Positions 1 to 64,000 of a stretch of DNA of 64,000 nucleotides are shown here, in pieces. The notes under the pieces are model-generated. The model saw only the letters and a list, made by a program, of their open reading frames with translations. It was not told where the DNA came from and made no database searches. This DNA is from Salisapilia sapeloensis CBS 127946. Lineage: Eukaryota; Protista; Oomycota. Made by a program: the position numbers and the translations under genes. Positions within the stretch are counted from its first letter, which is position 1; every line of letters starts with the position of its first letter. The stretch is from positions 52,581 to 116,580 of the forward strand of contig JAADVB010000027.1 in assembly GCA_023334545.1 (NCBI GenBank), given 5' to 3'.

Positions 1-959
1 ATGGGATGATAGGCGGGTAGTCTAGTGGCATGGGTGGAGCCACTCGCTTTAAATGAGGATTCTTCCTGATCAACTCTGCCAGCGTGTTTCGGTCGAGAGG
101 CAGCCCTCGATTGCACTCGCGTACCATCTTCATTAGCTGCGTGGACGTCGGGCTCGTGCCTTGGATGAAACGCATGTACTCTGCTGGCAACGTCGAAGGA
201 CGCATGACATAGGCGTACATGACCTGCGCACTGGATAGACCAAACAGTAACGAGTCTCCATGGGCCCAGTCGCTTCCCCAAAAGTGCCACGCGCCTCGGT
301 TCTTGAGCATATTGTACGCTGTTTGCAAGGCTCGAGTGAAGGCGTAAAGAGCGACGGAGCGTTGGCGGGACTTGTTCAAAGAAAACAAGGACAAGGAAGC
401 GACGGCGGCAGACGTCACAGACGCAATCTTCAGTCGATGCTTGGCATCTCGAACGTGGTGAGACAAGAGGTGGGAAGTGACAGCCAAGAGGGCACGGTAT
501 CCGCCCGAGAAGCCGCCGATGAAAAGTCCGAGCGAGACAGCATCCACCCGAAAAGACAGCTTGCTCTCGTCCAAGAGCTCACGTAGATCCAGCACCGATC
601 GTACATTTCTATAAAAATATTAGTGCTAGTCCAAGCGGCGTGTGTCTCTGCATCAAATACTTTTTGCGAAGGAGTTTGAAGATGCGCATGAGCAGACCGA
701 CACCAGCGCGGAGGTTATAGGCTAGTAAAAAGTTGGACGTTCCGAGGTAGAGTGCCTGCAATAGCTGTTTGCCCAGTTTCTTGCTCTCCAAGATCTCCAC
801 GATCTCCTCGGACGACTTGACCTTCTTATCACCGTCTGCAAGCTGATCGATAGAAGAGTTCGATGCGTCGTGGTCCCGAAGACTCAGGTCGGAAGGCGAC
901 GGCGTCATCTCCATGTTGGAAAGTGAAGCGGAGGAGGCTCCTGTTGGCAGCTTCATCAT
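1..959 (-). CDS. TMEM135 / PXMP4-like (Tim17-fold) membrane protein, 3' end runs off the window
   Basis: Exon 1 ORF 959 down to 661, then a 52-nt GT-AG intron (609-660) splices in frame to NVRSVLDLRELL...LGLFIGGFSGGYRA...HGDSLLFGLSSAQVMYAYVMRPSTLP, which resembles the TMEM135 C-terminal motif. Confidence 0.7.
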
Positions 960-1196
960 GCTGTCGGGCGAAGTGGGAGCTTCAGACTTATTGCTGCTCG
1001 AACGACGGTCGATGGTTTCAGCCCCTGGGTGTCAAGATGACGTCATAGTTACTTGCAGATCTCAGGATGCGGCCACCTCCTTTCAGCCAATCGCACATCT
1101 GATCTACCTGATAATGTCCGTGGCCACCCATCCTGTGATCTCACATCTCACGTTGCAGCTCGGACCATAGTCGATCTTGTCAACGCCGGATCTAAC

Positions 1197-2051
1197 ATGG
1201 ACAGTATGAACGAAACCTGGACGCAATACAAGGTCTGGGCCGATGACGTCGAGGAGTCCTTCCTCTCGTGGGTCGACCCGTCCATGAACTACAAGAAGAA
1301 CCCGATGCAGGACTACCCCGGGGCGGACTTTGCCACCGTCTTTGCCATCTGCGTCGCGTACGTTGCATTCGTGATCATCGGATCGCTCGTCATGAAGGCT
1401 GGCGTCCCAGCCATTAAGACCAGTCCGCTGCAGTTCGTGTACAACCCGATCCAGGTCATGCTGTGCTCGTACATGTGCATCGAGGCGGGTATCCAGGCGT
1501 ACCGCCACAACTACTCGGCCCTGCCGTGCAACCCGTATGACGCCGAAAAGCCTGTCATGGGCAACGTCCTGTACATGTTCTTCTTGTCCAAGATCTTGGA
1601 CTTTTGCGACACCATCTTCATTATCTTAGGCAAGAAGTGGAATCAGCTGTCGTTCCTGCACGTGTACCACCACCTGACCATCTTCTTCATCTATTACATG
1701 AACTTCCGCACCATGTACGACGGTGACATCTACGCCACGATCATCCTCAACGGCTTCATCCACACCATCATGTACACGTACTACTTTGTGAGCGCCCACA
1801 CTAAGGACATTTGGTGGAAAAAGTACCTCACGGCCATGCAGCTCATCCAGTTCATCACGATGAACGTCCAGGGATACTTGATGATCTCTCGCCAGTGCGA
1901 TGGCACGCCTCCGACGGTGCCCGTCCTGTACGTCGTGTACATCCAGTCGCTCTTCTGGCTCTTCATGAACTTTTTCATCCGTTCCTACTGCATGCGTTCT
2001 CGCACCCAGTCTGGCAAGAAGAACAAGAACAAGAACAAGAAGACCCAGTAA
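1197..2051 (+). CDS. ELO-family fatty acid elongase (delta-6 PUFA elongase-like)
   Basis: SKILDFCDT, QLSFLHVYHHL histidine box, NGFIHTIMYTYY, TAMQLIQF; KKTQ C-terminus (ER retrieval). ATG at 1197 rather than the ORF-track start at 1053. Confidence 0.93.
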   Translation: MDSMNETWTQYKVWADDVEESFLSWVDPSMNYKKNPMQDYPGADFATVFAICVAYVAFVIIGSLVMKAGVPAIKTSPLQFVYNPIQVMLCSYMCIEAGIQAYRHNYSALPCNPYDAEKPVMGNVLYMFFLSKILDFCDTIFIILGKKWNQLSFLHVYHHLTIFFIYYMNFRTMYDGDIYATIILNGFIHTIMYTYYFVSAHTKDIWWKKYLTAMQLIQFITMNVQGYLMISRQCDGTPPTVPVLYVVYIQSLFWLFMNFFIRSYCMRSRTQSGKKNKNKNKKTQ

Positions 2052-2555
2052 CCTCGTTTTCCTGTAGAGCGTACGGCGATCAGCAAGTCGTTAGAACACA
2101 ATGCAGCTGAAAATGTTTAGTTGTATTCTTTCTCTTCCGTTTGCCTAGAGCTTTTCCGTGAAAGTGCAGTATCAGTTTAGAGACACGGCGGTCACCTGCG
2201 ATAGCAAGATGTCTACCAACATGTTTCACGCACTCCCGAACTTTTGGAGCTCAACATGAAGCCACTGCCTTTTACAGACTATAACGTAGTATCTAGCCAA
2301 GTATCCTTTTCGTGCAGTGCCTACTTGTACTACAAGTCGCAGAACGTAGTAGCTCTTCGTCTTCAAGTAGTTTCGAGACACTCGAGTGTACCACGAATCC
2401 AAGTATACTTGAAAATTGTATGGTCAGCCGCAAGAACAGTAAAAAACACCAGGCACGGTCGGCCAGAAGGAGCGACCATCAACGGACTCGAGAGCTTGAC
2501 AAGGACGGTCAATTTTCAGACTTGAGAACCTTTATTGAAAAGTTCTCATGCAAAG

Positions 2556-3989
2556 ATGGTCATTTTAAAAGACAGCGGTAGTGAAAGCCCTAGGAGCGTC
2601 TCGAGCGACTCGTCCAGCGTCAGCTCCAGCGCCAGCGAGCACGACCCGAACGATGAACCTGCGCCGCCAGTGCCAGCAGAAGAGCCGCCAAAAGTATCCT
2701 ACCCGGTGGCAGATGTCCACGAAAGTGATACACTGATAACCCCAGAAGAAGAGAATGACAACAGCTCCGTCAGTAGTTCCAGCTTTAGCTCCAGCAGCGA
2801 CAGCGACAATGAACACAATACGACGTTGGAACCAGAGTTCCAGAAGGAGAATACCTCCATTCAAAGTGCAGTCGTAGATGCTGTGTCTGTAGAAAACAAC
2901 GAGGCAGACACTACGGACGGAAACCCCGAGGCTGAAGGACCGACTGATAGTCCGAAAGACACGTTGGATGCTTCCATCCATCTCGATGCTGTGCAGGTAG
3001 AACAGTCCCCTGCAAGTGACGACACGTCCGACGCACCCTTTTCCCTCCAGTCATCCTACCCAAAGCTTCCACCTGCCCCAGTCGACGCCCTCATCTCCCT
3101 CCGGCTCCAATCTCGTCAAGACGAGCTCAAGATCTCCGACGACTTGCTTCAGCAGGAAGTCGCGTCCGCTCGAACGCACTTGCAAGAGCTGGAGGCTAAA
3201 TCTTCTCGTCAGAAGAACAAACTGTCTGCCTCCACCAACTCATTTGCCATTCCTCTTCCTTCCGCGTCTCCTACCGACGCTGGAGCAGTGAGCTGTCGAT
3301 GCGGCAATAACGTCGATGATGGTCGTACAATGGTCCAGTGCGAGGACTGTCTCAAGTGGGAGCATGTCCTGTGCATAGGTGAGCCTCCCTCACGCGTACA
3401 AGACCCTACCTTCCGGTTCTTCTGTCTCGACTGCGAGTGGGAGTTCCGGTGCGTCTGTGGCATACGAGCGAAGAACCATGACGACGGGTCGCACATGATC
3501 TGCTGTGACTTTTGTAAGAACTGGTTGCACTCGTTCTGTGTCAAGGTCGATCCGAACGACCCGCCAGAGACGTACAAGTGTCCTCGATGTAAAAAGGCTG
3601 GCAGTCGAAGGCTAAAGCAGAGGAAGGAGGCGCGCGAACGGAAGAAGAAGGACGTGAGGCCTCCACCTCCGCCACCGACCACGCCTCCTCCGCCACCAGA
3701 GTCTAGTCCTCCGCCGCCTCCTCCATCGACCCCACCGCCAGTCCTGCGTGGGAGAAATACGAACAACTCGAGGTCGAGCGACTTGACTTTTGACGAGGAA
3801 AAGCTCACTGTGGTCGTTCGGCCCAACCTGCCGTCGAGTTCAGGACCATCGAAAGGTCTGTCGCCCATGTCTCCGACAAGTCCGGGAGGAGAGACGCCGA
3901 GAGGAAGCAACGGCAAACGAGGGAGGAAGCGCAAGCCAGGGACTGCCAAGAGTCGATTGGAAAAGAAGCTACGAAAGAGACGTCGTTAA
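2556..3989 (+). CDS. Tandem PHD-finger chromatin protein
   Basis: Two C4HC3 fingers (CRCG...CEDCLKWEHVLC...CLDC; CVCG...CDFCKNWLHSFC...CPRC), acidic Ser-rich N-terminus, poly-Pro, basic C-terminal NLS. Start at the first ATG; an upstream exon is possible. Confidence 0.8.
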   Translation: MVILKDSGSESPRSVSSDSSSVSSSASEHDPNDEPAPPVPAEEPPKVSYPVADVHESDTLITPEEENDNSSVSSSSFSSSSDSDNEHNTTLEPEFQKENTSIQSAVVDAVSVENNEADTTDGNPEAEGPTDSPKDTLDASIHLDAVQVEQSPASDDTSDAPFSLQSSYPKLPPAPVDALISLRLQSRQDELKISDDLLQQEVASARTHLQELEAKSSRQKNKLSASTNSFAIPLPSASPTDAGAVSCRCGNNVDDGRTMVQCEDCLKWEHVLCIGEPPSRVQDPTFRFFCLDCEWEFRCVCGIRAKNHDDGSHMICCDFCKNWLHSFCVKVDPNDPPETYKCPRCKKAGSRRLKQRKEARERKKKDVRPPPPPPTTPPPPPESSPPPPPPSTPPPVLRGRNTNNSRSSDLTFDEEKLTVVVRPNLPSSSGPSKGLSPMSPTSPGGETPRGSNGKRGRKRKPGTAKSRLEKKLRKRRR

Positions 3990-4012
3990 GCGCTAAGAAA
4001 TCTATATTCCTT

Positions 4013-5459
4013 TTATGTCCACGGATAGAACGCGCTGAAGAGCGACGTGCCTAAGATGTTGTAGAGTAAAAAGTAGGACAGCAGCGTCTTGCCTTTCGCA
4101 CTGTCCATGGGGATGGCGGCGGCGCTCCAGTAGAGAGCAGGACAGGCAGACAGGAGGCGCGTAGTTACTTGGATGTGCACGACAAGGACAGCGTTGATGG
4201 CGAGGAAAAGCCAATGGCTGTAGTAGGGTAGCAACTCACTTTTATAGCACTTCAAGTACTTCATGAGACTGTAGGCTGAGAAGATCAGGATGGGAGAGGC
4301 CAGGAGGAAATTGGGGAGCTGCTGCAGCGTGTAGTAGCTGAAGAGACCGACGCCCCAGTACTCCTTCTGAATGAACATGTACATGGCGGATGGGTTGGGA
4401 AAGAGAGAAGCGCACCATGGCCGATCGTCAGCTTCGGAAGAAGACAGAGAAGGACAGTAGATGTAGGCACTGTAGGCAAAGTAGACGAGCTGTGGGACGA
4501 GGCAAAGTAGTCCGAGGAAAGCCGTGGACATCCAGTGGGTAAGAAATCTGCTGATGGAGGCTAGAGACGGAGTCGCCTGTAAGCAACGGTACGCCACGAA
4601 CACTAGCAGATACGACGTTTTAGGATAAAGATTGGTATGAGGAGAGGAGGCAAGATACAGGACAGGAGGTTTCCATTCGATCTGGTCGCTGCGGCGAGAC
4701 CAAAGAGAGCCGAGCATCGAAGCAGGTCAGAGTATTTGGACGACTGACGGTGCCGTTCGAGGTAGTAGAAGCCCATGAAACTCAAGCAGGCCATCAGACT
4801 ACTCGTACATTCAACATCGGCAGATCTTTCGTACGATTAGTATGAATGTATACCTTTCCGTGTAGACAGCGGTCATAAAAATAGTGGCAGGGTTGATGCA
4901 GAACAAGAGGACAGCAGCTAGAGAAAAGTTAGGATCCTGGAAGAGGAGGTTCGTGAGACGATACAGGTAGACGGCAGCGACCACAAAACTCATGTTGCTA
5001 TACAAGGTGCATGTTAGACGGTTGGTAGCGTGGTGGTGATTATCAATAGTACCTGATGAACCAGCCACTGACGATGACACCAGTGGTAGTCGTAAACGGG
5101 AGCAAGGCACTGAGGAAGACGCAGTACCGGAAACGTATCCAACGTTCAATAGATACATACGTAGCAACCGAGTTAAATGCACAATCAAAATGCAGTTGTA
5201 GTATTTGCTACCTCATTGCGCGCATGAGCATGGGATAGAATGGGAAGAACGCGTGCATCTCTTCGTACGGGTAGCCGTGCTCAGCTATGGTCATAAAGTA
5301 GACTCCGTCCCAGTTGGCAAAGGAAGCGAGGGGCATCTTGCCCGACCCCGAGTACGCCGAGGTGTCATAAGGCTTGACGACCGCAGAGGCCATCCATGCG
5401 AGGAGAGAGACGACAACTCGAGAGGCCGTCGCGACGGCCACCACTCTGGTCTCGGCCAT
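4013..5459 (-). CDS. PIGV: GPI mannosyltransferase II (PIG-V/GPI18), multi-exon
   Basis: NWDGVYFMTIAEHGYPYEEMHAFFPFYP, INPATIFMTAVYTE, AAATRSNG, WGVGLFSYYTLQQLPNFLLASP, HIQVTTRLLSACPALYW, spread over several frames joined by short introns. Confidence 0.88.
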
Positions 5460-5707
5460 GCTTGTTGAACAGCTATCCACCCTTGTGACATTTACTACCT
5501 GTGATCTTTGATATTTGTTTGAAATTAATGCGGTCGCGAACGTCCGGATTTGAATTTAACAGGCTGATGAGTATGCTGGATGACCAGAAGACAGTGTCCT
5601 GTGAAAAGTAATTTCTATCGAAATGAGTCCATTTCGCGATTCACCGACCAGAGAGAAGTTGCCGCCCGCGCGCTTTTCTTCTTCATACTATCGACGACGG
5701 CCGCACG

Positions 5708-7539
5708 ATGGACCCGCATGGCGTCAATCCGATGGGCATGCCGCAGATGTCCATTCCCATGAGTGGAGCTCTGTCGTCTGGCGGAGGAAACGCGTCCTCT
5801 GCGCAGATGATGAATATGGGCCAATACGGCATGCCACCCAATCAAAGCCAGATGATGATGATGAACACCATGAACGCGATGACGATGGGCATGAAGATGC
5901 CGCCGAATGTACAAATGGGCGGACACCAGATGAACCCGCCGCAAACGTCGCGACCGCAGGGCGGGGTCAACGCTCCGTCCGGTAACGACTGGCGAGTGCA
6001 ACTGACGAGGGAACACCGCGCGAACCTCATCGCAAAAATGTACGAGCGCCTCTTACGTATTCATAAACACGTATACTTATCATTGCTAGTTATAACGAGA
6101 TGGTTCGCGTGCAAAACGAACCGCCCCCAGGTATCAAGCTTTGGATGCACGCGGCATGGTTCGAGCTGACCAACTACAAGGAGGCGCAGACACAGCAGGA
6201 GTACATCAACAAGATCTTCGGCAGGTTAAAGCAACTTCGAGGGCAGCAGACCAATCCGGCGGCGGAGGCCCAGAGCCAGAATATGCCCAACCGAGGCATG
6301 CTCACGCGCTTGGATTTCTCCTACTACAACAACAATCCTCATTTTGCCAGACTCCATCCGAGCGCAGGTGGAGCTGTCCCTAGCAATCACGAAGTGCCGT
6401 TAGGTGGAGGGCCGAATATGCCACCTCCGAAAGACAACAGAGAAAATATGATCGGGTCGAGTGGCTCCAGTGGAAACGCAGAGAATCCGGATGAGTACTG
6501 GACGCAGCACGCCGCGCTCAAAGCAAAGTACCACGATGACGTTGAAAAAGTACACAGTGCGTTTAAGAAGTATGTGGATCACATGAAAGATCAAAATGAG
6601 ACGGACCAGAAGAGAAAACTGCGGTACCTGCTAGAGTACGTTCACTTGTGCGCCTGCGTGCTGAACGAGGACAAGTCGACGCATCCGCCGCGACGACTGG
6701 AAGAACTGGACAAGGTGTACAAGTACATTGTCAAGATCGTGAACCCGTATCTGAAGAAATTGCGAACTGAAACGGACAAGCGCAGCTACGATCCGGCGAC
6801 GAACACTTCTAGCTCCGCGACACCTAATGGCAACAACTCGTCCGGGACGATGCCCGATCCGAACAAGCAGATGCATCAGGGCAAACCGCAGCAAATGACG
6901 CCACAGCAAAAGCAGCAATATCACCAAATGCAGCAGCGCCAAGCGCAGATGCAACGCCAACAGCAGATGCAGCGCCAAACGTCCAACCCATCGCAGATGC
7001 CGCCTCACCAGCAATCTATGCAGCAGCAACTACGGCAGCAACAACAACAGCAGCAACAACAGCACCACCACCAGCAACAACAGCAGCAGCAGCAACAACA
7101 GCAGCAACAACAACAACAAAGAGGGCCGCAAGCGCGATCGCCGATGCCGAACCAGCAACAGCGACCGCAAGGAAACAATGGGCAGCAGAACATGCAGCGA
7201 CCTAACAATGGGCAGCAGAACCAGCGATCAGGAAACCCGAATAGCCGAGGGAGTCACGACAACATGCTTTCGCTTGACGATCCAAATTTGTACGGAGGAG
7301 ACAGCGGACTGATGCACATGTCGTCCGGCCTGTCGACGTCGGGCTCTGGGAACCAATCGAGCAACAGCATGAGTTTCCCGAATGACCTGTCGCCCGGTAC
7401 GCCCATGGATTTTATCGATTTTGACAGCACACAGCTGTCCGGCCTCGCCTTTGACGGCCAGGACACTGGCGCCAATGGGAACTCTGGGAACGACAATAAT
7501 GACTCTTCCGACTTTATGAGCTTTGTCGAGACGCTCTAA
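5708..7539 (+). CDS. MED15: Mediator subunit MED15-like protein (KIX domain, poly-Q)
   Basis: A 50-nt intron (6040-6089) joins NDWRVQLTREHRANLIAKI to YNEMVRVQ...AAWFELTNYKEAQTQQEYINKIFGRLKQL, resembling the plant-type KIX domain; a second helical domain (DEYWTQHAALKAKY...) and a Q-rich tail follow. Confidence 0.65.
7021..7117 (+). repeat. CAG/CAA trinucleotide tract encoding poly-Q
   Basis: Near-continuous CAG/CAA codons, with one His3 interruption, inside the MED15-like CDS. Confidence 0.9.
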
Positions 7540-8517
7540 CCACTCTGTAGGATGAATGCAAATTTTTCTTTCCGTTATAAATCCACTTGAACGTGTCTCG
7601 AGTCCAGTAGGGGTGTTAACTGTGTATTAGGAGCGACGCAAGCGCATGGTGACTTGCTGCTTGCTGTTGTATATCTTGAATAGGTAGTCAGTCATTCGGA
7701 TTAAACATGACCTATGCAAGATGGAGGCTGGATATCCTTGTTCTTTCGACAGTGTACGTTTATGCAACAGTGACAGCACCTTGCATGCCCTTTCGTTCCG
7801 AACGGATACATTGACTAAGGTGGCAACGTCGTGAAATGCAGGGTCGCGCAAATTGCGATACATCGCCTGATTAGACTACGGCCGCTATCACGGACAGTAA
7901 CAAGAACAAAATGAAGCAGGGGCTTCAAGGTGGCAGTCGCTCCTAGTATATCGCGAATTTGTCCTAGGAAAGAGTTAATGAGGGTGAGAGCTTTGCAGGA
8001 GGTAAAAAGTTTGTCTTTGAAATGCATTTCAAAGACCAATGGACACTTGGACTCTTGTTGTTGAGAAACAAAAGCATTGCAAAATACCACCCTTTGATTC
8101 GAAAGTAATGTTGCTACCACCTTGATACGGAGACTCGAGAAGACAGTGACAGAACTGCAGACGATCCATTCGTTGTAAGAACAGCCCACAAGCAGGAAAA
8201 GGATATACACACTCCGATAAAAGAAAAAATAGAATGCTCCGTATGCAAGACTTTGGCTATACAAACACCAGATATTCTCGAAACCCTTCCTCGTGCAAGT
8301 AAATGCAATAAAATCCGCATCCTTTCCATAGTAGAGCCATGCTCGCAGCTACAAGCTCTCTCAAAGCCTCTTCCGTCCTCTGACAGTGCAGCAACTGCAG
8401 TTTAAAAACGCATCAATGCTTCTTTTATCTGGACATGCCTATCAAGGTAAATCAGATGGAAACCGTGCCTCGAAATGAGTCTATGTCGCTGGCTTTTTCC
8501 CATTAAACGTAGCGACG

Positions 8518-10671
8518 ATGAAAAAGAGCTCAGGCAATCGGTTGCTCAAGACTGCCAGCACAAGCAGCATGGTCGGGAACAACCTCAACCTTCCGCCGTT
8601 GCGGTCCTCGGCCATCTCCAAAACGCTGGAAGAAGACCTGGAAAGCCAGGCACGCGCAGCTCTCGCACCCTTCAGCTTCGGGACGCAGGAAGCATACTTA
8701 AACTGGTCCGCCGTGCAGGACTATGCAGGAGACAAGTCGCTTTCGAGCTCGAGCTCGGGTAAAGAAGCCATGAGTGCTAGTGGAGGACCCACTGGCGCCT
8801 ATGCCGTCCTGTCGGAACGCGTCGCCCCCGTCGGTGTCAATGCTTTTCTATGGAATTTGATGAACAACAATGGCGATGCACTCGCGGCCAGTGCTGTCAA
8901 TGACACTTCGACGGAAGACACACCTGCGACAGACAATGATGAGACCGCCACGCCTCACAACGGCAGTCTCGGCTCGGACAATGATAACACAGGTGGACAC
9001 AGTAGCTGGTTCACGTCGAAATCGCTACAACAGTACTATTGCAAGAGCTCTGCGACTCTCCCAGCAACTGTGGCGGAAGTCGTGGACGCTGTCAACAGAA
9101 GCGACAAGGAAGAGTGCACGGACTTTGCCATGCAGTACTTTGTCGGCGTGAAAAACAGTGCGTCCGGTCTCATCTACCGCCGTCCGTCGACTCGTAAACG
9201 CGGGTACTCTCGCCCGTACCCCGGGACACAGCGTCCATCTCGAGAGATGCGTCGAAAGTTTATGCGAAGACACAAGTCGTCGTCCATGGGTCGCAAAACC
9301 TCCGGCTCAGCTCCGAGCACACCCGACAGAGACATGATCATGCGCCGCATGCAAAAGCATCAGAGCGAAAGCGAGAGCTCCGACGATGAAGAGAAGCTGT
9401 CGGATATGTCTCGTCCACCAAGTGCCGGCAGGATGTTCGGAGGCAACTCGAAGCGATCTAGTTGGACCATGAAACGAGAGGAATCAACCGGCGGATCGGA
9501 ATCCGACTCGATGGAGTCGGTCGAAGAGCTTTCTCTCCAAGACCTAGGCCGCCACGTCCGTCGAGCCTCCGCGTCGTCTCCAACAGAAGCGGATAGTCCT
9601 CCCATGGATCCGACGACCACGACCTTTCCTCCTCCGAATATGAAGATCAGTGCCATGCAGGAGAAGCTTCCACCGACGTCGGAAGTCGGGAACTACATGG
9701 ACGAGTACGACATGTCGTTCGACATGAGTGGGAATCAAGGCCACATGACGATTAAGTGGGTTGTAGGAGAAAAGTCTGGTCGGATGTTTGGATCGAGAGC
9801 GCACTTTGTCCTTTTGGACTATGAATGCGTCATCATAGACGACTGGGCTCCGAACTATGGACCCATGTACATTCGCATCCTACAGTCCATCTACTTGCCC
9901 CAGTGCCAGCCATGGACAGATGAGTTCCCAGGTAGGAGACCGACAGACTTGCAGCCAGTGGGCTTCATGGTCCGTCCGTCGCGTACAAAGGAGGACCACG
10001 TAGATATTCAATTCGTCGGCTCTGTCCTGGAGAAGATGCAGCTCCCGATGGCCAGTCGACGCGCCAAGCTCAAGCAGCTGGCCTTTAAGCTCCCGACCAA
10101 GCTCCAGGAGCTGCTCACGAGTCGACGACTGTCTCAGTCGTTGCGGACGCACCAGCCTCTGTGGGTGCATAACCGGGAACGCATCGGATGCAAGCTATGC
10201 GACGCTCGCTTTGGTCTCTCTCGTCGACGTCACCACTGTCGCTTGTGTGGAGAAGTGTGCTGCGCCGACTGCTCTCCAAAGGTCGGCATCAATAGGAGAG
10301 AGAGTTCGATGCTCTCTCGTAGTACAAGTAATTCTGGTAGTAGTAAAAGTGTCCGAGTGTGCATCAGTTGTCTCCAGCGACGCCGACCGAGTGACGAAGC
10401 CACTGGGAACAACTCGTCTGGCGGTTCTGCAAGTCAGAACGCCAAGCTCAGTCCGACGAAGGGACTCGGCTACGGCGGCTGGAGCTCTGCGTCTAGCTAC
10501 AACCTGTCGATGCCGTCGCCGCCGTTGAGCGTGAGCGACAGCCAGCAGTTCCAGATGAGTCGGTCTGCCACGAACGTCATGTCTCCATCGGCTCATGACA
10601 TGCACTGGATCGGCAGCATGGGCGAGAAGAAGCACTCGCTTTCGGCGAGTGTTCTGCGTCGAAAGAAATAG
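8518..10671 (+). CDS. FYVE zinc-finger protein with degenerate START-like region
   Basis: WVHNRERIGCKLCDARFGLSRRRHHCRLCGEVCCADC...VRVCISC: FYVE with an intact RRHHCR motif; single 717-aa ORF. Confidence 0.85.
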   Translation: MKKSSGNRLLKTASTSSMVGNNLNLPPLRSSAISKTLEEDLESQARAALAPFSFGTQEAYLNWSAVQDYAGDKSLSSSSSGKEAMSASGGPTGAYAVLSERVAPVGVNAFLWNLMNNNGDALAASAVNDTSTEDTPATDNDETATPHNGSLGSDNDNTGGHSSWFTSKSLQQYYCKSSATLPATVAEVVDAVNRSDKEECTDFAMQYFVGVKNSASGLIYRRPSTRKRGYSRPYPGTQRPSREMRRKFMRRHKSSSMGRKTSGSAPSTPDRDMIMRRMQKHQSESESSDDEEKLSDMSRPPSAGRMFGGNSKRSSWTMKREESTGGSESDSMESVEELSLQDLGRHVRRASASSPTEADSPPMDPTTTTFPPPNMKISAMQEKLPPTSEVGNYMDEYDMSFDMSGNQGHMTIKWVVGEKSGRMFGSRAHFVLLDYECVIIDDWAPNYGPMYIRILQSIYLPQCQPWTDEFPGRRPTDLQPVGFMVRPSRTKEDHVDIQFVGSVLEKMQLPMASRRAKLKQLAFKLPTKLQELLTSRRLSQSLRTHQPLWVHNRERIGCKLCDARFGLSRRRHHCRLCGEVCCADCSPKVGINRRESSMLSRSTSNSGSSKSVRVCISCLQRRRPSDEATGNNSSGGSASQNAKLSPTKGLGYGGWSSASSYNLSMPSPPLSVSDSQQFQMSRSATNVMSPSAHDMHWIGSMGEKKHSLSASVLRRKK

Positions 10672-10700
10672 AAACAAGAGGTAATGGAACACGTGTGTCT

Positions 10701-11919
10701 TTATTTTTGCTCCGGATGGAAATACTTTTGCAGTCCTTGACGCTGCGTTTCTGTCAGCTCCCTCGGGAACACGACATCGAATGTGATACGGAGATCGCCA
10801 TGTCGACTCGGATCGTTCGTTCGAGGCATACCTTGGCCCTTGGCGACATGAACGTATCTCGGAGGTGTCACCTGGTCTCTTTCGATGTTGACGACGTGTC
10901 CATCTAGATGCTCCACTTGCTTTTGGAAACCGACGAGACTCTCCTTAAGACTGATGGCAAGGTCCATGTACAAGTCGTCTCCATCTCTTGTGAATACTGG
11001 ATGAGGTAGTGTGGACAGGATGATACGCAAGTGACCTGCTTGAGCATGTTTGTTCTCCGGGTGTTCATCCGCGTAGTTCTCCAGCTCCACTTCTAATCCG
11101 TCCGGAGATCCTTTCTCCACATCAATGTCAAAGTGCAGGTCCGTCATCTCCACCTTTCGTCCGCCGCATACAGGACAGGTGGACGTCGACATCTTTCCTT
11201 TGCCACCACACTTGTCACAAGTCGATTGGAACTGCTGGATGAAGCCCATGCCCATACGTCTCGTCGTCGTCTGGACACCAGACCCTCGGCACTGGTCACA
11301 CACGTGGACGTGGTCTTCATGCGCTGCTCCGGAGCCATGGCAGTGCGGACACACAGTCTGTCGACGGTAGGAGAATTGGATGGTCTCGCCAGAGTACAGG
11401 GTGGCTAGAGAGACTCGAAGTGGCATCAGAACGTCCGGGCCACGTGTAGGTTCTTGCTCCCGTTGGCGTCGACCGCCTCCAAAGAACTGGGAAAAGATAT
11501 CGAACGGGTCGTGGGCTTGACGACCGCCTCCGCTCTGTAGTCCTTCCTCCCCATACCGATCGTACGTCGCTTTCTTTTCCTCATCCGACAAGACTTCATA
11601 GGCTGCATGACACACATGAGTACCAGTAGCACATAGGCAATTGTAATACGATAGCATACCACTCGCTACTTCAGCAAATTTCTTCTGGGCCTCTTCATCC
11701 CCTGGGTTCTTGTCCGGATGATGCTAGCACAAGCGTCAGTGCCGAAAGTGCCTGCTACATGTCGGATCAACATACCTTGAGCGATAGTTTTCGAAAGGCT
11801 CGCTTAATCTCGGCCGAAGATGCATCACGAGACACACCGAGCACTTCATAGTAGTCAGTAGCAGCTACGAGCACTGCAACGTAGGCCAAGATCGTGAGCA
11901 CCAGCGCCACGGTCTTCAT
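10701..11919 (-). CDS. ER-targeted type I DnaJ/Hsp40 (Scj1/ERdj3-like)
   Basis: Signal peptide [19 protein letters not shown]; J domain DYYEVLGV...RKLSLK|HHPDKNP rebuilt across two short introns; G/F region; four CxxCxGxG-type repeats; DnaJ C-terminal domain. Confidence 0.9.
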
Positions 11920-12080
11920 CTCGTAAGTTCGAATGTGTCTCGCGATCCAAGGCTGCTGGTAGAAAGATAGAGGCGTTTGTATGTCGAGGAGCGTGTCTTG
12001 TAGAAAAGATAGCACTAATGGGATATCTTGATTTTTGTATTTGGTCACTTCCTAACCAACAGATAGCGAGGCAACGAGTG

Positions 12081-14726
12081 ATGCTGCGACTACGCAAGTA
12101 CGCGGCACTTTCGTCTCTAGGATGCCGATGTAGAGCTCCAAACGCTCCTGCAATCCAGTTGCAAGTAGCCACGTTTGCGACGAATGATAATCGCAAGAAG
12201 AAGAAACATCAGAATGGGAATCATCGATCGCACACGAGCAAGCGGCAGCAACCTCCAGTACAGAATGAGAAGAAGACGGGCGGTGCGGTCTTTACGAACA
12301 AGTTCCAGAACCTCCTCTCCTTTGCATTTGAAGCAGAGGAAGATGAGCAGCAGACAGGAGCAGACAGGAAGCAATCGGCCAAGCCAGTCAAGAAGCGCAA
12401 TAGCAATAAGAAGACTGTCACCAAAGACAACGAGCCTCTCAGCCTCAAGATCGACTTGGAAGAACCGTCTGAGCTTGAAAGCCTCGAGTCTTTGAATCTC
12501 ACTCCTCAAGTTCCGTCCGAGTCGAGAAAGAAGCAGTCTCCAAAGCACAAGACCAAGAGCAAGGAGCGCCACCAGCCACAAGGCAAGCCAAAGCAGGACA
12601 CTTCCAAGCCAAAGTATGACGCTAACAAACCCAGACATGGCAGTGGGAAGAAACGAGAACGAGGCTACTTGCAGCACTTTAAGTTTGAAACATCCTTGTT
12701 CGACGACGATGCAGAAGTCTTTACGCACGTCGACTGGGGCAACAACTTTGATGACGGAGAGAAAGAGTTCCGAGCTCGTCGTCGAGAGAAAAAGCAGCAG
12801 GAAAAACAGGAGCGTGTGAATGCCATGCGGGCGCAGGTGAAGAAACAGGAGGTCGAGATCCCGTCGCCATCCGTCAGTGTCCGTGACCTCGCCGACAGGA
12901 TGAACGTCAAGACGAGGGTGTTAATCCGCGCGCTTCGAGACTTGGGCGAGGGTGGGCTTCACGAAGACAGTTACGTGACGAGTGAAGTGGCAGAAGTAGC
13001 GGTAGAAGCTCTGAGCATGATCCCCGTCCTCTTGCCTCCCGAGTTTGTCGATTTGGAGCTCACAACACCTCCAAAGGACACGAGTCACTTGCCTTCTCGA
13101 CCTCCCGTCGTCTCAGTCATGGGACACGTCGACCATGGCAAGACCACGCTTCTCGACGCTTTACGTAAAAGTCAGACGGCGCAGTCCGAGGCCGGTGGCA
13201 TCACACAAAAGATCGGCGCCTTCTCCGTCGATCTCGGCAAACAGTTTGGCAAGATGACGTTCATCGACACACCAGGACACGCTGCCTTCTCCAACATGCG
13301 TTCTCGTGGCGCACAGCTGACGGATGTTCTCGTCCTAGTGGTGGCAGCAGACGACGGTGTCCAGCCGCAGACTCAAGAAGCGATTGAGCTGGCGAGACAG
13401 AGTGGCACGCCTGTCGTCGTGGCCATCACCAAGTGCGACATGCACGCGCATGACAAGGACGAAGTGGTCCGTCGGATCGGGGAAGAGCTGATGAAGCACG
13501 GTCTGACGAGTGAAGGCATGGGCGGAGACACGCCGCTCGTGTGTGTGAGTGGCAAGACAGGAGACGGACTGCAGGAACTCAAGGAAACGATCGCCTTGCA
13601 TAGTGAAGTGCTAGAGCTTCGTGCCGATGACAAGAGCAGTGGTGAGGCCGTAGTCATGGAAGCAAATGTCGCCAAGGGAGTCGGCACCCAGGTAGACGTT
13701 CTGGTCAAGTGGGGTACTCTCAAGAGCGGAGACCTCGTCGTCTGTGGCCTAGAGTACGGCAAAATCAAGGCTCTAGTGGACGAGAAAAACAAGCGAGTGA
13801 AGAAGGTGTCGCCAGGCATGCCGTGCAGAGTCGTTGGACTCAAGGGCCTCCCTGTCGCCGGCGACGCTCTCTTGACTGTCGAGAGCGAAGAGAAGGCAAA
13901 GGAAGTGATTGAGCACCGAGAAGAGCTCTTGGAATGGGACCTCATGTCCAGCCATCAGGATGAAAGTGATGAGAAGAAGGTGGTGCGTCGACCTACCGGA
14001 CGCATGCGTCCTTGGCAGAAGGCAGCTTTACAGCGCAAACAGGAGGAGGAAGAGACGGCGAGGAGACTGCAGGAGGAAGCGGACGGTCCGAATTACGTGC
14101 CTATCGTCGTCAAGACGGACGCTGTTGGTGTCATATCTGCTATCGACGAGCTTCTCGCGAGTCTCCCGGAAGACGCCAGTGCAGTCGTGTCTCGCGTAGC
14201 CTCCGGCGTGGGCCCCGTGACCTCGTCTGACGTAGCCAAGGCCGCTGCCTCGAATGCGACGATCTTTGCCTTTAACGCGAAGGCTCCTGCGCCAGTGTCC
14301 AAGGAAGCGCTCGGTCTGAACGTGGAGATCCGCAACCACAACGTCGTGTACTCGTTGCTGGACGACCTCAAGGAGCTGCTCGACAGCCACTCGGACGAGA
14401 TGACACAGAAGCACGTGGTCGGCAGCGCTGAGATCGTGCAGGCGATTCCGATCGGCACGGGCGGACGACGGACGGCCATGGTCGCCGGGTGCAAGGTCAC
14501 GAGCGGCAGTCTGTCGCTGCAGAGCAAGTACCGTCTGCTGAGAGACGGAGAGGTGGTCGCAGAGGATGTGAACATGGGCAGCATGCGTCACTTCCAGGAT
14601 AAGGTGAGTAGCGTGACCAAGGGCCAGGAGTGCGGTCTCCAGTTTGACGACTTGAACGACTTCCGTCCTGGAGATGTGCTCGAAGCCTACAAAGTAGAGC
14701 GTGTCAAGAAGGAGAGTGTAGCTTAA
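12081..14726 (+). CDS. MTIF2: Mitochondrial translation initiation factor IF-2
   Basis: [61 protein letters not shown]-terminal GQECG; Arg-rich transit-like N-terminus. Alternative ATG at 12018. Confidence 0.93.
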
Positions 14727-14789
14727 ACCGTTTAGAAGGGAAATCCAAGTCGCATTTTGGGCAGTATCAACAGTTCTAAGGTCTAAGGT

Positions 14790-16361
14790 CTATAGAATCG
14801 AACGAAGGTACAGGAGAGCTGCGTCTGCGTGGTTCTCTTCGGCGCTCTCCAACGCTTGTGTGAGCATGTCGTGCGAGATGCGAGACGGTAGAGTCGAGCA
14901 GAGGCATTCCAGACAGGCTGCATAGTCCAGTGCGGCGGCGTCCACGAGCGCTTCTGGAAGACGCAGGTACAAAGCAGCATTGTCAAGCGACAGGAGCCAC
15001 TGGACGACGTCCACGTGGTTGCAGCTTACAGCAACTTCGAACGCATCCGCAAGCCACGCGTTCCACTGGAGCGTGTTCTGGAAGCTAGCGTGGAGACGAG
15101 CGAGAGCATCACAGTGACCTTTAATCGCTGCTCCCATTACTCCTTTAGAGCTAATGGACCATCCGTAGGAAGGGCACAAGTCTACCAAGTAGTCCAGTGT
15201 TTCCATGTCACCAGAGGAAGCTGCTTCGTCTATGACATTCGTGTCTCCATCGGCATGCAGTTGGTCTTGCTGACGCTCACGAAGCCATTTGATAGCATCC
15301 AAATGGCCTTTGCTGGCAGCAACAGACGTGGCTCGGATCGCATGTTCCGAGTCCAACGTCGAGATGTTGTTGTCATGGAGGAACGCCAGTACGTGCGTAA
15401 ATCCTCTACTAGCTGCATTCACGTACGCTTGCGGCGTACAAATAGATCCTTGCGGATTATCCAGTAAGAACATATGCGCATGGGCTTGGAGCCACTCGAG
15501 GATTCTCACGTGACCGGCATTCGCGGCGACGTCCATCCACGCATGGTCTCCAGCATCGCATTTCAACGTCTCCACGTGGAGATGGCCGACGAGGAACTCA
15601 AGCACAGCCAAGTGGTTGTTGGCAATGGCTCCTTCCAGCATCTTCGATCCAGCGAGTTCGAATTTCGCAGGATAACGTGTAGCCAGGTAGCCCAGCATTT
15701 CCAAGTATCCGCCACGAGCTGCGTGCTGCATGGCTTTCTGGATCTGCATGTCATCCTGGCAGATCTGGCGGTCGCAGAGCCACTTAAGGACGTCGAGACA
15801 TCCAGTAGAGGCAGCCCTCGCCAGCGCCCTGGTGCAGGAACCCAAGATGTCAGGAACATTCTTCTCCATCCACTCTAGCACGTGCAAATGGCCGTGTTGG
15901 GCAGCCAAGTCGGCGGCACGTGACGAGCAGCCTTCGTTCCGGTTGTTCAAAAGCCACTGCATGACGTCCACGTGACCGTTCATCGCTGCGAGGTCCATTG
16001 CACGACTAGTGCACCCTTCGGAGCGATGCTGCTGGAGCCACTGTAAGACGTGCGTATGACCGTTCTTCGCTGCGTCATCCATGGCCCTCGTAGAGCAGCC
16101 ATTCAGCGGCGCAGGCGTGTTATCAAGCCACTGCAGTATACCCAGGTGTCCATTAGCAGCAGCAAAGTCCATCACGAGCGTCGAGTGTTCATCCGCCGAA
16201 GAAGCCAGCACCTGAACGAGATGCGGGAGGCCCTTTGCGGCTGCACGCTCAATCGTCCATGACTGCGAATGGTCTAGGAATTGACCAATGGAGCTCCAGA
16301 CGTGCGGGAGCTCCATGTCCCTGGAGAGGCACACTGCCTTGGCTGCCGTCGCTGCGCTCAT
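14790..16361 (-). CDS. Oomycete-type ankyrin-repeat protein
   Basis: Repeated GC(S/T)xRAMDxAAxNGHxxVLxWL units. Alternative ATG at 16472. Confidence 0.85.
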   Translation of the reverse strand: MSAATAAKAVCLSRDMELPHVWSSIGQFLDHSQSWTIERAAAKGLPHLVQVLASSADEHSTLVMDFAAANGHLGILQWLDNTPAPLNGCSTRAMDDAAKNGHTHVLQWLQQHRSEGCTSRAMDLAAMNGHVDVMQWLLNNRNEGCSSRAADLAAQHGHLHVLEWMEKNVPDILGSCTRALARAASTGCLDVLKWLCDRQICQDDMQIQKAMQHAARGGYLEMLGYLATRYPAKFELAGSKMLEGAIANNHLAVLEFLVGHLHVETLKCDAGDHAWMDVAANAGHVRILEWLQAHAHMFLLDNPQGSICTPQAYVNAASRGFTHVLAFLHDNNISTLDSEHAIRATSVAASKGHLDAIKWLRERQQDQLHADGDTNVIDEAASSGDMETLDYLVDLCPSYGWSISSKGVMGAAIKGHCDALARLHASFQNTLQWNAWLADAFEVAVSCNHVDVVQWLLSLDNAALYLRLPEALVDAAALDYAACLECLCSTLPSRISHDMLTQALESAEENHADAALLYLRSIL

Positions 16362-16584
16362 GACTTCTTCTTTAAGGGGCGTACGCGCTACTGAACGCGG
16401 TCCAGCCGTCCGTCCGCACGAGATTCTGAACTTTTCGAGCCAATCAATGTCGCAGATGGTTTTCACGAACATACAACAAGAAAGTCTAACGGAGCCTTAA
16501 GGGATGCGGTCTCTTCATGATCTTATGCCAATCCAAAATTGGCTACCTATGCCTCTACCGTTCATTAGTCGCGATCATTGTGCT

Positions 16585-17109
16585 CTATTCACCTAACACT
16601 TCCGTCGCTAGTTTAGTTAGATCGTCATCCACCTGGACGACGTGTTTGTGCAAACTCTGGCACTGCTCCTGCAACGTCGAGATGTGGCCTCGCTGGACAC
16701 TTAGGCACTTGTTCAGGCGCTCGATTTCATCGTTCGCGCTGCTTAAACGCTTTTGGTAGTCTGTCTGTAGCTTCTGCAGCTCTTCACTCACGTGCTCCGT
16801 GATCTCCTCGATCTTGGCAAGCAGCAGCGCCTTCTCGGACTGGTGCAGCGAATTGAGCTTTTGGATCGTGTTCTCGTGCGCCTGGACCTTGCAATCCAAG
16901 GCGTAAATCTGATCTTTGACACTAATGCGCGTGCCGGCTGGGTTACCTGAGTTTAAAATCGGTGAAGCTACACGAACGCACGAGGGTCGTCGTGATTCCC
17001 GTTGGCATGGAGCACAATCCTCCTCGACTTCCTTAAACATCCGATCGCTCTCCATGTTCACGCTTAGGTTCTTCATCATAGTACCAACACTGGACAAACG
17101 AGGCTCCAT
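16585..17109 (-). CDS. Hypothetical coiled-coil protein (174 aa)
   Basis: ATG-initiated ORF with clear heptad periodicity in the C-terminal 110 aa; no family recognised. Confidence 0.6.
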   Translation of the reverse strand: MEPRLSSVGTMMKNLSVNMESDRMFKEVEEDCAPCQRESRRPSCVRVASPILNSGNPAGTRISVKDQIYALDCKVQAHENTIQKLNSLHQSEKALLLAKIEEITEHVSEELQKLQTDYQKRLSSANDEIERLNKCLSVQRGHISTLQEQCQSLHKHVVQVDDDLTKLATEVLGE

Positions 17110-17718
17110 GTTGCTCGCAGCGTGAGTCAGTCAGTAACTGTTGAGTCGTGTGCTTAGACGCTAAAGTAACGAAATGCCAACAACAAACAAGGAAGCAGCA
17201 ATCGAGGACGTAGCACCGCGTTTAGCAGGCAAGAATGCGAAGTATGTTAGCAAGCGACTATATTTAACCAGGCTATACATAGTCTGCGAACTCAAGTAGG
17301 TCTGGAGGATCGGAAATAGACATCCTATGCATAGGTACACATCGTTCTCATCCAGAGTGTTATCTCATCCGAGTCGCTTTGCTAAAGTCGAGTACTACCA
17401 CCCTGTTTTAAATAAATTTCCAAACGCGTTACGAATGTACAAGTGCCCATCGTCCCAAAGCTTTCCTCGAGTAAATTTTGCAAGTCGCGCCTGTGCGGGA
17501 AGCATATACGTTACTTTGATACTAGCTGATCTGTCAACATCAAGCAGGTGGAACACATCTGGTCGATGGGATGTGTAGCATGTGATAGTCCAGTCGCCGT
17601 CCCCTTCCTTTCTATTCGACAACGATAGTGATGATGTAAAAACTGGGCGGCACAATTCGATTCAACCGATCATTCCACGTCGGATAGCCACCTCACACAT
17701 ACGATTTGGACGGTGAGA

Positions 17719-19077
17719 ATGAAGCTCGAGTTCTCGCCGCCGCGGCAGGTTACAATTCCGGTCGAAGATCAAGATGCGCTGCGTGATCAAGCGATGGCTA
17801 TCATCGATGATACGCTGGACCAGTTCGACCAGTTCGTGCGCGACGGAAGAGCGCTCTCGCCGCAGTACTACCAGCCCGTCAAGGCTCGACCGGGACTGCA
17901 GTTGTTCCAGGAGCGCCCGGAAGCAACCATCCACTTTGACAAGTCGCGCATGTACAACCCATCCACGCCAAAGCTACTGTCGATGGACGAGAAAGATGGT
18001 GCTTGTCTGTCCAATAGCTCTGGGAAGACACGACACGATCTAGGCCTGACGTCGTCCAGCACAGGCAAGTCCTCTACAGCAGCAAGCAACACTGGCAGCA
18101 GCCAAGGCGGCAAAACCATTCGTATCGCTGAAAAATCCAAGAACCCGGTGCTCATCGGAACTTGGGCGGCAGATGGAAGCCTGGAGGATTACATGTTTGG
18201 AACAATGCTGGACGACCCGTCTGCCTCGAATTTTTCCAACGGTACCGCAGATGCCCGGTGCGACCTCCAGCGTGTCGTCGGGTGTATCGACGATCCGACG
18301 ATCGATGAGCCGTTCCACTTTCTCGGCATCCGGTGGATCCTATTCGAGTCGAAAGGGATACAAATGCGGAACCAGACGCAGGATACTGCAATTCTGCACG
18401 GCACGGGCATTGTCCAAGACAAAGAAGGGCGGCGCGTAGGGTACGACATGTACCAGTCCGTCTTGCACTCGAGCATCCCAGACTACAGTCGCTATGGCGT
18501 CGAGAGGATCAAGGTGTGGTACATTAGCCTCGTACGAGAAGAACCTGGTGGGGGCCTCGAGTTCTTCACGACAGCAGTCACGCACCCCGACAGCACACAT
18601 GCAAAGCGAGGCAAGGTCCCACTGGCAGTACAGAGGTTACTATCCGTCGTGGATACGTTCGACACTTCACTCGTACGAAAGCTGCAATGGCTCGCGATGA
18701 AATCTCGTTTCGACCCTAATATGCAGCGGAAACGAAGAGCTACGACAAGTGACGGGAGCGGCACGTGCAGGATGTGCGCCAAGAAGGCGAACAAGTGGGG
18801 TCCTTTCAGTAGCTCCACGTCTATCTGTCACATCTGCTGCGAAGTCGTGTGCCAAAAGTGCTGCGTCACGAAGAAAGTTTGCGTCGACGCAACAGAAGAC
18901 GAGTGCGTGAAGAGCACGTGGGAGTTTTGTATCGGATGCGTCATGCGAGCTAAAGGCAGGTGTGGCAAGACGATCGCCGCAGAGGCTATGCACGAAAGCT
19001 CACTTTCGACTGCTTCCGTCCGACCTAGCACGTTTAGTCCGTCTGGAAGCCAGGGTAGCAATGCATTTCATTGGTAA
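17719..19077 (+). CDS. Oomycete START-like plus degenerate FYVE protein
   Basis: N-terminal ...YYQPVKARPGLQLFQER, GSLEDYMFG, FHFLGIRW pattern typical of the family; Cys cluster CRMC...CHICCEVVCQKC...FCIGC lacks the RRHHCR motif. Confidence 0.75.
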   Translation: MKLEFSPPRQVTIPVEDQDALRDQAMAIIDDTLDQFDQFVRDGRALSPQYYQPVKARPGLQLFQERPEATIHFDKSRMYNPSTPKLLSMDEKDGACLSNSSGKTRHDLGLTSSSTGKSSTAASNTGSSQGGKTIRIAEKSKNPVLIGTWAADGSLEDYMFGTMLDDPSASNFSNGTADARCDLQRVVGCIDDPTIDEPFHFLGIRWILFESKGIQMRNQTQDTAILHGTGIVQDKEGRRVGYDMYQSVLHSSIPDYSRYGVERIKVWYISLVREEPGGGLEFFTTAVTHPDSTHAKRGKVPLAVQRLLSVVDTFDTSLVRKLQWLAMKSRFDPNMQRKRRATTSDGSGTCRMCAKKANKWGPFSSSTSICHICCEVVCQKCCVTKKVCVDATEDECVKSTWEFCIGCVMRAKGRCGKTIAAEAMHESSLSTASVRPSTFSPSGSQGSNAFHW

Positions 19078-19303
19078 ATGGGTAAATATAATCTACGTGG
19101 AACAAGGTCAATTGCTTGACAGGGACGTCCCATCGAGTAGGAATCAGGAGAGGTCATTACCACACGCAGTCGTCTGGTTATGTTCACTAAATAAAGTCTC
19201 TTTACACAGGCGATTTGTAGGAGGCACATAGAAAGGAGGCTGTATTTTTCTGGACATGATGAGGCACGAATAAGCAGCGATCGATCAGATTATAAAGCCA
19301 GCC

Positions 19304-21529
19304 ATGCCAAGGCTACTGACAGCGCTGCTTCTCGGTCTCGGCACGGCGTACGCGGCGAAGAGTCCTGCGGACGCTCTAGTCACAACGGTGGTGAGCGTCA
19401 AGTCTCTCGAGAACCTCTTCTTTGGCACGAGTGCGGCGGACCAAGGATGGGGAGCCAGATTACCTTCCCAGAATGACAGTCCACGAAAGTACTATACGCT
19501 TGAGTACGACCCGACACGGCCGTTTGGATGTCCGAATACAACTACGGAGCATCATGATAAAGTAAAGTCCGACGCGACGATCTTACTTGTCCAACGAGGT
19601 GACTGCTCGTACTCGGACAAGGCTGTCTACGCCCAGCAGCGAGGAGCATCAGCATTATTAATCACCGATACGTGGGAACAAGTTGCGAGTAGAGCCCAGA
19701 ACAAGTCTGCGTCGTCTGAGAACGTAGCGCTAGAGTACGACTGCGCGAATGGGGAGTCCAGATACAAAGTGCCGAAAGACTCGTGGGTCACGACAGTCAA
19801 CGACACCGAGTGCGCTTTAAACAGCGCCTGTGACTCGGGCATGTGTGTTCCCACATCCAACGTCAGTGCTGGACACACTGTATCAGTGTGCTGTGCGTGG
19901 GACGTTCCGGACGTTATGGGCTTTGCCACAACCAAGTTCGTATCGGCCGAGGAAGAGATTCATATTCCTGTCATTCGAATTACCGTTAAAGATGGAGAAA
20001 TCCTACGCTCTCTAGCAAACGAAAAGGTCGAGATGACATTTTATACAAGAGTAGACGGTCCGGTGGACCCTGCGCAGATCCTTCTGTGGCTTCTAGCGAT
20101 TCTAACGGTGCTGTATGGCGGCTACCGAGGCGCAGCTATCGAGCGGTTCCGTGCTATATGTGCGTCGCATCCCGCCAGCATGCATATCCCTACGCCGGAA
20201 GCACAGATTATAACTGAAGTACCTCGTTCAAGCCCATCGGAGACAGCGTCCTATGATAATGAGTCACCAGCAGTCCTCGGTCACGGCTCGAACGACGAAA
20301 CGACGTCCGAAACGCATCCAGAGCAATCTTCCTCGTCCTATAGATCGGAAGAAGAGGATGTCATGGTTCTCCACTGGTCTCACATCTTCGTCTTCCTCAT
20401 CTTTGCCTCTGCCCTCCTCTTGCTTCTCTTCTACGTCGACATCGTGATCGTCGTCATCATCGGCTTCACCATCGCCTCTGCCATCAGTTCGTACGAAGTA
20501 TTCTGGCGACGTATGTGGCTCAATCTGCCTGCCCTTCAGTCTCATCCGTGCCCGTCGGCCAAAGACGTCGATGTCAAGTACTTCGGGATCATCTTCCAGC
20601 CAAGTCTCTGGACTCGAGCAGACTTTGTCGCGTCCGCGTGTGCCGTCACGGGCGCCGTCCTGTGGTTTGCTTGCCGACATAAGGATGGCGCGTGGGTGTT
20701 CCAAGACATCTTTGGCATCTGCCTCTCCCTTGTCTTCCTCTCGTCCATCCGGCTGCCCAACTTGAAAATCGCGACGGCCTTCCTCATCGCTGTCTTCATC
20801 TACGACATCTTCATGGTCTTCATCTCTCCTCTCATCTTCCAAGAAAGTGTCATGATCAAAGCAGCCACAGGAGGTGCCCAATCCGAGACGCTTGCGTCTT
20901 CTGCCTATTGCGTTCGATACCCACAAGACAGTGACTGCGTTCAAGAGCAGGTGCCTCTCCTCTTACGTATGCCCAAATTCCTGACGTGGCAGGAGAGCGC
21001 GACGATGCTTGGACTGGGCGACATCGTCATTCCTGGTCTTCTCCTAGTCTTTTGCGCTCGATATGACTACGCCACTCGTGGACAGCTCCTCGGGTCCGTC
21101 AAACGAGACCTTGCTCGACTAAACTCGAAGCGAGAGATCCCAGTCGATCGAGGCGAGAATGAAAATGAGGTTGGAGCCCTCGTAAGGGTCCAGGGGGATC
21201 CTGCACCGACAGAGAATACCCGAAAGTCTGGTTTCCAAAAGCAAGGCAAGGGTCTCTTCTCCATCAGCATGCTCGGATACGCCGCGGGACTCTTGCTCGC
21301 GAACATTGGTGTCGTCGCTACTGGCAAAGGACAACCAGCGTTGATGTACCTCGTTCCGTGTACACTAGGCCTCGTGGTGTTCGTCGGGTGGAAGCGAGGG
21401 ATTTTGAGTGACCTGTGGCAAGGTCCAGAAGTGTTAAAGAACAAGCCAGAGGCAGAGGATGAACTGGGTGATACGCCCGTGGCTGTAACGACCGACTACT
21501 ATGCGAATCGGGACCAAAGTATCGTCTAG
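19304..21529 (+). CDS. Signal peptide peptidase-like aspartic protease (SPPL2, peptidase A22B) with PA domain
   Basis: Signal peptide; PA-like LVQRGDCSYSDKAVYAQQRGA; catalytic YDIFMVF and LGLGDIVIPG; QPALMYLVP. Confidence 0.92.
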   Translation: MPRLLTALLLGLGTAYAAKSPADALVTTVVSVKSLENLFFGTSAADQGWGARLPSQNDSPRKYYTLEYDPTRPFGCPNTTTEHHDKVKSDATILLVQRGDCSYSDKAVYAQQRGASALLITDTWEQVASRAQNKSASSENVALEYDCANGESRYKVPKDSWVTTVNDTECALNSACDSGMCVPTSNVSAGHTVSVCCAWDVPDVMGFATTKFVSAEEEIHIPVIRITVKDGEILRSLANEKVEMTFYTRVDGPVDPAQILLWLLAILTVLYGGYRGAAIERFRAICASHPASMHIPTPEAQIITEVPRSSPSETASYDNESPAVLGHGSNDETTSETHPEQSSSSYRSEEEDVMVLHWSHIFVFLIFASALLLLLFYVDIVIVVIIGFTIASAISSYEVFWRRMWLNLPALQSHPCPSAKDVDVKYFGIIFQPSLWTRADFVASACAVTGAVLWFACRHKDGAWVFQDIFGICLSLVFLSSIRLPNLKIATAFLIAVFIYDIFMVFISPLIFQESVMIKAATGGAQSETLASSAYCVRYPQDSDCVQEQVPLLLRMPKFLTWQESATMLGLGDIVIPGLLLVFCARYDYATRGQLLGSVKRDLARLNSKREIPVDRGENENEVGALVRVQGDPAPTENTRKSGFQKQGKGLFSISMLGYAAGLLLANIGVVATGKGQPALMYLVPCTLGLVVFVGWKRGILSDLWQGPEVLKNKPEAEDELGDTPVAVTTDYYANRDQSIV

Positions 21530-21637
21530 ACTGCATGTATGTTGCATATCCTTCGTGTACGATTTTCGATAGAAAATAAGCAACTTGCTTTCCTGTTTTA
21601 TGCTGATTGCCTACGTGTTCATACTCCTTCCTACAAC

Positions 21638-23782
21638 CTACCCGATACGTTCCACCCAGTCGTCGTCGTCTTGACCCCATGCATCTCCACCGGAAGCATC
21701 CACCTCGGCGGCAAACAATGCCGACGCACGTTGCTCTGCACTCGACTCGTTCGTCCGGCCACTACCAGACGTTGGTGGTGATGCCTGCACTCCTTTCTTG
21801 AATGTCGGAACCATACCAAATTGCTACACACCGAAGAGTTAGAAACAGTCACACGTGAATCATACGACGCAACGTACACTAAAGAGGTCGTCTGGCTTGC
21901 GTTCCTGTCGCGACGCTTCCATCTGGTCGTTCGGGACGACTTCAAAAGACTCGGTGGAAGAGCTGCTTCCACCTTGCTCCTTCTTCGCATCGTCCGACGC
22001 TGTAGGACTAGTCACATGTGCCGCAAACGGATTTAAATGCGAGTACACGGAGCTCTGGGCCTGTTTATCCTGCTCCCACTCGTCCCACTGATCCTGCGCA
22101 TCTACCGGGTCCGCGTCGCTGTCCACCTCACCCCACTCGTCTCGGTCACTGTCGCTCGAGTCAGACGTACCAAAGTGCGAGTTGTCTGACAAGAGGCTGT
22201 ATTTGCCCTTCTTTTGCTTTGGCGCCGTCTTCTCCGTGCCTCTACGAATACTGCTATCTGTCGGACGGTTCCGGTAGTTCCGAATGGCACGCATGACTGC
22301 TGGACGAGTCAAGTGGAGACAGAAGACAACGCAGAAGAAGATGACAAACGCAGCAACGTATGTCGTAGCAGGACTGTCAGGGTTGGACGCGTCTCCTTTG
22401 AATAACGTATTCACATGTCCTTGGTCGGACCCGCGCAAAGCTTTCGGTGGTGCAGTCGTCTCTTCCGGCATAACGTTGTTCTCAACAGGTTTCCACTCGT
22501 CTACTAACTCTGCTGCAAAAGGATCTTCAGCCGGCTGGGACTCGTCTGCTTGATATGTGTCTGGATTCCAAGGATCGACTGGAAGTGGATCATTCCACTC
22601 ATTTTTTTGTGCGATTTCAGGTGCATCCGTGATGATATCTGGCGACGGCAGTGGGGTACTGGTATCTGCTGCTGGCTCCGTGCTGGCGACAGGTTCGTTG
22701 CCCATGATTTCATCCAGCACTTGCTGTGCTTTGTCTTCCACGGCATTCAGAGCATCATTTGGCTCGCCATCCACGCCTTGATCGTCAACAGGCTCTCTCT
22801 CCGGTGGAGTCGCGTCCTCTTGATCTTGCGCCTCCTTCTCAGAACTATACGAAGCAGCCGAAACCTCATCCGGCACTTGCCGTCCCGTAGCGTCCGTTGC
22901 ATTCAAGGCACCTTGTTGCTCATTACCGTTTTGGTCTGCTGTAGGTTGTTCCTCAGGTGACTTATCATTCTCGATTTGACCCACAGGATGTTGCGGTAGA
23001 TTCCCAGAAGAGTACGAGCCAGCTACAGACACCTGCGTCGGGATTTGACCATTTTCATCAGCATCTCCCACTTTTGGCGCAGCGTTTTCGTAAAGAGGAT
23101 TGTTCAGATTGTTGTCTAGTACGTTTGCGTCGTCTACTGGTACTAATGGATCCACGTTTGTGTCTCCTGCAAGCTCTGGCGCGAGGTGATTTACCTCGTT
23201 TTCCTTATCATTATCAACGACAGGGTAAGACGTATTGCTTTCGTCAGCAATCTTCGAGGAGTCAATTTCATCCTGCGTTTCTTGTGGAGAACTGGAGCTG
23301 GCGTCCGGCATGAGCTGCTCAAACTGTGAGGCTGCCGTCCACTCCGATCCTTCTCCCTGATACGCTTCAATAGGCTTTTCAATTGGAGTTGCAGTTAAGC
23401 TAGCCATCTGCTCTTCTTGAACATCGATCGCCCCTTGTGTAATGAGAGGATTCGTAGGCGCAATGTTGTCATCTTTGGCATTCGCATCGACGATGGCGCT
23501 GCTTTCGGCCTGATCGATAGCTTCTCCATGAGCTATATCGTCTTGCTGACCATTCAAAGGTGCATCCACGCCATCCAGCACTTGATTACCAGGAATACCT
23601 TGTTGGACGTCATTCAAATCCGTTTGCGTATTGTCGGTATCACCTTGTCGACCCTTCAGCGGTGTCTCGGTCGTATCCACCGCCTCATCCTCCATGTTTC
23701 CAGTGGAAGGTGCGGTCGTAAGCAGATCTGGCGTCCATTGGTCATCACTGAGAGGCCCTTTCCTCTCTAGTACGTCTCCCAT
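21638..23782 (-). CDS. Acidic single-pass membrane protein of unknown function
   Basis: D/E/Q/P-rich region, one TM (YVAAFVIFFCVVFCLHL) followed by basic residues. A final short intron after DDLFS adds QFGMVPTFKK...WGQDDDDWVERIG*. No signal peptide found at this start. Confidence 0.65.
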
Positions 23783-23933
23783 TCTTAGTCGTGGAGAATG
23801 GTCCAGCTGGAGGTTCGTCGGGTGTCAGGAAAGAAAAAGAAAAGAAAAGAGTATGAAAGTTGTTTCTCAGTCGAGACAAGCACTGCTACGTCCGCCATGA
23901 TCGTTTGTATTATCTTCCTGTACCTGTATAGAA

Positions 23934-26164
23934 CTACGACGCACTCGACTGCTTCTTCACTCGGTCAAAGTACTCTTTCACGGTAATACCCTTCCGGCCA
24001 GCTTTCGCCTCGGAGCTCACCACCGGCTTTTGCGTCTTCTGCTTCTTGATCTCGTTCGCGGGACGAAGCGTCAGCCACGTGCCGTCGTCATCTCGAATGC
24101 GGACGCCAGTCGTAGCCACATCGCCCTTCTTGTCGCCCACCCACTCGACCTGCCCCTCTTCCTTCTTAACAGACGCCTCCCTGTCCTTCTGCCGCTGCAA
24201 GAGCTTCTCGACGTCCACCTCGAACGTCTGAGATAAAGCCTCTTCCTCATTGTCGATCACCTTTTGCTGCTTCTTCTTCTTCTTCCCATCTAGTATCAAA
24301 TCATCCGGCAGCGCTTCCACTTCATGCACCTTGTTTCTTGTGACGATCCGACCGTCGGCTAGCTTGATGAGCTTCCCGTCCGCCAAATTCCCTTCTAACT
24401 GGTCCCTCGACATGTACATCTTCTTGGCGCCCGACCGCAAGTACTGGAGTTTCTCAGCACTCGTCATGCTCGCCTCCTGGGCACTGTTCAACTCCGTGGC
24501 GCGCATATCCTGCTCGATATTCCGTTCTCGATTGCGAGCGTTGATGCGGTTGATACGCTCCGTCTCGTCACTCTTCTCCTTCTGCCGCTCTTCATTCTCG
24601 TCCAACAGCTTCTGCAGCTGAGACTCTAGTGCCAGAGCCTTTTCAAAGTTCTTCATGCCCTGTGCAGCCTTGATGTCTCTCTCCAGTCGGACGCGACGGA
24701 CGCCTAGAGGCACGTGCTTTTGTCCCTGAGCAGACTTGCGCTTTACCATCTCACTCACCTCACTCTCCGTGTACTTGTGCGTGTTCACCATCTTCTTCTT
24801 CTTCTTCACAAGGTCCTTGGCTTCCTTGTACGTCGGTAGAGGAATGCGCTCCTTGTTCAGAGTAGCTCTCCAGACGAGGAACTCTCGCTCTGTCAGCGCT
24901 TTACTCGAGATCTGACTTAGCTTCCATGTCCGTTTGCTTTTGCCAAAGGCACACACGATCCCGGTCGTCGTCTGCTCTCCTTTGAACGGATACGACGACA
25001 CTTTCTCCAGTCCCTTCACTTCACAAAACCGATAGACCATCGCACCGTCTTCCACAGCGATCGGGACTTTGACAAAGACGCCTTTCACGAGCTTCTCAAA
25101 GTAAGGCTCGTAAAAGTACTCTTCAAAGAACTTGCGACGACGAAGCAAGTAGTGGTTCGCGCGATTCCAGTTCACGGGCTTGTGGTTATCCGGATCATTG
25201 TCCTCGTCCTCACTCTCCTTTTCGCCTTCCTCCAAGAACAGCTCGCTGAACTTGCTGCCAGAACGACGCTTCTTTCCCGGAGAATCGGCCTCGTCATCCG
25301 CTTTGGCCGTCGAGCTGCGCTGGAGTTCACGACGCTTGCGGCGTTTCTCTACCAGTTCCCGACCCGCACCTTCATTGCCTTCGCTGTCACTGTCGCTGTT
25401 GCTGCCTAGTCGGTCCTGCAGCATCGAATGCGACTGACTAGTAGACGTCTTGGATTTGTTGCTCTTCAAGTCACGGAGCGCCTGCTTTCGCTTGTCGGCG
25501 CTAGAGGATCCACGACGGAGGTCTGGTTCCTCCTCCTCGCTCGACATGGGAGAACCTTCGGACGCTGCGAGACGCTTCTTGAGCGCACGCTGCTTGTCCC
25601 TCTTCTCCTTCTCCTCATACTTTTCTCTGTTGGCGGTGAAAAAATAAGCATATGCACTAATGTAGGAAGGGATATGGTAGATCAGACGTACAGCAGTCGT
25701 TGCTCCTTCTCAACTTCTGTGAGTCCCTCCAAATCCTTTTCAAACTCCACTTCGGCTTCGTCTTCATCGCTCTCTTCCTTCTTTTTTAGCCGTTTCTTCT
25801 TCTTTCCACCACCGTTTTCATTCTCTCCACTCTTTCCCTTCTTCTTCGCTATTGCTTTTTTTCCTTTGGTGTTCCCACCCTTCTTCGCTCGTGTCTTCTT
25901 CTTCCCACGACCACTGCCAGCGCTACTATGTCCTGATTCACTCCCAGACCCACTTCCAGAGTCCGATCCACTGCCAGATCCACTACCAGATCCACTTTCG
26001 CTACCTGACCCACTGCCGCTCTCGGAGCCGGACGGAGAGCCTGAGCCAGTGTCCGATCCAGAGCCAGAGGCCGACCCGGAGACCGAGCCGGAGACAGATC
26101 CCGTGTCGGACTTGTGTCCTTCCTCCTCGTCACTTTCATCCACCACTCTGTTCTTGCGCGCCAT
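23934..26164 (-). CDS. RTF1: PAF1 complex subunit Rtf1 (Plus3 domain), two exons
   Basis: Exon 1 (MARKNRVVDES...EGLTEVEKEQRLL) splices in frame to EKYEEKEKR...; Plus3-like LRRRKFFEEYFYEPYFEKLVKGVFVKV...YRFCEV...KRTWKLSQISSKALTEREF. Confidence 0.85.
25925..26100 (-). repeat. Gly-Ser coding repeat (GSGSES/GSGSGS)
   Basis: Degenerate 6/12-nt coding repeat in Rtf1 exon 1. Confidence 0.8.
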
Positions 26165-26384
26165 CTATAGTCGACTGGAGAGACAGGAGACTGCGTCCAG
26201 ATCGCCGTCTCGCGTTTTCGCTTGCTATTGTAGGCGTCTCAGAATCGGTTGCGCTAGTCCATCTCATCCTCGCCACGAAAATATCATCCACCAGCCAATG
26301 ATATTTAGAGAAAATGACATATTGCGCCTGTCACAGCCTGTAGTACCAACCTCATGCCTGTTCGTTTGCACAATTCGATCCGAC

Positions 26385-27825
26385 ATGCCTCGACCAGTAC
26401 CAGTGGATGCCCAGCGCTTGGAAGAGCTCGCGAAAGAGTTCGGGACGCCGTTCCAATTGTACGATGAGCAGGGTATTCGGGACAATGCCAAGCACTTGGT
26501 CAGTACGTTCAAGACGCAATTTCCTTCTTTCCAGCAGTTCTTTGCTGTGAAAGCGACGCCGAATCCAGCGATACTCAAGGTTCTCAAGCAGGAAGGCTGC
26601 GGCATGGACTGCTCTTCTTCATCGGAGCTACACATTGCCAAGGAAATCGGCATGGAGCCGGAGAAAGTCATGTTCACGTCCAACTTTACGTCGAAGGTAC
26701 GATGATAATCTCTTGATCGTACAGCTATGTCTATTCCTCACACGTTTTTGCTCTAGGACGACTTGGCCATGGCATTCGACCAAGGTGTCATCATGAACCT
26801 CGATGGTACTTCTATCATCCCACTTACTCTTTTACTAAAAGCTAATCTTCAAGATACGGAATAGACATCTCCTTGATTGACGACATTGTGGCGGTCCGTG
26901 GTCGCTGCCCCGACCTCATCTGCTTCCGTCTCAATCCTGTAAGTAGACTCATGCTAATTTACACCTACAATGTATCTCACACACATCTTAGGGTATTGGT
27001 CGTACGGACTCGGAGACGGCATCCAACGTCCTGGGCGGTCCCAGTGCCAAGTTCGGTATCCCGCTGGACGACATCATCGAGTGCTACCGCAAGGCTCAGG
27101 CCGCTGGATCCAAGCGCTTTGGTATTCACATGATGACCGGATCGTGCGTAATGAACCAAGAGTACTGGAAAGAGACCGTCACGGTGCTCTTTAGCGTCAT
27201 CGGCCAACTGAAGAAGGAGCTCGGCATCGAGTGTGAGTTCATGAACATCGGCGGTGGTCTCGGCATTCCCTACCATCCAGACCAGACACCAGTGGACGTG
27301 CCTGCCATCGCCAGTATGCTGCGCACTGTCTTTGACGAGGAGGCTCCCAAGCACGGCATCACGACCGTCCCTCGTCTCTGCATGGAGAACGGACGCTACG
27401 TGACTGGACCGTACGGATGGCTCGTGTCTCGCTGCCAAGTGATCAAGAACACGTACGCCAAGTACTACGGTCTCGATTCGTGCATGGCTCACCTCATGCG
27501 ACCGGGCATGTACGGCGCGTATCACCACATCACGATCCCTGCGAAGGAAGGTGGCGAGCGGGAAGTGTCCAACGTCGTAGGCACCTTGTGCGAGAACAAC
27601 GACTGGTTTGCGCACGACCGCGACCTTCCAAAAGCTCAAGTAGGCGACCTATTCGTCATGCATGACTCTGGCGCGCACTCGCATTCCATGGGTTTCCAGT
27701 ACAATGGCAAGTTGCGTGCTCCCGAGGTCCTATTACGCTCGAATGGATCCGCCGAGCTCATTCGCAAGCGCGAGACGTTGGCTGATCTGTACGGCAACTG
27801 TGTCCTTCCGGCGGATCTAGAGTAA
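26385..27825 (+). CDS. lysA: Diaminopimelate decarboxylase, 4 exons
   Basis: GTPFQLYDE, FFAVKATPNP (PLP Lys), RLNP|GIG...AKFG, HMMTGS, NIGGGLGIPY, MENGRYVTG, DSCMAHLMRPGMYGAYH, VVGTLCENND, GAHSHSMGFQYNGKLR. Introns at 26697-26756, 26806-26864 and 26939-26991. Confidence 0.93.
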
Positions 27826-27946
27826 GTTTGATAAGCTGGAGAGCATGTAGACACATCATTCACTTCATTCGTTTCGAGTTCTTTATGCAGCTACTGACAT
27901 TCTACAGTCCAGTTGGTGGTATCGATACTAAGTGCATGCTACTTGA

Positions 27947-29503
27947 CTACTGTCTGCGTTTCTGCTCAAAGTCCGCTTGGATCTGTGCGTTCGTTCGACC
28001 GGATGTTTCGGGTACCATTCTCCATATAAACAGGATGAACCCAGCCATGATGACGACGAACGGAGCGTACTGCCAGTCGACTAGTACATCCGCCAGGTAT
28101 GGGTAGCAGACGCCGATGACGAGGTTGGACGTCCAGTGAGCTCCAATGCACAAGGACACAGCGTTCGCACGCACGGTGTCTGGGAAGACTTCTGCCACGA
28201 CCATCCAGACGAACGGACCGAGACTCATCTGGAACGCAAACACGTACGTCGCGGTGAACACGATTGACAAGACTGACACGTCTGCGACCAACGAGATTGT
28301 CATACCGATAGCGCTGAGGAGCATGGCTGCAGTGCCCCATACCAGCAGAGTCTTGGTGCCGAACTTGTTCGAGCACTTTCCTGCCACCGCTAACGGCATG
28401 ACGTTGAAGGTATCGATGAGGACCGTTCCGATCCGGTCATCACTGATGCCAGCAGATCCGAATAGGTCACTGGAGTAGTAGAACACCGAATTGATACCTG
28501 TCACCTGGCGGCCGATTACTAGTCCTAGCCCTGCGATGAGCTGCAACCTCAGCTCAGGTGAGAAGAGAGGTGGCGAATGGCCTTCCTGCAGCGGTTTAAG
28601 AATTTCTTCTCCCAAGTCACTGTACGAGCTGCTGAGGTTTCCATCCTCATCTCGTTTCGACTCGATCCAGTCCAACGCAGTCGATACGTGCTCTTTCCCG
28701 AAGAGCTTTGCCAGTTCTACTTCCGCTTCATCCCGTCTGTTCTTCAGGAGAAGCCAAGGAGGACTCTCAACAACGCAGAACGGTGCCAGAACAGCAAAGA
28801 GACCTCCTAGTAGGATCGGGACGCCGGCCATGATTCGCCACGCGTAGTATCCATTGTCCTCATCGATCGCAAAGAACAGACATGCAGTTAGAAGCACAGG
28901 GAGGACGGTGGAAATCTGGAAGCAGACACCCAGGACACTACGCATTTGAGGAGGAGAGATTTCGCCAATGTACCCACTGACAACCGCAGACGCGATGCCG
29001 GTAGCTAAGCCTGCAATCAATCGGCCGACGACGAGCTGCCAGATATTCGTCGCACTCACCTGCAAGATCGCTCCGACGGACATGATGGCTGCGTTTAGGT
29101 AGAAAGATTTTTTGGGGCCGTACTTGGAAGCAAATTTACCGATGCTCAGAGCACCGATCATGCCTCCAAGCAGCCACGCATTCACGACAAACGTCCATTG
29201 GGCCTTGGTGTGTCCGGGGAAAATGATGCATGTGCCCTCTTCGACGGGCTCGGCGTTACATTCCTCGGCCTTGTTAAAGAGAGAGTAATTAAATTGGGAG
29301 ATACACCATCCATACTGCACGCCGTGCAACACAGACACGAGGACACTAGAGTAGAGTCTCCATGTTGGCTTGAACTCGACCTCTTCATCCACCGATGGCT
29401 GTAGTAGATCATCGTGGTCCGGATGCTTGGGTGTCACCACAGTCGCGTACGGCACATCGCCGTGAGTAGACGCTGAGCCGCGTGGGTCTGGTGTCGGTGC
29501 CAT
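27947..29503 (-). CDS. MFS sugar porter (GLUT-like hexose transporter)
   Basis: VGRLIAGLATG, YIGEISPPQMR, VESPPWL, RQVTGINSVFYYS, SLGPFVWMVVAEVFP, VPETSGRT. Confidence 0.92.
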   Translation of the reverse strand: MAPTPDPRGSASTHGDVPYATVVTPKHPDHDDLLQPSVDEEVEFKPTWRLYSSVLVSVLHGVQYGWCISQFNYSLFNKAEECNAEPVEEGTCIIFPGHTKAQWTFVVNAWLLGGMIGALSIGKFASKYGPKKSFYLNAAIMSVGAILQVSATNIWQLVVGRLIAGLATGIASAVVSGYIGEISPPQMRSVLGVCFQISTVLPVLLTACLFFAIDEDNGYYAWRIMAGVPILLGGLFAVLAPFCVVESPPWLLLKNRRDEAEVELAKLFGKEHVSTALDWIESKRDEDGNLSSSYSDLGEEILKPLQEGHSPPLFSPELRLQLIAGLGLVIGRQVTGINSVFYYSSDLFGSAGISDDRIGTVLIDTFNVMPLAVAGKCSNKFGTKTLLVWGTAAMLLSAIGMTISLVADVSVLSIVFTATYVFAFQMSLGPFVWMVVAEVFPDTVRANAVSLCIGAHWTSNLVIGVCYPYLADVLVDWQYAPFVVIMAGFILFIWRMVPETSGRTNAQIQADFEQKRRQ

Positions 29504-30864
29504 CCGTGTGTTTGTCTAGCAAATTTATGAATGACGTACGGAGGCTGCGATAGTACGTGTCGATCGTGCTACTGTCGCTTCAAGGTCGATGACCGTTAAG
29601 GCGAGTAATCAACCATTGCGGATTACCATTTCCAAGTACCGCTGATAGAAACGAGTCGTGGTACGGATAGATAGAGCGGTGCAGACATAAGCACGAAGTA
29701 AGGACTTAATCAGCACTTGATGAGCATAGTACCACTACAGAGGAGGCATTTGGACGGTGTCGAGATGGGATGGCGGGTAGTACGATGGATGGGAAAGAAT
29801 TAGTACATGGACACTCGCAGAAGATGACAACGAAGCAGACAAATGTTTAGACGAGGTGTAATGTAAAAGGGTTGTCTATTCACCCATAATGAAAAGACAT
29901 TTATATCCTTGTCACTTATGGACGATGGCGACGAATTTTAAGTGGAAGAACATCGATTCAAAAGAAAGTGATAGCCTGTTGCTGGATGTGGCAAATCTTT
30001 CTTCGGATCGACCTAGAGAAGTTGGAAATGATGGCAGTAGACTCTGATACGAACCCACTAGAGGTCGTACGTGATCTTGTTTGAAAGAGTAGGCTCCGAA
30101 GAGAAAGAATGCGCATACATGAAGTGTTAAAATAGTTTGAGCATTGACTCTGGCGATACGATGCGGCCAATGTTCAAATAGTATTTTGTCGTACAGAGGG
30201 TGGAAGATGATACTCATACAGTTGGACGTGACCGGCAGCACTAGATCGTCTTTTGACGCGACGGACTCGATGCCTACAAGACCACCACAAGATCACTTCA
30301 AGAAGGAAGCGAAGGGCATGGAAATTTAGCTCTTCTTCATAGCCAGAAACATTTGTTTTTTATTTTACTTAAAGAGTTATGACGTGTAACTACGCCCACT
30401 GCCGCTGCTTCGCGCGGCGTTAATTACAGAGATATCTTACGACTACCCTGTGGTAGAAGCCCAAACACATTTGTTACTCGATTCGACGAAGAGGTCAGGT
30501 GCAACTACTCACCATTTATTACGCTTATTTAATCTCCTTATACTTTCACAAGGTCAGTTCTAGCCGATTAAATACTCCTATGTCTATTTACATGGTCAGT
30601 TCAAATGCCAGAGCTTTTATCCGCACGAAGCAGCTACTCTGTACAACATATATGAAATGTACTCTCCTTTCAATTCTTGTAGCGCTTGACTTGGTCTAAA
30701 GTACGATAAAATAATAAACAGCCAAGTTCTCATTCTCCGGTGATTTCCACTGGAGAATACCATGTACCCTCTCAACTACCCCACGTATACTCTTGACAAG
30801 GCAACCATAGACAAGATGAAAACAAAACGAATATTCAGAACTATATTGGTTGCAGTCGAAAGCT

Positions 30865-32440
30865 TTACTCGTTTTCATTGTCCGGTGGTGTGAGCGGGAG
30901 ACTTGCGTCCAAGTCCGCCTCCTTCTTCTTCTCCTGCTCACCGTTCGCGTCTGGCCTCACCCATGTCTTGTTTTGAAAACCTGGTCGAGGTCCCGCGTTC
31001 TGGACACTAACAGAGTTGTTCGTACTATTCTCGCTCGTCGACTGGCTCTTGACGGCATTCGGGTTCACCCAAGTCCGGTTCTGGAATGCCGGTCGAGGCG
31101 GCCGCATCATCATCGGGTTGCCTTGATACATCATCGGGTTACCACGCGGCGGGTACCCCATGTACGGCATCATGTTCGGGTTTCCATAAGGAGGAGGGTA
31201 GAACATCATCTGACCGTACGGCTATAAGACCATCAGCACAAGACCATGACAGCATACAAGAATAAGAAACGTACGTCTGTAGGATAGTTGGAAAAGTTCG
31301 GCGGCATCCCTTGGCTTCCATGCTGCCCTTGCTCGTTGCTTGCGTCCGGGGTCGAGTCGTTCTTGTCGATACGCTCTCCCTTCCGCCTCTTCGACCGTCG
31401 GTCCAGTTCCGCTTGGCTACTATTGATCGGCGGACCAAGCACATGCTTCTTCCCTCGACTGTCGGATGGTTCTTCCTGTGCCTTTCGCTTGTTTGCTCCT
31501 CGAGAAGAGGACAGTTCGTCGCCCATGACCTTGCGCTTCCCGTTGGATGATTCCTCCTTGGGTTTCTCCACAACGCCAAAGCGCTGCGAGCGTCTAGCAA
31601 GTGCCTCCTTCGAGTCATTTCGAGAGCTCGTGAGAGACCGCATGGTGCCTCGAGACGAACCAGAGGACAGAGACACGACCCGTTTCTTGGGTTCCGACGC
31701 CTTGGCAGAAGCTGACTCACTTGCTTTCTTCGGACTCGGCTCCGACTTTGCAGGTTCGGACTCGGTAGTCTTCGCTGGACTTGGTTCTAACTTCGATGCA
31801 GGTTTGGCTGCTTCGTCCGTGGACTGGTAGACTGGAAGTGTCTGTCGAAGCCACTTGACAAAGTCCTGAGCAGAGTCATCGCCGATGAAGTCAATCAATT
31901 CAGACGCGATCTGCTTCATCGGCTTCTTGTTGTTCACCATGACGATCACATAATCCTGTGGCGAGTCGAATCGGTCGATATATACAAGCACATACAATTA
32001 TTTTCTCTTCTTTTTTTCCTATCTACTTTTTTTTTGACATGCATATATGAAAGAGAGCTGCTACGGAAGAGAGTTGGACGATCGCACTCATGCCTTTTGC
32101 ATTCCATTTGGACATGGATAATGCACGCACCTCGCGTTTAACGCACGTTTCAAAGCAGCGAATACATGCACCATTGCACGAATGGCAGCAGAAACGCACG
32201 TGCAACAATCGCATCTCTCAAGCAGACCCCTTTCCATGGCCTCCATAGCTACAGGGAGAATGGAAACGATCGACCTGCCAGGCCAGGCTAGAAAATAGCA
32301 AAGAAAGCACAACGTACCGCCATGACAGAGTCCACTTCAACACCGAGCATCTCGGACAGTTTGTCCTGCGTCTTCTTGGTCAGATCGGCCTTTTGCTCCT
32401 CCGATAGCGTTCGGTCAAAAGCCCACTCGGCGTCGCTCAT
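30865..32440 (-). CDS. PWI-domain protein (RNA-processing factor-like), 3 exons
   Basis: Exon 1 MSDAEWAFD...KLSEMLGVEVDSVMA splices in phase 0 across intron 31956-32317 to DYVIVMVNNKKPMKQIASELIDFIGDDSAQDFVKWL (PWI-like). A second short intron precedes the M/P/Y-rich tail. Confidence 0.75.
32069..32278 (-). ncRNA. Candidate structured intronic RNA element (unknown class)
   Basis: Several hand-folded helices on the gene-sense strand, rich in G-U pairs (see findings). No known family motifs recognised. Confidence 0.4.
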
Positions 32441-32598
32441 TTTCACTCCACGTTCTTTTGTTGGTTTGAGAAGTTGATCATCGATCTAGCCACTCATCTA
32501 TAGCAAAAGTAGCCTGCTTTATGATTGGTCCAAAAGAAAAGAAAAGTATATCTGATACCGCCAACTTTCTGATAACCTTGCTGCCTTTCTAGAGCTGT

Positions 32599-32646
32599 CT
32601 TCTAGCTGCACGTGAGTCGCCTTCTAGCTGCATGTGAGTCGCCTTC
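32599..32646. repeat. 22-bp tandem duplication CTTCTAGCTGCAYGTGAGTCGC
   Basis: Units at 32599-32620 and 32621-32642 differ at one base; a partial third unit CTTC follows. Confidence 0.85.
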
Positions 32647-32753
32647 ATATTCACATAAGGCACCTGTCATGCCGAAAGTCCATAGGATTATCTATTTGCA
32701 CCTACAATAGCATAAAGACACTGGAAAGAAAGATGAACTTGAAGCAAACGTAA

Positions 32754-34274
32754 TCAAACAGCTCGATATTGCGCTCCGAGCTTCCTAAAGAACTCTTGTC
32801 TAGTCCGTAAACTCTGCTTTTCTGCCTCGGAAAGATAGGCCATGCCAACATTAAACGGACATTCTTGCGGCAAGTCCCATTCGTGGAACCATCCTGGGAA
32901 GACATTCTTGTCCAACGCCTTGGTACGATGCAGCTCCTTCTTGTCCGGATCCAGCTCCAACAGAGCTTCACTGTTAACATAAAATGCCGGAGCGTCCTCC
33001 GCTTTCTCTACTTCTACCATCGGGTCAAAGTGCAAAGCTTGTCCGCACAAGTAATCTGTTTCCGCATCTGGATCATTCGGCTTGTGCTTCCTCTGCACTT
33101 CCATGCCGTAGGAGCCGACTCCATAAGGAGACATACCATACTTGGTCTCTGCCAACTCACACGCAACAAAGTACAGCTCTTTGTCACCATAGGAGGGTGG
33201 TTTCTTCGCTCCATCGGCAGCAAAAGATCCTACCAAGGCAGTCGCTCGTACCTGCCTCTGCTTATCCCACAGCAAGACGGACGAGTCGACGTGATGGCCA
33301 CTCCGGAGGTTCCACACGTGACTCGACAGGAGTTCATCGCTAGGGGAAAACGGGAGATACGACGCTTCGTCCATGATATCCTCATTATCTGGACGCAAGG
33401 TAGCACGAGGTCGAGGTTCCGTTCGAAGCACTCTGAACGGATCGAGGTCAAAGGACTGGAAGAAAGAGCTGAGTTCCGTCCGATGGGGCTGTATGATCGA
33501 GTGTTTGATATTACCAGCATACATCCCGTGTTGGGACATTCGGTCTCGGAAGAAGAACGTTCCTGTGGACGTGTACTGCTCCGACTGCCACAAGCGCATT
33601 GGGTCGAGGAAGAACTGGACGTCAGCATCGAGCATCATAACCTGAGTGAACTTGGAGAATACGAGAGAAATGAGCTTGATGTCAAAGCCTCGGAAACGTC
33701 TATGGCAATGCTCTAGACTTCTACAAAAGAGATCATCAGGTAGTTCACTTGCTTCTTTGCAAACGTCGTAGATGCGTACGGCAGATCGATCTTGGTATTC
33801 GACTTGGCTTTGAATCATTTCACGATTCTCTGCATTCAGATCTCCACAATGTGGTACTTCATAGGGAATATCAACACCTCGAGCATCTAAATCTCGAATT
33901 AAGGAGGCGCCTAGCTGGGCAATGCCATCGAAAAGTGGCAGTATGATGCCTCGAGAGCCATTGCCAGCGATATGCAGACCGTTTTCATGTGAGGTCGGGA
34001 GAGCGATTTCAGCAAAGCGTAAGGCTCTTTTCTCTTCTTTCGACAAATCCCGATCAACTCGTAAGATCGTGGACGTGTCATGACTGGTGTGAATGACGTC
34101 GTGCTCGTCGTCCACGGGCCGGAAGGATTTAAATGGGGATAGAAAGAGTGTGCGATATGCGACGGTAGCTGCCGCAACAATAGCAATTAGACCCAAGAAG
34201 AAGTGGATCTTGGATCGTTGCTGCCCGTGAGGAGACGGACGAGCTGTTCGTGCTCTGCGTTGGGGCGCAGCCAT
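32754..34274 (-). CDS. GT71 (MNN2-like) alpha-mannosyltransferase
   Basis: Type II membrane anchor; MMLDADVQFFLDP (DxD), GTFFFRDR, HHVDSSVLLWDK, SYGDKELYFVACELA. Confidence 0.85.
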   Translation of the reverse strand: MAAPQRRARTARPSPHGQQRSKIHFFLGLIAIVAAATVAYRTLFLSPFKSFRPVDDEHDVIHTSHDTSTILRVDRDLSKEEKRALRFAEIALPTSHENGLHIAGNGSRGIILPLFDGIAQLGASLIRDLDARGVDIPYEVPHCGDLNAENREMIQSQVEYQDRSAVRIYDVCKEASELPDDLFCRSLEHCHRRFRGFDIKLISLVFSKFTQVMMLDADVQFFLDPMRLWQSEQYTSTGTFFFRDRMSQHGMYAGNIKHSIIQPHRTELSSFFQSFDLDPFRVLRTEPRPRATLRPDNEDIMDEASYLPFSPSDELLSSHVWNLRSGHHVDSSVLLWDKQRQVRATALVGSFAADGAKKPPSYGDKELYFVACELAETKYGMSPYGVGSYGMEVQRKHKPNDPDAETDYLCGQALHFDPMVEVEKAEDAPAFYVNSEALLELDPDKKELHRTKALDKNVFPGWFHEWDLPQECPFNVGMAYLSEAEKQSLRTRQEFFRKLGAQYRAV

Positions 34275-34623
34275 GTCGGATGAAGCGGCAAAGTAGTTTG
34301 TTTATTTATCTCGATAGTTGTGACGCTATTAATTGGAACGATTGGAGATCTTCAAAGGTTGCAACTGGCTATAGCAACCTAGGGAGACTCTTCGTCTTGC
34401 TTGGGAAGGTTCTTGCTGTACAAAGTACTCTGTACAAGCTATCTTGACCACGTTTTGCCTTGTTTGGTGTTGAAGTTTTCTAGTATGTCTACTTTTCTTC
34501 TATTGTATCTAAGCGGATTTTGATTAATCAAGGTTTCCGATCCTTTGGAGGATATGAAGAGACGCGTAAGATCTACTGGTCAGACGCCACGCTGAACTAG
34601 TAACAGCGTCTATTATTATTGAA

Positions 34624-36143
34624 ATGAAGAAGAAACTAGTGACCATACTACTAGCATTTTCATGTCTACAACGTGTCCGATGTGATTTCGTCTACTACGA
34701 CTTTAATCGAACTCACGGTCTGGCGCTTAACGGAGACGCTGGTACGAGCAACTGCATACGTGTGCAGAGAGTATGATGCTTATGCACTAGCTGCTGGCCA
34801 ACTAAACTTAGTAAGGATGACAATTGTGCCTGATAGAACGAATATTCGGATCGGACTGGGATAAATGATGAAAGAGAAGCAGAGTTGGAAGTTGTACAGC
34901 ATCAAGGTGCCGAGACACTTTGGTTTGAAACGAAAGAAACCGAGAACATGAGTACGAGTAGTCGAATCGAGTATGAGACCGCGACATTTCGCCATCGTCA
35001 GACCTTTGAAAACAGTGAGGAGGAACTGTGCGCTTCCCGATTACGTCTGACAGCATCCAGTCCGCACCAAATCTCATCCACTTGGTACTCACAGAAGCTA
35101 CCAGTGGTCCAAGGATTTGAGACCAAGTTCACATTCCAAATATTGGATCAGTCAAAGCATTGCATGGAGGTCTTGGACCACAACTTTGGATTGAACCACT
35201 ACAAGAGCTGCTATGTCCATGGAGGAGACGGATTTGCATTTGTCATTCATGCAAATGCTGACGGCGAGAGTACTGTAGGTGGATCCAGTAGTCAGCACGA
35301 CACGAGCGAACTCGGATATGACGGTATCAGTAACTCGATTGCGATCGAGTTCGATACTTGGTACAATGCCGAGCATTCGGACACGATGACAGATCACGTT
35401 GCAATATACTCCAATGGAGTAGATGAAAATTCCGTCCGTAGCTCCAGGTTGTCTCGTGTAGCACTGCATGACCTTGCCGATGGGCAAATTCACGTCGTCA
35501 AAATCCGATATTTCGATGAGATCAAGGTATAATTGACTATGATCGTTTTGAACAGCTTGGTAGCTCTTAGTCATTTCTTCCACGTAGATGGACTATGTTC
35601 CCTACTTTTCGTCCACAGAAAACTTGCCAAAGTTCATTCAGGATGTGTCTGAAGGACGTAGGATGGGCACACTAGCTGTATTTATGGACAATGGCATCGA
35701 CACGGATACGCCTCTCCTAGCAATTCCCATCAATATCGCTGCTACATTGCAGATGCCGACAGACGAAGCTTTTGTAGTAAGTTAGCAGTTTCCTACTGAT
35801 TGTACGCTTTATTGATGTAATTATACTTCAGGGCTTCACCTCCTCTACGGGAGACTCTTGGCAAAAGCATGACGTCCTTGGTTGGTATTACTGCACTCAG
35901 GTATATTTTCATGTCATTAAACTTAGACTGGTAACGTGAGTTTTGACCATCACATAGCCACCTTGCTCGGACCAATACGGCACTGAGATGACGTTCGACT
36001 TTGACTACAACGAACAGTCAATGCAGTCGTCCGCCTCACATCTGAAGAATCTTTACCCGATCTACATTTTCCCTGATAGCGAAGCTTGGGCTCGAAAGCC
36101 TCGATACTTTGCTCCTGATCAGCAAGTTGGTCTGGCCAAATAG
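34624..36143 (+). CDS. Secreted legume-type (ConA-like) lectin-domain protein, 5 exons
   Basis: Signal peptide MKKKLVTILLAFSCLQRVRC; GFETKFTFQI, GGDGFAFVIH, NSIAIEFDTWYN, GFTSSTG...HDVLGW. Four canonical short introns restore one frame ending ...QQVGLAK*. Confidence 0.8.
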
Positions 36144-36659
36144 TCTGCTGGATGTCCACTGGGATGCGTTCATCACTGGTTTTCGGTAGACAAGTTGTTG
36201 TCGGAAAGCTTTGTGGCAACAATATACATTTATTGTCTTTGATCATTTAAAAGCTGGTACTTGGATTCGCCCTTGTGAGATGGTCATTGTCATAAACCCA
36301 GATCTACGAGGCCTTTTCTCAGATTCGATGAGCACTCGCCAGTTGTACACTGCCTGCAATGATCTCAATACACTTAAAAGAATAACATTGTGTTTAATAG
36401 TCTTTTCACTGCAACCAGCAAGACTTATAACCTTTCGTCAAAGCTTATCTTAAAGGTAAAGGGAGGAGTTGAAGCGATTGATGACACGCGCCGTTTGATC
36501 GGCTAACACATGAACCATTGAAGTCACCAGTGAACACGAAATGAGAAGTGCATCAATTGAAGGTTATATACTACCAGAACTCACGAGCTCTACACGTCGG
36601 ATGGACATTTATGCAAATACAAGTCTGTTCCTGCTCTACGTATCTAATCCTTGTTGTCC

Positions 36660-39600
36660 CTATCCTCGTTTCGTATCGATAGCTCTTTTCCATAAGCTTT
36701 CAAACGCCTTCATGCTATCTGGGCGAATCCACTTGCTAATTTCGTCCTTCAAAAACATCTTGTTCTGTTTCCACTGGGCAATCAGTTTGCTCTTGCTGTC
36801 CACTTCCGTGCGCATAAGTTTGCTAACAAGTAGCTGAATCTTGCTATCAAACTTCCGACGGATAAGATTCGCACTTGGTTCACTCAGCAACTCCGGCAGT
36901 CCAGACCATTGATCGCATATTTCGCCATCTAGCAAAAGCTTTGCAACCCATCGATACTTTTTGTCCAATTTCGACGTCGCAGGGAACTTAACACACGTAA
37001 TCGGCAATTCCCATCTACTTACGCCATAGTACACACGTACGTACGCCTTCACTTCATCCGCTTCCTTATCATAGAATGGTCTCGGTTCATCCAATGGCTC
37101 GGACAATTTGCATAGTGGCGTGTTCTGTCCAATGGAGGCAAGCCACGAGCTATCGATAACCGTCACGGCCTTGAGATACACCTTCGTGGTTCGTTCAATG
37201 CCAGTGTAGACAACCAATTCAGGAAGCTTTCGAGCATTGGGTGAGAAGACAGACGAGTGCGGGTGGACATACGCTGGTGTCTTTGTTTCTTGCGTCGCTG
37301 TCAAGTAGGCGCAAGTCCGTTCAATACGAGAGCCTTCTGTAATCGTTCCAGGAGGCACATGCTTAGCCACTTGGTCGAGGAACCCGGCGGTGACAATCTG
37401 CCGAAGCAGTTTCTCTGTCTCGACGTCTGGAGGACTCATCCTCGGGTTCACTTTCACTCGGTTCTCCCGGTTATAATACACTTGGTTCACGATACGAGTT
37501 AGCTGCTGTCGAAGCTTGAGCGCTTGTTGCATGGTCTTTTCATGCAAAAAGTTCTCTTCGCAAAACTCCTTCGAGCCGCCAGAGAAAGCGTAAGCCCCAG
37601 TAGCTCTTAAAAGACTCAAAATGTCGCTATCAGGATGCTTCCATTGTGCATGCCGCTTCTTGTCCTCTTCATTCTCGACTCCATCCATGATAAAGGGCGA
37701 GTGGCCGGACATGGCGGCCACCATTGCAATCGTGTACTCGAGAGCATTGAGCTCCTTTGCCAGCAAAAGCATCTTGCTAAACCTTGCGGACACAGGGAAC
37801 CTGACCATCGTACTACCAAGCGCTGTCACAGACTCATTCTGGACTGCACCCAAGTATTCTAATGTCTGCAAAGCCTTCTGAATCGCATCTCGATCAGGAG
37901 GTGTCGGGAACGGGAAGCTTGGAACGTCGTGAATGCCCATAGTTTTCATCTGAAGCACCAGGTCTTCAATCGGTCGTCCGAGAATCTCTGGTGGGGAGAA
38001 TTTGGCAAACTCTTCGTTGAAAACGGCCGAAGAGTAGAGACGGTAACAGTGTCCTGGTCCAGTTCGACCAGCTCGACCAGCTCGTTGGTCAGCGCTTGCC
38101 TTGGAAATCCACTGCACGTCAAATGTCGAGATACCAGTAGACAGATCGTACACGCGTTCTTTCGTCCGACCAGCGTCAACCACGTACTTGATGCCAGGGA
38201 TGGTCAACGATGTTTCAGCTACATTTGTCGCCACGACGACCAGTCGATGGTCTTCAGGTGGAGGCTCGAACACTCGCATCTGTTCGTCATTTGCAAGTAA
38301 AGAGTAAAGAGGGAGAGGATACAAGTATGGCACAGCCAACTCGTCCATTTCTTCATCCTCATCTTCCTCCTCAGACATGGGCTCATTATCTTCCTCTTCC
38401 TTACCATACGTCTCAATGTCATTTAAATCCGCCTCATCCTCCATGTCGTCGTGTTCTTCCAACGCCAGCTCCTCTTCATCGACATTCCGTCTTTGTCTGA
38501 CTTCTTCCTTGACAGCCTTTGTAGTCGTGGTCTTAGGAGCAAAGGCTCCACGTAGCTTCTTACACAGTTGCTTGATCTCTCTCTGACCAGTTAAAAAAAC
38601 CAGGATGCCACCTTCTGGCAGTCGTTTGTGGATCTTACACACCTTCTTATACGCTTCGTTAACATAGTCATCGAGCTCCGTGCGCTTGTTAAAGTGGACG
38701 GTGACAGGATACTGTCTCGCCTCCACTTTCAGCACGGGCGGAGGCGTTGGGAACAACCGAGCGTTCTGAGTAAAGTCCTCTACCCGTAGTGTAGCAGACA
38801 TGATGACCAATTTCAATGGTTCGATCGGCTTTCTCTCCTTTTTCTCTTCATCGCTCCAAGTATGCCAGCTCTCCTTTTCTTCCTTGGCCATCTGGGCACG
38901 CATGGGTGCGATACGAGACAAGAGACCGATGAGAATATCCGTATTCACATTCCGTTCGTGTGCTTCATCTAGCAGAATGATCGAGTAGCTGCGTAGTAAG
39001 AAGTCCTGCTGGATCTCCTTGAGCAGAATACCGTCCGTCATGAACTTTACACGCGTATTCGGACCGACATGCGTGGCATCGTATCGAATCTGATACCCCA
39101 CCAACGCATCTTCACCTCCACCAAAGCCTACGTTCAGTTCCTCCGCCACACGCTTTGCAGTGGAGACAGCAGCCACACGTCTCGGCTGAGTCACACCAAC
39201 TTTACCACTATGCACGCCGTGTTCCGGGTGACCGTATCCGGCTTCAAAGAGGAACTGAGGCACCTGGGTCGTCTTACCACTACCCGTTTCACCACACAAG
39301 AGAACGACATCGTTGTCAGCGATGGCTTCCATGATCTCTTGCTCTGAAGAGCAGACAGGTAGCTTCATACGTGCCATTTGGATGTCAGGGTTGCGTTCGA
39401 CATGTACCAACTGACGTTGAATGGGCAGACTAGTTTGCTTACTGAGCTCTGCCATTTCCTTTTCCGTCTTCAGTACGATCGGTTCAGGAACATACATTGG
39501 CTCATTTGATACTTGTTCGCTCTCAGAGCTCACCTTGTCCTTGGTGGACGTAGATGCTTGCTCCTTTTCTCGTCGACGAGCCTCGTTCTTGGCACGAAGG

Positions 39601-40538
39601 GCTGCTAACTTGGCCATTGCGTCCGATTGAGAGTTCTTCTGCTTTGCATCAGCATCTTCTTGAGGTTCTTCCGGCTTGGATACATTGTCACAACCATCCT
39701 CCGCACTGTCTTCCACGTCCGAAGCAGCAATCGTCCTGTACGTGACAACTGGAGCAGCCTTCTTCCGCTTCTTCTTTTTATTCGCACCGGCGGTGGCTTT
39801 CTTGTTCTCTTCCTCCGTTTTGGAGGTTGGAGCTTCCGCCTTTGCATCGTTTAAAGGTTCTTTGGACTCTGTATCAGCCGTATCAACCACTTGCGACGCA
39901 CTTTGCTTTCGCTTTTTACCCTTATTTTTCTTTTTTGGAGCAGGCGTGTCTTCACTCGGCACATTCTTTTCCTCAGAATCATTGCTCTCGTCATTTGCAA
40001 CATCCTTTTCAACGAAAAGCTCTGCAGTCTCCTGCTCAGAGAGTTGGATGCCGGCCTTGTGTCGATTCATGGACTGTTTCAACCGCTCTTTTAACGTCGA
40101 CTTGTGCCCCAAGCGAGCACTCGACTGCATCAAGTTCTGCTGCTCTTCACTTAGCTGTCTTTCCGTTAAAGACTTGAACAACTGCTCTCGCTTGGCCTCT
40201 TTCTCCTTTTTCGCAGCAATTGCCTCCAACTTCTTACGCTTGGCTTTACTCATCTTGGTTGCAACTTGCAAATCTTCCTCTTTGGCCTTAACGTGTTCAT
40301 CCTTTTTCTTCTCCTTGGTCTTTTTGCTCTTATGATTACCCGGCATGATCATCAGCTCATTGTCATTGCCACCTAGTTCCGCACGTAGCTCTTCGGAGAG
40401 CATATTTGACAGATCTTCAGATGCCCCAGCTCCTTCTTCATTTAATGAAGTAGCTTCTGGATCAACTCGAGCTTCATTATTCGCAGTATTATCCGCCTGC
40501 GACTGCTGCCGGCGCTGCCGGACCTTGGCCTTGCCCAT
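36660..40538 (-). CDS. DHX37: DEAH-box RNA helicase DHX37/Dhr1 (SSU biogenesis)
   Basis: GETGSGKTTQVPQFLFEAGY, DEAHER, MSATLRVEDF, ATNVAETSLTIPGIKYVVD, QRAGRAGRTGPGHCYRLYSS; intronless, ATG at 40538. Confidence 0.92.
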   Translation of the reverse strand: MGKAKVRQRRQQSQADNTANNEARVDPEATSLNEEGAGASEDLSNMLSEELRAELGGNDNELMIMPGNHKSKKTKEKKKDEHVKAKEEDLQVATKMSKAKRKKLEAIAAKKEKEAKREQLFKSLTERQLSEEQQNLMQSSARLGHKSTLKERLKQSMNRHKAGIQLSEQETAELFVEKDVANDESNDSEEKNVPSEDTPAPKKKNKGKKRKQSASQVVDTADTESKEPLNDAKAEAPTSKTEEENKKATAGANKKKKRKKAAPVVTYRTIAASDVEDSAEDGCDNVSKPEEPQEDADAKQKNSQSDAMAKLAALRAKNEARRREKEQASTSTKDKVSSESEQVSNEPMYVPEPIVLKTEKEMAELSKQTSLPIQRQLVHVERNPDIQMARMKLPVCSSEQEIMEAIADNDVVLLCGETGSGKTTQVPQFLFEAGYGHPEHGVHSGKVGVTQPRRVAAVSTAKRVAEELNVGFGGGEDALVGYQIRYDATHVGPNTRVKFMTDGILLKEIQQDFLLRSYSIILLDEAHERNVNTDILIGLLSRIAPMRAQMAKEEKESWHTWSDEEKKERKPIEPLKLVIMSATLRVEDFTQNARLFPTPPPVLKVEARQYPVTVHFNKRTELDDYVNEAYKKVCKIHKRLPEGGILVFLTGQREIKQLCKKLRGAFAPKTTTTKAVKEEVRQRRNVDEEELALEEHDDMEDEADLNDIETYGKEEEDNEPMSEEEDEDEEMDELAVPYLYPLPLYSLLANDEQMRVFEPPPEDHRLVVVATNVAETSLTIPGIKYVVDAGRTKERVYDLSTGISTFDVQWISKASADQRAGRAGRTGPGHCYRLYSSAVFNEEFAKFSPPEILGRPIEDLVLQMKTMGIHDVPSFPFPTPPDRDAIQKALQTLEYLGAVQNESVTALGSTMVRFPVSARFSKMLLLAKELNALEYTIAMVAAMSGHSPFIMDGVENEEDKKRHAQWKHPDSDILSLLRATGAYAFSGGSKEFCEENFLHEKTMQQALKLRQQLTRIVNQVYYNRENRVKVNPRMSPPDVETEKLLRQIVTAGFLDQVAKHVPPGTITEGSRIERTCAYLTATQETKTPAYVHPHSSVFSPNARKLPELVVYTGIERTTKVYLKAVTVIDSSWLASIGQNTPLCKLSEPLDEPRPFYDKEADEVKAYVRVYYGVSRWELPITCVKFPATSKLDKKYRWVAKLLLDGEICDQWSGLPELLSEPSANLIRRKFDSKIQLLVSKLMRTEVDSKSKLIAQWKQNKMFLKDEISKWIRPDSMKAFESLWKRAIDTKRG

Positions 40539-40760
40539 ATTTCGACTTGTGTCCAATCAGATATAACTGCTACCTTTGCTATAATAGGCATACAAAAACA
40601 GCGTCTACGATAACAGCTTAACTGCTCAAGTTGAAGTTTTAAAAAAGCACCAATCAAAACTGCTGTGAAAGATCAGTTTGTGCCAATCACAGAAGCGCAG
40701 TATCTGGTGGAGCGGACGAAACTTCGACATTGGTTGTCATCGTTATTCCAATCTACCATC
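40539..40760. promoter_or_regulatory. Bidirectional promoter with five CCAAT boxes
   Basis: CCAAT at 40553, 40650, 40683 and 40748, ATTGG at 40729, all within 222 bp between divergent ATGs. Confidence 0.6.
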
Positions 40761-42587
40761 ATGCCGACGAAGCGCGTGAAGGGAAAGAAGAAGCTCAAGT
40801 CGATCAAGTCCAAGCAGACCGACACGTTCGGAAGCAAGCGTCGTGCTGCAAAGTTAGGCAAAGAGCAGAAGAAGGGACATAAGGGCTATGCGGCCAATTA
40901 CATTACACGAGCGCAGGCTCTGAAGCGCCTCCAGATCTCGCTCAAGGACTTCCGGAGGCTGTGCATCCTCAAGGGAGTGTACCCGCGTGACCCGAAGAAG
41001 AAGGTCAAGGGCAAAGATAAAGCCTACTACTACGTCAAGGATGTCATGTACCTAGCGCATGAACCGGTGTTGGAAAAGTTCCGAGAGATGAAGACGTTTA
41101 TGAAGCGAATTGCTAAGTCCTTTGGCAAGAAGAACTACGCTGATGTCAAACGTCGGGAAGAGCAGGGCAAGCCAACGTACTCGCTCGACCACATCGTGAA
41201 GGAGCGATACCCTCGCTTCGTGGACGCCATCTCGGATCTCGATGACGCTCTGTGTCTTGTCCACCTCTTTGCTCGCATGCCTGCCGGCAACGGGCTCGAG
41301 GCGCAAGTGACGGAGAACTGTCTCAAACTCGTTCGAGAGTGGCAAAACTACGTCGTGGTCTCTCGATCGCTCTCGAAAACATTCATTAGTATCAAGGGCA
41401 TCTACTACCAGGCCAATGTCCATGGTGAAAACATCACATGGCTCGTTCCTCACCAGTTCACGCCGACTTACGATGAGCGTGTGGACTTGCGTGTGATGCA
41501 CACGTTCCTCGAGTTCTACCAAGTGCTCCTCAAGTTCGTCCTGTACCAGCTCTACTCCGAGATGGGTGTCCAGTACCCTCCCAAGATCGACTTGGAGCTC
41601 GATGAAGCAGGTGCTCAGCTCGATGCCATTCGTCTTGAGAAGCTGAACAACAAGTCGAAGGAAGCCAAGACAGAGGAGAAGAAGACCGAGATAACGGAAC
41701 AGCAGAAGGAGAGTGAAGACCGATTAAAGTCGTTGAAAGACGTGACGTTCACGGACAATCCGCTCGAGAACGAAGAAGAGTTGGAGTACGGTCAGATGAC
41801 GGAGGCTCTCGAAGCTACCTTTGCCTCCAGCAGTCTTGCTCTGCAACTGCAGAAGCAGGAAGAATCGGACGACACACCTCTCTTCCGAAACCTTGTCTTC
41901 TACTTGTCTCGCGAAGTTCCAAAGGAGCCGCTTGAATTCGTCGTGAAAGCTCACGGGGGATACGTCGCATGGGACGGAAGCTCCAAGATTGACGAGACGA
42001 GTGACAAGATCACGCACCACGTCATGGATCGTCCTCAGCTCGACAAAAAGCACAAGAACCGAGAGTACATCCAGCCGCAGTGGGTGTTCGACAGTGTCAA
42101 CAACGGCATTCTCTTGCCAGTGTCCAAGTACGCCATCGGTGTTTCGCTACCTCCGCACTTGAGTCCGTTCGTCGACGACTCGAGAGATGGGTATGTGCCC
42201 GACTACCGCAAGGAGCTGGATAACCTCAAGTCTGCTGCGCAGATGCTCAAGGAGAACGGCAGCGAGTTCGATACATTCGAGCAGGCGGAGGAGCAAGAAG
42301 AGGCCGAGGAAGAGTACGCTGAGGGCGTGCAGGCTGAGCTGGAAGGCGAAGAGAGCGGAGAGGAAGAAGAAGAAGAGCCTGTCAAGAAGAGTAAGAAAGA
42401 GAAGCAGGAGGAGGAGGACGCCGAGCTGCACGAGATGGCCAAGACGATGATGGGCAAGAAGGCCAAGCGACTGTACGACCGCATGCAGCACGGTCTGGGC
42501 AAGAAGGCGGACAAGATCCAGGCGTTAGAAGACAAGAAAGCCAAGCTGCAGACCGAAAAGGGTCAGAAGAAGCGTAGGAAGCACTAG
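40761..42587 (+). CDS. PES1: Pescadillo homolog (PES1/Nop7; LSU biogenesis)
   Basis: NYITRAQALKRLQISLKDFRRLCILKGVYPRDP, ERYPRFVDAISDLDDALCL, BRCT region with YIQPQWVFDSVN, LPPHLSPFV; acidic tail. Confidence 0.95.
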   Translation: MPTKRVKGKKKLKSIKSKQTDTFGSKRRAAKLGKEQKKGHKGYAANYITRAQALKRLQISLKDFRRLCILKGVYPRDPKKKVKGKDKAYYYVKDVMYLAHEPVLEKFREMKTFMKRIAKSFGKKNYADVKRREEQGKPTYSLDHIVKERYPRFVDAISDLDDALCLVHLFARMPAGNGLEAQVTENCLKLVREWQNYVVVSRSLSKTFISIKGIYYQANVHGENITWLVPHQFTPTYDERVDLRVMHTFLEFYQVLLKFVLYQLYSEMGVQYPPKIDLELDEAGAQLDAIRLEKLNNKSKEAKTEEKKTEITEQQKESEDRLKSLKDVTFTDNPLENEEELEYGQMTEALEATFASSSLALQLQKQEESDDTPLFRNLVFYLSREVPKEPLEFVVKAHGGYVAWDGSSKIDETSDKITHHVMDRPQLDKKHKNREYIQPQWVFDSVNNGILLPVSKYAIGVSLPPHLSPFVDDSRDGYVPDYRKELDNLKSAAQMLKENGSEFDTFEQAEEQEEAEEEYAEGVQAELEGEESGEEEEEEPVKKSKKEKQEEEDAELHEMAKTMMGKKAKRLYDRMQHGLGKKADKIQALEDKKAKLQTEKGQKKRRKH

Positions 42588-42684
42588 AAATACGTTTGTT
42601 TTGTTCATGCAAATGCCACATTTTCTCTTTAGGTATGCGCACGGCGTATCCAGCTATCTGAAAACGATATGTGTGTGTGTGTTG

Positions 42685-44597
42685 TTACTCTGCTTTCACT
42701 TGCGCATTCGTCGTGTCCGCTCTCTCCTTCCACTTCCTCCGCAACTGTGCCGCTGCATACGCCACACTCTCGTCCCTATCACGACAGACCGTTAGACGTT
42801 AATTCATAGAATAAGACAAGGAAGAACGTACTTGGCTTTGCGTAGTTTAGAGACAAGCTTGCCGATCTGAGAGTCAATGATTTCCTTGGTGGTCAAGTCC
42901 AGTTCGTCCAGCTGCTCTAACGTTTTTTTCAGTACGGAAGCGTCTTGCTCTACGTTCGCCAGCATGTCTTTAATCCGTTCAATCTCGGCCGACCTCCCGT
43001 CTTCCTCCTTCTTGTCGCCCTTGAGCTGCTGCATCCACGTCTTCCGCAAGTCCCGTGCTGTGGCAGATACCCGGTCGTTCTCATGCTGCCGAAGATCCGC
43101 CACGGCTCTCGAGATGCCTGTGTTCTTCAAGTCCGACGTTTGCAACGGTAGCGACTGTAGTCTCTGTAGGATCTCCATGATGTCTTCATGGGACGTCTCC
43201 TTGGCCTCGAGCTGTTCACGCCACCTCTTTATATCGTCCGTCTCGACCTTGGTCTCTTGCTTGGCTTCTAGCGTACTCGATTCTTCTTCTTTCACATCCG
43301 ACTTGCCATTGGGTTCTTCCTCCTCTTCCATCGAACTAATAACTTGAGCCACCCCTTCCTTAATCTGCTTCTTATGATGACGAAGATCCAGACTAAGCCG
43401 CTTTTCCAACATCTTCCTCACACTTTTCGTCGTCATTTCATTGAATTCAGAATTCAGTAATATCCATCGAATCTCCTCCTCCAACATCGCACGTAACTTT
43501 TCCTCTGACACATCCGGAGTCTTCTTCCCAGACTTGCTCTTCTGACTACGCTCCTCATCCTTTGGCTCCTCCTTCTTCACAACTGCCTTCGGAGACTTTT
43601 CACTCTTGTCTGTTGTAGCAGATTGACTCTCCTCTTTCTTCGCCTTCTTCGAAGGTTTGGGAGATGGCGTCGAACTCTTCTTTCGTTTCTTCGGAGCAGT
43701 CTCTTCTTCTTCCACAGGTTCAGCAGGTTCGGCAGCTTCTTCTTCACTCGCGTCTCCACCGTCTTCCATATCCTCATCTTCATCCTCGTCTTCTACAGGT
43801 GGAGATTCGAGAGACGGATCCAAATCTGACGGAACCATGCAAGACGGTACTCTTGTGTCCTCTGGTTCGGCAAGATAGTCCTAGGCAACCATGCTGTCAG
43901 TTCTTTTCACTCGTGTAGATACGTACGACCGAAAATAGATTGAAAAGTAGCCTACTTCTGCTTCTTGAATGGCGTTTTTGAGTAATTTAGTCGAATTCGT
44001 ACGTTTGACCAAGTGCTTCGGCATTCCTTTCAACATCTCTTCCTTTTGGTCACAATCCCAATGTCTCAATGTACCTCTGTTCACTTTCGTTTGGGAGCTG
44101 AAAGACAAAAAAGCTTATGAGAAAATCTTTTCCAGCGAATATGCAGACAATAATGAACGTACAAGTCGTGTGAACCAAAGTAGTAGACCAAGCCAAAGTC
44201 TTTCGGAAAGTCGCGTGCCTTTTTCAAAATCTTCCGATGCCCATTGCCTAGTACAAGTACAATATCCCCCGTCAGAAGACCCGTCCAACCCTCTCCATGC
44301 ACTCTATAGTCTACACCTGACTATCTCAAGGCAGTACCAGTCGGATATTTGCTCTATCACAGTGCAAAGTCGCCAACTACGATACCCGAGCATGCCAGAC
44401 GAATTCCAATGTGACAACATACCTAGTAAATGCAGGTCCTCTCGCAGTGTCTTTGGGTCACAGACGAAGACGGGCCACCACGGATAGCCCTCTAGAATGT
44501 GCCACCCAATAGAGTTTGGCCCGGGCTCATCAACCTTCGGCATGCCGTCCACAGGATCTTGTTCGCGCTCGCAATCGCTTTTTATCAATGAGCCCAT
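42685..44597 (-). CDS. PWWP + DEK_C + tandem TFIIS-N-like chromatin protein, multi-exon
   Basis: WHILEGYPWWPV (PWWP); EFNEMTTKSVRKMLEKRLSLDLRHHKKQIK (DEK_C-like); two repeats of L..L..L.L....L..(T/S).I...V..LR....(V)...A..L..KW, the second completed by a last exon ending ...QLRRKWKERADTTNAQVKAE*. Confidence 0.72.
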
Positions 44598-44706
44598 TTA
44601 TCCTACTTTCACTATACCTTGACAAAAATTACGACGGTCGAAGCAAGAGGGCTACCTTCGGACGACCTCACGCACCTTGAAGTGCAGCCAGAACACGGTC
44701 GGCAGG

Positions 44707-47700
44707 ATGCTGGAGAAATTGGTGCTGGAGAACTTCAAGAGCTTTGGCGGACGCCACGAGATAGACTTTTCGCGTAGACTCAACTGCATTGCTGGGCACA
44801 ATGGCGCTGGTAGCACTATCTCTTTCTTGTATGTTTGGTACGAAGAGCTCAAGTAATGAGGCGGTGGTAGGCAAATCCAATATCCTCGGCACGTCGCACT
44901 ACGATCCGTTTCATTTATGATAAGCTAACAACAGACATGGATGGCTGTTATTATCAGAAGCGATCTGCTTTGGTCTGGGTGAAGGTCGGTGCTCTCGACT
45001 GCGAGTGCAGTCCCTGTCGGATCTTCACTTCAAGGAAGAGCGCGGTGGACAGCGAAATAAGGAACCGACAGTTGTCACACTATACTTGCGAACCAAAAGT
45101 ATATCATAGAATCAACACACTTTAAATGGTCAGGTATTGATGCAGGCCGTAGATGCACAGCCTATTGTAGTCTCGGCGACATTGAGTCCGACAACAGGCC
45201 ACAGGACATATCGGTTCAACAACTCAATTACTCCGGTCAAGAGTAAGACCTTCAAGTAGTATCAGTACTTGGTACTTTAGTCAACGCTTTATACGATGAT
45301 TACAGAAGTGAAACGGAACGTTCGTAGCTTGTGTGGCATCGACATTGACGTCTCCTCCTGGTCCTTAACAGTCTACATCATACTTTCTCGCCTCTCTTGA
45401 TAATCGCTACGACGTAGGGTGATTCGTCAGAATGGAGTACTAGAAATGGTAGCTACCTACACCTTAATTGCCTATGTAGAAGATGTAGACGTAAGATTTA
45501 TAAACTGTAGTCGAACAAGCGACCTTCAGAGCTCGCTGCTTACCTATGCGAAGTAAAACATACTGCTCTTTTACTCATTTAACTGTATAACTTATGAGAA
45601 ATGGGCAGGCTGCTGGAACGAACATGTTTCTAGAGTATGAACAGGATGCTCAAGATGCGATCACCAACTTTAGATCAGTTGCCATGAAAACGACTCAAAA
45701 CATCAACCAGCTTGTACAAATTCTTTACCAAAGTCACGAGTGCTTTCGCAGGACTTTTACAGCGCCTTGTCATTTTAGAAGCAAGTGATAGAAAAGGAAG
45801 CAAAAGTCTTGGAAGACATTCGTCGGAAGAAAGAGGTATTTTTCATACTACCACCAGAACAAACATCAGTTTTACTTGTTGGATTAGGTCGAGAACGAGA
45901 TCAACAAGTGCAAACACCAGATAGAAACATTAGAATCGTGTCGTCTATCTAAAAGTAAACTCTATTGCGTCCTTAGCTCAATTAAAATTCACATTTTCTA
46001 CGACAGAATTGCTAAACGACAAACGAGCACGTGAAGCGATGGAAGCTACACAATGTCAAACGAAGACAGACCTATCTCAAGTCCATCTGCAAATCAAAGC
46101 TCTGGATGAACAACTATCAAAAGAAAAAAATCGATTGGCGCCAGGTGTCGAGAAAGAGTACACGAAAGCAGAAGAGAATCTTCTTGCTGCATCAGCAAAG
46201 CAAATATCATGTGCTACACGCCTGGAAGCTCTATCTACACAGCTGAGGGAGATGGAGAAAGTGATAGTCGAGTGTCAGGACAGATGGAAGGAAGCTCGAG
46301 AGTGTCTCGATAAAGTCGAAAACGTATAACTATAGAATCTTGTTAGTAGTGAAAGTGAACTAAAGGTATCTCTGTCTTGTGTAGAAGATCACAAGGACAT
46401 CTACGGCAGTTTTAATGACTGACTTCAGTCTAACGAGAATTGCAAAGTGCCGGGAGACAGAGATGACGGACATAAGGCAGTTTGAAAGGCAGCTTGAAGA
46501 CGAGATTGCTCAAGTAGGAGCATGTTGATGTATCATCTCTTGACAATAGGACTAACCATAGGCATCTATAGTGGAGTCAATCGTCCTCTGATACAACTCA
46601 AGCGTATCATAATCGACTCCTTTCGTCCATTGTAAGTACCATCGCTGGTCTATCGAGTCTGTAGTCTAACGCGTAAGATGTAAGGACACGACGATCCAGA
46701 CAAATGAAACAGACATGCATGGACTCATTGATTCCAAAGAGGCCTGTAAACGACAGCTTCTAGTACTTCAAGACCACCTCTCGTCCTTTTCTACGCTACC
46801 ACATCGACAGCAAGTGGAAGAGGACTTGAGCAATGCCCAGCGTACTATCGACGACGTCCGAGAGAAAGAAAGGTTCTGTCGGTCATCTCTGCCATCTCTT
46901 GAACCTCCACTTCAATCTCATGGTACATTCATATCATCCCATGGACCTTGCTATCTCACTAAGTGATATCTGTAGGAGACTACGGGATGCTTGTGGACAT
47001 GCTTTCGATTCCATCGAGTGTGTTAGATTCGAATATCCAGAGAGAATGGCTTGTTCCACTCGGTCTGCTGCTGGAACAAAAGCTCTGGACAAGAGTTTGC
47101 GAGGATGATCGATTCGCAATGCAGATCATTCGAGCGAATGGGAACAGAAAATCCTTTACGATATGGTTCGTTCTATCATGTCTGTCGTCAGCTCTTTAAT
47201 AACGTTTTATTCTAGGCCACTGCAGAACCTGAAGGTAGGATCCAACCGATTGGAAAGACTTATGCCAGTGATACGCGATCGTTTCCACCCGGACGACGTC
47301 TGCGATCCCCGAGACCTTTTGACTGTTAGAAGAGAAGGCAGAGGACAAGAGGCACAATTACAAAAGTGCATCACAAAAGGTAGGGTATTTATATTGCAAA
47401 AAGTCGACAGAGGTTGACGATGTAGAAACGTAGCTCTGGGATCATGGTTACTCGTTCGAAACGACAGAATTGGGAGGGAGATACTGGAAAAATTCGACAT
47501 CCCAAGCGTTTCCATTACGCTTAACCTCCACGCTCATGGCGTACGCTACTCCCCATCACCTTTCAAGTATCCTGCATGATTCATATGCATAAGAGTAGAT
47601 GTTATCAGGCGGACATATCCCACGTCAAGGCCCTTTCTCCACCTTTCTTCGCATCCAGGAAATACAAGCCAAGGAGTAGAGTCTTGTCGGGAGATTAAAA

Positions 47701-49333
47701 ACCAAGAGACATTTGTTTTTAATCTGTATATGGTAGGAAGCACCTTGAAGAGAAAGCTAGATGTCTGCTCCAAACTCTCAGTGACGTTGCGCATCAAGAG
47801 GACATCCTTCGCAAGATGTCCAACATACAACATGATATGCAGGACATAGAGTGGAAGATAGATCGATGTCAACGGTATATTCGGGAGGAGCAAAGTAAAA
47901 GACGACAGTTGATCTCCGACCAGCGCTCTGTCCATTCAGCTCAACTCAAAAGAGACACTGCCATCCAGTGTCTACATGGACATCTGCAGACTGCCAAGCG
48001 ACTCCACAGTCTCTACGAGCTGCGAGACGTATTGATTAGGTAGATGTGCATCTCGTGCAGCCGTATAAAATACTCATGAACAAGTAGAGACAAAGCAGAA
48101 GCAGAAGGAGAGTTGGATCAGTTGACACAGAGTCAGCGTCATGCTCAGGTCCCTAAATGCCCAACATCCTCTTTCCCATGACTCATCTCTTTGTAGAAAC
48201 AATACGCTGTCACCCAGTCGAAACTGGACAGTCTAGAAGAGGAAAAGGATGAACTAGTACAGACGAAACGACAAGAGGAAGAAGAGTACAGCAGACTCGA
48301 ATCCGAAGCTCAGACGTGTAAAATCCACCGAGACTTACTTCAAGTCCAACGTCAAGAGTACAAAGATCTCCGAGTTTCCATTCATCGCACGCAGCGTGAA
48401 CTAGCTCAGCTGGATGAACGTCAGCAAAGCCTCTCTTCTACGGTTGTGTCGTTGGAAGAAGAGCTTGCTATCCTGCACAAAAGCATCCAGTCTCTTAGAG
48501 AAGAACTGTCCAGACGACGTCCTCCATTGTCTCCACTACCACCAGATATCGAAATGCTCTTGTCGTCGAATAAGAAGCAGCTATTGACTCTCCAAGTCGA
48601 AGAACGCTTCCTCAGAGATAAAATCTCGACTGAAGCGATATCGAGTGAAGAGGAGACGATGGGCAAGAAGCAAAAGATACTTTGGTTGGAACAAATGCAG
48701 CATCAGATACTAGCAGCCATCGATCAATTGCAGCAAGGCATGCAGGAGACGCAGGATAAGGCGAAAGAAGCCAACGCTGTTGCCTTGGACTATGTCAACC
48801 AAGTCTTTGCCTCCATCTTCCACACCGCCGTGCCATCCAAGACAGCTTCCATACAACAGACAGACACTTTGGTCCAAGTAGAGAGCATTCATATCGTAGA
48901 AACACACGAGAAGCTAAGTCTAGTCGATAGGATGGCATTCAGCTATGCGTTACCAAACCTGGAGAAACCTCGACTCAAGTCAAGAAAGAACTATCCGGTG
49001 GACAGCTTACCATGCTCAGTAAGTCTCTATCCTACTTGTTAAACAGTAGACTTCTTTACAAATATTGGTAGGCATGGCATACGTATTCGCTCTTGCGAGA
49101 TACAGCGCCTCCCCGATCTACTTGCTAGATGAAATCGACGCTGCCCTGGATGAAGACAATCAGGTCGCAACCATCCACGTCTGAACCCATGACGCCAACA
49201 TAACAGTACTCCATAGTCCATTGTCGCCAGTATGATCCGAGACACCTTCCATCGTAGCCAAGTAATCTGCATCAGCCATCGCCAAGTACCTACACTACCC
49301 GACACCATCACACCTCTTCCTAACAGCCTTTAG
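44707..49333 (+). CDS. Divergent SMC2-like protein, >20 introns (3' end approximate)
   Basis: MLEKLVLENFKSF; Walker A GHNGAGKSNILEAICFGLG; Q-loop VIRQNG; EAAGTNMF; hinge GDYGMLVDML...SFTIWPLQNL...ALGSWLLV...MLSGG; signature ELSGGQ; Walker B/D-loop YLLDEIDAALD; H-loop SQVICISH. Exons joined manually. Confidence 0.8.
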
Positions 49334-49431
49334 TCCCTCCACACGCAAGCACACAAGATCATTCACCTTTCATAAGCCAAACCGGAGCTTTTTCATTTTC
49401 TTTTCCTTACCAGAGAGTACGTATCTCTAGT

Positions 49432-50625
49432 CTAGGCCTGCGCCGCTTGGGCCTTCTTCTTCTTCTTCTGGTTCTTGTTCTTGTTCTTCTTCTTCGTCAA
49501 GCTCGTTGCCAAGATTGCAGCCGTCTCTTCATCCGGCGTCTTGTCCGCCTTGACCTTGTCCGACGGGAACTCGAGACCAGTGATCTTGGTCTGGCCGGAC
49601 GGAAGGAGAAGAAGCGTCGCCTTGAAGTGCGCGACCTTGTCCTCCTTCTTACCCTCCAGAATCGGGTACGACTCGAGCAAGTCGTGCTTGACGCACTCGA
49701 CGACACCCATACGCGCCTGGCTCTCGTCGTCGAACGCACGGATCGTGAACGGAAGCGTCGGGAACTTGGCGTTGATCTCCTTGAACACGTATCGAGACGC
49801 CTTCATCTTCAGACGGTACTGCTTCTCCACCTGGCGCTTGAACACAGTCGTACGACGCTCACTCGCCACAGGCTTGTCGTTGCCAGTCGTGTAGCACAGA
49901 TCCAACGTGTACACCTCGTTCGGCTCAAACGTCACCTTGGACACGCGGTTCTCCGCGTCGTGCTTCTGCGCAATTGTCTTGTTGCCGTCGATCACAAAAC
50001 GCTTCAGCTGGTGCATCACCGTGCCCTGGAGAGACTTGACGCCGTAGCTCTCTTCGAGCTTCTGGAGAGCGTCAGTCACCTGCGTGTTCGTGTTGCCAGG
50101 CTTGATCAGACGAGCACAGAGCTCGACAGCGTCGTGCGCACACTTGTACACGTTGGCTTCTTCGCCCGTGAGTTCAGGGAACTCGGCCTCGGCGGCGTTG
50201 CCTTCCGAAGGAACAATGGCCGTGTGCGCGACCACAGCGATGTAGCCGTCGATGTGGCATCCAAGATCGATCTTGACCCAGTCGCCGGCCTCGACCGTCT
50301 TGGATTCCGACGCAAGAGGAGAAAAGTGGCAGATGATCTCGTTCACCGACACGCACGTCGGGAACGCGACGCCCTTCTCGACCTTCTTGCTCTTGAAAAT
50401 CGCTGCGCAACGCTGGGTGATGATCAGATCGGCGAACTTGCATAGCTCGACGACGTCTTTACCAGCCGAGAGCTGGCTAAGAACGCCTTGGAGAGCAGAC
50501 TGGGCGATCTCAGACGCGAGACGGTACTTAGTCACGACGTCCGAGTTGCTGCAGTCCTCCGCCGGCGCCTGCTGCTCAACCTCTTCTTCGCTATCACTGT
50601 GCTGCGACTTCTCCTCGTCCGACAT
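49432..50625 (-). CDS. PA2G4: Proliferation-associated protein 2G4 / EBP1 (M24 fold)
   Basis: DVVTKYRLASEIA, KGVAFPTCVSVNEIICHFSPL, VKIDLGCHIDGYIAVVAHT, YRLKMKASR, FPTLPFTIRAF; K-rich tail. Confidence 0.93.
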   Translation of the reverse strand: MSDEEKSQHSDSEEEVEQQAPAEDCSNSDVVTKYRLASEIAQSALQGVLSQLSAGKDVVELCKFADLIITQRCAAIFKSKKVEKGVAFPTCVSVNEIICHFSPLASESKTVEAGDWVKIDLGCHIDGYIAVVAHTAIVPSEGNAAEAEFPELTGEEANVYKCAHDAVELCARLIKPGNTNTQVTDALQKLEESYGVKSLQGTVMHQLKRFVIDGNKTIAQKHDAENRVSKVTFEPNEVYTLDLCYTTGNDKPVASERRTTVFKRQVEKQYRLKMKASRYVFKEINAKFPTLPFTIRAFDDESQARMGVVECVKHDLLESYPILEGKKEDKVAHFKATLLLLPSGQTKITGLEFPSDKVKADKTPDEETAAILATSLTKKKNKNKNQKKKKKAQAAQA

Positions 50626-50877
50626 GTCTTCGATCTTTTATGGTATGTGGGGTGGCCGCACTTGACTTTAGTATACCAGCCTAAGCTTCCGTCGCCGCCA
50701 TTCAAAGATCAGTTTTTAATTCGTTTCAAAACGGTTGTAAACAGCCGAACGGCGGCAGCATGAGGAGCGGGACGAAGATGGGAAATTGCTCCGACGAGTA
50801 TCTTCCATCTTTTTCAAGCCTTATCCTCGCTTTTCTTTCTTTAAACTCTTATTTCACTTTTACTACCGCGACGTACA

Positions 50878-52305
50878 ATGTTCTTGACGTCCAAAAGCTC
50901 GAGGCTTGATGACGCTCTACCTAATTACCACAGTCCTGATAACGAGTATCGAAGTGATAGTGGCCATTTTCCAATCTATTCCGTTGCTACGAATCCTATC
51001 GAGAATGACAAGGCCAGTGAAATTAAACTGCCCTCATTCGCCCGTCCACACATGCGAGCCTTTCATATGTCCTGGATGAGCTTCTTCATCGCGTTCTTCG
51101 GATGGTTCGCTATCCCACCGCTTATGCCCACGATCAAACGCGAACTGCGTCTGTCTAAAGACCAAGTTGCTGATACCAACATCGCATCAGTTGCCTCCAC
51201 CATCCTAGCACGTACGGTCACCGGTCCGCTTTGTGACAAGTATGGCTGCCGTACAATCCAAACCGTCATCTTGGTACTTGGTGCTATTCCCGTCGCTTGC
51301 GCAGGGCTCACCAGCTCCTATGAAGATATTCTCGTCACCCGTCTCGCCATTGGACTCGTTGGAGCGTCCTTTATTGCTACAGCGTCTTGGACGTCGGCGA
51401 TGTTTGCTAGCAACGTCGTCGGCACGGCGAACGCGTTAGCTGCTGGATGGGGTAACCTGGGTGCAGGTGTTACCTACCTCGTCAGCCCTCTACTTTTCGA
51501 CCTAGTGACTCTCAGTACTGCCGTATCTGATGACCTGGGCTGGCGAATCACTCTTGTCTTTCCTGCATTAATGATGTTAGCAATTAGCTTTTTCATGTAC
51601 AAGTACTCAGACGATTGTCCGCAAGGAAACTATAAGGACATCGAGACTGTTCATCATCGGCCAGTAGACTCAGATCCTGCACGTTCATCTCTCTGGTCCG
51701 TCCTTCAAAGCCCGGCTGTCTGGGTCCTAAGTTTCCAATACGCATGCTCCTTTGGTGTCGAACTGCAGGTGCACAACGTACTGGGTATCTACTACTATGA
51801 AGACTTTGTAAAGGCAGGATGTCAAGTCACGGCACAAGAACCTTGTCGAGTGCTAAGTCAGACACAAAGCAGCCTCATTTCATCTCTCTTCGGCTTCATG
51901 TGCCTTTTTGCTCGAGCGGCAGGAGGCTATCTTTCGGACGTTGCCAATACCAAATTTGGGATGCAAGGAAGACTACTTGCGCAGGTCATCTGCTTCTTCG
52001 GACAAACAGTCTTCCTCTTGTGCTTTGCCAATGCCACATCCGTCGGTTTAAGCGTACCGTTCTTAATCCTATTCGGGGTTTGTGTCCAAGCATGCACCGG
52101 AACCACGTATGCGATCGTACCTTTTGTAGATCCAAGCGCTACAGGAACTGTTTCAGGAGTCGTTGGCGCTGGTGGAAATGTCGGTGGATTGTGCTGGGGG
52201 TTCCTATTTAAAACCATCGTGGACAGTCGAAAGAGCTTCATGTACCTCAGTGCCTTTGTACTCGCTGCAGCTCTCTCGACTGTGGGAATAAAGATAAATG
52301 AATGA
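50878..52305 (+). CDS. NRT2: High-affinity nitrate/nitrite transporter (NRT2/NNP family MFS)
   Basis: RPHMRAFHMSWMSFFIAFFGWFA, FASNVVGTANALAAGWGNLGAG (nitrate signature), YACSFGVEL, SGVVGAGGNVG. Confidence 0.88.
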   Translation: MFLTSKSSRLDDALPNYHSPDNEYRSDSGHFPIYSVATNPIENDKASEIKLPSFARPHMRAFHMSWMSFFIAFFGWFAIPPLMPTIKRELRLSKDQVADTNIASVASTILARTVTGPLCDKYGCRTIQTVILVLGAIPVACAGLTSSYEDILVTRLAIGLVGASFIATASWTSAMFASNVVGTANALAAGWGNLGAGVTYLVSPLLFDLVTLSTAVSDDLGWRITLVFPALMMLAISFFMYKYSDDCPQGNYKDIETVHHRPVDSDPARSSLWSVLQSPAVWVLSFQYACSFGVELQVHNVLGIYYYEDFVKAGCQVTAQEPCRVLSQTQSSLISSLFGFMCLFARAAGGYLSDVANTKFGMQGRLLAQVICFFGQTVFLLCFANATSVGLSVPFLILFGVCVQACTGTTYAIVPFVDPSATGTVSGVVGAGGNVGGLCWGFLFKTIVDSRKSFMYLSAFVLAAALSTVGIKINE

Positions 52306-52702
52306 AGGTAGTTTATGTTGCGGGGCATCTATCAAGTGCGTGCAATCGGAAGAAGAAGACAAGAACAGACCGAGATGAATTGCCAGGGCTGACGAGTCCT
52401 GTACATGCTGTAAGATATGTGATGCCTTGTTTGTAGTGTTTCAATGTACTGCTTGTTTATAATGTATCACTGCTCCACCTATCGGCCCACATCACCTTCG
52501 CTTCCACATAAAGCCCAGAGCACTCTTGGCAAGCTCCAAAGTGTCCATCTCACGACGATGTCATTGAAGTCTTGTTGAAACCCAGCCCTGAGCTGCCTGG
52601 TACTTTTCTGGTTCCGTAAACAGTCGCCTAAACAACAAAACGAAACACAAAATCCCAAAACGGCAATTGGCACCTCGTAGACACTCTTCCACGCTCGTCA
52701 CG

Positions 52703-55129
52703 ATGGCCAAGTTGCGCATGCAAGTTGTACGTTGCTCCGGAGAAGACTTAGACTTTCCTGCGATTGAACTTAATGATATTTCGGGGTCTGGTCGAGGGTA
52801 TCTCACGCCAAAGTACGATCGCCAAGCAGCTATGTTTTTTGTCGGATAGTATTCAGTCTTAAACTGCGTCTGATGTGTAGAAACTGCGAATATCCACAAG
52901 AGCTAGTTATTCAAATACGAGAGGGAATGTGTCGGCTCACTCAAGTCCAACTGCTATCACATCAGTCTCACATTGCATCCAAAATCGAACTCTTTATCTC
53001 GGCTAGTCCAGACCTCCAGGACAATAAGTTTCAACGACTTGGGTACAAAAATGGCAATTCTATCGTAACTCTGCTACAGGAAACAACTAAACCATATTTG
53101 TGTGGTTACATGATAGCTTTTTAACACTCAAGTCAAATGTTGAGAGCAATTTCATGGCTCGAGAGCTCAAAACGGTGCACATTGACGCAGAGGCACGCTA
53201 CCTCCGTCTACTCTTGCATCGGTGTTATGTCAATGAACGCAACCTGTACAACCAAGTACGCCTTTCTATTCGTATCTAGCCCTTCCACCCTTCTAAAGTA
53301 TAAGCCAGGTAGGCATCATGGCCATCAACGTCTTTGGTGACGCACTAGAAGAACCTTCCTCCCCGAACGAACTCCCAAATCACTCGAAAGCTTCTTTCTC
53401 GCCACTGAAGCCTCAATCTATTCACTCCACGTCCAACACGTCTCTAAACTCCAATAAGCCAGACATGCGTTTTGATCCAAAGACAGCAGCTCAGATCCGA
53501 GAGATCCAGCATCGAAAGAACGAGGCTGTGGCGGTAGAAGACTACGACTTGGCTAAACGTTTAAAGCAGCAGGAAGAGAAACTCAAAAGCGTTGGATTGC
53601 AACTAGCTCGATTGGAACAACAAAAGAAGGAGGCAGTCATAGCAGAAGACTATGACGCTGCGAAGCGGATCAAGAGTGAGATACTGGAACTTGAAGCAGG
53701 CGTCTACGACGACTCGCCAGCGCCCAAGATGAATGATTTGCGGACAAGCCAAGAGTCTGCTTCTTCCGCTTCTAACTATTCATCCAAAGAAGTGCCTCCT
53801 GTGCATATGAATAGAGTAGAGTACAGTAGTGATCCACAAGAAGAGGAAAAAGCGTACGAGCAGGATGTGAACCCCCACTTTGCCGGTCTAGATGATGCCG
53901 AGCAATTGTCTGATCCGGACCCGCTTCCTCCAGCTCTCATAAGTCAAAGCGAAGACATGATGCATGTCATTGGAGAGTACCTCACTCGTTGCATGTACAG
54001 CAACGTATGGAACCATCGAGACGCTGCGCTTCGAAAGGTCGCACTGGATATTGAAGAGATTCCTGGAGATCTACAGGAAGTGCTAGAGGTCGGTGCGTCT
54101 CTTGTGGAAATGGGCGCGAGTGATCGGATCGCTCAAGTCACACTCGCTGCCTTTAATCTTCTAGACAGACTCCTCCATCTCTCAGCTGCTGTCGACAGTA
54201 GTACCCTCTGTGGCGTACTAGACGGAAGCTTCGCACAGGTCGTATCGCGTCTAGGCGACCAACAGACGAAAGTGCGTGATGAAAGTGCTGCTATCCTACT
54301 CCGTCTTGCATCTACACCAAACATTGGTCTCGACTGTATTGTCGATCACGTTCTTAAGCGTAGTAAGAAAACTCCTTCGCCTAAATCACTACTCGGTCGT
54401 CTACAGATGACGCAGACGTTCGTGGAGGAGTTCGGTCCACCTACCGAATCGGATCAGCCGTACTCGATCGAGAACGTCATGACGTTCCTAGAGGACTACG
54501 ACTGCTTTGGACATCAGAACAAAGACGTACGCGATGCCAGTAAGCGTCTGACGGTTCAATTATACCGTCAAGTCGGTCCTGACATCGAAAACTACCTCAC
54601 GAGTCTTCGTCCAAAGCAAATGGAAGAGTACCAAACTGCTTTCCAATCGGTTAATGCTCCTCCAAAAGCACCAAAGCCATCTCCATCCACGACTGCGCTC
54701 ATGCCAAGTGACGTGCAGGACGAGAGTGACAACGAGTCCGTGGACGAGTACACTTGTCCGTTCTGTGGTATCGTCGACTCTTCCTTTGCATCCGAGGAAC
54801 TAGATAAACACTTCTGGGCTCACTGCAAGATGCTCACGCCGTGCCGAATGTGTGGTCAAGTGATTGAAATCAGTTCTTTGACAGACCACTTGCTGACCGA
54901 ATGCGCTCGGAAAGACCAGCACGAAGAGTGTCCTCGATGTGGAGAAGCACTCGCTGCTGCCTTTTACGACCGACACGTGTCTCTAGGAGATTGTCTGCCT
55001 CGTCCAGACCCTCAATCCGGCAGCCGCTGTCCTCTCTGTCACGAAGACATTCCCCCTCGATCAAAGGGATGGAAGCAGCATTTACTAGTCGACACTTGTC
55101 CTGAGAACCCACGATCAAAAGATGAGTAA
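52703..55129 (+). CDS. CEP104: Centrosomal/ciliary tip protein CEP104, several 5' introns
   Basis: N-terminal SGEDLDFPAIEL...CEYPQELVIQ...VQLLSHQSHIASKIELF; UVR-like KNEAVAVEDYDLAKRLK x2; TOG-like helices; C-terminal zinc fingers CPFCG...HFWAHCKMLTPCRMCGQVIEISSLTDHLLTEC...RCPLCH. Confidence 0.88.
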
Positions 55130-55289
55130 GAGATAAAAAGTAGAAACAGTCGGATTCAAATGTCTTCAAATAAGCCTCCTGTTTTTCTCTTCGCTTACTT
55201 AGTTAGGAAGATGCCGAGGCTGCCTGGTCGACCTCGATAAAAAAGAAAAAAGCTAGAAACAAAATTGGACATGCGACCATGAGATACGA

Positions 55290-56432
55290 TCACATCGTCA
55301 CGATGCCTTCTTTGGGTGTCTCCGGTCCTTCCAGCTCATCCACACTACTCGATCGGCCAAAGGCAGCTGCGCCTTCGTCAGTCTCCTGCTGCTGCCGTCG
55401 ACGCCAGACGACGGCAGCAAAGATGAGTGCGGCTGCCACCACGATACCAGCGATAATGCCAATGATAATGTAAATCGTGCTGTTCGAGTCATCGTCTTCG
55501 GCTGCGTTGCCAGCGCTGTCTGTGTCTTCCTTCCGGTTGGACTTGGTCGACCCGTCGATGGTGTCCGAGTCGGACTTGGAGTCGCTAGCGCTCACACTTG
55601 TGTCCTCCGAGTTGGACATGGACAAGTCTGTACTTCCGCTCGTGGAATCTAATGCATGTCCATAAGTCTTTATTTCGCAAAAGCCTACATAATTAATCCT
55701 ACCGGAGGGTGGAACTTCACACTGGTCGCCACTGTATCCGTCGGAGCACTCACACTCGTTCTTGACACACTCTCCATGCTTTCCACATTGGCCAACGCCT
55801 TCGACGCACGTACCTACCAATCATACATAAACTCTGTGCACACAATTGACATGAGTATGTAGCTTACTACCGTTCACGACGTTATCACACATGTCTCCGT
55901 CCCATCCAGAGTCGCAGGAGCATTCAAATTTGGGGTTCTCGCCACCTCTCGTCGCCTGGCAATTGCCCCGACCGTTGCATTGTTCTCCTCCGGCATTACA
56001 CGAGTCTAGTCGAGTACATGTGAATAAAAATACTCTATAAATAAAAAGAAGTGTGATCACCATACCTTTGCACAGGCCAGGAAAACTGTCTTCGCATCGG
56101 TCCATGCTCACGCACTTGTAGATACCGTAGGCACCGTCGAATTCCTTACAGCCATCCGAAGCACCGGAGCACGTCTTGTCGGACTGAAGCCAAACGCATA
56201 CGAGCTGGCCACTCTTCTCATCTCCAGGACAAGAACCCAAGGACGCACCACCGCACGCCCTGCCTTGAACGCAGCGCTGGATGGGGTACTCCGAGGAGCC
56301 GGCCACGCACGTAGCATCCGGGTCGGTGCAGTCGCTATTATCGCTGCACTCCTTCCCTAGTGCGACGGCTTGCGTGCCTCGAGCGGCGAGGCCGAGGCCC
56401 AGCACGAGCGCCACGGAGAGTCGACGTAGCAT
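55290..56432 (-). CDS. EGF-like domain type I membrane protein, 4 exons
   Basis: Signal peptide MLRRLSVALVLGLGLAARG; Cys-rich N-domain; EGF-type CNGRGNC...CSCDSGWDGDMC and CGKHGEC...CECSDGYSGDQC; S/D-rich stalk; TM IYIIIGIIAGIVVAAALIFAAVVW followed by RRR. Confidence 0.82.
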
Positions 56433-56690
56433 GTGCTTTCGCTGAATCTGAAATATGTAGGTACGCTGAAGAGAAGGCGAGGCAAGTCGCAGTTCACGTT
56501 CAGGCGTGGGAAGCGCGGCGCTATCAAGGGGGAGAAGAGCCGTTTTCCAAGTACTTGGTCGCACACTTGTGGCGGCGGTAGAGCAAGTAGGAGGAATAAA
56601 TCGGAATACGTGGGTTCATTAGGTTCAGGAGTGCTATTTTTGGGACGCGTACAATGCGACGATCGCCACGAAACCATATGGATCGCCTTG

Positions 56691-57020
56691 ATGTTGCAAA
56701 TGCGGCGGAGGCCTCGACGCTTTCCGACCTTGTCTGGTTCGAATCGCCACTGGAGGACGCTTGATGTACCTCTGGATCTCAACTAGTCACTCGGGTGAAA
56801 CTGTAGATAGTGCTGATGGAAGGAGAACCATCCTGGGATGATGTATGTGTGGCGACATCCTGGATACCGCCGGAAACCCATGTCGCATGCTAGAGGTTTC
56901 TAACCTACGAGCGAGTAGGTATACTCGAGGTCGTGCGAATATCCAGCGTATACTTCAGGCCGCGTTCTCCTGGGAGAGTACCCAGCGCCTTTCGCTGAAC
57001 TGTCAAGTCGTCTCGAATGA
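56691..57020 (+). CDS. Hypothetical 4-exon micro-gene (about 65 aa)
   Basis: Three GTA..AG introns (56766-56806, 56843-56893, 56919-56958) join into one frame; no family recognised. Confidence 0.35.
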
Positions 57021-57550
57021 AAATCGAGTTGAATTAAGCCAAGCGGCTCCATGCACCGGATGAGTCATCTTTCGATTGATGTTTACAACCAGCTTGCTCA
57101 CTGACTACTTTAGCCTATCCATTTGTGTTTAATCATGCTGAATTGATATGCGCTAATTAATTTTGAGCAATTTTCTACGTCAAGCACAAGTTCTTTCAAG
57201 CGAGGAGGGTCTTGGCAATAGCTTTTTAATTGTTCCGATCAATTAAAATAAAAGTATATCAAGTGTCTTTGCTGCAAACATCTATAAAATATGTGCTACA
57301 TTAAATCATATTTATCGTGTAGTTTGCAAAAGCTATAGTATTTATTCTAGCAGATACTATCAACTAAACTGTCACCTCTAGAATAGTACCACTTACATGT
57401 GAGACCTTCAATTGAACGCGAAGTTCATTATGATCCAACTTTAACTGACTCAATCTATCAAAGTTACTGGTAGCTAGCGAGCTCGACTACTTCTATATTT
57501 AGCGCCTGAGTTTCGGGTGAACGGGCACTGCCGAGTAAAGACGACAGCAA

Positions 57551-59917
57551 ATGTACATTATAGCAGATGAAGCATTTTATATTGTCCGATATCTGAAGCA
57601 CCTGGGGCTGTTTAATACAGCACTAGCGCTGCTTTTGGAAAGCCAAATCGACGACGTGTGGTTGTGTGGACCTTCAACTGCCGTCTCAGCACTTCGCCGA
57701 GCTGTTTTTCTAGGCAAGTGGCAAACTGTGCATCAGTTAGTCGCTACGTTCCAAGACGGTAACCTTGAACGCATCGTAGAGACGTACAAACTCTTGGAAT
57801 TTTCAATTGGAAGTGGCCAAAGATATGTACCGCCATGTACGATTAGCAAGCACGCCACTTATGATATTGTGGATCCGCGATTAATCAAAAGAGTTTATTC
57901 TAAAGACAAGCACGGACAGACAAATTTGATCAGCGAGCTCAGACTTCAGTGCTTTGAAAAACTCGCATCATCTATTCGTGGGCAAGTACCGGTGGATTGT
58001 CAAGAACACAAGTATATTCAGGCTGTATCACAAGAAGCAGTAACCAATAGGCTAAAGAACTTCCTTGGAGTGTCGTTCAGTCATGGTATGACAGGCGACA
58101 TTGAAGGTGAATCATCATTATACTTGGATCGACGAGATGGCCAGCACTCTCCGTTGGCACGCTCTTGTCATCTTGGATCTTTATCTCAATACATGGAAGA
58201 TGGCTCTAAGGGTGAGTGGAAAGATTGCTACCTACAGGATGACCACTTTTTAAATCAAGCCGCGGACAAAGTGATATCAGAACCTTGCAATATAAAGAAA
58301 TCCAATCCTTTAGTAATGTCGGTGCATTGGTCCAAGTCGACGCCGAAGGCCGCAGGTGAACCCAATGGGAGGGTACAGTACACTATTGCTAAGTCTACAA
58401 CAAAGGACTCTTCGACGTCCATGTCTAGCGTATGTACGATAGTGCGATCTACTCAGACTGATCAAGAGGACAAGTACGCTAGTACATCGACTCAGACGGT
58501 GATTTTGGCATCTACCGATGCATTCGTCCAAGTGACTCCTTCCCTTTCTGAAACATGCATGCAAACGGAAAAACAACTTCTAGAAACGACTGGGGTGAAC
58601 ACAGAAGCAATGAGCGTTCATAGCTTGAGCACTCAAACAGACCTACACGTCTCCATGTCGCCGATACAAAGTCATTTAAAATGTATGTCATTTGCACGCC
58701 AAAGCAAAGAGGACGTGCCAGAGTTACCGAATGACACAAAATCGAACCAGTCGGAGGAGCAGTATCAACCGGCACAAAATGCCGTTGAACATTGTATTAA
58801 CAATGATCCGTCCTATGCAAACTTACAAGAGTCTAATATTCCTCTAGCGTCTATTACAGCACAACTTCATGAACCTCATGCCGTGCGCGCTATCAACATT
58901 TTCCAAACGCCGTGCATCACTGATAGTACGAGGATTGCAATGGGAACAAATTCACGTGCCTTTCGGATACTTGACTTGTCACTACAGGCAAATCAGCCTC
59001 ATCCGAATCATCTTGTCGATGGAGCCACCACGCAGCGACCATTGGTACCAGTGCTATGGGAAAGTCACCGCTATCACACGAGTCCAATTTACTCCACCGC
59101 CTCCTTTCAGACAAATCACCACCAAGTGCTTGCAACAGGCTCGCAAAACTCGAGCATCAAAGTCGCAGTCTACAGAGAAGACAGCCAAGGCTCCAGTGTC
59201 CATGACATTTGTGAAATCAACAGCCACATGGGCAAATGCCGCGGTCTCACGTTCACGTCGTCTAATACGCTATGGTCAACTTGCTCTGGTGATTTCACCC
59301 TACGTAGCTGGAAAACAGACTCTATCGTGAAAGGCTTGACTTCATGTCATGCCCAACTTGGCGGCCACGACGATGAAATCCAGGCACTCATCTCCCTTCC
59401 CTCCGACTCAAAGGCACATACAAGCGGAACCCACATTTCCAATACAATGCTTTCCACTGCCCTGGACGGTACGATTCGACTGTGGGACAGTCGGAGTCGC
59501 ATCTGCCAACAGGTGATATGTCGACAACGACGAGAACACGCATCATTGTCATTAGCGTCCAATCCACTCGACCCGAAGGTGTTCGCATCAGGACACCAAC
59601 ATGGAGTCGTGTGTCTGTGGGACCTGCGTCAAGTGGGTACGTCCGCAAGACAGCAGTGTATCGACAGCTCGCAAGTCGGTTCCCACAGCGTCCGAGACTT
59701 GTCTTCAAGTCCGGACGGCCAATGGCTGTCGGTCGCAGCCCTTCCATCTCCTCTCCAACTCGTCCATTGCGTGCGTGGCAAGATGCAAACGCCTCAGACA
59801 CTACCGACAATCCCCACGTACAGTACTCTGGCTGCTCGGTGGCACCCGTCCATCCCGTGTCTCGTGACTTGCACGAGTGTGAACACGCTCGACGTCTGGC
59901 GTCTGGATCAAAGATAA
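57551..59917 (+). CDS. WDR47: WDR47-like LisH/CTLH + WD40 protein
   Basis: N-terminal IVRYLKHLGLFNTALALLLES...LRRAVFLGKWQTV (LisH/CTLH); WD40 order HAVRAI...IAMGTNSRAFRI, HTSPIYST...LATGSQNSSIKV, GGHDDEIQAL, DGTIRLWD, FASGHQHGVVCLWDLR, HSVRDLSSSPDGQWL matches my recollection of WDR47; divergent. Confidence 0.65.
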   Translation: MYIIADEAFYIVRYLKHLGLFNTALALLLESQIDDVWLCGPSTAVSALRRAVFLGKWQTVHQLVATFQDGNLERIVETYKLLEFSIGSGQRYVPPCTISKHATYDIVDPRLIKRVYSKDKHGQTNLISELRLQCFEKLASSIRGQVPVDCQEHKYIQAVSQEAVTNRLKNFLGVSFSHGMTGDIEGESSLYLDRRDGQHSPLARSCHLGSLSQYMEDGSKGEWKDCYLQDDHFLNQAADKVISEPCNIKKSNPLVMSVHWSKSTPKAAGEPNGRVQYTIAKSTTKDSSTSMSSVCTIVRSTQTDQEDKYASTSTQTVILASTDAFVQVTPSLSETCMQTEKQLLETTGVNTEAMSVHSLSTQTDLHVSMSPIQSHLKCMSFARQSKEDVPELPNDTKSNQSEEQYQPAQNAVEHCINNDPSYANLQESNIPLASITAQLHEPHAVRAINIFQTPCITDSTRIAMGTNSRAFRILDLSLQANQPHPNHLVDGATTQRPLVPVLWESHRYHTSPIYSTASFQTNHHQVLATGSQNSSIKVAVYREDSQGSSVHDICEINSHMGKCRGLTFTSSNTLWSTCSGDFTLRSWKTDSIVKGLTSCHAQLGGHDDEIQALISLPSDSKAHTSGTHISNTMLSTALDGTIRLWDSRSRICQQVICRQRREHASLSLASNPLDPKVFASGHQHGVVCLWDLRQVGTSARQQCIDSSQVGSHSVRDLSSSPDGQWLSVAALPSPLQLVHCVRGKMQTPQTLPTIPTYSTLAARWHPSIPCLVTCTSVNTLDVWRLDQR

Positions 59918-59974
59918 GAGTATGGAAGGATCAAGATTGTATTCGTCTCTTATCGCCTAAAAACAGTCGCGTCT

Positions 59975-60749
59975 TCACTTGTTTCCTGGAGACTTGGACC
60001 TAGGCTTTGCCTTCCGACTCTTCTTTGTATTAATCGAGTGCGATTGAGGGTCGCATTCAGGACAGAGCCATGTATCCGGGTGACGACCGTCGGAGAAACC
60101 GACGCACTCGAGGTGGTACCACTGCATCGGGTTCGGACAATGCTTGCCGTCGCACGCAATCATGTTGCCAAAGCTCGGTCGGTTGCAGATACAATATAAT
60201 TCATTATCGTCCACATACGCATCATCCGAGACCTTGGGCGCTTTCCGACCATTGTTCTTGCCACCGCTATTTTTCTTGTCGCTTAAACGAGTGGACGTTC
60301 CGTTCTTCCCGCCAACCGGACCCGTGTCACGCTGACGCTTCCGACCGTTCACGCCGTTCTTCTTTTGCCCACGCTTCTCGCTATTCCCATTGCGATCGCG
60401 GGTACGAATGGGATTGTTCGGATTGCGCTCGCCATTTCGCACGCGCTGCATGAACGCCACGATCGAGTCGTCTTCTTCCACGTCCAATTTGGAGTCAAAG
60501 TGGCGCGCGACGAGCGCCGCGATTTCATCTTTATTGTAGTCGTCCTGTAGCGACAGTTGGAAGAAGGCTGCGTACCTCTTGAGCGCCGCGACCGTCAAGC
60601 TTTTGAAGTCGACCATGAGCCGAGGGGGGTAGTCCACCCGTCGCGCTCGATGCTGTGGCAGCGGGTCCTCTATATAGTCTAATGCTAGGAAGAAGAGGTG
60701 AGTGGCGTATAACTGGAGGTACAAGAGACTAAAAGAGACCTTCCTCCAT
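59975..60749 (-). CDS. SAP30 Sin3-binding-like domain + ING-type PHD finger protein
   Basis: 10-nt first exon (ATGGAGGAAG), intron 60679-60739; VDFKSLTVAALKRYAAFFQL...NKDEIAALVARHF...EDDSIVAFM; LYCICNRPSFGNMIACD...QWYHLECVG...WLCPEC. Confidence 0.75.
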
Positions 60750-61244
60750 TGTCCGCGATGGCTGCTCCGCCTCGCTCCGTCCGTTTTCCTTTTCTTTCGC
60801 TGTAAAGCGAACTTAAATAGATTACAATCGGCAACGACGAGTCACATACTGAACCCAAGATAAAGCGTCTCATGCCCTTTCAGTGCTTGCAGTCATGAGA
60901 CGTAAATTACACATGAAGCACCATGAAAGGATGCGATCTTCAAACGATGCAGCCTTTTACGTGGTTGTAGTCGCTTATGTCCGTGGACGAGCGTATGGCC
61001 TAGGTGACACGAAATGAGCATACATGTTAGCGTTTACTACTTTCTGGAGGCTTCATGGGTAATTAAATTGGTGAAACGCACTTTTGAAAGTGGTAACCTA
61101 CGATGTGGACACTTGGCCAAAGTATCCGCCACGAAGGACCGGCGGTCGCTCACATCATCCAGCCACCTTTTTAAGCTCGAAGCGTCACTAGTACCGTCTC
61201 ACTACTGCTTCGACCCGTCCATTCCGACTGTAAGCGAAGGCGCA

Positions 61245-63420
61245 ATGGAGGGACTAGAAGCTTCAAGACGCTTGGAATTTCATGGCGTCGCCTATGTCCT
61301 CACGGTCTGCGTATTGAACAACAAGCTCCACGTCCAAGTCGAAGAAGATGACTGCAATAGCAACATTGACCAATTAGCTTGGTGGACGGCAGAATTAACA
61401 TCAACTTGTAAGCCTCGAGTCCTCGTACTCTCCAACTTTCATTAACTGCATTTCGTAGATGTCGAAGAGCTGACTCGGAAGACGGGAAACTTCAAGCGAT
61501 TCACAGTTTTCGTCAACATGCTTCTGCGTGCTGCCGATCGTCAGAGCGATTCCGTCTTTATCGACCTTCTCACTCCGGCAGACTTGGTATGCATGTCTAC
61601 TAGTATCTTTATCTGGTATTATAATACGACTGATCGGAATATCAGGAGCTCTACCGCAAGCGAAAACTAGGACGAGCGATCGAGCCTACAAGTGAGTAAG
61701 TTTTCAAGTCTTTTATTCATGCATTCTCTTTACTAACGCAATACACTTTAGAACGAAAGAGAATGGCAAACGATACCTCATTCTCACGTACGCCGTCGAA
61801 TTTGATCGTGTCCACTACCCACTGCCTCTTCACAAAGTGACCGAGCCGGACACAAATATATTACTACGCACAGTTCGAAGACTGCGAAAGGTAACTCAAG
61901 CAGAACAATCATACAAATGGTAGACTGGACGACATGAACCATGTAGACGGCGATTGAACAATCCAAGCAGAAAGATGTCACCATCGGAAAGAATCAAATG
62001 GACGCACAAGACTTCAGTTCGGAAAACCAAGAGCTGAAAATGCAAGTGGAGAAGCTAACCAAAGATCTCAAGGGGCACGATCCATCCATCTTGAGACATC
62101 TTCGAGAAGAACTGGAAGTAAAAAGTCTACATTTACAAGTATATTTTCATTGCTTTATACGCTGCATAGGCTTCCATGGATGAAAACAAAGAGCTGATTG
62201 GGATCTACCAGCAACTGAAGATAAATACTAGCAACGAAATTGCTAGCTTAAAGGAAGAGATAAGGTATCTAGAGTGTCCATGAACGTCCGATTGAAAGAA
62301 GTACAGTCATACATGTCCATTATAGAGTGATGAGGAATAAACCCACGCCTGCTGATGAGCCTGTCGATCATTCTCAGCTGGAAAAGTTCTGGGAGCAAAA
62401 GCTTGCGGACGAACGACAAAAACATCAACACAAACTTGTACGTGCATTGCAAATCGAGCAAGTGCTCGCTTCTATTCATATTTGTTTGCACAATAGCAAG
62501 AGATCGCATCAACTATCCAAGACTCAGCCCAAGAACTTCAGTCACTGAAGGATAGCAACACCTTATTACAACAAAAGAATCAGCGTCTAGTCCGACAACT
62601 AAATCTCATCAAAGGTCAGAATCCCAACAACAATGGTAACCCCAAGTTACCACCAAAAGGGAACACTCGAGATTCTTCCAATGCGTCATCGACAATCATG
62701 CCAAAGCAAAGCAAACAGCGACGTCCACGAGCACCACGTCCAAAGCGTCCGACGTCGAATCAATATCAAAGCAGTGATTCAGAGTCAGACGCTTCCAAAG
62801 GTACGCTCAAGCGTGTTCCTGCAGCTAGCAACCGATTCAAACGCTTTGATCCGACTGCCTATCAGCAACAACGAGCTGAAAAACTTCAACAATTAAAGCA
62901 AAAAAATCGAGGAAAGCCTCGAAGTAGAAGTTTGTCACTAGGCGGATACTCTTCCGACTCGTCGGCATGTAGCTCTACGGCTTCCAACAAATCTACTGGT
63001 ACTCGTGGTAGGAAACGCTGGAGCAAAGAGACTATTCGTCGGCAACGTGATAATGTTAACCGACTTGCTTCCCCAAAGCGTGCACCGTCACCAGGTAGGC
63101 AAAGTGACTCGGAGACTGACCGTGAGGATACGAGCATGAGGAAAGCGCAATCAAACCAGGTACCTCGGCGTCCTCATGTGCCTCCGGCGCGTGCCAAGAG
63201 AATTGAAGCATGTCGGAATCAAGTTAACAATCAACAAGAGGTCAAAGCTAGTGTTAATGCGTCGGAAAGGAGGAAAAGTTGGCAATTGGACTTGAAGCAT
63301 GAACGACCACAGAATGACACTTCCTTAGACTCCTTTAGCGATATTGACGAAAGATTGAACGCTTTACAAAACTTTTTAAGGCAAGCAAAGCAGACGACAG
63401 GGCCGACAAAGGAGACATAA
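61245..63420 (+). CDS. CCDC61: CCDC61/VFL3 basal-body protein, multi-exon
   Basis: FHGVAYVLTV...YVEELTRKTGNFKRFTVFVNML...SDSVFIDLLTPADL...KRYLILTYAVEFDRVHYPLPL; coiled coil and a basic S/R-rich tail. Confidence 0.9.
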
Positions 63421-63499
63421 TGCACTGCATGTAGCATGAATCCACCTAAGATACCTATCACTCTAAAATATCACTTGACTTGCTTTAAAAAGAATCCTT

Positions 63500-64000
63500 T
63501 CATCCATCCCACACAGGCGAATGCACGTCCTTCACGCGGTTTCCACAGGGTTCATGGCACGTGCGTAAGAACTTACGACTCAAAATATCGAACGATGCAC
63601 GGGGTAAAAACTTCGGTATATCAGCAAGAAGATCAGGAGCTTCAACTGTCGTGACAAGATGCACATCTTTTCCGCCACCTACCCTTTCACTAAGTATTCC
63701 AACGAACACATTCTGTTTTTGGCATGTGCTATTGTTCTCCTTCAAATATCGTGTGTAGGTTGTGCGCCCAAAGACGACACAATCGACACGGAACAGATCG
63801 AAGACAGATAGGGCCTACGCTGCATCCTTTCAGCTGGAGTTGCGTACCGAGCCGGTGATGGTATAGCTTTCAAGTCGAAGATACAGATTGGTCGGTTTAG
63901 ATGGACGGATTACTTGACAGGTAGGGTAGCCGACCGTATCATGGAAGAGATAGCCCGATGGTAGCTGACTCGATAAGTCGGGTCGGAACCTATTGTCTGA
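63500..64000 (-). CDS. Probable 3' end of an unidentified multi-exon gene running off the window
   Basis: Open minus-strand frames (SQLPSGYLFHDTVGYPTCQ...; ...LLADIPKFLPRASFDILSRKF...) with candidate short introns; exon structure not resolved. Confidence 0.3.

What the first reader, a model, noticed from the sequence alone, without database searches (positions are those of the whole stretch)
31956..32317. 362-nt structured intron that looks like a hairpin-gated poison exon in a PWI-domain gene
Seen: this intron is about 6 times longer than the other introns here. On the sense strand it folds by hand into GCAGGUC/GGUCUGC enclosing UUUCCAU/AUGGAAA and CUCC/GGAG; an 11-bp ACGUGCGUUUC/GAAACGUGCGU helix; CCAUU/AAUGG; GCAU-UCCAU/AUGGA-AUGC; and GAGAG/CUCUC. 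Several G-U pairs work only on this strand. It also parses as a 43-nt intron (32275-32317), a 279-nt exon (31996-32274) with an in-frame UGA at codon 19, and a 40-nt GTATGT..CACAG intron (31956-31995). The internal CAG acceptor lies inside the first helix. Known: RNA-binding proteins often autoregulate by AS-NMD, and eukaryotic TPP riboswitches act by masking splice sites. Inference: an undescribed cis-regulatory RNA switch, or an intron-hosted ncRNA.
Basis: partly seen in the sequence, partly recalled or inferred. Interest (0 to 1): 0.75.

Follow-up and report, generated by a model that had tools for sequence, protein, structure and literature searches.

The report
Conserved long intron in PWI gene
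The unusually long first intron of this oomycete's PWI-domain gene has been kept long, at the same spot, across oomycetes and is under selection in relatives, so it is probably a splicing-control element; the proposed hairpin-gated poison exon gets no support.

Summary
The intron is real: minus strand, 32317-31956, 362 nt, GTACGT..CACAG, phase 0. The fold is not better than chance: z is -1.3 to -1.7 for the whole intron and -0.8, -2.2 and -0.9 for the hairpins. Rfam finds nothing.

Eleven other oomycete orthologs carry an intron at exactly this codon boundary. It is 253-748 nt long, while their second intron is 53-96 nt. A distant ortholog has a 51-nt intron there.

The relatives' introns are constrained. 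Three Globisporangium-like species are 79-85% identical in intron 1 and 54-71% in intron 2. In Phytophthora and Plasmopara the last 140 nt are 57-80% identical, while four-fold sites are saturated (32-52%).

In the Phytophthora/Plasmopara group a strong long-range helix (-27 to -39 kcal/mol) closes a loop of about 200 nt. I could not show an equivalent helix in the window.

Most lineages, the window included, share a 3' module: a purine tract, a branch-site-like UGAC or UAAU just after the last AG, then a 47-110 nt AG-free GU-rich spacer. Internal donor sites are not conserved.

My reading is a conserved splicing-efficiency or intron-retention element.

The parts
32318..32440 (-). Exon 1 of the PWI-like gene (41 codons, ends ...GVEVDSVMA)
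   Evidence: The exon end aligns with orthologs (...GVEVDNVMA).
31956..32317 (-). Intron 1, 362 nt, GTACGT...CACAG, phase 0. If retained it gives a stop at codon 10 (VRCAFFAIF*).
   Evidence: The same position is long in 11 oomycete orthologs.
32290..32309 (-). Pyrimidine-rich tract just after the donor (UGCUUUCUUUGCUAUUUUCU)
   Evidence: An early pyrimidine-rich tract recurs in most orthologs.
32222..32278 (-).
   Evidence: Present, but z = -0.80 with 36 of 200 shuffles as good.
32141..32201 (-).
   Evidence: z = -2.22 with 8 of 200 shuffles as good, uncorrected for choosing it by eye.
31998..32036 (-). Purine/A-rich tract (CAAAAAAAAAGUAGAUAGGAAAAAAAGAAGAGAAAAUAA)
   Evidence: One of only six such tracts on either strand of the 64-kb window. 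Predicted mostly unpaired, 0.75. Purine tracts of the AAAAGAGA type occur in all six independent lineages.
31996..32002 (-). Candidate distant branch site AAUAAUU (branch A about 42 nt before the acceptor)
   Evidence: It is the only U-R-A-Y motif in the AG-free stretch. Short introns in these species use CUAAC/CUGAU/UUGAC 12-36 nt from the acceptor. This assignment is an inference.
31958..32004 (-). AG-free, GU-rich spacer (47 nt) between the last internal AG and the acceptor
   Evidence: The equivalent AG-free stretches are 48-110 nt in 9 of the 11 relatives.
31990..31995 (-).
   Evidence: Present. Not conserved as a donor consensus in orthologs.
31275..31955 (-). Exon 2 (227 codons; DYVIVMVNNKK..., RSQRFGVVEKP, GPPINSSQAELD)
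31222..31274 (-). Intron 2, 53 nt, with CUGAU branch motif 12 nt from the acceptor
30865..31221 (-). Exon 3 (118 codons plus stop; two FQN(R/K)TWV motifs, SLPLTPP tail)
   Evidence: The same motifs are in orthologs.

Best explanation
This is the window's copy of an old, selectively maintained long first intron of an oomycete PWI-like nuclear RNA-protein gene.

The conserved working part is the 3' module. It consists of a purine/A-rich tract, then a branch-site-like motif (UGAC in relatives, UAAU here) placed unusually far from the acceptor, then a long AG-free GU-rich spacer. In the Phytophthora/Plasmopara group this module is brought next to the donor by a conserved long-range helix that loops out about 200 nt. 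That helix resembles the zipper stems of long yeast introns.

I read the whole arrangement as a device that sets, and probably regulates, how efficiently this intron is removed. An unspliced transcript stops after 9 extra codons, so it would be non-productive. Less efficient splicing would therefore lower output of the protein.

Shown: the conservation of position and length, the sequence constraint in relatives, the helix in the Phytophthora group, and the shared composition and AG-free zone.

Inferred: the branch-site assignment, that the same logic operates in the window's species, and any feedback by the protein itself.
For: - Position and length. The intron lies between ...VMA and (E/D)YV in all loci. 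Lengths are 726, 748 and 699 nt (three Globisporangium-like species), 253 (L003), 353 (P. infestans), 332 (P. ramorum), 345 (P. boehmeriae), 308 (Plasmopara), 547 (Albugo), 518 (Pythium insidiosum) and 362 (window). Intron 2 is only 53-96 nt. Typical P. ramorum introns are 50-100 nt (PMC5010894).
- Constraint in the Globisporangium-like trio. Intron 1 is 79-85% identical, against 54-71% for intron 2, 51-69% for the flanks and 68-80% for four-fold sites.
- Constraint in Phytophthora/Plasmopara. The last 140 nt are 57-80% identical, against 32-52% for four-fold sites, 39-59% for intron 2 and 39-56% for the 5' part of intron 1. CATGACGTCC is invariant.
- Long-range helix in the four Phytophthora/Plasmopara species. 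It has 18-26 pairs and dG of -27 to -39 kcal/mol. It beats shuffled arms at p <= 0.006 and is the best partner in the intron in 3 of 4 species. Whole-intron shuffle z is -2.4 to -4.6. RNAalifold finds its core. One pair reads U:G, C-G, U-A and one C.A mismatch across the four species.
- AG-free zones are 99-110 nt in the trio, 48-71 nt in most other species and 47 nt in the window. Per-species P is 0.0007-0.08 for the ten loci with a zone of 47 nt or more.
- UGAC lies within about 10 nt after the last AG in Phytophthora, L003/L005 and Pythium insidiosum. Short introns in these species use CUAAC/CUGAU/UUGAC.
- Purine tracts occur in all six independent lineages. The window's tract is one of six in 64 kb.
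Against: - Nothing in the window's intron aligns with any relative beyond low-complexity purine runs. For the window itself, only length, position and composition are shared.
- No significant helix was found in the window, in L003, Albugo or Pythium insidiosum, or consistently across the Globisporangium-like trio. Global fold z-scores range from +1.5 to -3.6.
- The window's AG-free stretch alone is weak (P about 0.08).
- Plasmopara has an AG 8 nt before its acceptor, and the CATGACG block of the trio is followed at once by AGs. One branch-site reading therefore does not fit all lineages.
- A distant ortholog manages with a 51-nt intron.
- The helix rests on only four species.
Confidence: 0.5

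Rival explanations
1. One reading: a hairpin-gated poison exon. A 43-nt and a 40-nt mini-intron flank a 279-nt cassette with a premature UGA. Hairpin 1 hides the internal CAG acceptor, giving alternative splicing coupled to NMD.
For: All the strings are present and the cassette has stops at codons 19 and 84. The CAG is predicted paired in the ensemble. Purine-rich tracts are classic exon enhancers (general knowledge). P. ramorum has a similar UUGUAUGUG about 34 nt before its acceptor.
Against: - Hairpin 1 gives z = -0.8.
- No internal GTRNGT exists in P. infestans, Plasmopara, Albugo or Pythium insidiosum. GTGAGT in L003 is GTGACC in its close relative L005.
- A candidate upstream acceptor is not conserved even within the Globisporangium-like trio.
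- Both mini-introns (43 and 40 nt) are shorter than the 52-60 nt introns seen here.
- By eye I found no U-R-A-Y branch motif in the 43-nt piece. The regex scan shows none inside the 40-nt piece, where the only one in the AG-free zone lies upstream of GUAUGU.
Confidence: 0.07
2. A poly(A)-mimic sensor or an intronic poly(A) site. The genomically encoded A-rich tract in the intron is bound by nuclear poly(A)-binding factors, possibly this ZC3H14/Nab2-like PWI protein's own complex. That would trigger retention and nuclear decay, or premature cleavage and polyadenylation. This resembles what I recall of PABPN1 and yeast NAB2 autoregulation.
For: The window's tract has A9 and A7 runs and AAAAUAA followed by a GU/U-rich stretch. 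AAAAUA and AAUAAA are the commonest hexamers upstream of P. infestans poly(A) sites, with a U-rich/A-rich/U-rich pattern (PMC4360255). Purine tracts recur in every lineage. Some sources name orthologs 'Zinc finger CCCH domain-containing protein 14'.
Against: The relatives' tracts are GA-rich rather than A-rich and lack AAUAAA or AAAAUA. By eye the ortholog sequences show no cysteine/histidine clusters that would form CCCH fingers, and Pfam reports none. No 3'-end reads are available. The PABPN1 and NAB2 precedents come from my memory and were not checked in papers here.
Confidence: 0.15
3. In the window's species this is an ordinary long intron without special function. Length is inherited, the purine tract and AG-free zone are compositional accidents, and the constraint seen in other clades does not apply here.
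For: There is no alignable similarity to any relative. There is no significant structure. The AG-free zone has P about 0.08. A distant ortholog has a short intron.
Against: Twelve of twelve oomycete loci keep the intron long while the neighbouring intron stays short. Two clades show clear constraint. The purine tract is rare in this window and sits at the same relative place as in relatives.
Confidence: 0.15
4. A DNA-level element: an intronic enhancer or internal promoter, for example a bZIP-type TGACG site within the conserved CATGACG block.
For: CATGACGTCC is invariant in four Phytophthora-group species, and CCATGACGG in the Globisporangium-like trio. TGACG is a bZIP core (general knowledge).
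Against: The window, L003 and L005 lack ATGACG. The strand-specific features (purine then GU-rich order, AG avoidance, G-U pairs in the helix) argue for an RNA-level role. The open frame that runs into exon 2 from the intron is broken by indels within the trio.
Confidence: 0.08
5. An intron-hosted small RNA (snoRNA or similar).
For: The conserved 3' block of about 140 nt in Phytophthora is snoRNA-sized. Another long intron of this genome was reported by an earlier follow-up to host an H/ACA snoRNA (a lead only).
Against: There are no Rfam hits in the window or in ten ortholog loci. Reading the window's intron I saw no CUGA D box. The ACA next to the acceptor is missing in Plasmopara. The 3' regions are not more structured than shuffles, z about 0, except in Pythium insidiosum.
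Confidence: 0.03

Closest known systems
Zipper stems of long Saccharomyces cerevisiae introns (e.g. RPS17B/RP51B), which pair a segment downstream of the donor with one upstream of the branch point
   Same: In Phytophthora and Plasmopara an 18-26 bp helix joins a segment 23-39 nt after the donor to a segment just upstream of the conserved purine/CAUGACG block. It loops out about 200 nt of poorly conserved sequence. Yeast zipper stems likewise shorten the effective donor-to-branch-point distance (PMC2536676 abstract). A paper on in-vivo structure probing of yeast introns also turned up (PMC12350175), which I did not read.
   Different: No effect on splicing has been tested. The helix could not be shown in the window or in four other lineages. 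Oomycetes have many short introns, so here the long intron is a rare exception kept in one gene rather than a common class.
Human exons with distant branch points and long AG dinucleotide exclusion zones (PMC1431707)
   Same: A long AG-free stretch precedes the acceptor, and a branch-like motif sits at its upstream edge. In the human set, as I recall it, this layout marks alternatively spliced, repressible acceptors. I took only the title and abstract from PMC1431707.
   Different: The spacer here is GU-rich rather than a classical polypyrimidine tract. No branch point has been mapped. Plasmopara and the trio's CATGACG block do not fit simply.
Poison-exon or retained-intron autoregulation of RNA-binding proteins (SR proteins, PABPN1, yeast ribosomal protein genes)
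   Same: The gene encodes a nuclear RNA-processing-type protein. It has a conserved non-coding element, and retention gives an early stop.
   Different: No alternative isoform has been seen, no conserved cassette boundaries exist, and no evidence shows that the protein binds its own pre-mRNA. These precedents are recalled from memory.
Other conserved long introns reported by this scan in the same genome (RPS27, UAP56, RPL11)
   Same: These are over-long introns in RNA-related genes. The earlier notes describe a purine-arm/pyrimidine-arm helix, a far-upstream branch site, and donor pairing respectively.
   Different: They are unchecked AI notes on other loci and served only as leads. Donor masking was tested here and was not significant, p = 0.22-0.92 in all species.

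Membership tests
Poison (NMD) cassette exon | Functional internal acceptor and donor used in vivo | not testable with these tools
Poison (NMD) cassette exon | Cassette boundaries conserved in orthologs | tested here: not met
   No internal GTRNGT in P. infestans, Plasmopara, Albugo or Pythium insidiosum. The L003 GTGAGT is GTGACC in L005. The upstream AG is not conserved in the Globisporangium-like trio.
Poison (NMD) cassette exon | In-frame premature stop in the cassette | tested here: met
   TGA at codon 19 of the 279-nt piece.
Structured cis-regulatory RNA switch (riboswitch-like) | Fold more stable than shuffled controls | tested here: not met
   Window z = -1.26 and -1.73. Hairpins z = -0.8, -2.2 and -0.9.
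Structured cis-regulatory RNA switch (riboswitch-like) | Structure conserved with covariation in orthologs | tested here: inconclusive
   The window's hairpins have no alignable counterparts. A different, long-range helix is conserved in the four Phytophthora-group species, with one U:G / C-G / U-A pair.
Structured cis-regulatory RNA switch (riboswitch-like) | Match to a curated RNA family | tested here: not met
   No Rfam hit at gathering score in the window or in ten loci. The best E-value in the region is 1.9.
Zipper-stem long intron (yeast type) | Complementary segments near the donor and upstream of the branch point | tested here: inconclusive
   Met in P. infestans, P. ramorum, P. boehmeriae and Plasmopara. 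Not significant in the window (z = -1.4; closing helix matched by 37 of 100 shuffles).
Zipper-stem long intron (yeast type) | Helix needed for efficient splicing | not testable with these tools
   Needs disruption and compensatory mutants.
Distant-branch-point acceptor with AG exclusion zone | AG-free stretch much longer than expected before the acceptor | tested here: met
   47 nt in the window (P about 0.08) and 48-110 nt in 9 of 11 relatives (P 0.0007-0.03).
Distant-branch-point acceptor with AG exclusion zone | Mapped branch point at the upstream edge of the zone | not testable with these tools
   Only motif positions are available: UGAC or UAAU right after the last AG. Lariat reads would be needed.
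Intronic snoRNA | C/D or H/ACA boxes with the matching fold | tested here: not met
   No Rfam hit. By eye I saw no CUGA in the window's intron. ACA is not conserved. The 3' regions are unstructured.
PWI-domain protein (Pfam PF01480) | Domain match above the curated cut-off | tested here: inconclusive
   The window's exons searched apart gave no hit. The ortholog P0019 scores 22.9 bits against a cut-off of 22, P0033 scores 19.9, and P0046 and P0039 score nothing. The atlas's nearest cluster is PWI at 0.84.

The most novel reading that the evidence does not exclude
A previously undescribed, oomycete-wide autoregulatory intron in a ZC3H14/Nab2-like PWI protein gene. The conserved purine/A-rich tract next to a distant branch site would be read by the protein's own nuclear poly(A)/mRNA-export machinery, and a long-range helix would set the default splicing rate. 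Output of the protein would then be controlled by intron retention. Together with the long introns reported in UAP56, RPS27 and RPL11 of this genome, this would form a class of conserved splicing-feedback introns in a lineage whose introns are otherwise 50-100 nt.
Probability: 0.2. Interest if true: 0.7.

Novelty: new member of a known kind. Interest (0 to 1): 0.45.

Why it matters
Oomycetes include major crop and fish pathogens, and I turned up little on post-transcriptional control in them. My literature searches found nothing on conserved regulatory introns, poison exons or zipper stems in oomycetes.

An over-long intron kept at one codon boundary from Albugo to Phytophthora gives a concrete, testable handle on splicing control in a short-intron lineage. 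It shows sequence constraint stronger than at silent sites and a conserved long-range helix.

It also corrects annotation. The Globisporangium ultimum model P0006 appears to read part of this intron as coding sequence.

For the finding as written, the value is mostly negative. The hand-drawn hairpins and the cassette parse should not be taken further without read evidence.

Tried and rejected
- Rfam, at E-value threshold on the locus and at gathering score on the whole window and ten ortholog loci: nothing.
- Donor masking. The conserved CAUGACG block is the reverse complement of the exon-1 end ...ACGUCAUGGCG. However, duplex energies of the donor region against the intron were no better than shuffles in any species, p = 0.22-0.92. 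Rejected as unsupported.
- A pyrimidine-tract/purine-tract zipper as a general feature. Long-range stems are more numerous than in shuffles in several species. The best 5'/3' duplex is significant only in the Phytophthora group and one Globisporangium-like species. The latter is not reproduced in its two relatives.
- Local folds of the 3' regions: z about 0, except Pythium insidiosum at -3.3.
- Profile searches (nhmmer) with the two clade alignments. There is only a weak cross-clade hit, Globisporangium-like 3' profile against the P. boehmeriae intron, E = 0.045. Nothing hits the window's intron.
- Smith-Waterman of the window's intron against each relative: only purine runs.
- Metagenome scan for more loci: no confirmed relative.
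- Exhaustive protein search: no relative above about 52% identity over part of the query, so no close species was available to test the window's own hairpins.
- Exact look-up of two neighbouring proteins: not in the collection.
- A crude ORF-bridging intron finder for this window was too noisy to give a length distribution.
- The spliced protein of the window was never joined.
Full report
**What is at the locus**

On the minus strand there is a three-exon gene:
- exon 1 at 32440-32318 (MSDAEWAFDRTLSEEQKADLTKKTQDKLSEMLGVEVDSVMA);
- intron 1 at 32317-31956 (362 nt, GTACGT...CACAG, phase 0);
- exon 2 at 31955-31275;
- intron 2 at 31274-31222 (53 nt);
- exon 3 at 31221-30865.

They include the helices, the 43-nt first piece ending GGCAG, and a 279-nt middle piece whose 19th codon is TGA. 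GTATGT lies 40 nt before the acceptor. If the whole intron is retained, the reading frame stops after nine codons.

Searched apart, they give no Pfam hit. The annotated P. infestans ortholog P0019 just reaches Pfam PWI: 22.9 bits against a cut-off of 22, at residues 28-86, across the intron position. A protein-atlas look-up also points to PWI clusters, at a lead-only score of 0.84.

**Is the fold more than chance?**

No.
- The whole intron folds at -107.7 kcal/mol against -100.5 +/- 5.8 for dinucleotide shuffles. That is z = -1.26, with 14 of 100 shuffles as good. A second estimate gave z = -1.73.
- The three hand-drawn hairpins give z = -0.80, -2.22 and -0.92. The 3' 105 nt give +0.49. One z of -2.2 among several hairpins chosen by eye is not evidence.
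- Rfam finds nothing near any threshold in the locus, in the 64-kb window or in ten ortholog loci.

**Orthologs**

A word search with exon 2 found five relatives. A profile search found 48, named by their sources as oomycete 'PWI domain-containing' proteins. They come from Phytophthora, Peronospora, Plasmopara, Bremia, Globisporangium, Pythium, Lagenidium and Albugo.

An exhaustive search of 1.84 billion cluster representatives found no relative above about 52% identity over part of the query. A neighbouring sugar transporter is only 45-49% identical to its best hits, all peronosporalean oomycetes. The window therefore comes from an oomycete without close sequenced relatives in these collections. 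This is why the window's own hairpins cannot be tested by covariation.

I fetched twelve loci. In every oomycete locus an intron sits at exactly the same codon boundary (...VMA | E/D-YV) and it is long:

| Locus | Species | Intron 1 (nt) |
|---|---|---|
| L001, L002, L004 | three Globisporangium-like species | 726, 748, 699 |
| L003 | unnamed | 253 |
| L005 | unnamed (contig cut) | at least 214 |
| L006 | P. infestans | 353 |
| L008 | P. ramorum | 332 |
| L009 | P. boehmeriae | 345 |
| L010 | Plasmopara halstedii | 308 |
| L007 | Albugo candida | 547 |
| L011 | Pythium insidiosum | 518 |
| window | this species | 362 |

The second intron of the same genes is 53-96 nt. A paper on oomycete introns gives 50-100 nt as the typical length in P. 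ramorum (PMC5010894). A much more distant ortholog (P0051, locus L012, 36% identity) has a 51-nt intron at the same position. The position is therefore older than the length.

**Constraint**

| Region | Globisporangium-like trio | Phytophthora/Plasmopara |
|---|---|---|
| Intron 1, whole | 79-85% | 49-68% |
| Intron 1, last 140 nt | not measured separately | 57-80% |
| Intron 1, 5' part | not measured separately | 39-56% |
| Intron 2 | 54-71% | 39-59% |
| Flanks | 51-69% | 32-52% |
| Four-fold degenerate sites | 68-80% | 32-52% |

- In the trio, conservation peaks in the last 260 columns of the alignment.
- In the Phytophthora group, synonymous sites are saturated. P. infestans against Plasmopara is 80% identical in the last 140 nt.
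- The Phytophthora-group alignment has invariant blocks such as CATGACGTCC and the core CGCC of a (A/G)(G/A)CGCC(A/C)CC block.
- The trio's 3' profile weakly finds the orthologous part of the P. boehmeriae intron (E = 0.045). No profile finds the window's intron.

**A conserved long-range helix in the Phytophthora group**

A conserved island in the otherwise drifting 5' part (GGGUGGCG(U/C)UCC..., starting at intron positions 23-39) is the reverse complement of a conserved island upstream of the 3' blocks (...GGAGCGCCACCC, ending 70-103 nt before the acceptor).
- The duplexes have 18-26 pairs and dG of -26.9 to -39.1 kcal/mol.
- They beat shuffled arms at p <= 0.006 and are the best partner in the whole intron in three of four species.
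- In a whole-intron shuffle test of the best 5'/3' duplex, z is -4.6, -4.2, -3.0 and -2.4.
- RNAalifold recovers the core despite a poor alignment.
- One pair reads U:G, C-G and U-A in three species and C.A in the fourth. The outer parts of the helix differ in sequence but still pair.

This looks like the zipper stems of long yeast introns, which shorten the donor-to-branch distance (PMC2536676). With four species the covariation is suggestive, not proven.

The same test is not significant in the window (z = -1.4), in two of the three Globisporangium-like species, or in L003, Albugo and Pythium insidiosum. The window's predicted terminal closing helix is matched by 37 of 100 shuffles. The one significant Globisporangium-like helix is not reproduced in its relatives.

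**What the window shares with the relatives**

Three compositional features recur in the same order:
- A pyrimidine-rich tract soon after the donor.
- A purine-rich tract of the AAAAGAGA type in the 3' third. The window's tract, at 31998-32036, has 34 purines in a 39-nt stretch offset by two bases (intron positions 280-318). It is one of only six such tracts on either strand of the 64 kb.
- A GU-rich stretch running to the acceptor, which is free of AG dinucleotides. It is 99-110 nt in the trio, 48-71 nt in six others, 47 nt in the window, 28 nt in Pythium insidiosum and 8 nt in Plasmopara.

Directly after the last AG sits UGAC in Phytophthora (the invariant CAUGACG), in L003/L005 and in Pythium insidiosum. 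In the window the only U-R-A-Y motif in the AG-free stretch is UAAU, about 42 nt from the acceptor. The short introns of these species have CUAAC, CUAAU, UUGAC or CUGAU 12-36 nt from the acceptor.

I therefore infer a distant branch site followed by an AG exclusion zone. In human genes, as I recall the work behind PMC1431707 (I read only its title and abstract), this layout marks repressible acceptors. This is an inference from motifs, and Plasmopara and the trio's CATGACG block do not fit it simply.

**Against the poison exon**

- Internal donor consensus sites are absent from four relatives' introns. They differ between the close pair L003 and L005.
- A candidate upstream acceptor is not conserved within the trio.
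- If the branch site is UAAU at about -42, the proposed 40-nt mini-intron starts downstream of it and has no consensus branch motif of its own.
- By eye, the 43-nt piece also lacks one.
- Both pieces are shorter than the 52-60 nt introns seen here.

**Other readings tested**

- Donor masking by the CAUGACG block, which is the complement of the exon-1 end, was attractive. Its energies are ordinary, p = 0.22-0.92.
- A snoRNA is unlikely. There are no boxes, no fold and no Rfam hit.
- A poly(A)-mimic or intronic poly(A) site remains possible for the window. It has AAAAUAA followed by a U/GU-rich run, and AAAAUA is the commonest hexamer before P. infestans poly(A) sites (PMC4360255). The relatives' tracts, however, are GA-rich and lack such hexamers.
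- A DNA-level bZIP-type site (TGACG) is not excluded, but it does not explain the strand-specific features.

**Verdict**

The best-supported account is a conserved long intron whose 3' module (purine tract, distant branch-like motif, AG-free spacer) governs how well the intron is spliced. In the Phytophthora group this module works together with a zipper helix. Retention would give a non-productive transcript.

Feedback by the protein itself is speculation. Earlier notes of this scan on the RPS27, UAP56 and RPL11 introns of the same genome gave me the leads for the helix, distant-branch and donor-masking tests. They are not independent evidence.

Noticed in passing
P0006 (Globisporangium ultimum protein): The annotated model has a 47-residue insert (VLFVPAPRQMSG...SKILQAG) exactly at the intron-1 position. 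It seems to read through the donor and to use part of the conserved purine/CATGACG block as coding sequence. This is probably a gene-prediction error caused by the long intron.
   Followed up: partly
L001, L002, L004, L006, L008-L011 downstream of the gene; window 29504-30864: In Phytophthora, Plasmopara, Pythium insidiosum and the Globisporangium-like species the PWI gene is followed by a convergent Mre11 gene (Metallophos + Mre11_DNA_bind). In Albugo the neighbour is a PI3K/FATC protein. In the window the downstream 1.36 kb has no obvious gene.
   Followed up: no
L007:2837-2852 and 3025-3040 (Albugo candida intron 1, positions 211-226 and 399-414): A 16-bp helix, CGUCCAGCAGCAAGCC / GGCUUGCUGCUGGAUG (-31.4 kcal/mol), closes a 172-nt loop. 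It explains this intron's fold z of -3.6. Its arms are not near the donor, unlike the Phytophthora helix.
   Followed up: partly
P0048 (464 aa, Logan contig of 2738 nt): The open frame runs uninterrupted across both intron positions (...VDNVMAEYVTVMV... and on to the C-terminus) but starts only at the internal MLGVEVD. The contig is either transcript-derived or an intron-less copy. I had no look-ups left to fetch it.
   Followed up: no
L012:2808-2858: The distant ortholog (assembly GCA_963681765.1) has a short 51-nt intron at the shared position and an extra short intron inside the PWI-like domain that the oomycete genes lack.
   Followed up: no
window 31560-31600 (exon 2) and orthologs: The motifs L(A)(R/K)RSQRFGVV(E)K, LGPPxNxxQAELD and two C-terminal FQN(K/R)xWV repeats are the most conserved parts outside the PWI-like domain. 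From memory, the RxxRFG motif resembles the UAP56-binding region of SARNP/Tho1. I did not test this.
   Followed up: no
L004:2436-2981 minus strand: The gene caller placed a 181-residue antisense ORF inside intron 1 of one Globisporangium-like species. It is absent from the calls for the two sister species, so it is probably spurious.
   Followed up: partly
P0136 (Pythium brassicae): A partial protein carries both Mannosyl_trans3 and sugar-transporter domains. These are the two families that flank the PWI gene in this window (32754-34274 and 27947-29503). This suggests conserved adjacency or a merged gene model.
   Followed up: no

Follow-up and report, generated by a model that had tools for sequence, protein, structure and literature searches.

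A divergent, intron-rich SMC gene of Salisapilia sapeloensis belongs to a conserved syntenic family unannotated in the public oomycete assemblies examined

The window analysed here is a stretch of 64,000 nucleotides from Salisapilia sapeloensis CBS 127946. In its plus strand, positions 44707-49375 hold an SMC gene, which in our curated splice model consists of 25 exons and 24 introns of 48-69 nt. When the exons are joined, an uninterrupted ORF of 1,108 aa is obtained, in line with the roughly 1,100 aa estimated in a preliminary description of this DNA. A Peptidase_M24 (EBP1-like) gene, recognised with Pfam, intronless and located on the minus strand at 49432-50625, lies tail-to-tail with the SMC gene and was used as the synteny anchor.

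The splice model was curated from reading frames and splice sites, and the output of an ab initio splice DP was corrected by hand and by alignment to orthologues; the DP alone misjoined the micro-exon, exons 4, 12, 13 and 15 and the C-terminus. Exons 1-9 occupy 44707-44809, 44871-44888, 44958-45098, 45153-45242, 45306-45360, 45418-45448, 45511-45552, 45609-45713 and 45779-45835. Exons 10-17 follow at 45888-45954, 46007-46323, 46385-46513, 46572-46631, 46685-46922, 46976-47165, 47216-47379 and 47434-47540, and exons 18-25 at 47599-47675, 47737-48039, 48088-48148, 48197-48877, 48931-49018, 49072-49163, 49217-49285 and 49334-49375, all on the plus strand. The intron positions and phases in the head and hinge were confirmed via spliced alignment to the Pythium and Lagenidium orthologues. 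Less confidence attaches to the junctions within the coiled-coil arms (about exons 9-14 and 19-21), for which ORF continuity and weak similarity were the sole guides.

The introns have GT-AG borders in 23 cases and GC-AG borders in one. This single GC-AG intron, intron 2 (44889-44957, donor GCACGT), follows a micro-exon of 18 nt (44871-44888) that reads (G)KSNIL(E) and contributes the Walker A lysine. Intron 2 was assigned as GC-AG because no other junction restores GKSNILEAICF, the orthologues reading GKSNILEAICF or GKSNIIEAICL; at this position the orthologues have GT donors. The 18-nt micro-exon is also present in Pythium and Lagenidium, flanked on both sides by phase-1 introns. At the other end of the gene, a 48-nt phase-0 intron (49286-49333) lies after aa 1095 and is conserved in Pythium and Lagenidium. 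The last exon (49334-49375) then encodes SLHTQAHKIIHLS and ends with the stop codon TAA, and Pythium reads VFHRRAHQIIQV after the same intron. The preliminary description had ended the gene at 49333, which is thus in error by this intron and the last exon.

The N-terminal half of the head starts with exon 1 (44707-44809), which contains the start codon, the first head strand and the first half of Walker A (..AGHNGAG). This exon matches Pfam SMC_N (E 1.2e-7) and AAA_23 as well as positions 2-34 of NCBIfam SMC_prok_A (E 3.1e-8), and it is 50-62% identical to its counterparts in Pythium, Lagenidium and Albugo. Walker A, GHNGAGKS (aa 30-37), is divided between exon 1 and the micro-exon. The remainder of the N-head lies in exons 3-8 (44958-45713) and includes AICFGLG..RLRVQS, with ICFGLG and RLRVQSLSDL both within exon 3. 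The Q-loop reads VIRQNG (aa 137-142, 45419-45436), and EAAGTNMF (aa 160-167), where the coiled coil starts, spans the junction of exons 7 and 8 (45550-45552 and 45609-45629). The identity of the N-head to the orthologues is 49-55%.

In the C-terminal half of the head, the signature LSGGQ (aa 1033-1037) was read in exon 22 at 48991-49005, and the surrounding KELSGGQLTML is the same in Pythium and at the orthologous locus L002. Walker B and the D-loop, IYLLDEIDAALD (aa 1057-1068, 49116-49151), lie in exon 23, which matches Pfam SMC_N (E 3.3e-9) and positions 1103-1130 of 1181 of NCBIfam SMC_prok_B and is 70-87% identical across six orthologues. The H-loop region, ICISHRQ, is located in exon 24 (49265-49285), with ICISH at aa 1089-1093; in the stretch QVIxxSH, the residues Q, V, I, S and H are invariant in 6/6 aligned sequences. 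Therefore, every head motif named in the preliminary description (Walker A, Q-loop, LSGGQ, Walker B/D-loop and ISH) was found.

Between the two head halves, the N-terminal coiled-coil arm extends over about aa 166-480 (exons 8-14, 45630-46922) and the C-terminal arm over about aa 665-985 (exons 19-21, 47737-48800). The arms are about 315 and 321 aa long, contain almost no Pro or Gly (the N-terminal arm has 5 Pro and 2 Gly in its 315 aa), and have a hydrophobic heptad-type periodicity as judged with a crude script. The N-terminal arm is 26-27% identical to those of the orthologues. A Pro-Gly break occurs at aa 282-283, 116 aa from the N-head, and a proline cluster, RRRPPLSPLPP (aa 891-901), about 90 aa from the C-head, so that both arms may carry a joint-like break.

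The hinge was assigned to exons 15-18 (aa 485-663, 46976-47675), which read DYGMLVDML..FTIW / PLQNL.. / ALGSWLLVRND..LNLHAHG / MLSGG. Searched as single sequences or as profiles, the Salisapilia hinge exons had no match in Pfam or the PDB. The assignment relies on the orthologous hinge exon of Lagenidium, which passes Pfam SMC_hinge with 27.7 bits against a cut-off of 22.5 (E 3.8e-6) and is 44% identical to Salisapilia exon 15, and on the flanking introns, whose positions are conserved in 4/4 cases. The hinge is 40-42% identical to those of the orthologues, and the glycines of its terminal LSGG are conserved among them. The "recognisable but eroded" hinge proposed earlier is thus borne out through the Lagenidium counterpart, the exons in the window going undetected. 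Taken together, the predicted protein appears to be an SMC proper, with both head halves and, via the Lagenidium orthologue, a hinge.

The joined 1,108-aa model was compared with the oomycete loci by tblastn, MAFFT and spliced alignment. Collinear SMC orthologues were found in Pythium insidiosum (two assemblies), Lagenidium giganteum and Albugo candida, all of them tail-to-tail with the same Peptidase_M24 gene, whose product is 79-82% identical to the Phytophthora, Pythium and Lagenidium proteins. The M24 gene adjoins an SMC orthologue at loci L002, L003, L005, L006, L010 and L011, the SMC orthologues beside it span aa 1-1095 or more, and fragments of the family were found on three further contigs. 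At least 15 intron positions are identical, with their phases, among Salisapilia, Pythium and Lagenidium, and all the orthologues examined are intron-rich. The SHH at the H-loop, the LSGGQ..LLG signature and the intron-rich gene are common to the family from Albugo through Pythium. In Phytophthora cinnamomi, Nothophytophthora and Saprolegnia, as well as in two Logan taxa, no family member was found within 10 kb of M24. A metagenome match to the hinge profile (L013, 69% GC) was not collinear with any family model and was therefore regarded as a chance match.

In P. insidiosum, L. giganteum and A. candida, the orthologous loci are stretches of 5-7 kb without a called gene. When the largest exon (227 aa) was searched exhaustively against proteins, three ORF fragments and zero annotated proteins were returned, and a word search with the Pythium equivalent of this exon gave no matches. 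The ESM Atlas look-alikes of the 227-aa exon were generic coiled-coil and SMC_N-like bacterial clusters. The division of the SMC gene into about 25 short, low-GC exons is the reason why none of the gene calls examined contains it. The "diverged but motif-complete SMC" of the preliminary description is thus a real gene with collinear orthologues in three other genera, and it represents a conserved syntenic family, unannotated in the public oomycete assemblies examined, which that description had not recognised.

In the NCBIfam search, SMC models outscored the SbcC, Rad50 and RecF models by far, with matches at model positions 2-34 (exon 1), 42-80 (exon 3) and 1086-1114 of 1165 (exon 23). A Rad50/SbcC/RecN/SMC5-6 class was not supported, given these far lower Rad50/SbcC/RecF scores and the hinge, which stands in place of a zinc hook (CxxC). 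The PDB matches of the Walker B exon were SMC heads only, and no SMC5 or SMC6 chain was among the PDB matches for exons 1, 3 and 23. Profiles built from the hinge exons and from exons 8 and 24 matched no SMC in the PDB, giving chance matches or none. A PADLOC scan for a defence-type SMC origin returned generic ABC-ATPase N-terminal matches only.

Exon 3 is the longest head exon, and its family profile, built from four species, had yeast Smc2 as the best match in the PDB (20.2 bits, E 0.006). Yeast, Chaetomium and human SMC2 outranked SMC1A, by about 7 bits, as well as prokaryotic SMC. Searched as a single sequence, exon 3 also preferred SMC2. For exons 1 and 23, however, T. maritima SMC, Pyrococcus SMC, Smc4 and Smc1 ranked above Smc2. 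The likeness to SMC2 that had been noted before therefore holds for exon 3 and fails for exons 1 and 23, and SMC2 is the best candidate ancestor, weakly supported by one exon profile.

The ranking for exons 1 and 23 would be expected if the gene were an extra SMC not derived from SMC2, either a diverged SMC1, SMC3 or SMC4 or an archaeal/bacterial-type SMC acquired or retained separately. The NCBIfam prokaryotic SMC models match these two exons at E 3e-8 to 8e-8, and the retained H-loop histidine (ISH) points in the same direction, since bacterial SMC has ITH and eukaryotic SMC1-4 have Ser-Leu at the H-loop. Nevertheless, the score gaps are only a few bits on 30-aa queries, and diverged sequences tend toward the family-wide consensus, which favours generic models; the higher prokaryotic SMC scores thus probably reflect generic consensus. 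Moreover, SMC2 is favoured by exon 3 in the single-sequence and the profile search alike, LSGGQ together with EAAGT is of the SMC2/SMC3 type, and the 24 spliceosomal introns, with those common to the three genera, argue against recent transfer. On balance, we consider a non-SMC2 origin unlikely.

The SMC family evolves fast while selection still acts on it. The overall SMC identity among genera is 34-35%, compared to 80% for the M24 neighbour, and by region it is 46-55% in the heads, 40-42% in the hinge and 24-27% in the arms. Between the two P. insidiosum strains, the SMC exons differ by 1.28% and the introns by 2.57%, the exon indels are zero, and pN/pS is 0.40 (binomial p 0.004). The GC3 of the SMC gene is 0.50 in Salisapilia, Pythium and Lagenidium, compared to 0.80-0.93 for M24, which, with the 24 introns, agrees with its earlier portrayal as AT-rich and intron-rich. 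Since the low GC3 is common to three species and all orthologues examined are intron-rich, these are family traits rather than signs of decay.

With 34-35% identity, a pN/pS of 0.40 and no copy at the syntenic site in Phytophthora and Nothophytophthora, the gene departs from a slow-evolving housekeeping SMC2. Published surveys recognise a single SMC2 and a single SMC4 in each of Phytophthora infestans and Saprolegnia diclina, and Smc1-4 are present in Phytophthora. Given this SMC2 in the surveys and the absence of the gene beside M24 in Phytophthora, Nothophytophthora and Saprolegnia, it is likely that some oomycetes carry an extra SMC paralogue missed by annotation. Together with the derived features shared by the family, the same observations make it probable that the Salisapilia gene is not the housekeeping SMC2, as had been argued in the preliminary description.

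The gene could instead be the only SMC2 of its lineage, a fast-evolved housekeeping condensin subunit in Albugo, Pythium, Lagenidium and Salisapilia that the annotation pipelines missed. Its best class signal is indeed SMC2 and, the gene being unannotated, the public proteomes would not reveal which SMC2 is used. However, in the established oomycete phylogeny Albugo branches outside Pythium and Phytophthora, and it has the derived features of the family, so that the recognised SMC2 of Phytophthora would need to have reverted. The absence of the gene at the syntenic site in Phytophthora and Nothophytophthora also speaks against a sole SMC2, and an essential mitotic gene would not usually have a pN/pS of 0.40 and a GC3 of 0.50. 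This explanation is therefore rather improbable. A decaying pseudogene, with apparent exons that are artefacts of permissive splicing, would fit the 25 pieces, the low GC and the lack of annotation in any assembly, but it was rejected as very improbable. None of the orthologues has lost a catalytic motif, introns have kept their positions and phases among the three genera, the strain comparison indicates purifying selection (exon divergence half that of introns, no exon indels, low pN/pS), and conservation decreases from heads to hinge to arms as expected for a working SMC.

Among known systems, S. cerevisiae Smc2 (PDB 6yvd_C / 7qen_A) resembles the Salisapilia SMC in the head strand that starts directly at residue 1, in AICF-LG..R..S..DL in the N-head (the best PDB match), LSGGQ and P-IY-LDE-DAALD, and in length (1,170 aa vs 1,108) and head-arm-hinge-arm-head order. 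The Salisapilia SMC is, however, far more diverged, with exon 1, exon 8 and the hinge exons lacking an Smc2 match, a Q-loop of QN, an H-loop of ISH and a tail of only 13 aa after the H-loop; its gene, intron-rich and low in GC3, is probably additional to the housekeeping one. The prokaryotic/archaeal SMC proteins (T. maritima 1e69, Pyrococcus 5xei; TIGR02168/TIGR02169) gave the best scores for exons 1 and 23 and share the H-loop histidine, whereas the Salisapilia gene is eukaryotic, with 24 spliceosomal introns, synteny among oomycetes and an exon 3 that prefers eukaryotic SMC2.

Specialised SMC paralogues are known in other lineages. One comparison is with DPY-27, the C. elegans SMC4 paralogue in the dosage-compensation condensin and the analogy drawn in the preliminary description, and with the nematode X-specific SMC complexes (PMC12629237); the oomycete gene would resemble them as a condensin SMC duplicate that is confined to one lineage, evolves faster and forms a putative specialised complex. 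In Paramecium, a role of SMC4-2 in developmental DNA elimination was shown experimentally (PMC10700549), and this protist paralogue exists beside a classical copy and has a non-housekeeping task. Both nevertheless derive from SMC4, DPY-27 with known partners and function and Paramecium SMC4-2 in another lineage, whereas the oomycete family has a candidate parent class and putative partners and function.

The reading that we favour, with a probability of roughly 0.6, is that the gene encodes a functional, fast-evolving SMC ATPase of an SMC lineage hitherto unannotated in peronosporomycetes, most likely a condensin/cohesin-type duplicate (SMC2 being weakly favoured) that is most likely kept beside the ordinary SMC2. 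The integrity of the gene, its domain order and motif retention, the orthology, the synteny and the purifying selection on which this reading draws are shown by the present analysis. In such a protein, the N- and C-terminal halves would fold back together into one ABC-type head, and two heads would engage around ATP via Walker A, Q-loop, signature, Walker B, D-loop and H-loop. The two arms, each about 320 aa long, would pair as an antiparallel coiled coil, and the hinge would dimerise with a partner SMC, which may be SMC4, another divergent SMC or the protein itself. A kleisin may then close the ring, giving a specialised condensin-like machine that loops or tethers DNA. From the low GC3 and the intron density, we infer that expression may be low or limited to one stage, and a meiotic or stage-specific role is conceivable. 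Whether the family forms a seventh SMC in peronosporomycetes, the core of an additional condensin-like ring that is dispensable (lost in the Phytophthora lineage), fast-evolving and devoted to a conflict-driven or stage-specific role, is a tentative extension that we regard as possible but doubtful; if true, its tasks might be the restraint of selfish or foreign DNA, or the organisation of chromosomes at one stage, rather than mitotic condensation.

Eukaryotes are usually described with six SMC proteins, and the published surveys of SMC evolution rely on annotated proteomes. Yet, as the present gene shows, all the gene calls examined can lack a complete SMC whose conservation extends from Albugo to Pythium. 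Because the 5-7 kb "empty" gaps in the P. insidiosum, L. giganteum and A. candida annotations hold a real gene, the SMC counts of oomycetes, which include major crop and animal pathogens, may be underestimates. If the gene is an extra paralogue, oomycetes would hold an unrecognised SMC complex, and its loss in Phytophthora would provide a natural comparison.

Between 44.6 and 49.4 kb of the window, short open segments were found in all three forward frames and a long ORF was absent. The G+C content of this region was 45%, compared with 50-53% close by, and the flanking genes, a PWWP/DEK_C/Med26 gene (42804-43838, minus strand) and a Peptidase_M24 gene (M24; 49432-50625, minus strand), were long and intronless. 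The open segments were linked via GT-AG introns with a simple dynamic-programming gene finder, followed by manual curation. The resulting SMC model had 25 exons and 24 introns and read through 1,108 uninterrupted codons, from the ATG at 44707 to the TAA at 49373-49375. The preliminary description had located the gene properly, but its end coordinate, 49333, fell 42 nt short, missing an extra intron and the last exon. The introns were 48-69 nt long (mean 56 nt; exactly 53 nt in 7 of the 24), with GT-AG ends in 23 and GC-AG ends in one; over 44810-49333, GTA donors predominated and the acceptors were chiefly TAG or CAG. The Walker A Lys-Ser is carried by an 18-nt micro-exon (44871-44888, plus strand), directly followed by the GC-AG intron (the two together span 44871-44957). 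The same micro-exon was seen in Pythium and Lagenidium with GT donors, so that, of these three, only the window's lineage has the GC donor.

Every head motif that had been reported was found in the spliced protein, which is motif-complete: Walker A (GHNGAGKS), Q-loop (VIRQNG), LSGGQ followed in the C-head by IYLLDEIDAALD (Walker B and D-loop), and H-loop (ICISH). The conserved head Arg sits in RLRVQS, and EAAGTNMF marks the arm start. The arms between the heads comprised about 315 and 321 aa with Pro and Gly nearly absent, and the central region of about 180 aa terminated in MLSGG. The exons were searched one by one in Pfam, NCBIfam, and PDB. Pfam SMC_N matched exon 1 and the Walker B exon, and the full-length SMC models of NCBIfam aligned exons 1, 3, and 23 to profile positions 2-34, 42-80, and 1086-1114 of 1165, spaced as they would be in a complete SMC. 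Rad50, SbcC, and RecF were rejected, their NCBIfam models scoring far below the SMC models. The hinge exons of the window gave no match in Pfam or PDB, whereas the orthologous Lagenidium exon matched Pfam SMC_hinge above the gathering score; the earlier reading of a recognisable but eroded hinge was therefore correct.

With the 227-aa exon 21 as query, HMMER was run exhaustively against 1.8 billion representative proteins and returned only three matches, ORF fragments of 179-205 aa from short Logan and ENA contigs. On one contig (L002), an SMC fragment and an M24 gene lay tail-to-tail as in the window. Identity of the window M24 protein was 79-82% with its counterparts in Phytophthora, Pythium, Lagenidium, and downy mildews, and 68-71% with the proteins from Saprolegnia, Aphanomyces, and Albugo, which places the window organism among the peronosporomycetes. 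In annotated genomes, the surroundings of M24 were then inspected for SMC orthologues. Downstream of M24, 5-7.5 kb without a called gene was found in two P. insidiosum assemblies (L005, 11183-16441; L006, 11183-16439), L. giganteum (L010, 11183-16515), and A. candida (L011, 11177-18677). In tblastn, residues 1 to 1095 of the SMC model aligned with these gaps in collinear order and in the expected orientation, each gap holding an orthologue. Apparently, gene finders fail on the roughly 25 short, low-GC exons in public annotations. For P. cinnamomi, Nothophytophthora, Saprolegnia diclina, and two Logan taxa, tblastn gave no match within 10 kb of M24, even when three members of the family served as queries.

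The gene order was PWWP(-) SMC(+) M24(-) in the window, M24(+) SMC(-) PWWP(-) in Pythium, and SMC(+) M24(-) Med26(-) in L002. In Phytophthora and Nothophytophthora, PWWP(-) adjoins M24(+) and SMC is absent there. Across the loci compared (the window, L002, L004, L005, and L012), the tail-to-tail SMC-M24 pair was the sole constant. The Albugo candida orthologue contained N runs and a duplicated segment (L011, 12149-15200), with the same approximately 130 residues repeated in the ORFs at 12361-13071 and 13068-13655. The duplication is probably an assembly artefact, and the Albugo model was omitted because of these features.

Full-length models for Pythium (23 introns) and Lagenidium (26 introns) were obtained by protein-to-genome spliced alignment with our own script. 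Introns after aa 35, 41, 88, 118, 136, 160, 195 (Pythium 194), 485, 548, 603, 638, 1012 (Lagenidium 1014), 1042, 1072, and 1095 agreed with the window in position and phase, including both that border the micro-exon. Overall identity to the window SMC was 35% for Pythium and 34% for Lagenidium, compared with 80% for M24; it was 49-55% in the N-head, 46-52% in the C-head, 40-42% in the hinge, and 24-27% in the arms. Between the two P. insidiosum assemblies, 1.28% of exon and 2.57% of intron sites differed. The exons were free of indels and stops, which speaks against a frameshifted or prematurely stopped gene, and the 18 synonymous and 24 non-synonymous changes gave a pN/pS of 0.40 (synonymous excess, binomial p = 0.004). 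In the same pair, M24 (10001-11182) differed at 2 of 1,182 sites and the adjacent SMC (11459-16275) by 2.4% at synonymous and 2.6% at intron sites, an approximately tenfold difference in silent divergence; selection on M24 codon usage (GC3 0.93) is one possibility.

The gene had been called low-GC and intron-rich, and this held: its GC3 was 0.50 in the window, Pythium, and Lagenidium, compared with 0.80-0.93 for M24, and its 24 introns stand against intronless flanking genes. Since low GC3 and dense introns are common to the three species, they are conserved traits of the family.

As to the SMC class, the proposed SMC2 resemblance was borne out by exon 3 but not by exons 1 and 23. Exon 3 alone weakly matched only Smc2 chains in PDB, and its four-species profile ranked yeast Smc2 first (20.2 bits, E 0.006), then Chaetomium Smc2 (17.8), human SMC2 (15.2), SMC1A (13.3), and bacterial SMC (12.5). 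For exons 1 and 23, T. maritima and Pyrococcus SMC came top, followed by Smc4 and Smc1, with Smc2 lower or missing; profiles built from exons 8 and 24 and from the two hinge exons matched no SMC in PDB. GKSNIL, ICF, EAAGT, LSGGQ, and PIY-LDE-DAALD, which we take to be SMC2-like, serve as a lead only, and the ISH of the H-loop is presumably closer to bacterial ITH than to eukaryotic SL(K/R). The odds of a derivation from SMC2 are roughly even. The preliminary interpretation is partly supported, in that a real, motif-complete, and strongly diverged SMC is present.

The gene might be the only SMC2 or an extra paralogue. One recognised SMC2 and one SMC4 each are listed for P. infestans and S. diclina (preprint 10.1101/2024.01.07.573240, Table S1), and Smc1-4 were reported in P. 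ramorum/sojae (PMC2488364). By M24, Phytophthora and Pythium are equally close to the window organism, so an annotated Phytophthora orthologue should have reached a score comparable to the 52 bits of fragment P0001 when exon 21 was searched; none was returned from the 1.8 billion proteins. Furthermore, the derived features of the family are already present in Albugo, which in the accepted oomycete phylogeny branches outside Pythium plus Phytophthora, and the canonical Phytophthora SMC2 is therefore unlikely to descend from this lineage. On this indirect evidence, which includes the absence beside M24 in Phytophthora and Nothophytophthora, we give an extra paralogue a probability of about 0.7.

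With all ATP-binding and hydrolysis motifs intact, arms of matching length, and a hinge that keeps its terminal glycines, the protein appears to be a working SMC. It would dimerise via the hinge, its heads would engage upon ATP, and a kleisin would bridge the dimer; SMC4 is a candidate partner. Further intron-packed, lower-GC genes were observed at 36660-63420, read as ciliary/basal-body genes (CEP104, WDR47-like, CCDC61). Should these genes prove to be a zoospore-specific class, low GC3 together with many introns may mark stage-limited genes in this genome, which would bear on SMC. In these GC-biased genomes, the low GC3 and intron density suggest weak or stage-limited expression. The gene evolves fast under moderate constraint, its GC3 is low, and it has apparently been lost in Phytophthora; these traits suggest a specialised and dispensable role, which may be meiotic, stage-specific, or one in genome defence. 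An extra SMC is a kind already known through DPY-27, SMC1-beta, and Paramecium SMC4-2, the analogues of this gene; what is new is a conserved oomycete SMC lineage, missing from all annotation examined.
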